Notes under the pieces: model-generated | Told to the model about the DNA's origin: nothing | Seen by the model: the letters and a program-made list of their open reading frames with translations, nothing else | Database searches by the model: none | IMG/VR virus record: IMGVR_UViG_3300006120_000043 | Location: 1 to 37,985 of that record | Reading direction: 5' to 3' (one strand) | DNA length: 37,985 nt | Origin: a virus | Lineage: Duplodnaviria > Caudoviricetes | In this document: piece by piece, positions 1 through 37,985 of the stretch | Layout of the letters: each line of letters begins with the position of its first letter | Numbering within the stretch: position 1 is the first letter of the stretch | Made by a program: the position numbers and the translations under genes

Positions 1-209
1 TTGTTTTGCTTTTGAATCTGTTGGCCTTCATACGTTGTGTATGCGGCGTCCAGTTGAGCCTGTGTGGGCTGTGCGCCCAACTTTTCTGTGTTCCAAGTCA
101 ATACTTGGTCTGGTTGGCCTTCAGGCTGACCAGTTTGGTAATCGCCGGGAGCGAAAGCAATGTTGTTGACTGTGAGATACGCAACGATGGTGTCGTTAAG
201 TGCTACCAT
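1..209 (-). CDS. Partial tail-associated protein (XkdW-like / tail fibre chaperone N-terminus), runs off the window
   Basis: Not in the ORF track. ATG at 209 with AGGAG RBS just upstream; reads MVALNDTIVAYLTVNNIAFAPGDYQTGQPEGQPDQVLTWNTEKLGAQPTQAQLDAAY with no stop before base 1; follows fibre genes on the same strand. Confidence 0.7.
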   Translation of the reverse strand, partial: MVALNDTIVAYLTVNNIAFAPGDYQTGQPEGQPDQVLTWNTEKLGAQPTQAQLDAAYTTYEGQQIQKQN

Positions 210-221
210 AATTAACTCCTA

Positions 222-1064
222 TTAAGATGAGATGCCGTAGAGGGATGCCGTGCCAGTAAGACCCGATGAACTTGTTTGAAAGTTAATTCTTATAGCAGTT
301 GCTAAAGAAGAGTTGGAAGTTAAACTTCCATTAATTCCATAATATCTTTGATAAGAATTTGTAATAGTTGCAGAATCTCCAACAAGATTAATTGCTCCAG
401 AATTATTAAAATTAGTAATAAGAAATTTCATAGAAGAATAAGTATTTGACGCATTAAGGTCATTTGCTGAAATGGCTATTCCATTACTAAATCCTTGTGA
501 ATTATCATTATCATAACTAGTTCCAGCAGTACCTGTCCCAACAGCGTTATAGTTATAAACGCGAGTAAAATGATAACCAGAAGTTACCCAAGTTGTACTT
601 CCTGTTCCAAATTGAACAATTAAAAAACTTGCCGTTCCTACACAATACAAATTTTCAACAACAAGAAAATATTTGTCGTAGCCAGATAATCCTGTCCAAG
701 TCGGCAATCCATTTGTAACAGTTTGAGTACTAATTAAAGTCATAGCGCCAGCAGCAGGTGTAGCCCATTGCAAAGACGAACCATTTGATTGCAAGAATTG
801 ACCGTTAGTACCAACAGAAGTCAATCCAGTACCGCCAGCACCAGTTCCCAATGTCCCCCATGTAGGTGATGCGCCAGAACCAGCAGACAACAAAGGTTGA
901 CCACTAGTACCGTAAGCCGGAGTGGAGCCTACACCAACAGCGCCAGATGTGTTGAGTTGCAGAGCTTGTGTCGTTCCATTGGTTTGGAAGATTAAGTTGC
1001 CCGTTGTATCAGCAGTCTGGACTAATGCCGTTGTGCTGGTTGTTCCTGCTGCAATAGTGCTCAT
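222..1064 (-). CDS. Tail fibre / fibre-distal virion protein
   Basis: Gly/Thr/Ser-rich 280 aa, GGTG fibre repeats, C-terminal beta-rich domain ending SLYGISS; abuts the collagen fibre gene. Confidence 0.7.
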   Translation of the reverse strand: MSTIAAGTTSTTALVQTADTTGNLIFQTNGTTQALQLNTSGAVGVGSTPAYGTSGQPLLSAGSGASPTWGTLGTGAGGTGLTSVGTNGQFLQSNGSSLQWATPAAGAMTLISTQTVTNGLPTWTGLSGYDKYFLVVENLYCVGTASFLIVQFGTGSTTWVTSGYHFTRVYNYNAVGTGTAGTSYDNDNSQGFSNGIAISANDLNASNTYSSMKFLITNFNNSGAINLVGDSATITNSYQRYYGINGSLTSNSSLATAIRINFQTSSSGLTGTASLYGISS

Positions 1065-3329
1065 TTAAATTACCACCCATCTTTGACCAGAAGTAACCGT
1101 TACTGAATTACCGCTGTTAATTGTTACAGGACCAACAGAAAAACCATTTTGACCGCTAACAATAGTTAAATTAGAAGAAACGGTTGTAAGGTTATAAACA
1201 ATAGGAGCAACAGCGCCACTAGGAGCGGCCCATGATGCTGTTGTGCCATTGCTTGTTAAAACAGTTCCATTTGTGCCAACAGAAGTTAATCCTGTACCAC
1301 CATTAGCAATACCAAGAGTTCCTGATAATGTGATAGCGCCTGTTGTGCTTGTGCTAGGTGTAAAGCCTGTTGTGCCAGCACTAAAAGACGTTACACCGCC
1401 AGTAGATGCTGCCCAAGTAGCAGTAGTTCCATTAGAGGTAAGAACATAGCCATTAGTGCCAATGCCCAAACGTGTGGCGCTGTTTGCGCCGTTGCCAATA
1501 ATTAAATCACCGGCTGTTGTAATAGGCGATAAAGCATTAAATCCAGCAGCAGCAGTTGTTTGACCTGTGCCGCCGTAACCTATACCAATAGCATTACCAT
1601 TCCATGTACCGTTTGTATATGAACCAGCCCAGTTCAACGTGTTAGTTGACCAACTTGCATTAGAAGGTGGCGAATTATGGTAATCCCACGAACCTGCTGC
1701 GCTTGAATTATTCAGCAAAACAACCGTAATATACGAACCAGATTGCACCGTGGCAATAGTAGTCGCAGAGTTATTTTGAATAACAATTGTGCCGCTTGAT
1801 TGATTATTGTTAAACGTAAACGTAGCGCCAGCAGGTAGCGTAGTTGCATTAGGCAACTGAATTGTTTGACCACCAGAACCACTAATAGCCCAATTTTGTA
1901 CAGAAGCAGCAGTAAGCGTTAATGTTGTGCCGCTTGCAGCTTGGCTTGTATAACCTTCAAACAAACAATTTGTTGTTAGGTTTTTATTCGCATCAAATAC
2001 CGGAATGCCATTAGCTACGTTTATAGAGTAACTTGTACCCCAAGCCGTACCAGTTGAGTTAGCAATACCAGCAGCAGGATAAACAGTAGGACCTTGACTG
2101 CCAGTTGGACCGGTAGGACCAGCTACTGTCGATGCTGCGCCTGTCGGTCCAGTAGGACCTGTGCTTCCTGTAGAACCAGTAGGTCCGGTTGGCCCGATTG
2201 CTCCAGTTGTTCCTGTTGGTCCAGTTGGCCCAATTGCACCAGTACTGCCAGTAGGCCCTGTAGGGCCAATAGCACCTGTATTTCCAGTAGGACCTGTTGG
2301 TCCAATAGCTCCGGTTGTTCCAGTAGGGCCTGTAGGACCTGTATTGCCTTGTGTTCCCTGTGCGCCAGTAGGACCCGTTGGACCATTAGCACCAGCAGTA
2401 CCTGTAGGACCTGTTGGGCCTTGAGGACCGGCAGCACCGTTTAAGTTAACAGTCCAAGAGGAATAAGTGCCAAGACCAACAAAACCTGTAATGTTAGCAA
2501 CCAGAGCGCCTGTACTAGCGTTATAGCTTGTAACAGTACCAACCATATAGTTGCTACCGTTATATGCAATGATTAAAGGTTGACCTACGGTATATGAAAG
2601 TCCTGTGCCAACAGTTAAACTTTGTGAACCAAGACCAATAGTAAGAGTTGTTGTGCTAGTTGTAGCATATAAGCTACCTTGAGCGCCGGTAGGACCTGTA
2701 GGACCTGTGTTACCTGTTGTGCCTGTGCTGCCTGTCGGACCTGTAGGTCCAGTATTACCCACCGCACCTTGCGTACCCGTTGGTCCTGTAGGACCTGTGT
2801 TGCCTTGAATACCTTGAGCGCCAGTAGGACCCGTTGGCCCTGTTAAACCTGTGCTGCCTTGTGATCCTGTAGGCCCAGTAGGACCAACTACACCTTGAGT
2901 GCCTTGAGCGCCTGTAGGCCCAGTAGGGCCAGTAATACCTGTAGCGCCTTGCGTACCAGTTGGACCTGTAGGACCAGCGTTACCTTGTGCGCCAGTAGGA
3001 CCTGTAGCACCAACAGACCCTGTAGGGCCTTGAATACCTTGTGTTCCAGTAGGTCCGGTAGGTCCAACAACACCTTGACTACCAGTAGAACCTGTAGGTC
3101 CGGTTGGCCCTTGAATACCTTGCGAACCTGTGGGTCCAGTAGGTCCTGTAGCGCCAGTAGGACCGGCAACAGTTGAAGGTGAACCGGTAGGACCTGTTGG
3201 GCCAGTTGGTCCAGTAGGACCAGTTACGCCAAAGTTGACTGTTGCACCGTAAAGGCTGACTGACTCAGCGCCAGGGCTGGCAATAACAGCATTGTTGGAT
3301 GAATTGCCATATAAACCGCTTGTAGCCAT
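1065..3329 (-). CDS. Collagen-like (Gly-X-Y) tail fibre protein
   Basis: 754 aa with two long GPT-rich triplet blocks separated by a small globular domain, then GGTG fibre repeats and a C-terminal ...[12 protein letters not shown] motif. Confidence 0.85.
2085..2438 (-). repeat. Collagen triplet repeat block 2 (GPTGPTGxTGAI units)
   Basis: Degenerate 9-bp/36-bp coding repeats. Confidence 0.9.
2676..3230 (-). repeat. Collagen triplet repeat block 1 (GPTGPTGxQG units)
   Basis: Degenerate 9-bp coding repeats. Confidence 0.9.
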
Positions 3330-3333
3330 TTAA

Positions 3334-4320
3334 TCACCTAAAAGAATAACGGTAGTCACGAGGCTGATATTCAGAAGTCAAATGCTGATCGCCGCCATGC
3401 CATTTATCTTTGAAGTTCTGGTCTTCAATCAAGCCGTAAGCATCATCAAACTCTGCTTCCCACTTAGCAGCTTCTTCATTGTTCTTATTCTTGCTGTAGT
3501 AAGCCCACAAAGTGCCGTACAAATAACCTTCAGGGAATGAAGCCAGCACAGCGTTGCTCATCACAATAGGATAAGTGCTGCTTTGTGTCGGGCTAAACAA
3601 GAATGGGAATGTGCGAATGTAATACGCATTGATTACAACGCCAGCGCCAGGGCTAGGAGTAAACACATAGTTAGGACCAACTTCAGAGAACGAAGCGCGA
3701 ATAACACGAGGCACGCCAAAAGGCTTGACGTACAACTGGTCAATCATCTTACGGCGAATGATTTCGCGGTCACCAACACGGTCATAAATGATCCAAGGAC
3801 CCATGTTGGCTTGTGGCGTTCCTGGTGTTACTGAGCTATTAGGTGTTTGTTGGAAAAACAAAATAGGCCAGTTCATGTCAGCCGGAATAGCCGCCATACC
3901 TTGAGCATCAGTAGTCAGCGTAGTAGGATTTGTAGCGTCATAAGGATTTGTACGCAGAGCAGGTAGCTCACAAGTACGCATCTTTAGCTCGCAGAGCTGA
4001 ATACACGACAGAATCTCAGAAATTACGTTAGACGGCAACTTAACAATAGTTGTAGGCAACGTGGCCGCCGCCCATACGCCATCAGGATCATTAACAGTAA
4101 TTGTGCTACCAGAAACAGCAGTAACAAGGGTAAAAGGCCCCATTGTTGAATTGCTAATAAAGTCGCCAACAGCAATACCAGTAACAGAAGCACTTGCTGT
4201 AATAACAAAAGTTGTAGCATTAAAGCTACTAGCTGTGCTGGTTGTAGAAACAGGAATAGCGCCCACCCAAGAAGCCACACGACTTACTAGCACGTTTGCT
4301 GATTGGATAAAGCTTGCCAT
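3334..4320 (-). CDS. Head-tail adaptor protein (podovirus type)
   Basis: Position after the capsid gene; C-terminal 'PEGYLYGTLWAYY...A.KW...F..A' pattern typical of phage adaptor proteins. Confidence 0.65.
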   Translation of the reverse strand: MASFIQSANVLVSRVASWVGAIPVSTTSTASSFNATTFVITASASVTGIAVGDFISNSTMGPFTLVTAVSGSTITVNDPDGVWAAATLPTTIVKLPSNVISEILSCIQLCELKMRTCELPALRTNPYDATNPTTLTTDAQGMAAIPADMNWPILFFQQTPNSSVTPGTPQANMGPWIIYDRVGDREIIRRKMIDQLYVKPFGVPRVIRASFSEVGPNYVFTPSPGAGVVINAYYIRTFPFLFSPTQSSTYPIVMSNAVLASFPEGYLYGTLWAYYSKNKNNEEAAKWEAEFDDAYGLIEDQNFKDKWHGGDQHLTSEYQPRDYRYSFR

Positions 4321-4329
4321 TTGCTGTCC

Positions 4330-4842
4330 TTACTTGGTAGGAATGATTGGATTATATGGTAAAGGTATCTTGCCAGTAGGATGACATACGAAGTCTGAGT
4401 AATATGTATTAACAATCGCGTAGAACAAAATCTTGTCTTTTTTGTCCAGCTTAATTAAATCCCAAGGACGATTGTTAAACCACTTATTGCTTATCTCGTA
4501 TGCAAAGCATTTAGGCAGCTCCATAGCATGAAATGTGCCAGCAAAAAAGGGATTATCAGTACCATATTTTTGATAAAACTCTCTGCGCTCTTTGCAAAAC
4601 TGACGCATGGCTTCCACGTTATCTTGTTCGTATTGAATGTAACGCTCACCATCTTGACCGCCAATTTTGTACTTGATGTGGCCGTCTTTATGAGTAAAGG
4701 TCTGCGACCAGTTACCTGACTTAACCTCATTAAAAAGTTTATCGTTTCTACGAAGTACGCCATCAATGCCAGCTTCAAGCTGACCCTTCATAAAGTAGTC
4801 TTCGTTTAGACGTGCTTCTTCATTATTGAGGTTCAATTCCAT
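4330..4842 (-). CDS. Hypothetical head-region protein
   Basis: 170 aa ORF with GGAG RBS between capsid and adaptor genes. Confidence 0.75.
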   Translation of the reverse strand: MELNLNNEEARLNEDYFMKGQLEAGIDGVLRRNDKLFNEVKSGNWSQTFTHKDGHIKYKIGGQDGERYIQYEQDNVEAMRQFCKERREFYQKYGTDNPFFAGTFHAMELPKCFAYEISNKWFNNRPWDLIKLDKKDKILFYAIVNTYYSDFVCHPTGKIPLPYNPIIPTK

Positions 4843-4857
4843 ACTTTTCTCCAGGAG

Positions 4858-4907
4858 TTTTCTAAAGGACTCTAAGAATACTTTAGAAAAGCCCCGGAGG
4901 GCCTTTC
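4858..4907 (-). terminator. Overlapping hairpins downstream of the capsid gene (terminator/attenuator-like)
   Basis: Minus strand GAAAGGCCC-TCC-GGGGCTTTTC overlaps a second inverted repeat TTTTCTAAAG...CTTTAGAAAA. Confidence 0.55.
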
Positions 4908-4913
4908 CAGTTA

Positions 4914-6071
4914 TTACGCTTGGTAGCGTTTAACTTGTGCGCTCGGACGAGGTGTAGTAACCAAAGTGTTCGAGGGTGTGATAGCGGCCAAAACAGCAAC
5001 GCCAGCAGGGTTACGAACAATCAATGTACCTTCCATGATGTATTGATCCAAGGAAGCGTCAGCGTTAGAGAACACTTCGTTGTTAGGACCAAGTTCACGC
5101 AAGCTACCCCATTGAACGACATCAGGGTTCAGGAACAAGATGCTGGTGTTATCAGCACCAGTTTGATCCATGATCCAGTTGTCATCGATTTGGTAGGTGT
5201 AGTTGAAGTCACCTTCGTAAGTACCAATCGTGTCACCCTTGTCAGCAGGGTTAAAACGGTTAATCGAACGCGATTGAGCAATGTTGTCCGAAATGTAGGT
5301 ACGTTGCGACACGGGGGCCATGATGTTGGTAATCTTGGCGTTGAAACGCTGTTCAGCAACAGTCACGAGTTGTTTGTACAACACGGGGCTGAAAGCTTGC
5401 AATGTTTCGTTAGAACCGAAGCTGAAATAACCCAAACCAGCGTTAGACAACACACCGTTGAAAGGAGTGTTAGTGTCAACAGCGGTAGTGGTGTCATTGC
5501 TGTCGGAAGCAGCCAAGTTCAACACGGAAGTTCCGTCAGTATCGTTGCCCGAACGTGTACCAGCGAAAGAATACAGCGAACCAAAACGGCGACCGTTGTT
5601 GGGGCTGGAAGCTTGGCTAGACGATTGACCAGAGTACTTGATGGAAGCGCCGTCAGCACGAACCATTTGCAACTCAACGTCAAACATGATTTCAGTCAAT
5701 TGCTTGACTTCTTGGTAAGCTTGGGGATCGCCACCAGCTTGTTCAACGGCACGAGCAGTACCTGTAGCGCCAATCACGGTCGTGAAAATTTGAGTGTAGT
5801 TACCCAAGTTAGCACGGGTGTTGGAATCAGCCAAAGATGCTGTAACAGATGCACCTTCCAAAGCTGCATTCAGGTTAGGCGTACGGAAATAATCGATAGG
5901 CCAAATGTGCAGAGTAGAGTTGATCTTACGTTTTTTGCTCATAGCCATGTTAGTAACAGGCGTACGATCTTTAACGTAGTTGGAAACGGTCAAGTCGAGG
6001 TCTTTGACAACGATATCGGTTTGGTACGGGCCATTGCCGTTACCAAGCGTGGTAGAGGTAATAGTAGACAT
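4914..6071 (-). CDS. Major capsid protein (DUF5309/SU10-like, HK97 fold)
   Basis: 385 aa; 'NYTQIF', 'TARAV..AG' and 'EGTLIVRNP' motifs; follows scaffold; strong AGGAG RBS and biased codon use. Confidence 0.9.
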   Translation of the reverse strand: MSTITSTTLGNGNGPYQTDIVVKDLDLTVSNYVKDRTPVTNMAMSKKRKINSTLHIWPIDYFRTPNLNAALEGASVTASLADSNTRANLGNYTQIFTTVIGATGTARAVEQAGGDPQAYQEVKQLTEIMFDVELQMVRADGASIKYSGQSSSQASSPNNGRRFGSLYSFAGTRSGNDTDGTSVLNLAASDSNDTTTAVDTNTPFNGVLSNAGLGYFSFGSNETLQAFSPVLYKQLVTVAEQRFNAKITNIMAPVSQRTYISDNIAQSRSINRFNPADKGDTIGTYEGDFNYTYQIDDNWIMDQTGADNTSILFLNPDVVQWGSLRELGPNNEVFSNADASLDQYIMEGTLIVRNPAGVAVLAAITPSNTLVTTPRPSAQVKRYQA

Positions 6072-6096
6072 TAAAAACTCCTAAAATTTAAAAAGG

Positions 6097-7209
6097 TTAT
6101 TTACGTTTTTTAGACGCGATAAATGTAGCCAAAAGGTCTCGCGTAGCGGCCTTATCGCCTTTAGCAGCACGTTTTTGAAGTTCTTCAGCCTGTGTATCAG
6201 CAGCAGTTTTAGCTTTACCTGTTTGACGGCTTGCAGCGGCCAATGAGCCACCAGCATTTCGTACGGTTGGACCATCACGGAATTTCATACCGTCACGAAT
6301 CAACCCCAACAAGTATTCATCACTAGAAACCAAATCAAGGTTTGGCACACCAGGGATATAGCTACTCTTTGCGCCTTTCCAATCCTTTTCCAACCGTTCA
6401 CGAAGTTCGTTAAAGTTGGCTTTGTTGGCTAATTCTTTATCACTAAAACTTTGACGAGCTTTTTCGAGAGTTTCTTTTACAAAACTTGCTCGTTGATTAA
6501 AGAAATTCTCAACTTTAGGACGGTTACTACGAATAAATTCAGACTTTTCTTCAATCAGTTCTGCGTTTTGCTTAATAGCAGCACGAGCTTCTGCTTGTTT
6601 TACTGGGTCTGTTGCGCTATTCAGGATTTGCGTCCATTGCTGGTTATAGCCTTGGAGAGTTACTAGGTCGTTAGCAGCATTTTCAAGCTGCGGAACCATA
6701 GTCAACTCTAAACCAATTTGCAATCCATCAAGCTCACTTCTTCGCTTGGCTTCATACTCTTCAAAATCGGCACGTTCGGCTTTAAGCTTACGCGCATTTT
6801 CATGGATAGCACTTCCTTGTCCAAGAATGGCGGCTGCCCGTTCAGCGGTAAGTTTAATTACCCCACCTTCGGCATCCTTATTAGGGATTTCAATGATGGC
6901 TTTAGGGTTGGCTTTGGCAAACTCAAGAAAGTTTACGGAATCACTTACAGCTTCGCTGGGTTCTTCTGCGCTTTCAAGTTCTGCGCCTTCTTCAGACTCA
7001 GTTGAACTACCTTCAGGTTCGGCTCCCTCTTCAGGAGTCGCCTCGGGGGATTCGGCTTTCGCTTCCTCTTGTCCCGCTGGTGGCGGCTCGGCTCCTTCAA
7101 CCCTCGGATTGTTACGCTTGTTAGCGGCAATCATCGAGGCGATAGAGTCGGCAAGATTAACACTACCAGTTTGCTCAGGGGCGGCTGCGGTTGCAGTTAC
7201 GTCTGACAT
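6097..7209 (-). CDS. Capsid scaffolding protein
   Basis: Acidic disordered N-terminus, coiled coil, basic C-terminal tip; immediately upstream of the capsid gene. Confidence 0.8.
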   Translation of the reverse strand: MSDVTATAAAPEQTGSVNLADSIASMIAANKRNNPRVEGAEPPPAGQEEAKAESPEATPEEGAEPEGSSTESEEGAELESAEEPSEAVSDSVNFLEFAKANPKAIIEIPNKDAEGGVIKLTAERAAAILGQGSAIHENARKLKAERADFEEYEAKRRSELDGLQIGLELTMVPQLENAANDLVTLQGYNQQWTQILNSATDPVKQAEARAAIKQNAELIEEKSEFIRSNRPKVENFFNQRASFVKETLEKARQSFSDKELANKANFNELRERLEKDWKGAKSSYIPGVPNLDLVSSDEYLLGLIRDGMKFRDGPTVRNAGGSLAAASRQTGKAKTAADTQAEELQKRAAKGDKAATRDLLATFIASKKRK

Positions 7210-7212
7210 ATT

Positions 7213-7545
7213 TTATACCTTTTCCTTAGCTTTCAATTTTTCATTTAATACATTAGATAAATGTTCGGTTTTCTCGGTAAATACGACAAAATCACGAACA
7301 CCTGCTATGTAATACGACAATTCAATACGTTCAGCATCTGTTTTTACATCTTCTAACTGTGACAACACAGAAAAACGATACAGATTGAACAACAATGCAA
7401 AATCTTCATTCTTGAGTAATCTAGCAGCACAAGCAGCATTGTCAATAATCAGTTGATGCCTCGTTTGTGATGCACGAGTATCAATGTCTGCTGCCCTTGT
7501 GCGGCGATTAAAGTAATCCCTGATATTCAATACTAGGCTTTTCAT
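7213..7545 (-). CDS. Small conserved-type protein between portal and scaffold
   Basis: 110 aa helical ORF at a position commonly occupied in podoviruses. Confidence 0.7.
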   Translation of the reverse strand: MKSLVLNIRDYFNRRTRAADIDTRASQTRHQLIIDNAACAARLLKNEDFALLFNLYRFSVLSQLEDVKTDAERIELSYYIAGVRDFVVFTEKTEHLSNVLNEKLKAKEKV

Positions 7546-7546
7546 A

Positions 7547-9697
7547 TCATTCCATTTCTACAGCTTTTACCTTGTTTTCTTGTGCGGCTTTAAAGACCAT
7601 CGCATTATCAAAATCGATGTTTTGCGTCTTTCTTACAATCATAGCTGTATCAGCCTGATCTTTTTGTGCTTTAGCTTGATTCAACGCCACTTTGCTACTG
7701 ATTTCTTGCTGTTCAGGAGTAGGCGGTTTTTGTGAGTTGGCTTGCATAATTTTGACAGCTTCGTCCATTGTGGGCAGATAGCTATCAATGTTTTTAACGC
7801 CCAACACACGCAACGTGTCTTCGTAAGGACGGCGCAACTTCTCAAACATTTCAGGGCAAGATTGAGGAACTTGCATCATGGCCGCAGCAAACTCAGTCTG
7901 AGCCGCTGTAATCATCTTTTGACGGGTCAAACGGTTTTCATCAGACATAAAACCCAGCGCCAAGTCGATGTTAATCATTTTGCGGTCAATAAACTCATAG
8001 TTCTCAACCGACATGGCATCCATAAATGGCTTGCCTTCAGCGCAATGGTGAGCCAGTTGCTGGATGTTGTAATCATCAGCATACTGAATCATGGTTTTCC
8101 ACACCAAATAGATCGCATCGCGTAATCCAATGGCGCAGTTCTTGACCATTTCGTCTTGAATCAGTTGGTTTGGACCCATAGCCAATTGCAACTTGTAACC
8201 GCTGTTGCCATCTTTCATGACTTCAGGGTTCAGCACATCGCTTGGCGAGGTCATGCCAATCAAAGCCATCTTATCGGCCTCAAAACGCTCCATAGCGCTT
8301 TGAACGTAGCCAAGGTTACCCTGCATAGGTGCAAACTCAAAAACGTGCTTGGCGGGGTCAAATTTGCGATCCAGAATAAACATGGCGCTGACACCACGTT
8401 GAATTTCTTCTGCATCCACAAACTCAGGGTTTACACCAATGCGAGGTGTAGACGATTGCATGGCAAATGCCATTTCAGCACGAGCAATCGAGGTCGAATA
8501 TTCTTGCAAAGGCACAAGGCGCTCTGCCATTGAGTAGCCAAAGAAGTTGCCCACGATTGGCTTGGGGCACATATTAGCAAGCGGAATAAAGTCTACTTGT
8601 TTCGCGTAAATAACGTAGGAACCCGAGAAACAGCATTCGACAAGCTCTTCTTCGCCATCGTCATCAATATCGCGGCGCAACCAAGCGTAAGTAAGCATGA
8701 CCACGCGAGAGTAACGGTCAGCACCTTGTGAGGCAATGACACCTTGACCTGGGACGGGTGTCGAATCTCTTGCATGGAGCGCCAAATCGTTTTCCAAAGC
8801 GCCAGCCTGATATGCGCCAGCAGGACCATAGGCAGCATGGTCAGCAAACTGCTCAAGATCAATATACGGGTGAAGTAACTTGGCTTCATGGATCGTCATT
8901 GGCTCATAAAAACCGCAGAAATCCTGCATCTCAATTGTAGGAATCGTTGGGTTACACACAAAATAGTGCTGGGCAACGTGCTTAATCTTGATGTTGGTTG
9001 AATAGCCTGTCAGCTTGTACTTAGCACGATATACGGTGTTGTCTTTGAGCGATGCGTTGATTTGTTGAGCGGCATTACCACCTTGCATGGCTTGTTGCAA
9101 AGCTTGACCGACTTGAACGTCAATCTTTTCCTTATCTTGCAACTTAGGTGTAAGACCTTTGTCAGCAGCCATTGTTTCAAACACGCGGAGCTGATCCAAA
9201 GTACCGTCAACTTCTTTGTATTGAACAATTTGCTCACGGATGGGCGTAACCATCACGATACCGTTTTTGTGCAACAGGCTGTCTTGCGCCCAATCACGAA
9301 TGATTTGGTAAGAATTGTTTTTACTGTTGATAAAGTACTTAACCATGTCAGTCGCTTGTTCGGACTGAATGGTGTCGTCTTCTGTAAAGCGTTCAAACTC
9401 AAAGTTAACCTTGCCATCGGGCATCAGGCACTTAGTAATCACGGCTGTGGCGTAATCAATGCCAGGAGTAACAACTGGATGGATGTAATCAATACCGCGA
9501 ACAGGTTCTGTCGAGTTGGCGACAGGAATTTGCAAATAATGGTAGTCGGAAAAGCGGTTGTAAGTGTTTTTTGATTGAGTCAGCCGCAGGTAATCAACCA
9601 TTTTGACGTAAATCTCATGCGCTACCCGCTCGGTCAGACCGCGATGGCCTGATTCGCTAGACAGGTTTTGGATGATTACGTTTTGCTTGTCAAACAT
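7547..9697 (-). CDS. Portal protein
   Basis: 716 aa directly after TerL; 'DSLLHKNGIV' and 'FFGYSMAE' motifs, long C-terminal helix as in P22/SU10-like portals. Confidence 0.9.
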   Translation of the reverse strand: MFDKQNVIIQNLSSESGHRGLTERVAHEIYVKMVDYLRLTQSKNTYNRFSDYHYLQIPVANSTEPVRGIDYIHPVVTPGIDYATAVITKCLMPDGKVNFEFERFTEDDTIQSEQATDMVKYFINSKNNSYQIIRDWAQDSLLHKNGIVMVTPIREQIVQYKEVDGTLDQLRVFETMAADKGLTPKLQDKEKIDVQVGQALQQAMQGGNAAQQINASLKDNTVYRAKYKLTGYSTNIKIKHVAQHYFVCNPTIPTIEMQDFCGFYEPMTIHEAKLLHPYIDLEQFADHAAYGPAGAYQAGALENDLALHARDSTPVPGQGVIASQGADRYSRVVMLTYAWLRRDIDDDGEEELVECCFSGSYVIYAKQVDFIPLANMCPKPIVGNFFGYSMAERLVPLQEYSTSIARAEMAFAMQSSTPRIGVNPEFVDAEEIQRGVSAMFILDRKFDPAKHVFEFAPMQGNLGYVQSAMERFEADKMALIGMTSPSDVLNPEVMKDGNSGYKLQLAMGPNQLIQDEMVKNCAIGLRDAIYLVWKTMIQYADDYNIQQLAHHCAEGKPFMDAMSVENYEFIDRKMINIDLALGFMSDENRLTRQKMITAAQTEFAAAMMQVPQSCPEMFEKLRRPYEDTLRVLGVKNIDSYLPTMDEAVKIMQANSQKPPTPEQQEISSKVALNQAKAQKDQADTAMIVRKTQNIDFDNAMVFKAAQENKVKAVEME

Positions 9698-9699
9698 TG

Positions 9700-11292
9700 T
9701 TAAATCCTTTGGACTTTGCCCTCAATAGGAGCGATTCTACGCTTTGCAAAGTTATTAGCATGGCTTACTAATGATTCTCCGTGGCCTTGAATCAACGCTA
9801 ATATTCCAATTCGTGCTGAGTCAATATGGTCATCAGGATCGCTAAAACGGCCATTTTGGTCAATCGCATAATTTCGTGCTTCGTCCAAAAATGCCTTGCA
9901 ATCTTCGTTAATCATTAAAGACCCACGTTCCATGCCAATCCGCATGACGTTAATACCATAAGATTTATGGTTAGTAACCTTGCCTTGGTCATTGGCTGGG
10001 TTAAGTATAGCACCAGCTATAACATTGAGACCGTAATTGTCTTCAAAAACTTCCCGCACCGATTGTTCGGTTAATGTATATCGTCCAGCTTGTCCAGCAT
10101 CATGTGGTAAAGCGATAGGAACCCCCCTAGATTCTCTATCAAGAAGATAGTGAACATACTCGTCAGGTGTTTCACCGCTAGGCACTTTAATCTGGCGATG
10201 TAAGTAGATATTTTCTGTAAAAGGATCGCGAAATAAAAAGGAAATAACAGTTGGGTCATTCTTGATCCCTAAGTCAAAGCTGATTAGTCGTTCAAGCTTT
10301 TCATTATTCTTGAGATCAATGTCAGAAGTTTTATAAATTGGCCAATCCAAAATAGGAAATACAACACCTTGGCCGACCAGCGGAATACCATTCATACGGC
10401 ATTCACGTTCCCACGGCATAAAGTCACGAGCCAACTGCTCACGTTCAGACTTTGTAAAGAATGGCTCACCCCATTCATTCTCATACGGCACGTCATCCCA
10501 TGTAACGCGAACGTGTGTGTACCCGTCTACACTATCCCAAAACTTACGCACAAGCCCTGACATACCTTTGAGCGGTGTAAATGAGCAAATGACCTGCCCA
10601 TTACGCGCTGCGGTACGCACAACCAACTCAGAGAATGTCTCGTCTGGCGGCTGCTCATCCAATACAACTAAATCAAGCTCAAAACCTTGCAGGTGACGGA
10701 CTTGTTGGGTGTAGTTGGAGAAATACAACTTGGATTTACCTCCGGTTGTATGCCAAATTTCAATAGCAAGTACATTAGCCCCGTCAGTACGCATACTCTT
10801 ATCATCAATACACTCCTTGGGAATCGAGCCGGTTCCTAATTTATAACCCTGCTTAATATCATCACAGCCAAGCATCTTGGACTGTAGCGTTTTGGCGACC
10901 TGCTCCCAGGATTCACCAGCGCACATAGCAATAATTGGACCGTCAAACGTCTTGCCTTTCCAGCCTTTGGGATAGCGGCCAGTTAGGTGGTATGCGGTTT
11001 CGTATGTAGATGCAATGGTTTTACCGGCGCGGTTGGCAGCAATCATGCCACGGCGGGTAAATTTATTGCCGGTTTCAAAAAATTTTTGCTGATAAGGAAA
11101 AGGACGAAACCATTTCAGGGCATTGAATTGCATATCATGTGCAATCTTGTCCCTGGCAAGCATCATCTTTTTGTATTGGTCTGGGGTAAAAAGCTTAACA
11201 ACGCTCTTACCACCAGCCAATTTAACTAAATGCTTTAACGCCCTGTCTTTAAATACTGGCTGGACGTAATCACTAGCTTCACTTTTTGCCAT
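9700..11292 (-). CDS. terL: Terminase large subunit (P22 gp2-like)
   Basis: Walker A 'AANRAGKT', Walker B 'LVVLDE', 'SFTPLKG' motif, nuclease 'SFDLG' and 'DDHIDS'. Confidence 0.95.
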   Translation of the reverse strand: MAKSEASDYVQPVFKDRALKHLVKLAGGKSVVKLFTPDQYKKMMLARDKIAHDMQFNALKWFRPFPYQQKFFETGNKFTRRGMIAANRAGKTIASTYETAYHLTGRYPKGWKGKTFDGPIIAMCAGESWEQVAKTLQSKMLGCDDIKQGYKLGTGSIPKECIDDKSMRTDGANVLAIEIWHTTGGKSKLYFSNYTQQVRHLQGFELDLVVLDEQPPDETFSELVVRTAARNGQVICSFTPLKGMSGLVRKFWDSVDGYTHVRVTWDDVPYENEWGEPFFTKSEREQLARDFMPWERECRMNGIPLVGQGVVFPILDWPIYKTSDIDLKNNEKLERLISFDLGIKNDPTVISFLFRDPFTENIYLHRQIKVPSGETPDEYVHYLLDRESRGVPIALPHDAGQAGRYTLTEQSVREVFEDNYGLNVIAGAILNPANDQGKVTNHKSYGINVMRIGMERGSLMINEDCKAFLDEARNYAIDQNGRFSDPDDHIDSARIGILALIQGHGESLVSHANNFAKRRIAPIEGKVQRI

Positions 11293-11467
11293 AGGTATCG
11301 CGCAACGTCAGCAGAATTTCTGCGGCACTAGCGAGATAATAGACCTGTTCAGGTTCCAATTTATGGGCGCCTTGGAGGTCTTTTTGCAGCCATTCAAGCG
11401 TTTTACGGGCGCAAGCTTCAGCCTGACCAGATAGACGCTCTCTAAAGACGGTTGCGAAATCTTCCAT
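11279..11467 (-). CDS. Hypothetical protein
   Basis: 62 aa, tightly packed with neighbours. Confidence 0.65.
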   Translation of the reverse strand: MEDFATVFRERLSGQAEACARKTLEWLQKDLQGAHKLEPEQVYYLASAAEILLTLRDTYGKK

Positions 11468-12109
11468 TTAATCCCACGGATTGGTAATGTTTTTAGCGGT
11501 GACTTCCATCATGCGCTTGTCAATCAAAGTCCAAATACCAGCACCTTTTTCACCGGCGCAGTATGTGTAAAGACCTCGGCCATCTTTAGTAAACGTGCCA
11601 TCAGGATTACGCAACACAGTTTCAGGTGTGCGTGGGTCCATCCAGGTATAGCGTTCAGGAACTGTTTGACCAAATTTATTGATACGAGTGCCAACAGCTT
11701 GCTGAACCAGAGGGCCAACAATTTGGTAAGTAATTAATTCATTACTGTATTTGCGGAAACAAATTTGCACCTTGTGATCCGATTGCGGGTCTTGCGGGTG
11801 AGGCATATTTGTAGCCACAAACTGATGAATTTGCGTATCAGTAGGAGGCAATGTAGATGAGCGAGGAGGAACCTTTTTAACCTCATCCACAGGAATCATT
11901 TCCCGTTTGTCCACATACGGGTTGTCCGTAGTAATGAACTCTTTAGGAACGACTTTTCCTTCTAAAGCATTCTTAGCTGCGATGTACTGGTCATCTTTTT
12001 TGCGGCCAACAAGGTTAAGCGCCAGCCCTGTTTGGTCATAGACAAACTGAGCCAGCTCTTTAGCCGTGGGTAAGTCTGCTTTTAAAGCATCAATATCATA
12101 CGTTGCCAT
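11468..12109 (-). CDS. Hypothetical protein
   Basis: 213 aa, AAGGA RBS, in the packaging operon. Confidence 0.8.
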   Translation of the reverse strand: MATYDIDALKADLPTAKELAQFVYDQTGLALNLVGRKKDDQYIAAKNALEGKVVPKEFITTDNPYVDKREMIPVDEVKKVPPRSSTLPPTDTQIHQFVATNMPHPQDPQSDHKVQICFRKYSNELITYQIVGPLVQQAVGTRINKFGQTVPERYTWMDPRTPETVLRNPDGTFTKDGRGLYTYCAGEKGAGIWTLIDKRMMEVTAKNITNPWD

Positions 12110-12118
12110 ACTTTTCCT

Positions 12119-12358
12119 TTACTTGTATGTGTAATTAGACTTGTTAGCCTCAAATTTACCACCGTTCACTTTAAGACGGCGGGGTCCTTCCATAACGACA
12201 TTGTTCATGCCTTCACGAACAGCACCAGCAATCTTTTCAGACCGCTCATGCTTTTCCTCAAAGCCTTCCAATTTGTCGTTAATTTGTTTGGTGTTGTTTC
12301 CTTTGGAAACTTGTGCGCCACCAGAAATTACGCGACCATATCCGGACATGATTAGCAA
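12119..12358 (-). CDS. Hypothetical small protein
   Basis: 79 aa; real start may be the internal ATG (MSGYG) after AAGGA. Confidence 0.65.
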   Translation of the reverse strand: MLIMSGYGRVISGGAQVSKGNNTKQINDKLEGFEEKHERSEKIAGAVREGMNNVVMEGPRRLKVNGGKFEANKSNYTYK

Positions 12359-12669
12359 TCCTTGTTATTGCCGCGATACAACGAGCCACGCACTCGTTTG
12401 TCTTCGCTGCCCAAGTAACCATTGTTGGTAGCAGGGCCATCAGTACCTTTGCCGCGCTTAGCAGTCACTTTTTGACCACGGCCAGCTTCAGGAGAACCTT
12501 TTGGCTTCATCTTAACTTCATGGCCTTCGCCATACATAGTAGAGCCTTCAGGACGGGTCTCAGCAGTAGCGCCACCTTTGCCGGTAGCAACAAACTTAGA
12601 CTTGTTACCCACACGGTTAGGCGCTTGAGCCATCAGCGTGGGAGCATTATTTCCAGATGTGTAGTGCAT
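12352..12669 (-). CDS. Gly/Lys-rich, probably disordered small protein
   Basis: 105 aa, start coupled by TAATG to the upstream ORF. Confidence 0.7.
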   Translation of the reverse strand: MHYTSGNNAPTLMAQAPNRVGNKSKFVATGKGGATAETRPEGSTMYGEGHEVKMKPKGSPEAGRGQKVTAKRGKGTDGPATNNGYLGSEDKRVRGSLYRGNNKDC

Positions 12670-12812
12670 TATTTCACCTTTCGTTTTTTGCCAGATTCAC
12701 GCTTCATAGCATAAGCGATCGCAACTGCTTGTTTATCTGGCTTCCCAGCTTTAACTTCAGTTTTGATGTTTTCTTTAAAAGTCTTTTCAGACTTACCCTT
12801 TTTCAACGGCAT
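12669..12812 (-). CDS. Small basic protein (MPLKKGKS...QAVAIAY type)
   Basis: Not in the ORF track; 47 aa MPLKKGKSEKTFKENIKTEVKAGKPDKQAVAIAYAMKRESGKKRKVK, a type frequently found near phage terminase genes; TAATG coupling to the next gene. Confidence 0.8.
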   Translation of the reverse strand: MPLKKGKSEKTFKENIKTEVKAGKPDKQAVAIAYAMKRESGKKRKVK

Positions 12813-12815
12813 AGT

Positions 12816-13244
12816 TTACACCTTATTTAAGGCAGACAAAAAATCAGCCAATGCTTCATCAGCATCAACTTCCTCTTTCTCTTGAACATTATTAACGTGT
12901 TCAATAGAAATAATCGGCGCTCTAGAAGATTCAAACGGTGCTAGTTTATCAGCAATCCTAGCCTTATCCCTTAGATCAATCTCTTCGCTTTGCATGGCAT
13001 CAATTAACACCTCCATAGCAGTCTTTAATGGAGGCAAACCAACAGCAGCACGTTCATCATTCATACGGTTAAACAAAGCACCGTATTCAGTAACCCGATT
13101 AACAACACTTTTAGGCCGACCAATAGACTTGGCTTTTTCAATAACTTGTCCTGTCTTTTTAGCAGCCCGCTTCTCTTTACGATATGCAAGTTCTTCAGGT
13201 GTAGTTACCTTTTCGCCGGAGGCCCGAATTTTTTCAGGAAGCAT
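12816..13244 (-). CDS. Probable terminase small subunit
   Basis: 142 aa with 'GRPKSVVN' motif and helical 'RIADKLAPF..R' region, upstream of TerL. Confidence 0.6.
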   Translation of the reverse strand: MLPEKIRASGEKVTTPEELAYRKEKRAAKKTGQVIEKAKSIGRPKSVVNRVTEYGALFNRMNDERAAVGLPPLKTAMEVLIDAMQSEEIDLRDKARIADKLAPFESSRAPIISIEHVNNVQEKEEVDADEALADFLSALNKV

Positions 13245-13740
13245 TCATTCTCTCCAATAGCTCAGATGTACGACCCCAAGCATACGATCCATTTACCTTA
13301 AACCCACGTTTTGCATGAATTTTCAAGAAGGCATCCTGCTCCGACCGTATGCTGCTCGAACAAATAACAGGAATACCGCAATGTGCCGCCCACAATATGT
13401 GCTGGTCAATCATCGCATTAACCAGTTTATACCTCGTTCTTACCGGCAACGCAAGGTTAACATGGTGGAACTTAGCATTACTAATCTCATCCCTAGAATA
13501 AGTCGTATATCCACCACGGTCAAACCAACAATACCCCAGCAACTTCTTTCCGTCCCAGCATCCCGCTAAGAACTCCTTACTCTTATCAAACAACTGATTA
13601 GTAGCCGTAACAGTAACGTGCTGTCTAAACACATTCTTGTCCCTTACCACAAATCCATCACTCTCAGCCCCGTAAATCCCATCAGCCATCTCTACAACAG
13701 CCTCTACATCCGTCCTCGGATCAATCAGTTCCCATCTCAT
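13234..13740 (-). CDS. GNAT-fold acetyltransferase-like protein, first gene of the late operon
   Basis: 'LLGYCW', 'FHHVNLALPVR.R..LV' and 'FLKIHAKRGF' match GNAT motif spacing. Confidence 0.6.
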   Translation of the reverse strand: MRWELIDPRTDVEAVVEMADGIYGAESDGFVVRDKNVFRQHVTVTATNQLFDKSKEFLAGCWDGKKLLGYCWFDRGGYTTYSRDEISNAKFHHVNLALPVRTRYKLVNAMIDQHILWAAHCGIPVICSSSIRSEQDAFLKIHAKRGFKVNGSYAWGRTSELLERMNAS

Positions 13741-14297
13741 TTCTATTCCTTTGGTGTCGTTTTACCGTAAGAGAGAGTAAACACTCTGGTGCGTAGTATA
13801 AGCTGACTTAGAAAAGTTTTTGTAAAAAATTTGGGAATGGGTGACTGGGCCTCCCCCCTCTGCCACCGCTCCAGCCCTACCCCCTCCCCCCTGCCCCTAC
13901 GCTTTCCCTCTGAGAATAGGGGGGGATGAAAAGATTTAGGTAGGGGCCGCTCTCTTTTATGTTTTTGTTTTAATAGTGATTAACTTATAAACAATGAATT
14001 AATCGCTGATGTTCTAGAAAATGCTTTAATGCTCTCTTACTGTTTCCCTTACTGTTTTCCCTCTATTGATTAGGAGAACAGAGACTGGCCTTGGTGCTTT
14101 TCTTTTCTTTTTTCTTTGCGCGATTTCCGTCTTATGTTTTGCCCTGCCTTGTTTACTTGCTGGGTCAACTTGGCACGATCTTTGCCAATAGCTATTAATA
14201 CACTTGAGCTATCAATAATCAAGTGTCAATAGTTTTTAACTAACTACTGTATATAAAACCATTAGGGTTTTCAGTTGAGTTTTTTTGTGCTTTTTTG

Positions 14298-14326
14298 TTG
14301 CCTTGGTGTATAGGCATGCTTATAAT
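14298..14326 (+). promoter_or_regulatory. Sigma70 promoter of early island
   Basis: TTGCCT-17 bp-TATAAT with T-rich UP element upstream; palindrome ATAGGCATGCTTAT overlaps spacer and -10. Confidence 0.8.
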
Positions 14327-14382
14327 CTAGCCATGCTCTACACCAGAGCATCTTAGAAAGTAAACCTTAAAGGGAGTGAAAA

Positions 14383-14697
14383 ATGTCAGACTTAAAAGAT
14401 CACGTTCAATCTATTGCCAAGACTCTCAGCGAGGGCTTCGGTGACGATCTCAACTATGAGGGCGAATCGTTCTCAGCTTTTGACTATCTTCAAGACGCCT
14501 TAGATATCGAATACATCATCAATAGAGATCGTGAGTATTTAGGCGCTCGGATTCTTGTCGCCTTCGGCGGCCCTAACATCTGGGTCAACACCCGCACGGG
14601 TACGGTTGAGGGCCACTGGTGGGGTGACAGTGCATCCGCTGGGTTCAAAGACTCTATCGGCCTCGATGAGGCATTGTCTGAACTTTATAACTGCTAA
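14383..14697 (+). CDS. Acidic early protein (GGPNIW motif), unknown function
   Basis: 104 aa, GGGAG RBS, first ORF after a strong promoter. Confidence 0.8.
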   Translation: MSDLKDHVQSIAKTLSEGFGDDLNYEGESFSAFDYLQDALDIEYIINRDREYLGARILVAFGGPNIWVNTRTGTVEGHWWGDSASAGFKDSIGLDEALSELYNC

Positions 14698-14708
14698 GAG
14701 GTGACGGC

Positions 14709-14801
14709 ATGAAAAGCCTATTAACTGACCTTATCCGCGCTCTTGTCTTTGTGGCCTTGTTTGCAGGGCCAGCCGCTCTCATGATGTATTTAAAGGGGTA
14801 A
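14709..14801 (+). CDS. 30-aa hydrophobic peptide
   Basis: Not in the ORF track; GAGGTG RBS; MKSLLTDLIRALVFVALFAGPAALMMYLKG fills the gap between two genes. Confidence 0.65.
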   Translation: MKSLLTDLIRALVFVALFAGPAALMMYLKG

Positions 14802-14804
14802 ACC

Positions 14805-15002
14805 ATGTTAACTATCAGACACCGTGCACCATACAAAAACAGTCTACCCGTTATTCGGGAGATTGAAGAAAAGACTGCCGACCTATGGCTAAGTTTAGGG
14901 ACGCTCAAAATCAATGACATAGGTTCAGAGAACACCTATTACGAAAATGAGTTTGGGATGCTTTTCTATTGCAAGAATTACCCTCAGACATGGAAGGACT
15001 GA
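14805..15002 (+). CDS. Hypothetical early protein
   Basis: 65 aa, AAGGGG RBS. Confidence 0.7.
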   Translation: MLTIRHRAPYKNSLPVIREIEEKTADLWLSLGTLKINDIGSENTYYENEFGMLFYCKNYPQTWKD

Positions 15003-15004
15003 CT

Positions 15005-15163
15005 ATGTTTACACACTATTACAAAGGTTTTTACATTAACGGGCGCTGCGATTGTGATGCCTGCTCTATCACTGACGAAACCGGCCACTTTATAGGACAA
15101 ACTTTCAAAAGTTACCGCGCCGCTCAGATAGCTATCACTAAATTTATTAATAACGTTTTTTGA
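15005..15163 (+). CDS. Hypothetical early protein
   Basis: MFTHYYKGFYING...; AAGGA RBS favours the ATG at 15005 over the track start at 14969. Confidence 0.7.
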   Translation: MFTHYYKGFYINGRCDCDACSITDETGHFIGQTFKSYRAAQIAITKFINNVF

Positions 15164-15165
15164 TT

Positions 15166-15186
15166 AAGGGCCTCGGCCCTTTTTTT
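15166..15186 (+). terminator. Rho-independent terminator
   Basis: AAGGGCC-TC-GGCCCTT followed by a T run. Confidence 0.8.
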
Positions 15187-15290
15187 ATCTCTATTGATTA
15201 AGCTGGCTTTTAGTGGCTGGCTTATCATTGGTGCGCCTATGCTTTGTGTAGGCGTTTGATTGACCTTTTTTTATGTTAAGGGGTTTAACT

Positions 15291-15491
15291 ATGTTTGACA
15301 CTATCACACCCAGCGGGTCAGGCTTTGCCTATGTCTTTGGCCCTGATTTTGATGATGCGCCCGTGATGATCCAACGATTGAGCAAGCCAGTAGAGAGCGG
15401 CGCTCAGTTTGTAAACGTCATTCCTACTGATGGCGGTATGACATACCAGAGCGTGATTTTGCCGCTTTATAACGCCATTGAAGCATTATAA
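15291..15491 (+). CDS. Hypothetical protein
   Basis: AAGGGG RBS before the ATG at 15291 (track start 15273). Confidence 0.55.
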   Translation: MFDTITPSGSGFAYVFGPDFDDAPVMIQRLSKPVESGAQFVNVIPTDGGMTYQSVILPLYNAIEAL

Positions 15492-15595
15492 AAAAGCCCG
15501 ATAAGTATAGTATGGTGACAAGCCCTTAAATTAGGGGCTTTGTTTGGTGTTTTCTTTTAAAATAGCCGCTTGGCTAGGGCTTTGCTTCGCCATGT

Positions 15596-15701
15596 GATTA
15601 TCAGCGGGATTATATAGCGTTATTATATAGCGTGATTATGTATTATTTTGACCGATTATCTCCGATTATATGAGGGGAGGGGGTTAGATAATCAGATAAT
15701 C
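15596..15701. repeat. Array of (G/T)ATTAT hexamers, seven direct and two inverted
   Basis: GATTAT/TATTAT at 15596, 15608, 15621, 15634, 15641, 15654, 15664; ATAATC at 15688, 15696. Confidence 0.7.
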
Positions 15702-15781
15702 ATTGGGTGTTTTTAGGTCTTTTTGTGGTTTAAGACCCCCCATCAATAAATGACCCCCCCATCAAATTTTTAGGGGGCGGC

Positions 15782-16156
15782 TTAATTTTCTACCAAGTGC
15801 TTTTTAGCTAAATATCTAATAGCATCTTCTGCTACTTTTTTCTTCCAAGGTCTGATTGTTGGATTGGTGGCTATCTTTGTCCACTCTTCTATTTGTTTTA
15901 GATGCGCTTGGTCAAAGGCTTCTTCTTTTTCTTTTCTTCCCAACTTCTTACCACTATCCAGCACCTCATGGCAGTAATAACACGCCCACACCGTGTATAC
16001 GTCCTCAGCCTTGATTGCCTTACCTTTCCCATGCTGATAACTGTTTGAGTGCGCTGCAACCGTTGTAGAACCCTCTGAGCCTAAGCACCTTGAGCTAATT
16101 CCTAACAAGCATGGTTGCCCTTCAGCAAGGGCTAATAGGTCATTTGATCTATACAT
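15782..16156 (-). CDS. DUF1364 (YbcO-like) HNH-type zinc nuclease
   Basis: 'PCLL....C......TTVAAHSN...HGKGKAIKA.D..TVWACYYCH' motif. Confidence 0.85.
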   Translation of the reverse strand: MYRSNDLLALAEGQPCLLGISSRCLGSEGSTTVAAHSNSYQHGKGKAIKAEDVYTVWACYYCHEVLDSGKKLGRKEKEEAFDQAHLKQIEEWTKIATNPTIRPWKKKVAEDAIRYLAKKHLVEN

Positions 16157-16242
16157 TAAAAAGGTGCTTCTTCAAAGTTATCAGGGTTAAATTTAGGCTT
16201 TCCAGGTTTGCTAAACGGCAATTGAGTAGGAAAAGGCCACAT
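16156..16242 (-). CDS. 28-aa Pro-rich peptide
   Basis: Not in the ORF track; MWPFPTQLPFSKPGKPKFNPDNFEEAPF, coupled by TAATG overlaps at both ends. Confidence 0.7.
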   Translation of the reverse strand: MWPFPTQLPFSKPGKPKFNPDNFEEAPF

Positions 16243-16568
16243 TATTGAAAAGCCCTCATTTCTACACGTTTACTAAACTCCAGCGTCTTAAAGACCTCAA
16301 TGGTCATCTTGGCGGCTTCTAGTAGGTATTTGAGCTTTGCTTCTTCTGCTACCGCTATCTTGAGGGCTTGCAGTTGATCCTTGTAGCGTGGGTGACTGTA
16401 GGCATACGCTTCTTTTGCACCCAGCGTTCCTGTTTCCTCGCCCATCAACTCGCTTTTTAGGCTGGTCAAATACTTTTCTATGTAGCTCACATCGGCCTTA
16501 GCTTGGCCGTATTGCTCTGCGCTTTTCTTTACAAAGTCAATAGCTCTAAATGCGTCTTCTTCATTCAT
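16242..16568 (-). CDS. Coiled-coil phage protein of unknown function
   Basis: 108 aa helical ORF, 'EAYAYSHPRY' motif, AAGGA RBS. Confidence 0.75.
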   Translation of the reverse strand: MNEEDAFRAIDFVKKSAEQYGQAKADVSYIEKYLTSLKSELMGEETGTLGAKEAYAYSHPRYKDQLQALKIAVAEEAKLKYLLEAAKMTIEVFKTLEFSKRVEMRAFQ

Positions 16569-16577
16569 AACAATCCT

Positions 16578-16847
16578 TTACATATAACGATTGATAAGGG
16601 CTTCCAATCCTTTGCGAATATCGCCCTCACCCATGTCTAACAATGCTGACACTTGAATAGTGTTGAGGTTTAGGTTAACCGTATGTGTGTAATCCTTCTC
16701 CCTCGGCCTCCCTGCTCCCTTCCTGTAACCTCCCCATTTGCCAATAGGTCGGCCTAACTTCTTCGCTCGGTAAGCTCGTCTTTTTTCCCTTTGCAATTCC
16801 TTGAACCATTCTGGCGGTCCTTCCGGATAGTTGAACGGAGATTCCAT
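16578..16847 (-). CDS. Small DNA-binding protein (GGxRxGAGRP arm)
   Basis: 'WGGYRKGAGRP' followed by a ribbon-helix-helix-like segment. Confidence 0.65.
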   Translation of the reverse strand: MESPFNYPEGPPEWFKELQREKRRAYRAKKLGRPIGKWGGYRKGAGRPREKDYTHTVNLNLNTIQVSALLDMGEGDIRKGLEALINRYM

Positions 16848-16986
16848 CGACTACTTGCTCCAATGTTGTAAATCTATGCTCGTTTGCACATTCATATCTA
16901 CGTCTTTTCCCATTCTCTCCATGTTTTCTTGTCTCTAAAACTTCTGTCCAGGTTCCACATTCAGGGCATTTCATTTCAATCTCCAC
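16675..16986 (-). CDS. NrdR-like N-terminal zinc-ribbon protein
   Basis: 'MKCPECG...VLETR.....RRRYECANEHRFTTLE'; no ATP-cone domain. Confidence 0.75.
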   Translation of the reverse strand: MEIEMKCPECGTWTEVLETRKHGENGKRRRYECANEHRFTTLEQVVDGISVQLSGRTARMVQGIAKGKKTSLPSEEVRPTYWQMGRLQEGSREAEGEGLHTYG

Positions 16987-17812
16987 AAAAACAAGCTATT
17001 GATTCGTCATGTTCATCAAACATAGTTGTCTGATCGGCTGTGTATTGCATCATTTCAGCATAGCTTGGCCTATCTTTTCTGAAACGCGCACCATCGGGCT
17101 TGCTTGCCAGAGCCAGAGCCTCCATTTTGGCCCACCAAATTGCACGTTCTGGTTTTTCTTTTATCAAGCTCATTGTTTGACTTGCTCCCTTTAAAAAGCA
17201 CAAGTCACAATTGCCGTGATAAGTAACTCCATTGATGTTTGGCAGTTCAAGATCAAAAGGTTGATTACGCCAAAACTCACCTACCATTTCTTTTGACACT
17301 CCAGCAGACACCAAAGGCGTCCTGTCTCTCGGTATCTTGGCGGCTCTTCTGGGTTCATCAGCTCTTATTCCAACCCAGCTCATGTATTCACCTTTGCTTC
17401 TTGTTTCGCACAAACCTTTTGAAAAAAGATAGTTTGCAATAGTGCGAATTTTCATTTCAATGGTGCAAAACCTTGTAACAGGGTTTGGCAAATAGTTTTT
17501 TTTGCGAATTACAGCTTCAAAAGGCTCACCGTTTCGGCTGGCAGTCTCGTAAGTTACTTCTTTCCAACGATCTTTGGATTCTTCTGCATCCTGATACTCA
17601 AGCCAAACAATCGGAACATTCCAATTGACAGCACAATCGTTAACAAACTTTAAAGTGGCTTCGTCTTCTTTTCCTGTGTTGGCAAAACAGACAACAGCAT
17701 CACTTGGCAAGCTCATATTGTGAGCCTGTAAAACCCTCCAGAGCATATAGGCTGATGTGCGGCCACCTGAAAAACTGATGCAAGTTGGCTCAAGTATTTC
17801 AAACGGATTCAT
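16976..17812 (-). CDS. PAPS reductase family (CysH-like PP-loop) protein
   Basis: 'SFSGGRTS' PP-loop, 'FANTGKE', 'RFCT..MK', 'GIRADE', 'GNCDLCFLK', C-terminal 'CFCGD'. Confidence 0.9.
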   Translation of the reverse strand: MNPFEILEPTCISFSGGRTSAYMLWRVLQAHNMSLPSDAVVCFANTGKEDEATLKFVNDCAVNWNVPIVWLEYQDAEESKDRWKEVTYETASRNGEPFEAVIRKKNYLPNPVTRFCTIEMKIRTIANYLFSKGLCETRSKGEYMSWVGIRADEPRRAAKIPRDRTPLVSAGVSKEMVGEFWRNQPFDLELPNINGVTYHGNCDLCFLKGASQTMSLIKEKPERAIWWAKMEALALASKPDGARFRKDRPSYAEMMQYTADQTTMFDEHDESIACFCGD

Positions 17813-18237
17813 TGCAAATCTTCCATAACAATAACTTCAACACACGGATGCTCACCGTAAACCTTGCTGACTTGCAGCCTAACAATCTGAGCATCATCAA
17901 CGTAAATAACGCCGTTTAAAGCATCCAAATGAGCTTTAGCTACATTGTCTAGGTCAGGCTTCTTAGTAGGCTTTAAATCGCCTAAAAGGGCCTTTGCTCG
18001 GTCTGCTTTGCTCATTGATTTAGGCATTGGGTAAGCACACATCACATAAACCTTTACAGCACCGGCTAACGGCTCTGAGACACCCATTGCTTGCTTGGCA
18101 GCATCACGGATTTCTTCTTCGTATGCTTTTGTTTTAGCAGGTGTATAGGTTTGTACAAACTTGCCTGTATTGCGAAACCGTGGCCGTCCTTTGCCTTGTG
18201 GCGGGCCTTCAACCCGATAAGTGACCATGAATGTCAT
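17809..18237 (-). CDS. rusA: RusA family Holliday junction resolvase
   Basis: 'PQGKGRPR', 'KKPDLDNVAK...DALNG..Y.DD.QIV.L...K.Y'. Confidence 0.93.
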   Translation of the reverse strand: MTFMVTYRVEGPPQGKGRPRFRNTGKFVQTYTPAKTKAYEEEIRDAAKQAMGVSEPLAGAVKVYVMCAYPMPKSMSKADRAKALLGDLKPTKKPDLDNVAKAHLDALNGVIYVDDAQIVRLQVSKVYGEHPCVEVIVMEDLQ

Positions 18238-18473
18238 TTCTTTGCCTTTCTCTTTGCTACTTCTTTGTTCATTGCTACTCTTAACATATCAGTTGCAGGT
18301 TTTCCTCTTTTTTTCTCTATGTCAATGATGGTGTCTTCCCACCACGTTCTTGCCGCACCAGAGCCAATCTCTCTTGACTTATCAGCATAGCGTCTAAGCC
18401 ACTCTCTCGCCTCAGTCTCTAACAACTGATGCAAGATGCCTTCGTAAGGATTAGTTGAGGCCAACAGCGTCAC
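18234..18473 (-). CDS. Hypothetical protein
   Basis: 79 aa, 'EAREWLRRY' motif, 4-nt overlaps with both neighbours. Confidence 0.7.
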   Translation of the reverse strand: MTLLASTNPYEGILHQLLETEAREWLRRYADKSREIGSGAARTWWEDTIIDIEKKRGKPATDMLRVAMNKEVAKRKAKK

Positions 18474-18670
18474 CTAGCACCCAAAGACACCACGTTATCG
18501 TTGTCCAAGGGACTGTGTTGTCCCCCAGCCTCACCAAGTCCAGAATCCTGGCTGCTTCCAATTCTTCCTGGTTGTAATGGTTTCTCATCTTTTTTCTTTC
18601 CAAAAATTGCATCCCAATTCGATGCGTATGCTTTTTCGTTTGTCGGTCTTCTTGCGCTACCTTTACTCAT
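18470..18670 (-). CDS. Hypothetical protein
   Basis: 'MSKGS.RRP.....Y..NWD.IFGKK' small phage protein type; AGGAG RBS. Confidence 0.7.
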   Translation of the reverse strand: MSKGSARRPTNEKAYASNWDAIFGKKKDEKPLQPGRIGSSQDSGLGEAGGQHSPLDNDNVVSLGAR

Positions 18671-18678
18671 ATTTGCTC

Positions 18679-19278
18679 CTATAAAAGCTCATTTTTTTCA
18701 ACAATAATTTTTCTGTAATCTGACAATGCTTTACCGCGCGAAAATCCTGTTATTAAACCTGTAGATTTGTTTTTTCTCCAAACAGTAGAACTTGTTTTGC
18801 CAACGGCAGGTTCAAGAGCAATTGTTTCAAATAATTCAGGCGCTAATTGTTTACGCCAAACATTGATTTTTCTCATGCGCCTTGCACCACCATCAACAAT
18901 GCTTACAACTTCATAACCTAAAGATTTCCAAAATTTATTTGCATCAAGATCAAAGCCGCATCGCAAAGAAACAGAAGTTGCGTAACCTTGATTTGCATAC
19001 TCTTCCATAGCTGAAACTAAAGCAGCGCCATAGTGCCTCATACGAGCGTCATATTGAATGCAAACTTGATGGCATTTAACATGAACACCTTGCGCTCCCA
19101 TGTAAATATATCCACAAGGTTGTCCATTCAAAAGACCTAAAAAAAGCCGTCCTTTTTCCAATTCACGTTCAAAAACTTGTGTTGGATAAAACGACAAAGC
19201 TTCAGCATTTAGCTTTTGCAACTTATCAACATAAAGCAAAAAATCTGGATGCTCTTGAACCACAACAAAATCTATCAT
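18679..19278 (-). CDS. GNAT family acetyltransferase
   Basis: 'HQVCIQYDARMRHYGAALV' (motif A) and 'ANKFWKSLGY' (motif B). Confidence 0.85.
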   Translation of the reverse strand: MIDFVVVQEHPDFLLYVDKLQKLNAEALSFYPTQVFERELEKGRLFLGLLNGQPCGYIYMGAQGVHVKCHQVCIQYDARMRHYGAALVSAMEEYANQGYATSVSLRCGFDLDANKFWKSLGYEVVSIVDGGARRMRKINVWRKQLAPELFETIALEPAVGKTSSTVWRKNKSTGLITGFSRGKALSDYRKIIVEKNELL

Positions 19279-19622
19279 TTGCGGCCTCTTAAAGCGTTTA
19301 ATTTCTCACGGATATGTGCTGGCATAGGCACAGTCTTTTCACGCTCTTCTTGGATGGTTTTAAGCGTGTCTACAGGCTTTCTAAGCTCAGGAACTTCAGC
19401 GCCATCCCACCTTGCTTGATTGAGATAGACAAGCGGTGCTGGAATGAACGCCCCGTTTTGTTTTTTCCAATCGTCTGTAGTCTTTAGCCACTCAACGTGC
19501 TTGATGATTTGCTCTAAATCTACGGAATAGTCGGCACTTATCCATTTCTGCCGACACTTTGATTTAGCACCCTTGCGAGTTGACTTCGGCCATGCTTCCC
19601 AAAATTGTTCAAAAGGTTCCAT
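19275..19622 (-). CDS. Replication protein, only the C-terminal domain of lambdoid O-type initiators
   Basis: 'FEQFWEAWPK..RK..K..C..KW' and 'W.KQNGAFIPAPLVYLNQARWD'; likely start MEPFEQ at 19622 (track start 19736 runs through structured RNA). Confidence 0.75.
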   Translation of the reverse strand: MEPFEQFWEAWPKSTRKGAKSKCRQKWISADYSVDLEQIIKHVEWLKTTDDWKKQNGAFIPAPLVYLNQARWDGAEVPELRKPVDTLKTIQEEREKTVPMPAHIREKLNALRGRK

Positions 19623-19629
19623 TTCGTTT

Positions 19630-19865
19630 TCCCATAGGTTCCCCAAGGGTGAGAAGCTCTCACACCAAGCCCATGCTTTAGCACCAGCTTCCCCTTGAGG
19701 ATGCGATTCATTCGTTAAAGGTCTTGTCATCACCATGTCCCTTTAACTTGTCTGATACCTCGCACACAGTTCAGGAGGGTTATCAACGGGGTGGATCGTT
19801 GCCCTATGTTCTCTTCCAAGCAGCCCATGTAGGCTCTCTGGTTTCGTCTGGAGTACGGCTGCATA
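19630..19865 (-). ncRNA. Candidate multi-helix structured RNA (or ssDNA element) upstream of the replication gene
   Basis: At least seven nested inverted repeats; mismatches on the plus strand read as G-U wobbles on the minus strand. Confidence 0.6.
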
Positions 19866-19920
19866 CATAACTTCCTTTCAAGATTTACTTTCGTTAAAAA
19901 ATACTGTCTAAGTGGAGACG

Positions 19921-20012
19921 AAAAAAAGCCGCTTACTGCTGCCTCCGGTGGAAACCCTTTATAGGGCAGAGGCATGAGTAAACGGCTTCAATCTGTCGCT
20001 TTCCACGGCAAC
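19921..20012 (-). ncRNA. C4 antisense-like (c4-2-type) RNA with pseudoknot and terminator
   Basis: 5' hairpin GTTGC-CGTGGAAA-GCGAC; long stem AAGCCGTTTACT/AGTAAGCGGCTT with inner TGCCTCTG/CCGGAGGCA; loop GTGGAAA complementary to internal TTTCCAC; U7 tail; extended -10 TGTGATACAGT upstream. Confidence 0.7.
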
Positions 20013-20034
20013 AAGGTTACTGTATCACAAAAAT

Positions 20035-20223
20035 TTAGGTTGGTTCAGCTTCTTTCAAAATAAACCAATCCGGTTTCAACACACGCAACTGCCACACTCT
20101 AGCAATCGGCACATTCTTTTTCCATTGGCTCACCGATGGTTGGCTGATACCTAGTAGCTCTGCAAGGCGCTGCTGACCACCAGCTAGTTGAATCGCCTTT
20201 TCCTTTGAGAATTCCATACACAC
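20035..20223 (-). CDS. cro: Cro-like HTH repressor
   Basis: 'AIQLAGGQQRLAELLGISQPSVSQW...VP..R..QL' (P22/N15 Cro type); GGAG RBS favours the ATG at 20217. Confidence 0.9.
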   Translation of the reverse strand: MCMEFSKEKAIQLAGGQQRLAELLGISQPSVSQWKKNVPIARVWQLRVLKPDWFILKEAEPT

Positions 20224-20227
20224 TCCT

Positions 20228-20321
20228 ATAAGATGCGCTATGTTATCACAACTTAGGCAGACCTATACTTTACAATTCTTTACAATTAGTGTTGACCGTG
20301 ATTGATAAGTGTGGTTATACT
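20228..20321. promoter_or_regulatory. Divergent control region: rightward sigma70 promoter and three operator-like palindromes
   Basis: TTGACC(20292)-18 bp-TATACT(20316); ATAAGATGCGCTAT, TTAGGCAGACCTAT, ATAAGTGTGGTTAT. Confidence 0.7.
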
Positions 20322-20370
20322 AGCGTCACGTTCAGCACATCGCAGGGACGTTTGATATGAAAGTACTTAT

Positions 20371-20550
20371 ATGAATAGCATCGACTTGCACATGATCCAA
20401 CGGGCAGCAGCCTACTTGGAAAAATACAAACCCAACCACGAACACGAATGGTCTATGGATCAGGTCAACGAATGGGCAACCATTCTTGCTTGCTTCAAGA
20501 CCACGGCTGACCGTGTTGCTTCCACCGTTCAAATCGAGGTGACAGCATGA
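20371..20550 (+). CDS. Hypothetical early protein
   Basis: Not in the ORF track; 59 aa MNSIDLHMIQRAAAYLEKYKP..., ATGA overlap with the next gene. Confidence 0.7.
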   Translation: MNSIDLHMIQRAAAYLEKYKPNHEHEWSMDQVNEWATILACFKTTADRVASTVQIEVTA

Positions 20551-20756
20551 GAATCGTCTACAAAAACCGTGAGATTCTTGATCTGTCTGTTGGCGGCGTT
20601 GACAGCCGCGATTACCCAGACTTTTGTGAAGCCCATTTCAATGACGGCTTTTGGGCTGACACCAAAGAACCCCTGACCGATGAAGAACTTTGCGAGTTGA
20701 CAGAGGCTTACAGCGATCTGGTGTTTGAAATGGCTTATCAATATTGCATTAACTGA
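20547..20756 (+). CDS. Small acidic protein
   Basis: 'GVDSRDYPDFCEA.......LTDEEL..L' motif; GAGGTG RBS. Confidence 0.75.
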   Translation: MRIVYKNREILDLSVGGVDSRDYPDFCEAHFNDGFWADTKEPLTDEELCELTEAYSDLVFEMAYQYCIN

Positions 20757-20765
20757 GGTGACGAA

Positions 20766-20975
20766 ATGACTGATTACATAGATTACGAAGGTTTTGTTAT
20801 CAAAATCAATTACGAACCAGGAGAACGTGGCTCACGCTTTGAGCCTCGCATTGAACCTGAATGCCAAGTTGAGGCCATTTTTTGCGGTGATAAAGATGTC
20901 ACTCACGCTATCAAAGAAGAATATATCGAAATGATTGAAGAAATGATTTTGAATCAACAAGTTGAGGTTGATTAA
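20766..20975 (+). CDS. Small acidic protein
   Basis: 69 aa, 'YEPGERG' motif, GAGGTG RBS. Confidence 0.75.
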   Translation: MTDYIDYEGFVIKINYEPGERGSRFEPRIEPECQVEAIFCGDKDVTHAIKEEYIEMIEEMILNQQVEVD

Positions 20976-21142
20976 TGAGCTTTTTGAAAACAGCCCTCGG
21001 ATTGCCTGGGGGCTTAAAAAATACACGCCCCCTCAAAGAATGTAGCCGGTGCAATGAAAAAAAAGAGCAAGCAGGTGGCGTAGATATGGGTAGTAAGTGG
21101 ATTTGTAACTTTTGTTGGCAGAAAAAACTGAAAGGGAAATAG
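20975..21142 (+). CDS. Small zinc-finger protein
   Basis: Not in the ORF track; 55 aa with CSRC...WICNFC; TAATG coupling. Confidence 0.7.
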   Translation: MSFLKTALGLPGGLKNTRPLKECSRCNEKKEQAGGVDMGSKWICNFCWQKKLKGK

Positions 21143-21144
21143 CA

Positions 21145-21255
21145 ATGACTCGCATGGATTACGCAAAGACTATGTATCGACTCGCAAGAAGCCGTGGCCG
21201 TTTTGAGGCTGCTAAACAGTTCGTGAGGGCTTACTTTGATCTGGTGATGTTCTGA
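21145..21255 (+). CDS. 36-aa hypothetical peptide
   Basis: Not in the ORF track; MTRMDYAKTMYRLARSRGRFEAAKQFVRAYFDLVMF; TGATG coupling to next ORF. Confidence 0.55.
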   Translation: MTRMDYAKTMYRLARSRGRFEAAKQFVRAYFDLVMF

Positions 21256-21380
21256 TGGCAGACTTCACATTCTTTTTAATGGCAGGTTTTATAGCTTTTG
21301 TTTTTGTTCTCATCTTGGACAATCTGTTCCCCAATTTTTGGGAGCAAGTCCATGATGAATTATTTAATAGGAGAAAGTAA
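21255..21380 (+). CDS. 41-aa membrane peptide
   Basis: Not in the ORF track; MADFTFFLMAGFIAFVFVLILDNLFPNFW...; coupled at both ends. Confidence 0.6.
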   Translation: MADFTFFLMAGFIAFVFVLILDNLFPNFWEQVHDELFNRRK

Positions 21381-21679
21381 TGCTTAAAGAATTGTGGGAG
21401 CTAACTAAAGCTCGTATTTCAGACCCCATTACAAGCAAATTAGCGGCTCAACAAGCTAAGAAAGTAGCAGACAGCCACTATCAGGTCATCCTTAAAGCTT
21501 TACGCGCTCACGGGCCTATGGGAAAGGATGGCATCGCAGAGGTGACAGGTCTGGATGGCGCTCAAATTGCTCGTAGGCTTGGTGAGATGCACCGTGGCGG
21601 CGTAGTGGTTTTAACTGGTAGGCACGTTAAATCTAAAGCTGGCCGTGACGAGCGTGAATGGAAGATATTGTCGTGGTAA
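21380..21679 (+). CDS. Winged-HTH protein
   Basis: 'AR.SDPITS..AA' followed by HTH 'IAEVTGLDGAQIARRLGEM'. Confidence 0.75.
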   Translation: MLKELWELTKARISDPITSKLAAQQAKKVADSHYQVILKALRAHGPMGKDGIAEVTGLDGAQIARRLGEMHRGGVVVLTGRHVKSKAGRDEREWKILSW

Positions 21680-22038
21680 GAATGAATGCGTTAAGTTATG
21701 CGATCCTGATTAAGCTGCTACTTGAAGGCACAAGGTCTGCTGACGAGCTGGCAGAAGAAACAGGATTGCATAAGCAAACCGTGTATCAATACACGAGGGC
21801 GCTTCACAAAGCAAGGGCGGTCCATATTGCTGATTGGGAAAAAGACAGCAAGGGACGTGATTGCAAACCGATCTTTATGATTGGCAAGAAACCTGATGCG
21901 AAGCGGTCAACTTTGACCCGCGCACAGATAGCGGCTAACTACCGCGCTCGAAAGAAATTATTAACAACACCTAGTTTGGACAATGTATGGAACAGCCTGA
22001 TCCCATCCCTAACAAATACCCACCAGCCTGGGATTTAG
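21658..22038 (+). CDS. HTH DNA-binding protein
   Basis: 'ELAEETGLHKQTVYQYTRALHK...VHIADW'. Confidence 0.75.
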   Translation: MEDIVVVRMNALSYAILIKLLLEGTRSADELAEETGLHKQTVYQYTRALHKARAVHIADWEKDSKGRDCKPIFMIGKKPDAKRSTLTRAQIAANYRARKKLLTTPSLDNVWNSLIPSLTNTHQPGI

Positions 22039-22199
22039 TTATGAAAGATATGATTGCCAGAGATTTCTTTGGCCGTCAGAAATACAAGACCCCCCTACAA
22101 CCTCACAACGGGCGGGATACTTTACAAGATGCTTACGAGGAAGTATTGGATTTGTGTGTTTATTTGAGAACTGAGTTATACGAAAGGAATGGCAAATGA
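21987..22199 (+). CDS. Hypothetical protein
   Basis: 'GRQKYKTPL...NGRD.LQDAYEEVLDLCVYL' conserved-looking phage motif. Confidence 0.7.
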   Translation: MEQPDPIPNKYPPAWDLVMKDMIARDFFGRQKYKTPLQPHNGRDTLQDAYEEVLDLCVYLRTELYERNGK

Positions 22200-22438
22200 A
22201 CGCGTTTCCCGTACAAAGTATTTATATTGAAGATCAAGAGACAAACTCTCGCGGCATGGATTTGCGCGACTACTTTGCAGCTAAGGCTATGCAAGCATTT
22301 ATTACATTACACGAAGAAGCATTGGTTAGAGATGCGACTTATTGTGATTGGTCAAAAGATGGCACAAGTTCTGAAATAGTTTCAGAGCAAGCCTATGGAA
22401 TTGCAGATGCCATGATGAAAGCAAGGGAACAAAAATGA
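22196..22438 (+). CDS. 'LRDYFAAKAMQ' family phage protein
   Basis: 'GMDLRDYFAAKAMQ...AYGIADAMMKARE'. Confidence 0.85.
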   Translation: MNAFPVQSIYIEDQETNSRGMDLRDYFAAKAMQAFITLHEEALVRDATYCDWSKDGTSSEIVSEQAYGIADAMMKAREQK

Positions 22439-22596
22439 TTGAACAAAAAAAAGATGCTCCTGGGAACAAACCTTATTGGGTATGTACTAATTGCAAATGG
22501 CCTTTTATTTCTTTACAAGAAGCAAATAACCATAATTGCAATACAAAAAATATATCTAATTATTCATTTAAAAGTTACTCAAAGAATGAAATATGA
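22435..22596 (+). CDS. AT-rich small zinc-finger-like protein
   Basis: Not in the ORF track; ATGA overlap; MIEQKKDAPGNKPYWVCTNCKWPF...H.C. Confidence 0.6.
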   Translation: MIEQKKDAPGNKPYWVCTNCKWPFISLQEANNHNCNTKNISNYSFKSYSKNEI

Positions 22597-22612
22597 AAGC
22601 AATGGAACAAAA

Positions 22613-22795
22613 ATGAAAGCAACACACTTACGCACCCCCCGTACATTGGACGAGTGCCGGTTTGAAACTGATGGTCAAGCTATCTTTAAGATATCTAATA
22701 CAGGTATGGAGGACTTTGAAAACATTAAGACAACGGTTCTTATACTTGGCGGGTTTGCCTTATTTTTAATCCTCTTCAAAATATTCAAATCATGA
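22613..22795 (+). CDS. Small protein with C-terminal membrane anchor
   Basis: MKATHLRTPRTLDECRF...VLILGGFALFLILF; 3' part of track ORF 22439-22795. Confidence 0.6.
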   Translation: MKATHLRTPRTLDECRFETDGQAIFKISNTGMEDFENIKTTVLILGGFALFLILFKIFKS

Positions 22796-22989
22796 AAATC
22801 AACCCAGACGTAATCATCGACAACATTAAAACTTATGCAAAGCAACATTACCGCGATGATCGCGAAGACATTCCTCGCATGGAATATCGCATCAACGCTC
22901 TCGAAACACAAATCCGTCAACTGTGTGCAAAGATCGAGCAAAAAGACAAATCAATCCACGATTTAGAAAAACTATTGGCAAGCAAATGA
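22792..22989 (+). CDS. Hypothetical coiled-coil protein
   Basis: 65 aa, ATGA overlaps. Confidence 0.7.
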   Translation: MKINPDVIIDNIKTYAKQHYRDDREDIPRMEYRINALETQIRQLCAKIEQKDKSIHDLEKLLASK

Positions 22990-23237
22990 GAATAGATGAA
23001 ATCTTTAAAGAAATAGAAAGCTACCTGACAAGGATTTCTTTAGGCGGCTCTTATGACGGTGGCGACAAGGTGTTGGCGCTGCTTCCTGAGCTGCAAAAAG
23101 AGATTCAGTATGTAGTTGACCGCGCCTCAGTTGAATCGTTCAAAGAAGCATTGGTAGCCATGAATGAAATCACGGCAGAAATGTATAACAAATTAGGAAA
23201 AGCAAATGGAACAGATCAAGAACCTACTAGCCACTAA
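22986..23237 (+). CDS. Hypothetical protein
   Basis: MRIDEIFKE...; ATGA overlap gives the likely start. Confidence 0.65.
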   Translation: MRIDEIFKEIESYLTRISLGGSYDGGDKVLALLPELQKEIQYVVDRASVESFKEALVAMNEITAEMYNKLGKANGTDQEPTSH

Positions 23238-23838
23238 CGTAAACGACCATACAGAGCGTAAAAACAATCTGACATACCTAAGCTGGGCTTGGGCTTGGGC
23301 AGAGGTGTTAAAGGCCGATCCAAAGGCCACCTTCAAGGTCGAGATGTTCAATGACAAGTGCTACATGGACATTAACGGCACAGCAATGGTGTGGGTAACC
23401 GTCATCATGTTTGACAAGCCAATGACCTGTCAGTTGCCTGTTATGGACTACCGCAACAAGCCAATCCTGAATCCTGACAGCTTTGCAGTTAACACGGCCA
23501 TCATGCGTTGCATGACTAAAGCGGTGTCCTTGCATGGTTTGGGTCTCTATATATACGCCGGTGAAGACCTTCCAGAAGAGGGTGAAGTGGCTAGAAAAGG
23601 GCCATCCCCTGTTGTAACACCTCGTGGCGGGATTGGTGAAGACACCATTGACGAAAACGAGAAAGACTTCTTGCGAGACATGGCAGCGACTACCGCTGAC
23701 CTAGTGAATGATGGCAAAGCGGCCAATGCTCTTGCAATGATAGAAGAGGCAGCACTAGAGGCTGACCAAAAAGTGTGGCTGTTTAATCAGCTTGATTCCA
23801 AGGTTAGAACAGCGTTGAAGAAAGCAAAAGGAGCTTAA
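23206..23838 (+). CDS. Sak3-like single-strand annealing protein (DUF1071)
   Basis: 'LTYLSWAWAW', 'LPVMDYRNK', 'VNTAIMRC.TKA...HGLGLYIYAGEDLP'. Confidence 0.9.
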   Translation: MEQIKNLLATNVNDHTERKNNLTYLSWAWAWAEVLKADPKATFKVEMFNDKCYMDINGTAMVWVTVIMFDKPMTCQLPVMDYRNKPILNPDSFAVNTAIMRCMTKAVSLHGLGLYIYAGEDLPEEGEVARKGPSPVVTPRGGIGEDTIDENEKDFLRDMAATTADLVNDGKAANALAMIEEAALEADQKVWLFNQLDSKVRTALKKAKGA

Positions 23839-23839
23839 T

Positions 23840-24127
23840 ATGTTTAAACGATTTGATTTGGTAGCAGTAGTTGGTGAGTACGAACAAAATGGCGAGAAGA
23901 AAAAACGCTATGCAAAGTTAGGCTCATTCTTTGAAGGTGATAAAGGTGACAAGTGGTTAAACCTTGATACTATCCCAGCAGGTAATTGGGATGGTAAAGT
24001 ATCGATTCGTGAGCCTTTTGATGGTGACCGTCCTGCCCGTCAGAGCAGCCAGCCTACACGCCGTGGCGCTCCTTCTGGCCGTGGCGGTTCAGGGTTTGAC
24101 GACATGGATAATGACGTGCCGTTCTGA
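23840..24127 (+). CDS. Single-stranded DNA-binding protein
   Basis: Short OB-like domain, Gly-rich linker, acidic tip 'DDMDNDVPF'; follows the annealase. Confidence 0.8.
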   Translation: MFKRFDLVAVVGEYEQNGEKKKRYAKLGSFFEGDKGDKWLNLDTIPAGNWDGKVSIREPFDGDRPARQSSQPTRRGAPSGRGGSGFDDMDNDVPF

Positions 24128-24151
24128 CATTCGTAAGTGATATAGTGGTTT

Positions 24152-24209
24152 CGTAGTTGTCCGATAGGACTTAGGGGGGAAAGCGAAAGCAAGTACCCCC
24201 CCTTTTTTT
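24152..24209 (+). ncRNA. Candidate small RNA / structured terminator with bulged-G motif
   Basis: Extended -10 TGATATAGT (24138-24146); GTCC-GATA-GGAC hairpin; GGGGG-GAA-A-GC-GAAA-GC-A-AGTA-CCCCC hairpin; T7 tail. Confidence 0.55.
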
Positions 24210-24218
24210 GGAGCCACT

Positions 24219-24416
24219 ATGCAAAAATTAAAAGTTGAATTCGCCCCAGGATGCTTTGACGAGTTTGAAGGCACTCAAGAAGAGCTGGATGCCCTGATAG
24301 ACGAGATTTATGAGCTGGCTGAGTCAGGTGAGTTGTTCGATATGGCAACACCTATCAGCGATGACGAAATGGCAGCTATGGGAGAGTATTACTCTAGCCG
24401 CCAGATTCTTAGCTAA
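24219..24416 (+). CDS. Small highly acidic protein
   Basis: 'FAPGCFDEFEGTQEELDALIDEI'; GGAG RBS. Confidence 0.75.
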   Translation: MQKLKVEFAPGCFDEFEGTQEELDALIDEIYELAESGELFDMATPISDDEMAAMGEYYSSRQILS

Positions 24417-25569
24417 CAATCGCTGGGTTTACAACGGTCCTAGCGTATTCCCCGTAGGTGTCGTGGTAGGTGATGCAAGTAGCGTCACGTTGGCTGCGAT
24501 AACCATGTGAGTGAGCATACAGGTCAGACGGTTGTAACACCCGATGTGTCTCAACAGCCACCCCAGGCAAATCTTTCATGGTCTTATGATGAACGTGTCC
24601 AATGTGAGCGTACCGGAAGCTCGTGAGACCCCACATCTCTGCTTTGTCCGAAGCCATGACGCCAAGCATTTGGTCAGGCTTGAGAGTATCACCGTGAGTC
24701 GCTGCAAGCATAGTTTTCCCATGTTTGTAGAAGTAGAACTTCGATGGGTTCGTGTCAACCTGTACCCGTGGCTCCTTCTCGTAAGCGATCTCCAGCCACA
24801 AACTGAGGTCGATGGCTGAAAAGTCATCATGGTTGCCAGGGATGTTCCACACAATTACTTGATCGTGGCGCTCCAAAGTCATATCAATCATGGACCGCAG
24901 GATTTTGAATCCAACCTTACGCACCTTTTGATAGCGACCGTCAACATCTAGGTTGTGACCAGACCGCAAAGTGACGTTACGGCCATCATCAGCATGGTAG
25001 TAATCGCCAAGGTTCAAAATAATCGCTGTGGAGGCCGCTGGAGCGCGTTTTACGAGGTCTTCGTGCGCTGCCGTGAACAAGGTCTCAGCCAAGGCTAAAT
25101 CGTGGTTCTCGCCCGATTCTTCAGCCCAAGCTCTCATGCCGATATGAGGGTCGCCATAAACAAACACATTCAGTAGGGATGCCTCTGTAATGACGTTCTT
25201 GTTGATGGGGTCAAAGCGGGGTAAATCGTCCCGCATAGCATCGACAAAAGCATCACGAATCTTGAGAGCATTGTCAGCAGCGGCGGTGGTCTTAACCCAT
25301 TGACCTTTGACCTTGCCATCATCACCGTAATAAGTGGAGACACCTTTGACATTGAACCCATCAGGAACAGGGTGAACCATGTCATAAGTAGGGGCTAGAC
25401 CTTGAGTAGCAGCAACAAACTTTAGTTGCCTAATTGCTCGGTCAATAATACGCCGATTTATGTTCAATTCTTTAGCAGCCTTGTTATTGCTGCCATGCTT
25501 TTGAATTGCTTCTAAATAATCAAGCTGTCGTGCTGTCGCGTATTGCGTTAAATAAGATAAGTCTTCCAT
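24409..25569 (-). CDS. Calcineurin-like metallophosphoesterase with N-terminal HTH
   Basis: 'GDPHIG', 'NLGDYYH', 'GNHD', 'THGD', 'GHVHH' motifs. Confidence 0.9.
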   Translation of the reverse strand: MEDLSYLTQYATARQLDYLEAIQKHGSNNKAAKELNINRRIIDRAIRQLKFVAATQGLAPTYDMVHPVPDGFNVKGVSTYYGDDGKVKGQWVKTTAAADNALKIRDAFVDAMRDDLPRFDPINKNVITEASLLNVFVYGDPHIGMRAWAEESGENHDLALAETLFTAAHEDLVKRAPAASTAIILNLGDYYHADDGRNVTLRSGHNLDVDGRYQKVRKVGFKILRSMIDMTLERHDQVIVWNIPGNHDDFSAIDLSLWLEIAYEKEPRVQVDTNPSKFYFYKHGKTMLAATHGDTLKPDQMLGVMASDKAEMWGLTSFRYAHIGHVHHKTMKDLPGVAVETHRVLQPSDLYAHSHGYRSQRDATCITYHDTYGEYARTVVNPAIVS

Positions 25570-25919
25570 TACAACTCCATGAGTAGCTTTTCCAAGACGT
25601 TGATGACTTGATGCTCGACACCTTCATCCTCTTTGTGGTGTCTAAAGTCATACAACAGGATATGCAATGCTTCATGAAGTGCTGTCTCTTTTAAAGACTC
25701 TTCATTGATTTCTACATTACCAAAATCACCAAGCTGATACATAGCCAGCCTAGCGTCTGGATCAAAGCTCACACAGGCCATTGCACCCCGTGGAACTTTG
25801 TTGATCTTTTCAATGCGCCAATCTAAAAGATTGAGTTTTTGTTGCCAATACAATATGTGCTTATGAAAGGATGCTGCTTGATCCTTGTTAGGCACATTCT
25901 TTACTTTCATTTCGGCCAC
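25569..25919 (-). CDS. Small zinc metallopeptidase-like protein
   Basis: HEXXH motif 'HEALH' plus downstream 'EH'. Confidence 0.7.
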   Translation of the reverse strand: MAEMKVKNVPNKDQAASFHKHILYWQQKLNLLDWRIEKINKVPRGAMACVSFDPDARLAMYQLGDFGNVEINEESLKETALHEALHILLYDFRHHKEDEGVEHQVINVLEKLLMEL

Positions 25920-26392
25920 GCTCGCTGGTACATCAACGAGTCTGAGGCGTGACCGTCAGCTTCTTTTGCCATTCCTGTATACGCTCGTTGGCACTCTGAG
26001 AGTACGGAACTGAGGGTTGAGGTGTAGAGGGCAAGGGCATCTCTGGAAGCTTGAGACTCGGTTGCAAGGTTGGTTGCGAGGGTGCTGTCGAACACCCGAC
26101 TAGACTTAGAAGCACTAGCGGCAACAGCAAGTAATGCTTTGCGATGTTGATCTGCTTGATTAAGAGCATCATCCTTTTCCTTTTGCAGTTCTTCAGTACG
26201 TTTTACTGTGAGGGCGGCAGACTCTACTTTTTCTTTGTCCCACAAAGCTTGAACACGGGCTTCACCAATACCTTGTTGATACTTGTCGTATGTATGTACG
26301 CCGTACACACATCCAGCAAAAACCAAAGCAATAGCGCCTATTTCAAACCAGCGTTTGTATAAAGACAGAAATGGCAATACAAGACTAAACAT
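25907..26392 (-). CDS. Rz: Inner-membrane spanin (Rz-like)
   Basis: N-terminal TM helix and coiled coil, directly after the endolysin. Confidence 0.8.
   Translation of the reverse strand: MFSLVLPFLSLYKRWFEIGAIALVFAGCVYGVHTYDKYQQGIGEARVQALWDKEKVESAALTVKRTEELQKEKDDALNQADQHRKALLAVAASASKSSRVFDSTLATNLATESQASRDALALYTSTLSSVLSECQRAYTGMAKEADGHASDSLMYQRAWPK
25933..26172 (-). CDS. Rz1: Outer-membrane spanin lipoprotein (Rz1-like), embedded in Rz
   Basis: Signal peptide with lipobox 'LVGC', Pro-rich mature part, nested in another frame of Rz. Confidence 0.8.
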   Translation of the reverse strand: MMLLIKQINIAKHYLLLPLVLLSLVGCSTAPSQPTLQPSLKLPEMPLPSTPQPSVPYSQSANERIQEWQKKLTVTPQTR

Positions 26393-26834
26393 CGAACATT
26401 GCAGCTTCTGCCGCCCTTCGTTTTACAAGACCATTCAATACCTTCCCGCCAGCCTTATTCCATTTAAAGAACTCGCGGTCAGCTTCCATCATTCGTTTCT
26501 GATTGATAAGCTTCAACAGAATCGAATTAGCCAGATTATATACACCTAAATTGAAAGTAAAGTCAACGAGCGCATCAAATTGTCCTTGTGTGATAGGCAC
26601 TTGGACTAGCTTTTTAATAGCCTCTTCACATTTGATAACGTCATCCACTAGAAAAGACAGCGCAACACCTTCTGTAATACGCATTCCAGGATGAACTTCA
26701 GGACCCGTGTGGCCGTAGCCAATGGTGTAGGGATGTGATCCAGTAGCGGGATCAGGGTAAGCCTCTAGCCTGAGAGACTCACTCATCATTGTCAGGTCAA
26801 ATCCTTGCTTATCAAATTCTAATGCTTCATTCAT
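26385..26834 (-). CDS. Endolysin, GH24 lysozyme
   Basis: 'ESLRLEAYPD......TIGYGHT', 'QFDALVDFTFNLG', 'GLVKRRAAE'. Confidence 0.95.
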   Translation of the reverse strand: MNEALEFDKQGFDLTMMSESLRLEAYPDPATGSHPYTIGYGHTGPEVHPGMRITEGVALSFLVDDVIKCEEAIKKLVQVPITQGQFDALVDFTFNLGVYNLANSILLKLINQKRMMEADREFFKWNKAGGKVLNGLVKRRAAEAAMFDV

Positions 26835-27067
26835 TTTGGTGGCTCTGGCTCGGTACTTGATTTAGCCCATAAAGCAGCGCCATGTGAAGCGGCTACTATG
26901 CCAATGGCTTGGGCAAGATTAGCAACGTCAACGGTTACATGGTTGTAAGCGGAATAAAGACTGTGGCCGATGATGGTGACCATAGAAGTAATCCATGACA
27001 CCCGACCTAAGTCGAGCGTCACGTTATCTTTGCCGGTCAGTAAATCTTTAAACCATTGAAAATTCAT
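26831..27067 (-). CDS. Putative holin
   Basis: 78 aa with two hydrophobic segments, immediately upstream of the endolysin. Confidence 0.65.
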   Translation of the reverse strand: MNFQWFKDLLTGKDNVTLDLGRVSWITSMVTIIGHSLYSAYNHVTVDVANLAQAIGIVAASHGAALWAKSSTEPEPPK

Positions 27068-27300
27068 TTGTCAGCTTTCGCTTCTAACTTGTCCATCAAG
27101 CGATCCAGTTTGTTGTCAATCTTGTCAAACATGATTTGCATATCTGACTTCATTGCGTATTCTTTAGGCAGTTCTTCGCGCAGTCTAGCGAGGTCAAGTT
27201 TCAAATCTTTGACAGCATCCCAAAGTTCTTTAGCAAACCAGCCAAGACAGACAAGGCCAGCGCCGCCAACAAGATTAACGATTAACTGCATATCGTTCAT
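27064..27300 (-). CDS. Membrane-anchored coiled-coil protein of the lysis cassette
   Basis: N-terminal TM, 'ELWDAVK.LK.DL....LPKEY..K.D' pattern. Confidence 0.7.
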   Translation of the reverse strand: MNDMQLIVNLVGGAGLVCLGWFAKELWDAVKDLKLDLARLREELPKEYAMKSDMQIMFDKIDNKLDRLMDKLEAKADK

Positions 27301-27302
27301 GA

Positions 27303-28811
27303 TTACTTCCTAGGTGATGTGACTTGGCGTGTTATTGATGACTTAACTTCAGGCTTCTCAAAAACACTTTGTTTACGCATCATTTCGATGTCTTCAGGTG
27401 TTTTAGTGAATAACTGATTGTATAAAAGTCCCAATGGATGCAAGTTACGAATCTCATTAGCGTGAGCTTGAGCTAACTCGTAATCACCATTTTTATAAGC
27501 TTGATTAGCTTGCTTGACAGTATGGGCAATATCAATAGCCCCAAGCAGACCAGCACCAATCCCACCCAATGTTTCAGGGGTTGCAAAACCGCCTTCACCA
27601 ACAGGTGGTTTAGAGCCAGGGACAATTTTGAACCCTGATTGCTTGGTCTCAATGCCTCGTGCTTTGCGTACATCTTTAGGAATGTCAGAAAAGCTTGGTT
27701 TAGAAACAACTTCACCAAAGCGATCCATCATTTGTTGATGGCTTTCAAAAGGCTTGCCGTTGTTGTAGCGGTCAATAAAATCTTGAGCGCCGGTTGGACC
27801 CATAGAACTGGTCAGCCATGTCATACCTTTACCTTTATTTACTTTGGCCCATTCTTCAGGCAAAGAAACTGTAGGAGTGGTAGATGTAGCTGGAGGAATA
27901 GCTGCACCTTTAGACACTTGCTTTTCAGGCAATGTAGTCTTTTCTGTAGATACGTTTTTGTTTTCAATAGCAGCGGTTTTAGGCGCTTCGGTAGCAGTTG
28001 TTGGCGCTTCAACAGGTTTCACAGCAGCTTGAATTGGCTTTTGTTCTTTAGGTGCTTCAGCAGCAATACCTTGTTTGCTTTCAAAAGGTTCTGTTTGCTG
28101 AGTAGCGGCGGCTGTTTCATCAGCAATAGAAACACGGCCTTCTTTAATTGCTTTGGCAATGTGAGGATGTTTCTTTTCGATTTCGGCCAATAAATCAACT
28201 TTTGGCTCTTCGGCAACAGCTTGTGTAGATGCTGGGCCACCTTTAGCTGCTTGTATCTTAGCTTCGGCTTCGTCAGCTTTAGCTTTGGCAAGGCGAATTT
28301 CATGTAACCGCTCTTCACGATCCATACGTTTCATGTACTCTTCGTGAGACTCTTGGCCTTCCATTGTTGGCTCAACTTTAGGAGCCTCTTCACCTTTTTT
28401 GCCAAAACTTTCTAAGGCTTTTTTACCGCCATACAAAGCAGCCAACAAACCACCAGCGCCAGCAACATAAGGTGCGGCCAACGAATACATATCAGAATTA
28501 GGTGATTTGGCTTCAGGGAATGGCATATTAGGAGCCATAGCACCTTGTCCTTGAGTAACAGCGCCAGTTACGTTTTGCATGGCCTGACTCATGTCATTTG
28601 CACTAACACCACCGTTAACACCTGTTGGCATATTAGAGCTAACAGGAGGCGCAATAGCAGAGGTTTTCGATGCTCTAACAACAGGAGCCGGTTGAGAAGC
28701 GGGGGTTGAAACAGGCGCAGTAGTTTGAGCTTGTTGCGCTCCATTAATTTGACTTAATGAATTACTAACCGCCTCATCATAAGCTGCTTGTTGTTCAGGT
28801 GTTAAAGCCAT
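27303..28811 (-). CDS. Probable internal virion / ejection protein
   Basis: 502 aa, low complexity, two hydrophobic Gly/Ala helices; last of the post-tail cluster. Confidence 0.6.
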   Translation of the reverse strand: MALTPEQQAAYDEAVSNSLSQINGAQQAQTTAPVSTPASQPAPVVRASKTSAIAPPVSSNMPTGVNGGVSANDMSQAMQNVTGAVTQGQGAMAPNMPFPEAKSPNSDMYSLAAPYVAGAGGLLAALYGGKKALESFGKKGEEAPKVEPTMEGQESHEEYMKRMDREERLHEIRLAKAKADEAEAKIQAAKGGPASTQAVAEEPKVDLLAEIEKKHPHIAKAIKEGRVSIADETAAATQQTEPFESKQGIAAEAPKEQKPIQAAVKPVEAPTTATEAPKTAAIENKNVSTEKTTLPEKQVSKGAAIPPATSTTPTVSLPEEWAKVNKGKGMTWLTSSMGPTGAQDFIDRYNNGKPFESHQQMMDRFGEVVSKPSFSDIPKDVRKARGIETKQSGFKIVPGSKPPVGEGGFATPETLGGIGAGLLGAIDIAHTVKQANQAYKNGDYELAQAHANEIRNLHPLGLLYNQLFTKTPEDIEMMRKQSVFEKPEVKSSITRQVTSPRK

Positions 28812-28818
28812 GTTTATC

Positions 28819-30297
28819 TCACTTAATCAGTTGATGAGTTAATTCGTCAAAAAGAGGTGCGTTTTGCATTAACTGTTTTCTTTTCTTTAGAATTTCAGCG
28901 CGGGTCAAATTCTTGTCTAAAGCTTTTTTATCTTCAATAGTTTTCAGATCGTATGTATTGTCAATGCCTTTAGCCAAATCAGAATCAGCGAATTCATTAG
29001 CAATTGTTACGCCGTCTTTGACTTGACCAGTACGACCCATTTCTTGCCAATCACGATTTACCTTGTCAGCAAAAGCGGCATTTAAAGCAGCGTTCTTTTG
29101 ATGTTGACTCATCGCTTTTAAGATATTGTCTCGGCCAGCCAATGTCACATCAACTTCGGGTGCGGGTGTATATCCAGGTGCAAAAGCATCTTGTGGCACT
29201 TTAGCGTTAACGGCTCTCAATTGTTCGTTCAATTGTTGCAAACGCATAAAACGCTGGAAGTCTTCTGGTGTCATAGCGCCACCAGTTAATGCCATGATTT
29301 GCGAAGCAATAGTTGCTTGCGCTTGATTGCCTTGTTGTTGGCTTTGTGTAGTACCCGCTTGTTGTGAAGCGTTAGTGCCAAAATTATTTTGAGCAGTATT
29401 GTTTACGCCAGCGCCAACCTTACCACCAATTCCAGTACCGCCATCAGCTATGGGTGCAACTGAACCAGGAACATTTCCTGAAATAATGCCATTAACGCTT
29501 AGACTATTTGCTTGATTGTTACCAGCATTTGCGCTGACACCAGTACCTGTTGTTTGGCCTTTACTTTGACCAGCAGTTTGAAAATCTTGCACAAACTTAA
29601 ACAACTGAGCGCGTTTATCAGGTGATAAATTTGCAATGGCATCAAGAGTTTGAGGATTCTTAATACCATGTGTTTCATTAATAATCTGTTGTGCAAGATT
29701 ATGAATTGCTGTGCTTGATTTGGCTGCTGCAAGTGAGTTTGCATAAGCGGCTTGTGATTGAGTTAAAGCACCATCACGAACAGCCTTTTGTATAACATTT
29801 AAGTTATCGTAATTAGAGCCTTTCAAAATGACCGCATCACGGCCACTCAAAATTCCACCTTTTTGATTCAGGCCATTAATTTCATCTTGGCTTAATTCTT
29901 TGTTATCTTCGTTTCTTACGATACGGCCATTAAAACCATTAGCGTTGTAGCCTTTTAAATAGACTTTTCCATCAGCGCCACGAGCTTGTTCATATTGAAC
30001 TGGACCGCCGTTGTAATACTTCCAAACACCCATCAAATCGCCTTTAAGGGCGCTTGCAATCATTCCTGGTAATTGCATTTGTTCATTTTCATGAACGTAT
30101 GGCGTAGCGTTTGCTTGTTTTTGGATGCCATTAGAGGCAGCAATGTTGTCTTCAGGCGAGCCTTTGCCTGTAAGCACCTTAACGATAGAAGGCAGCTCTT
30201 TAGGAACTTGCGCTGTTATTTCATCTTTTTGCTCTGGAACGTCAACGTGAGCTACTGGATCGGATTGGATTTCGATAGGAGGTGGCATCGCGGGCAT
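28819..30297 (-). CDS. Probable internal virion / ejection protein
   Basis: 492 aa Gln/Ala/Asn-rich helical protein in the post-tail cluster. Confidence 0.6.
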   Translation of the reverse strand: MPAMPPPIEIQSDPVAHVDVPEQKDEITAQVPKELPSIVKVLTGKGSPEDNIAASNGIQKQANATPYVHENEQMQLPGMIASALKGDLMGVWKYYNGGPVQYEQARGADGKVYLKGYNANGFNGRIVRNEDNKELSQDEINGLNQKGGILSGRDAVILKGSNYDNLNVIQKAVRDGALTQSQAAYANSLAAAKSSTAIHNLAQQIINETHGIKNPQTLDAIANLSPDKRAQLFKFVQDFQTAGQSKGQTTGTGVSANAGNNQANSLSVNGIISGNVPGSVAPIADGGTGIGGKVGAGVNNTAQNNFGTNASQQAGTTQSQQQGNQAQATIASQIMALTGGAMTPEDFQRFMRLQQLNEQLRAVNAKVPQDAFAPGYTPAPEVDVTLAGRDNILKAMSQHQKNAALNAAFADKVNRDWQEMGRTGQVKDGVTIANEFADSDLAKGIDNTYDLKTIEDKKALDKNLTRAEILKKRKQLMQNAPLFDELTHQLIK

Positions 30298-30308
30298 TTT
30301 TTATTCCT

Positions 30309-30752
30309 TTAAGCAAACAAAGCGGCTAGAGCGTCCATGCCTCCAGACAAAGCATCGCCAATACTTGAAACAATACCATCGCTAGATAATGGGGTTACAG
30401 ACTTGGTGAAATCAACAGCACCAGGGATAGCATCGGTTGCTGCATCAGCGGCAGCAGGTACGGCGGGAGCAGCGCCACGAGCAGCATTAACAGCGCCCAT
30501 TACGTTGCCTTGTCCTAATTGTGATGCGGCATTAGAAAGATTACCGGCTGTTTTAGAAACACCACTAAATTGATCTGTAAATGGCTTGGAAATCTGATCG
30601 CCAAGGTCAGACCAACTTGTAATTGGCTTTACAGGACCAGACGCTTCAGAAGGAGCTACGCCTTTTTTTTCATTTGTATTTAAATAAGAAGGCCCAATAC
30701 CTCTTGCCGCCAAATAATCTTGACCAAAATTAGGGTTGTAATAACCAGCCAT
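30309..30752 (-). CDS. Probable small virion protein
   Basis: 147 aa Ala/Gly-rich. Confidence 0.55.
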   Translation of the reverse strand: MAGYYNPNFGQDYLAARGIGPSYLNTNEKKGVAPSEASGPVKPITSWSDLGDQISKPFTDQFSGVSKTAGNLSNAASQLGQGNVMGAVNAARGAAPAVPAAADAATDAIPGAVDFTKSVTPLSSDGIVSSIGDALSGGMDALAALFA

Positions 30753-30762
30753 TTAAATCCCC

Positions 30763-31596
30763 TTATTTGCCACCAATGCTTTTACCCTTGCCGCTGCTAG
30801 AAGAGCTTTGAGTACCAGCAAAGTTAGGCGTAGTGTTAGCAGTTGGCACACCAAAAATAGTAGATGCGTATTGGTTATATGTGTTTTGAGGTGTTTGTGT
30901 ATAACCGATATTGGCAGCAGCGGCTTGATTCGCGGCATTAAGATTGCTTGCACCTTGACCTGCCAAACCAGCATAACCAGCTTGAGCGGCTGTAGATGCG
31001 TTCATGCCAGCACCCAAGATTGAGTTGGCAGCGGCCATACGGTTTTGCTCGACCTGCGACTGAGCGCCAGCAGCAGCAGCAGATTGACGCATACCTGTAA
31101 GGCTTTGTAAGTTTTGATCTGCCAAAGCTTGACGGGCAGAACCAAGACCACCAGCGCCACCATACATGGCATTTTGACCGGCTTGAGCTTGCAAAGCAGA
31201 TTCATATCCTGGCTCTAAAGCGGCTTGAACTTGTTGCTTTTCATAGTCAGGGCTAAACAACTGAGACAAAGTATTAGCGCCAGCACCTGTAAAAGCTTGT
31301 CCAAGACCTTGGTTATAAGCGGCCATTTGGCCTTGGCCGGTTGTTCCATAGTTCACGCCAAAATTACCAGCATTTTGGGATGTTTGGCCTGTTTGACTAG
31401 CTACGTTAATAGCATTGTTGGCAGCAGCAGTAGCGTTAGGATTTACTTGGTTATATACGTTTTGTGCGCCAGAAATCGTACTTTGATACGCAGGGAAAAT
31501 CGTATTGGTAAGAAAGTTTGTCTGTGCTTGTAGTGCCTGTGTTTGTTCAGGCGTTAGCTGGGTAGTTTGACTACCTGATGATTTACCCATTCCCAT
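30763..31596 (-). CDS. Probable DNA-transfer (pilot/ejection) protein
   Basis: Gly/Ala/Gln-rich, 'GGLGSARQALA' motif typical of podovirus ejection proteins. Confidence 0.65.
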   Translation of the reverse strand: MGMGKSSGSQTTQLTPEQTQALQAQTNFLTNTIFPAYQSTISGAQNVYNQVNPNATAAANNAINVASQTGQTSQNAGNFGVNYGTTGQGQMAAYNQGLGQAFTGAGANTLSQLFSPDYEKQQVQAALEPGYESALQAQAGQNAMYGGAGGLGSARQALADQNLQSLTGMRQSAAAAGAQSQVEQNRMAAANSILGAGMNASTAAQAGYAGLAGQGASNLNAANQAAAANIGYTQTPQNTYNQYASTIFGVPTANTTPNFAGTQSSSSSGKGKSIGGK

Positions 31597-31974
31597 TTAA
31601 GCACCCTTACCTTTCCCTGCGTGGAAATTATTTGTGTTTTGGCCGGTCATGCCAGAAACATTCCAAGGTTGTATTGTATTCTGATATGGATTAGATCGGT
31701 TATAAGCACCGCCAACTTGTTGTTGACCTGATGTATCAACATTTTGTCCAGTAATAGCTACAGGACCATTAGGACCTTGTTGCATGGATGCGGGTGCTTG
31801 ACCCATAGCAGGTTGACCACCTTGGCCTGGGTAAGTAATATTACCGTTGCCCATCGACATACCTTTGCCGGTTGGTGCGCCTACGCTTGAGCTGCCATTA
31901 GACGAGTTGCTACCCATGCCTTTAGCGCCTGTGTTTTGACTGCCGTTTTGTACGGCTGGACCCATTGCACCCAT
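31597..31974 (-). CDS. Gly/Gln/Asn-rich disordered protein
   Basis: 125 aa, tightly packed in the virion operon. Confidence 0.65.
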   Translation of the reverse strand: MGAMGPAVQNGSQNTGAKGMGSNSSNGSSSVGAPTGKGMSMGNGNITYPGQGGQPAMGQAPASMQQGPNGPVAITGQNVDTSGQQQVGGAYNRSNPYQNTIQPWNVSGMTGQNTNNFHAGKGKGA

Positions 31975-31983
31975 AAAACCCCT

Positions 31984-32421
31984 TTAAGTTGTTGTTGGCG
32001 CAGTAGGCCAAATTACATTTGTTGGATAACCTGATTGATTTGTAACATCTCTCAATGCTTGACGATATGTTTTCCAATCTTCCGGCATAACAACACCAGA
32101 ATCAGACTGTCTAATAACAAGCCAATCAGATTGAGATAACAACGTATCTCTTTTTTGAGCTATGTCGCTTTCTAACATGGCAACATTTAAAACCCATGCG
32201 TTTGTACCGAAATCCCAAAAATAATAAGGACTAGGACGCTCTGGTAATTTTACTGGTTGTCCATTAGAAATTACATATTCAATCGAAGAATATGTGCCTT
32301 CAATATAACTTACAGTCTTAACGCCAAGCCAGTTGTCAACAATTAGCTTAATAGATGAAGAATCACATTCAACTTGGCTAAGAATCTGACCATTAGTAGT
32401 GTTGTATACGGTGTACTTCAT
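31984..32421 (-). CDS. Tail fibre assembly chaperone
   Basis: 'RDTLLSQSDW.......W.TYRQALRDVT.Q.GYP..V.WP..P'. Confidence 0.85.
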   Translation of the reverse strand: MKYTVYNTTNGQILSQVECDSSSIKLIVDNWLGVKTVSYIEGTYSSIEYVISNGQPVKLPERPSPYYFWDFGTNAWVLNVAMLESDIAQKRDTLLSQSDWLVIRQSDSGVVMPEDWKTYRQALRDVTNQSGYPTNVIWPTAPTTT

Positions 32422-34922
32422 CGTTTAAGTTCCGTTACGTTGATTGACGGAAAAGCCGCATAAACAGAAGCTGACGCATTGTTACCCAATACTAAGAAAT
32501 AAGTTGTAGATACACCAGCAGTTACGCTTGAGTCAACAATAGTTGCAGCTTCAGCATCGCCGCCAAGAATTTGTCCATAGTAAGGCTGGGCTGAAGTGTC
32601 AAATACGTTTGCAGCACCACCAATATAGTAAAGACGAGTATAAGTTCCCGAAGTTACTTTCCATATTTCTAACACGTTATATTCGTGAGTAGCAGTATAG
32701 AAATAAGATGTTGCGTTAATTAAGATAGATGAGTTTGTGCTTGTAGGCGTAATTGTTACGCTAACAGGAATCGTTCTTGTATTGGCGGGCCATACACCTG
32801 ACAAGTTGGTAAATGAAATAACTTGACTAGGCGCATTCAAAGAAGCTGATACAACTGTACTAATCGCGTTTAAGTTGACGTTTCCGGTAGCTACAACATT
32901 CCCGTTCAACGTCATTTGTGAGCCGTTGTATGAAATGTTTGTAGATGAATTGCCTAAAGCAAAAGTACCTGTATTGTTAATGACAGCGCCAGCGCCGGTC
33001 ATTGTTGTTCCAGATACTGCCGGTGAACTGCCAACATTTAACGTGCCAGCAAATGAACCTGTGGCTGCACTTAAAGCGCCTGAAAAAGTGCCTGTTGCAG
33101 CACTTAACGCTCCAGCAAATGTAGTGCCAGCCGTCAACGTGCCTGCCGTAACAGTTCCAAGGTTTGCGCTAATAGCAGACAAACTTGTAACACTTAGCTT
33201 ATCAGCAGTAATTGTGTTTTGAACAATCAGGCTACCAGTAATGTAGGTAGTAGATAACACCCAAGACGTTGTGTATCTATAGATGGTTGCGTTGTTTTGA
33301 TTGTTATAAGAAACAGTTACGTTGTCGCCAGCAACAGGATTGCGGCCAATAACAGCATTTACTTCAGCGTTGGTAGGAGCGGAGCTATCGTTTGCTGTGC
33401 GATACACAACAAAAGTAGCAGACCCTGAAGAGCCATTTGTACCATTTGTGCCGTTAGTACCATTAGCACCATTGTTACCGTTGTAAGCAATAGCTCTAAT
33501 AGCGTTGCTTGTATTCGTCCAATCAAGCGTAGATGTTGTTGTAGTTGCGGTTACTGTCAAAGGAACAGTAATAGACCACAAATAGTTGCTAGGAGTTGTG
33601 TTGCTGGGTGCCGTTGTAGACCATCCAGAAGGCGCTGTATATGCGCCAGTAGACCAAGTATAGGTTGAGGTGGTTGACGGCCTTGTAGGAGGTGTGGCGC
33701 TACCCGTCCAAATATAAATGGTTGGGAATGCCGACATTTGACCGTTAGCACCGGCTTGTCCAGGTACGCCGTCATATACGACAGGCAAATTAACTGTCTT
33801 AGACAATGAGCCACTAATGTTAGTGCCTGTAACAGTAAGTGTTGCTGTAACGCCTGTGCTACTAGAAGTTGGCGTAACAACTACTGAAGCTGTGCTGGCG
33901 CTGGTTGGTGTAGCGCCTGAAATTGTCCATGAGTAAGTAGGCGATGTGACGTTTGTCAACAAGCCTGTCAAGGTGGCCGAAGTAGGGGTAAACGCACCAC
34001 CGCTGTTCTGAACAAAAGACGTATAACCAGAAATGTCGATGCCGACACCTTGTGGGCCTTGAGCGCCAGGGTCCGAATAGACAAACTGCAATACAACAGG
34101 ATTTGACTGAGTAACTTGACCTAAAGAATTCTTATAGCGAACAGGAACAGTCAAGAAAGCAGGGCTGTTTGGCATGGCCGTAGGCTGAGGCCATTGAGCA
34201 TACGTTGCTACTAAACTTGGATCGCCAATCGTGAGATTGTTTTTGGATATGTCAGCGTAGCCAGTAGTCGATGAATTACCGATGCGCCATGTATTATTTG
34301 TGAAGCTTACGTCAGTATCAGTCTGACCAGCACTAAATTGAACAATAGAACCTTTGTCTGTCGAATACAAAGCAGGTGTAATGTTGGTAAATACAGGAGC
34401 TAAAGGGCTTCCTGCGCGGGGAACGAGAAACGATCCTGGCGTAAAGTAAGAAACAAACCCTTCTTGTATGACAGGCGTTGTTCCAGACGTGACTATATCG
34501 AGGTCAATGTAATAGCCGGTAGCTTGCACCCAACCAGTATCAGGAGGAGCTGATGCAACAGCAAACTGAATGCTGCGACCACCAGTAACAATGTAGTAAA
34601 GAAAGTTGGTATTACCAAAACCTACCGTGTTGTACCATACGTAATCTGCGTAGTTTGAATCATCAGAATTAGAGTTAGTGTTACGCAGACCGTAATAAGT
34701 AGCACCTGTTGGAGAGTTGCTAAATCCTTGTGAGCCGTCATAACTTGTAGCGTACTTAACATCCAAGTACTTGTACAAATAAGCGATGATGACATTGCCA
34801 GGGCCTGTAATAGCACCTGTTACTTGATTGACGTTAGTAGCACTACCAAAGTTAGCCAGCAAGTAATTAACAGCATTTGTGATCTGCTGTGTGCTTGCAT
34901 TAGATGCAATGTTATATGCCAT
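32418..34922 (-). CDS. Tail spike/fibre protein
   Basis: 834 aa Thr/Ser/Gly-rich, short GxNGTN repeats, 'ITADKLSVTSLSAISANLGTVTAG' repeat as in central-fibre proteins; followed by a chaperone. Confidence 0.75.
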   Translation of the reverse strand: MAYNIASNASTQQITNAVNYLLANFGSATNVNQVTGAITGPGNVIIAYLYKYLDVKYATSYDGSQGFSNSPTGATYYGLRNTNSNSDDSNYADYVWYNTVGFGNTNFLYYIVTGGRSIQFAVASAPPDTGWVQATGYYIDLDIVTSGTTPVIQEGFVSYFTPGSFLVPRAGSPLAPVFTNITPALYSTDKGSIVQFSAGQTDTDVSFTNNTWRIGNSSTTGYADISKNNLTIGDPSLVATYAQWPQPTAMPNSPAFLTVPVRYKNSLGQVTQSNPVVLQFVYSDPGAQGPQGVGIDISGYTSFVQNSGGAFTPTSATLTGLLTNVTSPTYSWTISGATPTSASTASVVVTPTSSSTGVTATLTVTGTNISGSLSKTVNLPVVYDGVPGQAGANGQMSAFPTIYIWTGSATPPTRPSTTSTYTWSTGAYTAPSGWSTTAPSNTTPSNYLWSITVPLTVTATTTTSTLDWTNTSNAIRAIAYNGNNGANGTNGTNGTNGSSGSATFVVYRTANDSSAPTNAEVNAVIGRNPVAGDNVTVSYNNQNNATIYRYTTSWVLSTTYITGSLIVQNTITADKLSVTSLSAISANLGTVTAGTLTAGTTFAGALSAATGTFSGALSAATGSFAGTLNVGSSPAVSGTTMTGAGAVINNTGTFALGNSSTNISYNGSQMTLNGNVVATGNVNLNAISTVVSASLNAPSQVISFTNLSGVWPANTRTIPVSVTITPTSTNSSILINATSYFYTATHEYNVLEIWKVTSGTYTRLYYIGGAANVFDTSAQPYYGQILGGDAEAATIVDSSVTAGVSTTYFLVLGNNASASVYAAFPSINVTELKR

Positions 34923-36538
34923 TAGAAAGCATCCTCAGTCTTAGTAACTTGCCAATTCATAGCAGTCAAATTCCATGAAGAACTTGTGTCATTAGATGCC
35001 ACTTTGATAGAAGCAAGACGCACGTTGTTTTGAGTGGTTGCTACCCAAGGCGAGCCTGTACCAAGCTTCAATATACCTGGATCACCATACCAAGGCGTTT
35101 GAGAAATCGAATCCGAGCCGCCAACAGTCAAACTGATTGTTCCGCTACCAGCAACTTCAGGCAACACACGGTGCGTGTAAATCTTGCTGCTATAAGGAAT
35201 AGGACCTTTTTCGTCAGCCATAGCAATGTTGTCGCGCTGGAACAAAGCATTGATAGCAGAGCCATTAAAGGATGTGCCTTGAGCGGTTTGGACAAGCTGA
35301 GAGTTGGTTGTATCGCCTTGAGCGTAGGTTACGCAGCGTGAAGCAATGTTGAACTGACCCGATGTGAGAACCGGCGACTCGCAACCCATGCAAGCGTTTT
35401 GTACGGTTTTAGGTGCGTTCCAAATCTGCAAGTCATAACGATAAGAAATCATCTTATTGCAGTAACCACTTGAGGTCAGATCAGGATAGTAAATCTCGAT
35501 CTGATACTTGGCCGAGTTGTTGACCAAGAATACATGATTGTAATAAGCAGGGTTCAGGTTAGCGTAGAAGTATTTCTTAACCTTTTGATTGCCAAGCGGT
35601 ATAAATTCTGTACCGTTGAACATCCAAATATCTCGCGCATCAACGCCAAAGACTACGTTATCTACGTTGGCCCAGCAGTTTTGATTTAGCAAGCCACGGC
35701 CAATGCTGAATGGTGCGACTGAGAATACTGGCGCTGTTGAGCTTTGATAAGCCAAGGGAGCCATGATAACCGTATCCCAATAGCTACACAAATAGAAGTT
35801 AGCACCTAAGTAGAAGCCGTCAATCAGAGGGCCACGAACGGCCACTTCTTGCTCGTTAGCCACGTTGGTGATTGTTGGGTTCCAAGTTGCTGGCTCACCA
35901 GTAATAGCAAATGCTTGCGACCAGCGAACAGTAGTTGGATAGTTGGTTACTGTACCGCTCTTGGTTTTGGTAAGGTTACCGGCCACCAAAATGTTCCCCA
36001 CGTTAGGCGAGGAATAATTACGCATAAAACCGGCTTGGACGGCGGTTACACCTAATGTCGACTCGTAATTCCAAACGTAGTTGTTAGGAGCGTGGTCATA
36101 CAGATAGATTTCAGTCTGCGTAGGACCGAAATACATGGGAGGGTTAATGGTGTCGTTTAAAAAGAAAACCTCACCAACCCACGAACCAGTAATATCTAAG
36201 GCATCAGAGTAGCCAGACAAGGCTACGTTAGGGTTTGCACCTACTCCTGGCGTAATGTTACTGATGCCAGAAGAGGTAACCATGTACCACTTTCCTTGAG
36301 CAGTAGCACAAATATAAACCCATTGATTATTATTACGGAAACCGCCAGCCATATAAATGACAGTACCTGGGATATTAGATAGCACATTAACTTCACCATC
36401 TACGTTTTTTACCCCACGCACGTCTGACTCAACATTTAGCCCGATGTTGTACTCATTCGGACCAAGAGCATTACTTGGCACATCTGGCGTAAAGCTCATG
36501 TTTACGAATGGCGTACGGACACGGGAATAGTCACTCAT
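34922..36538 (-). CDS. Tail hub / DNA stabilisation protein (P22 gp10-like)
   Basis: 538 aa beta-rich, 'VRWS' motif, size and position typical of podovirus nozzle proteins. Confidence 0.7.
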   Translation of the reverse strand: MSDYSRVRTPFVNMSFTPDVPSNALGPNEYNIGLNVESDVRGVKNVDGEVNVLSNIPGTVIYMAGGFRNNNQWVYICATAQGKWYMVTSSGISNITPGVGANPNVALSGYSDALDITGSWVGEVFFLNDTINPPMYFGPTQTEIYLYDHAPNNYVWNYESTLGVTAVQAGFMRNYSSPNVGNILVAGNLTKTKSGTVTNYPTTVRWSQAFAITGEPATWNPTITNVANEQEVAVRGPLIDGFYLGANFYLCSYWDTVIMAPLAYQSSTAPVFSVAPFSIGRGLLNQNCWANVDNVVFGVDARDIWMFNGTEFIPLGNQKVKKYFYANLNPAYYNHVFLVNNSAKYQIEIYYPDLTSSGYCNKMISYRYDLQIWNAPKTVQNACMGCESPVLTSGQFNIASRCVTYAQGDTTNSQLVQTAQGTSFNGSAINALFQRDNIAMADEKGPIPYSSKIYTHRVLPEVAGSGTISLTVGGSDSISQTPWYGDPGILKLGTGSPWVATTQNNVRLASIKVASNDTSSSWNLTAMNWQVTKTEDAF

Positions 36539-37588
36539 TTAAGTTACCATTTTTTCTAAATTATTGATAAGTCTAGTATCAGTTGGGTTAAATTCTAAAG
36601 CCTTTTTGCACAATTCAATAGCTTCGTCCTTCATCCCCATATTCCAAGCAGCGATGCTGGCAAGGTCATAAGGCTTCTCAGTCCATACGCTAGGATCAGC
36701 GGTATAGACTTCTTCCTTATTGGTGATATTCAATGCTTGTTTAGCGGCTGTATAGCACTCTAGCCACATCCCATTTATATAAGAAAACAAGGATAAATCT
36801 ACCCAAGGTTCACGGGTAATTGGCGCTTCAGCACAAGCTAATCTATACCATTTTAACGCAGCCCAATAGTCATTTGTTTCTTGATAAGATTTACCAAGTA
36901 AACGCATGGCATAACACCGCTCATTCTGCCAAGTAGCCTGTGGCATCCCAAGGTAAGAATGTAGGGCTTTTATAGCCTCATCCCAGCGGTTATAAAAAGT
37001 TAGCTCTCTAGCGTAATAAAAGGCGTTACGAGGGCAGGTAGGATCTTCTTTTACCGACAATTCCAATAGTGGCATATATTGACCACGAGACTTGCTAGGA
37101 TCAGGATGATGGCTGACCAAAAGCATATCGGTGTGGGCATAAACCTCATTAATTCGTTGGTCGAATCGAGGATATTCATGTACTGGATGCCACCAGAAGT
37201 AACCGTGTCTAGCAAAAATCTTCTCATAGTAAAAGGAAATGCCGCAGCCCCAATCAAACTTGTAGCGTAGGCGAGTCGTACCTTCTACCCATACACGTTC
37301 AATCTCTTCACGCCACCCAGGTTCTAGCACTTCATCAAGGTCAAGGCTGATAACAACGTCAATATCTTTAGGAAGCAGAGCAAGAGCAGCATTTCGAGCA
37401 TGGTCAAAGCGCCAAGGTGTGATGCAAATTTCATGCACCACAGCACCACATTCACGGGCCAATGAAGCGGTGTTATCTGTGCTTCCAGTATCAGCAATAC
37501 AGATCAAGTCTGCGTCTTTTGCTAATTCACAGAAACGCTTTACAAAACCTTCTTCATTTTTTGAAATAGCCGAGACAGCTATCTTCAT
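36539..37588 (-). CDS. GT2 glycosyltransferase with C-terminal TPR repeats
   Basis: 'ISKNEE', 'DTGSTD.T', 'RFDHARNAAL', DxD 'LDLDE', 'PVHE', then TPR helices ending 'ALEFNPTDTRL..NL'. Confidence 0.92.
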   Translation of the reverse strand: MKIAVSAISKNEEGFVKRFCELAKDADLICIADTGSTDNTASLARECGAVVHEICITPWRFDHARNAALALLPKDIDVVISLDLDEVLEPGWREEIERVWVEGTTRLRYKFDWGCGISFYYEKIFARHGYFWWHPVHEYPRFDQRINEVYAHTDMLLVSHHPDPSKSRGQYMPLLELSVKEDPTCPRNAFYYARELTFYNRWDEAIKALHSYLGMPQATWQNERCYAMRLLGKSYQETNDYWAALKWYRLACAEAPITREPWVDLSLFSYINGMWLECYTAAKQALNITNKEEVYTADPSVWTEKPYDLASIAAWNMGMKDEAIELCKKALEFNPTDTRLINNLEKMVT

Positions 37589-37770
37589 TCTTTGACCTCA
37601 ACGGTCTCAACGGGGGCCACCGTAGCAGAAGGGGAACCGGTGATGATTTGCTTTTGAGCTACAGCTTGCTCTTGTACCTTTTGTGATACAGCAGCAATTT
37701 TGCTAGGCATCATGCTCAAAGATTGAAGGATAAGAACAACTTCGTCTTCGTTCAAATTCAAATTAAACAT
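37585..37770 (-). CDS. Hypothetical protein
   Basis: 61 aa, AAGGA RBS, ATGA overlap with the glycosyltransferase. Confidence 0.7.
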   Translation of the reverse strand: MFNLNLNEDEVVLILQSLSMMPSKIAAVSQKVQEQAVAQKQIITGSPSATVAPVETVEVKE

Positions 37771-37798
37771 ACTATTCCTTTAAATAAAACCTAGCTTA

Positions 37799-37985
37799 TT
37801 ATGCAGGATTTGTTGGTTCAGTAGGCCAAGCCATATCCCAAGGAAAGCCAGCTTCTTTAGGCAAATCACGCAAGGCTTGACGGTATGTTGCCCATGCTGC
37901 TTTATCTACTGGCGCATCAGCAACTTGTGTCCAATCGCATTTAGATAGCTTATCGTCACGTTGCTGGCGTACCGATGCGGCTTGG
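37799..37985 (-). CDS. Partial tail fibre assembly chaperone (C-terminus)
   Basis: Not in the ORF track; QAASVRQQRDDKLSKCDWTQVADAPVDKAAWATYRQALRDLPKEAGFPWDMAWPTEPTNPA then TAATAA. Confidence 0.85.
   Translation of the reverse strand, partial: QAASVRQQRDDKLSKCDWTQVADAPVDKAAWATYRQALRDLPKEAGFPWDMAWPTEPTNPA

What the first reader, a model, noticed from the sequence alone, without database searches (positions are those of the whole stretch)
19275..19865. Large structured RNA in place of the origin-binding half of the replication initiator
Seen: about 235 nt with no convincing ORF fold into nested helices: 19857-62/19820-25, a closing pair 19803-08/19633-38, 19753-61/19775-85, 19714-21/19740-47, 19642-49/19692-99, 19667-90 and 19649-63. 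Several pairs work as G-U only on the minus (sense) strand, which points to RNA. The last helix ends about 10 nt before the ATG of a 115-aa protein. Known: that protein resembles only the C-terminal domain of lambdoid O-type initiators, which normally also carry an N-terminal HTH and internal iterons; neither is visible, and no helicase, loader, primase or polymerase is in the window. Inference: this may be an RNA-plus-protein replication module (primer/R-loop RNA or RNA-guided origin recognition), or a complex translational switch for the gene.
Basis: partly seen in the sequence, partly recalled or inferred. Interest (0 to 1): 0.8.

Follow-up and report, generated by a model that had tools for sequence, protein, structure and literature searches.

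The report
Knotted RNA replaces phage replication initiator
This freshwater-type phage carries a 235-base, non-coding element, predicted from matched base changes in over a hundred related phages to fold into several knots, that swaps places with the normal replication-initiator gene among close relatives, so it is likely an RNA-primed replication origin, though no transcript or activity has been measured.

Summary
Real, and larger than reported. The single sequence folds no better than shuffles (z -1.2), but 111 non-redundant homologues show a non-coding, sense-strand fold with five pseudoknots (three statistically supported; G-U 305 versus A-C 5). No Rfam match. The element is the core of a cassette: promoter, a leader with a variable 7-nt loop-bulge match and a terminator, then the core. 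At least eight other elements fill the same slot, one of them Rfam Betaproteobacteria-1. Among 34 phages with near-identical terminases, 16 have an element and no full-length initiator, 17 the reverse, 1 both, 0 neither, with at least five switches on the tree. Complete carriers exist with no recognisable replication gene. The 115-aa initiator C-terminal domain is optional and may lie up- or downstream, so a translational switch is unlikely. Best reading: an initiator-free replicon, likely a ColE1-like RNA pre-primer (0.5); folded ssDNA origin (0.2) and unrelated non-coding RNA (0.15) remain. No expression data. The scan noted the theme, the leader and a sister element on other DNA before.

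The parts
19627..19860 (-). Core structured element (type A), about 235 nt, non-coding
   Evidence: Covariation in 90 and 111 homologues; covariance model scores it 207 bits
19806..19858 (-). 5' domain: P1 (19857-55/19847-45), P2 (19836-32/19825-20), pseudoknot PK1 (19851-49/19818-16), pseudoknot PK2 (19830,19827,19826/19806-08). Shared with slot types D, E, F
   Evidence: P1 333/333, P2 552/555, PK1 331/333, PK2 332/333 cells paired; PK1 and P2 significant, PK2 E 0.18 and 1.7; shared domain
19776..19805 (-). P3 hairpin whose loop holds a near-invariant CACCC (about 19789-93), a copy of the pentamer at the 3' end; partner unresolved
   Evidence: Pairs 19805-19776, 19802-19779, 19800-19785 significant; two or more CACCY copies in 110 of 111
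19701..19774 (-). P4 (19774-68/19759-52) with pseudoknot PK3 (loop 19765-60 with 19706-01), enclosing P5 (19747-40/19721-14)
   Evidence: P4 750/759, PK3 609/666; four PK3 pairs significant; P5
19644..19734 (-). Long-range pseudoknots PK4 (P5 loop 19734-30 with 19652-48) and PK5 (19726-23 with 19647-44); P6 hairpin 19700-19692; lone pair 19697-19685; variable arm about 19690-19655
   Evidence: PK4 552/554 with 19730-19652 significant; lone pair 111/111; PK5 411/440, four sequences with a compensatory change
19627..19643 (-). Conserved unpaired 3' tail (G-rich, then CTATG, then an A-run); candidate RNA-to-DNA switch (inferred)
   Evidence: Position profile of 44 sequences; 27 of 32 in the leader-anchored set; its ATG opens an ORF of 45 aa or more in only 21 of 86
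19921..20014 (-). Leader: small hairpin (19993-20014) whose 7-nt loop (20000-06) is complementary to a bulge (19948-54) in a long terminator-like hairpin (19926-88) ending in seven U (19921-27)
   Evidence: 102 of 102 leaders have a cognate match of 7 nt or more, 19% of non-cognate pairs
20019..20027 (-). Candidate extended -10 promoter for leader and core (inferred)
   Evidence: Read from the sequence; not flagged by the scan; homologues show clearer -35/-10 hexamers at this place
19275..19622 (-). 115-aa free-standing C-terminal domain of a phage replication initiator; optional partner
   Evidence: PHROG 270/9474 C-terminal part; longer relatives carry DUF1376; nearest named Atlas cluster Phg_2220_C
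20035..20217 (-). Cro-like repressor gene upstream of the cassette
   Evidence: PF14549 P22_Cro, E 2e-12

Best explanation
The 235-base element is a conserved non-coding sequence, predicted to fold into five pseudoknots, that trades places with the full-length replication-initiator gene among close relatives, and it likely serves as the phage's initiator-free origin by acting as an RNA pre-primer. Inferred steps: host RNA polymerase starts at the promoter after cro; most transcripts would stop at the leader terminator and give a 95-nt RNA; read-through transcripts fold their first 210 nt into a compact knot, which would leave the G-rich tail hybridised to the template as an R-loop; the tail end would be processed and extended by host enzymes (RNase H, Pol I, PriA-type loading, as for ColE1). 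The variable 7-nt leader match would be the specificity code for copy or superinfection control, the short RNA acting in trans on nascent leaders as P4 CI RNA does. The free C-terminal domain would be an optional helicase-loading adaptor.
For: Shown: conserved sense-strand fold, non-coding. Window's terminase clade: 16 element only, 17 full-length initiator only, 1 both, 0 neither; Fisher p 1.5e-8 (rows not independent); starred branches force at least 5-6 switches. 9 of 9 long contigs of a second terminase clade carry an element and no initiator or DnaB-like helicase in the stretches fetched. Two complete genomes with terminal repeats have no PHROG initiator, helicase, primase or polymerase among 104 proteins. 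Of 25 near-complete type-A records none has a both-domain PHROG 270 match (14 C-only, 2 N-only, 9 none); 0 of 48 have DUF1376 or a PHROG 239 helicase (controls and). The same leader sits directly before a full-length initiator in G135 and a like one in L014. Slot type C ends in 2-3 DnaA-box-like motifs in 9 of 9. A profile of the 3' tail ranks the stretch I take as the ColE1 primer end first of 13,252 positions. Precedent: ColE1 RNA II (PMC8683028), RNA-based prophage origins (PMC7157519), ARRPOF (PMC5737381).
Against: No transcript, RNA end or activity is shown. Type A coexists with a full-length initiator and helicase in G142 and G111, type B in G072 and G073. G001 and G004 carry type A with an SF2 helicase and a primase-like gene. 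In one lineage the cassette lies before the major capsid gene and the genome has a separate HTH Rep-like protein. No homology to the ColE1 origin by HMM or covariance model; the tail match leads by only 1 bit, falls to rank 4 with another window, and was sought after I noticed it. The tail also supplies a start codon in 21 of 86. No plasmid match for types A, B, G. G-U bias does not separate RNA from ssDNA. For types B-I the 17 initiator genomes were searched over about 20 kb of early region only, and unmodelled types would be missed.
Confidence: 0.5

Rival explanations
1. It is an origin, but the folding molecule is single-stranded DNA: the displaced sense strand folds and recruits host PriA, DnaA or primase, like ssi/pas or single-strand origins.
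For: The exclusion pattern fits any origin; G-T wobble gives the same strand bias; type C has DnaA-box-like motifs; PMC5737381 (passage) says RNA and ssDNA motifs are hard to tell apart by sequence; GNRA/UNCG/CUUG loops are barely enriched (23 of 174 sense, 12 of 129 antisense).
Against: Always behind a promoter and terminator in the sense direction; five pseudoknots and lone tertiary pairs (111/111) are typical of RNA folds (own knowledge); a dsDNA phage without a Rep protein has no obvious source of ssDNA other than transcription.
Confidence: 0.2
2. A trans-acting phage non-coding RNA or an antiterminator for the early operon, unrelated to initiation; its link to initiator loss comes from cassette exchange at one hotspot.
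For: Own promoter, movable position, cases with a full replication module; large phage RNAs without known role exist (GOLLD, ROOL; passage in PMC5737381).
Against: Does not explain 0 of 34 genomes with neither, nor how complete genomes with no replication gene start replication.
Confidence: 0.15
3. An RNA-protein initiator: the RNA binds the free C-terminal domain and replaces the HTH in origin recognition (RNA-guided initiation).
For: 110 of 111 C-terminal-domain loci with enough flanking DNA have an element near them (106 upstream; 4 of the other 5 elsewhere on the contig); the P3 loop repeats the 3' pentamer and could read the template strand.
Against: The element does without the protein in 9 of 25 near-complete records; one protein family pairs with unrelated element types A, B, D, E, H; no variable guide segment covaries with a DNA target.
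Confidence: 0.1
4. A translational or attenuation switch for the 115-aa gene.
For: The tail ends 5-10 nt before the ATG here and holds the start codon of the next gene in 21 of 86.
Against: Downstream genes vary widely; the gene lies upstream of the element in six loci, among them GenBank MW202484.1; many carriers lack it.
Confidence: 0.05

Closest known systems
ColE1 replicon (RNA II pre-primer, RNA I)
   Same: Proposed Rep-free, transcription-primed initiation; a variable 5' region of about 100 nt as control element; similar-looking 3' end. ColE1 origins also coexist with rep genes in some plasmids (PMC8683028, passages).
   Different: No sequence or model homology; about 330 nt with leader against about 550; control seems to be a sense-strand terminator, with no opposing RNA I terminator seen; five pseudoknots; in tailed phages.
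RNA-based origins of cluster A mycobacteriophage prophages (PMC7157519)
   Same: A non-coding RNA region stands where related phages have a RepA gene (abstract and passages).
   Different: Those serve plasmid-like lysogeny beside parABS in Actinobacteria; here no integrase, CI or ParA was found in the proteins scanned, the slot is the cro-O position, and no structure is described in the passages read. Sequences were not compared.
ARRPOF, GEBRO, PAGEV motifs (PMC5737381)
   Same: Structured motifs of 223-349 nt tied to plasmid replication; ARRPOF lies in a region that replicates without rep (passage).
   Different: No Rfam match for type A; plasmid-borne in other taxa.
Betaproteobacteria-1 RNA (Rfam RF02932)
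   Same: Occupies the same slot behind the same leader as type G (83.1 bits, gathering 49.4), also in initiator-less genomes.
   Different: Unrelated fold; type A does not match it; no function found in the papers searched (supplement unreadable).
Lambdoid O-type / DUF1376 (YdaU) initiators
   Same: The 115-aa protein is their C-terminal domain and lies in their slot after cro.
   Different: N-terminal DNA-binding domain, iterons and helicase gene are absent.
P4 CI RNA and Gifsy-1 IsrK (PMC4825925)
   Same: A short RNA from the leader that acts on its own read-through transcript and controls replication or antiterminator genes (passages).
   Different: No Rfam C4-type hit; here one 7-nt loop-bulge match inside an intrinsic terminator; trans action is inferred only.

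Membership tests
Any Rfam 15 family (type A core and leader) | Covariance-model match at gathering score | tested here: not met
   0 in the window, only a chance snoRNA hit at E 0.17, none in 20 and 16 loci apart from tRNA and the type G hit
ColE1 replicon | Sequence homology to the RNA II/oriV region | tested here: not met
   nhmmer best E 8; model R1 no match in NC_001371.1; no PLSDB match
ColE1 replicon | No Rep protein needed | tested here: inconclusive
   Genomic absence of initiators in carriers; need not tested; exceptions exist
ColE1 replicon | Antisense RNA I over the 5' end | tested here: inconclusive
   No plus-strand promoter pointing into the leader in the scan; leader ends in a sense-strand terminator
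ColE1 replicon | Persistent RNA-DNA hybrid, RNase H and Pol I dependence | not testable with these tools
   Needs experiment; tail profile match is weak
Lambdoid O / DUF1376 initiator module | Conserved C-terminal domain | tested here: met
   PHROG 270 E 9.5e-12, positions 178-249
Lambdoid O / DUF1376 initiator module | N-terminal DNA-binding domain in the same ORF | tested here: not met
   At most 40 codons open upstream; region not conserved as protein; no N-domain hit in the window
Lambdoid O / DUF1376 initiator module | Iterons in or by the gene; helicase or loader next door | tested here: not met
   Only two-copy short repeats; no DnaB-like helicase
DnaD/DnaT-like helicase-loading domain (for the 115-aa protein) | Shared fold | tested here: inconclusive
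   Model pLDDT 74.6; best Z 5.2 unrelated; SPP1 G39P Z 4.1 (rmsd 2.9, 60 aligned), DnaD domain Z 3.2 (rmsd 3.8, 68 aligned)
Cis-regulatory 5' UTR of a fixed gene | Constant position upstream of one gene family | tested here: not met
P4 CI / P1 C4-type antisense RNA (leader) | Family model match; processing; pairing in trans causing termination | tested here: inconclusive
   No Rfam hit; cognate 7-nt match 102 of 102; trans action untested

The most novel reading that the evidence does not exclude
A widespread group of tailed freshwater phages has replaced protein initiators with a toolkit of interchangeable, highly knotted RNAs (at least nine types, including the orphan Betaproteobacteria-1 motif) that open the origin and deliver the primer themselves, perhaps reading the template through the P3-loop copy of their own 3' end or making their own primer end, with a 7-nt leader code setting incompatibility: RNA initiators for lytic phage replication.
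Probability: 0.3. Interest if true: 0.93.

Novelty: new variant of a known kind. Interest (0 to 1): 0.8.

Why it matters
Many small tailed phage genomes from lakes have no recognisable replication gene; this cassette offers a testable answer. It would extend RNA-primed, Rep-free replication from ColE1-type plasmids and mycobacterial prophages to the O slot of lambdoid-type phages, give the first functional lead for Rfam Betaproteobacteria-1, add a compact five-pseudoknot RNA as a structure target, and supply candidate small orthogonal replicons. A 450-bp cloning test decides it.

Tried and rejected
Single-sequence folding: not significant, and the minimum-energy fold misleads. Expression: no RNA holder listed; no reads could be laid. 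Rfam: nothing for type A or leader. blastn of plasmids and GenBank phages: no match, although MW202484.1 holds a distant type A found through the protein. GTDB pattern scan: 2 of 120 loci are full type A, both on short MAG contigs (one Betaproteobacteria, one Planctomycetota bin), so the host is unproven. Fold and PDB searches of the protein: no clear match. GC skew: minima within 1.2 kb of the element in 8 of 9 genomes but confounded with the divergent promoters; codon-position skew follows the coding strand; not used. DnaA boxes near type A: 5 of 78 upstream, 4 of 86 downstream, not a feature. The tool alignment A2 misregisters P3a, P4 and PK3, so one search counts only the other helices. 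Weak partial type-C-like hits near terminase genes (G137, G138, also G075, G076, G089) were not counted as elements. Metagenome scan: 68 of 120 loci full type A; not used for RNA ends. Nine paper searches found no description; three supplementary files of PMC10690425 and the supplement of PMC5737381 could not be searched and may list this motif. No complex prediction was sent.

Full report
SETTING. The window is a near-complete 38-kb virus record (91%) with terminase, portal, capsid and tail genes, Sak, RusA and a Cro-like gene. The flagged stretch lies on the minus strand between cro (20035-20217) and a 115-aa ORF (19275-19622) that matches only the C-terminal part of phage replication initiators (PHROG 270 positions 178-249 of 383). 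712 relatives of similar length were found; 87 longer relatives were found, many with DUF1376.

OBSERVATION. Homologues settle it. I collected them by three anchors: an internal motif (93 viral loci), the upstream leader (119) and the 3' end (120), plus protein-anchored and metagenome loci. After removing sequences over 90% alike, 90 and later 111 remained; mean identity 58%. On a sequence-only MAFFT alignment, with my own tree-aware null (60 simulations, R-scape-like, not R-scape), 24 of 28,203 column pairs had E below 0.05; 22 are pairs of one structure and 2 are register shadows of one helix. The structure has hairpins P1-P6, a variable arm and five pseudoknots. PK1, PK3 and PK4 are significant; PK2 is paired in 332 of 333 cells but below significance; PK5 rests on near-invariant bases and four compensatory sequences. 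The lone pair 19697-19685 holds in 111 of 111. The tool's own count on the well-aligned helices gave 97.1% paired against 31-46% for slid partners. G-U outnumbers A-C 305 to 5, so the minus strand is the one that folds. Motif-anchored sets fix their own motifs; in the leader-anchored set, free of that bias, 32 of 32 keep the 3' CACCCT(T/A)GG and 27 of 32 the CTAT tail. The element is not coding.

THE CASSETTE. Upstream lies a leader: a small hairpin and a long terminator-like hairpin with a U run. In 102 of 102 distinct leaders the small loop matches a bulge of the terminator over 7 nt or more, with 27 best-match words; 19% of non-cognate pairs do. Promoter-like hexamers precede it. Anchoring on the leader showed that the next 200-300 nt hold type A, or one of at least eight other conserved elements that I label B-I. 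D, E and F share the 5' domain of type A. Type G is Rfam RF02932 Betaproteobacteria-1. Type C ends in 2-3 DnaA-box-like motifs, allowing one mismatch, in 9 of 9 (consensus recalled). Covariation was tested for type A only.

RELATION TO THE PROTEIN. 106 of 111 distinct C-terminal-domain loci with 900 nt or more upstream have an element there; 0 of 13 full-length initiators do. Four of the five exceptions have one elsewhere on the contig. But the reverse does not hold: downstream genes vary, the gene lies upstream in six loci, and complete carriers lack it. G005 and G006, both with terminal repeats, have no initiator, helicase, primase or polymerase among 104 scanned proteins of 60 aa or more. 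Among 25 near-complete type-A records PHROG 270 matches the C-part only in 14, the N-part only in 2, nothing in 9; DUF1376 and the PHROG 239 helicase are absent from 48 of 48 (the DUF1376 search rang in 4 of 5 controls).

CLADE TEST. I took all 33 contigs of 35 kb or more among the 80 closest terminase relatives (79% identity or more), searched them whole for type A and PHROG 270, fetched about 20 kb of early region and scanned for types A-I and replication genes. With the window: 16 have an element and no full-length initiator (A 9, B 3, E 2, G 2; the two G genomes lack the C-domain too), 17 have a full-length initiator, 11 of them with a DnaB-like helicase, and no element, 1 (G142) has both in different operons, none has neither (Fisher p 1.5e-8; rows are related). 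On the terminase tree starred branches force at least 5-6 switches; sister pairs differ (G144/G145, G137/G075) and G151/G152 swap A for B. In a second clade 9 of 9 contigs of 29 kb or more carry an element (A, C, G or partial E-like) and no initiator or helicase hit. In G135 the same leader stands directly before a full-length initiator. This is the pattern of two exchangeable solutions to one job.

AGAINST. Type A coexists with a full-length initiator and helicase in G142 and G111, type B in G072 and G073. G001 and G004 add an SF2 helicase and a primase-like gene. In the G076/G089 lineage the cassette precedes the major capsid gene and an HTH Rep-like protein lies 10 kb away. Dual replicons could explain these, as for ColE1/RepB plasmids (PMC8683028, passages), but that is an assumption. 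There is no expression evidence, and unmodelled element types in initiator genomes would be missed.

MECHANISM. Shown: fold, strand, cassette order, exclusion pattern. Inferred: origin function (about 0.75-0.8 over the first, second and fourth readings), and within it an RNA pre-primer (0.5). Reasons for the RNA reading: fixed sense orientation behind promoter and terminator; density of pseudoknots and lone pairs; an unpaired conserved 3' tail that resembles the end of the ColE1 primer region, ranking first of 13,252 positions by 1 bit and fourth with another window, which is weak and post hoc; and a loop-exposed copy of the 3' pentamer whose own 3' copy is locked in PK4, which could let the loop pair with the template strand (a parallel to the ColE1 G-stretch model, recalled, not checked). 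There is no homology to ColE1. The protein's fold is unresolved; its role as loader adaptor is inference.

KNOWN SYSTEMS AND PAPERS SEEN. PMC5737381: passages, supplement unreadable. PMC7157519: abstract and passages. PMC8683028: passages. PMC4825925: abstract and passages. PMC10690425: 6 supplementary files searched without hit, 3 not searched. Nine searches found no description of this element. It works, on my reading, like ColE1 RNA II or the mycobacteriophage RNA origins, but is a member of neither on the features tested. Earlier notes of this scan describe the same theme on other DNA; none matched this sequence, and the short texts shown do not mention the exchange test or the link to RF02932.

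VERDICT. A real, undescribed, heavily pseudoknotted element that behaves in genomes as a substitute for the replication initiator. New variant of a known kind (RNA-based origin) on present evidence; interest 0.8.

Noticed in passing
L215:1314-1430 (-); G047, G155, G158, G159, G162: Rfam Betaproteobacteria-1 (RF02932) fills the same slot behind the same leader, in genomes without initiators; the conserved element runs about 100 nt past the Rfam model.
   Followed up: partly
L141, L161, L111 and others (type B): Second common slot element, about 225 nt, no Rfam match; by eye it has compensatory stems; covariation not tested.
   Followed up: partly
L213, L229, L244, L249, L257, L259, L267, L278 (type C): Slot element ending in a cluster of direct and inverted DnaA-box-like motifs.
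   Followed up: partly
L219, L232, L256 (E); L226, L262, L268 (F); L211, L218, L231 (D): Mosaic elements sharing the 5' double-pseudoknot domain of type A with different bodies; E ends in a pyrimidine tract then G runs, F in G runs, D in a CTATG tail.
   Followed up: partly
L541:825-881; L245: Tandem extra copy of the 5' domain in front of a full type A, a possible scar of cassette exchange.
   Followed up: no
L654:2327-2615; L668:13938-14191; L669; L670: Leader plus type A inserted just before the major capsid gene in one podovirus lineage that has a separate 214-314-aa HTH Rep-like protein.
   Followed up: partly
L198:6712-7158 (G007); L671:3927-4487 (G094): Initiator C-terminal domains fused to a short N-terminal part that looks like a ribbon-helix-helix (my reading, not tested).
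   Followed up: no
upstream of initiators in G130, G131, G132, G138-G141, G144, G146-G148, G156; L460, L467, L015: A different conserved leader hairpin family precedes most full-length initiators of the clade; no Rfam hit in L015, L460, L467.
   Followed up: no
L872:16951-17138, L873:2562-2740, L917:16132-16271, L654:12606-12761, L668:5152-5329: Weak partial type-C-like matches near terminase genes; possibly another conserved non-coding element.
   Followed up: no
window 18234-18473 (-): 79-aa gene (weak DUF7696 hit) that often follows the C-terminal-domain gene (17 of the loci); possible partner.
   Followed up: no
window 19866-19920: AT-rich spacer of about 55 nt between terminator and core, against about 15 nt in most homologues.
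   Followed up: no
window 13740-15780: About 2 kb with few convincing ORFs between the early and terminase regions; not examined.
   Followed up: no
L667:4505-4758 (GenBank MW202484.1): A public genome holds leader and type A, annotated there as a hypothetical protein, downstream of the C-terminal-domain gene.
   Followed up: yes
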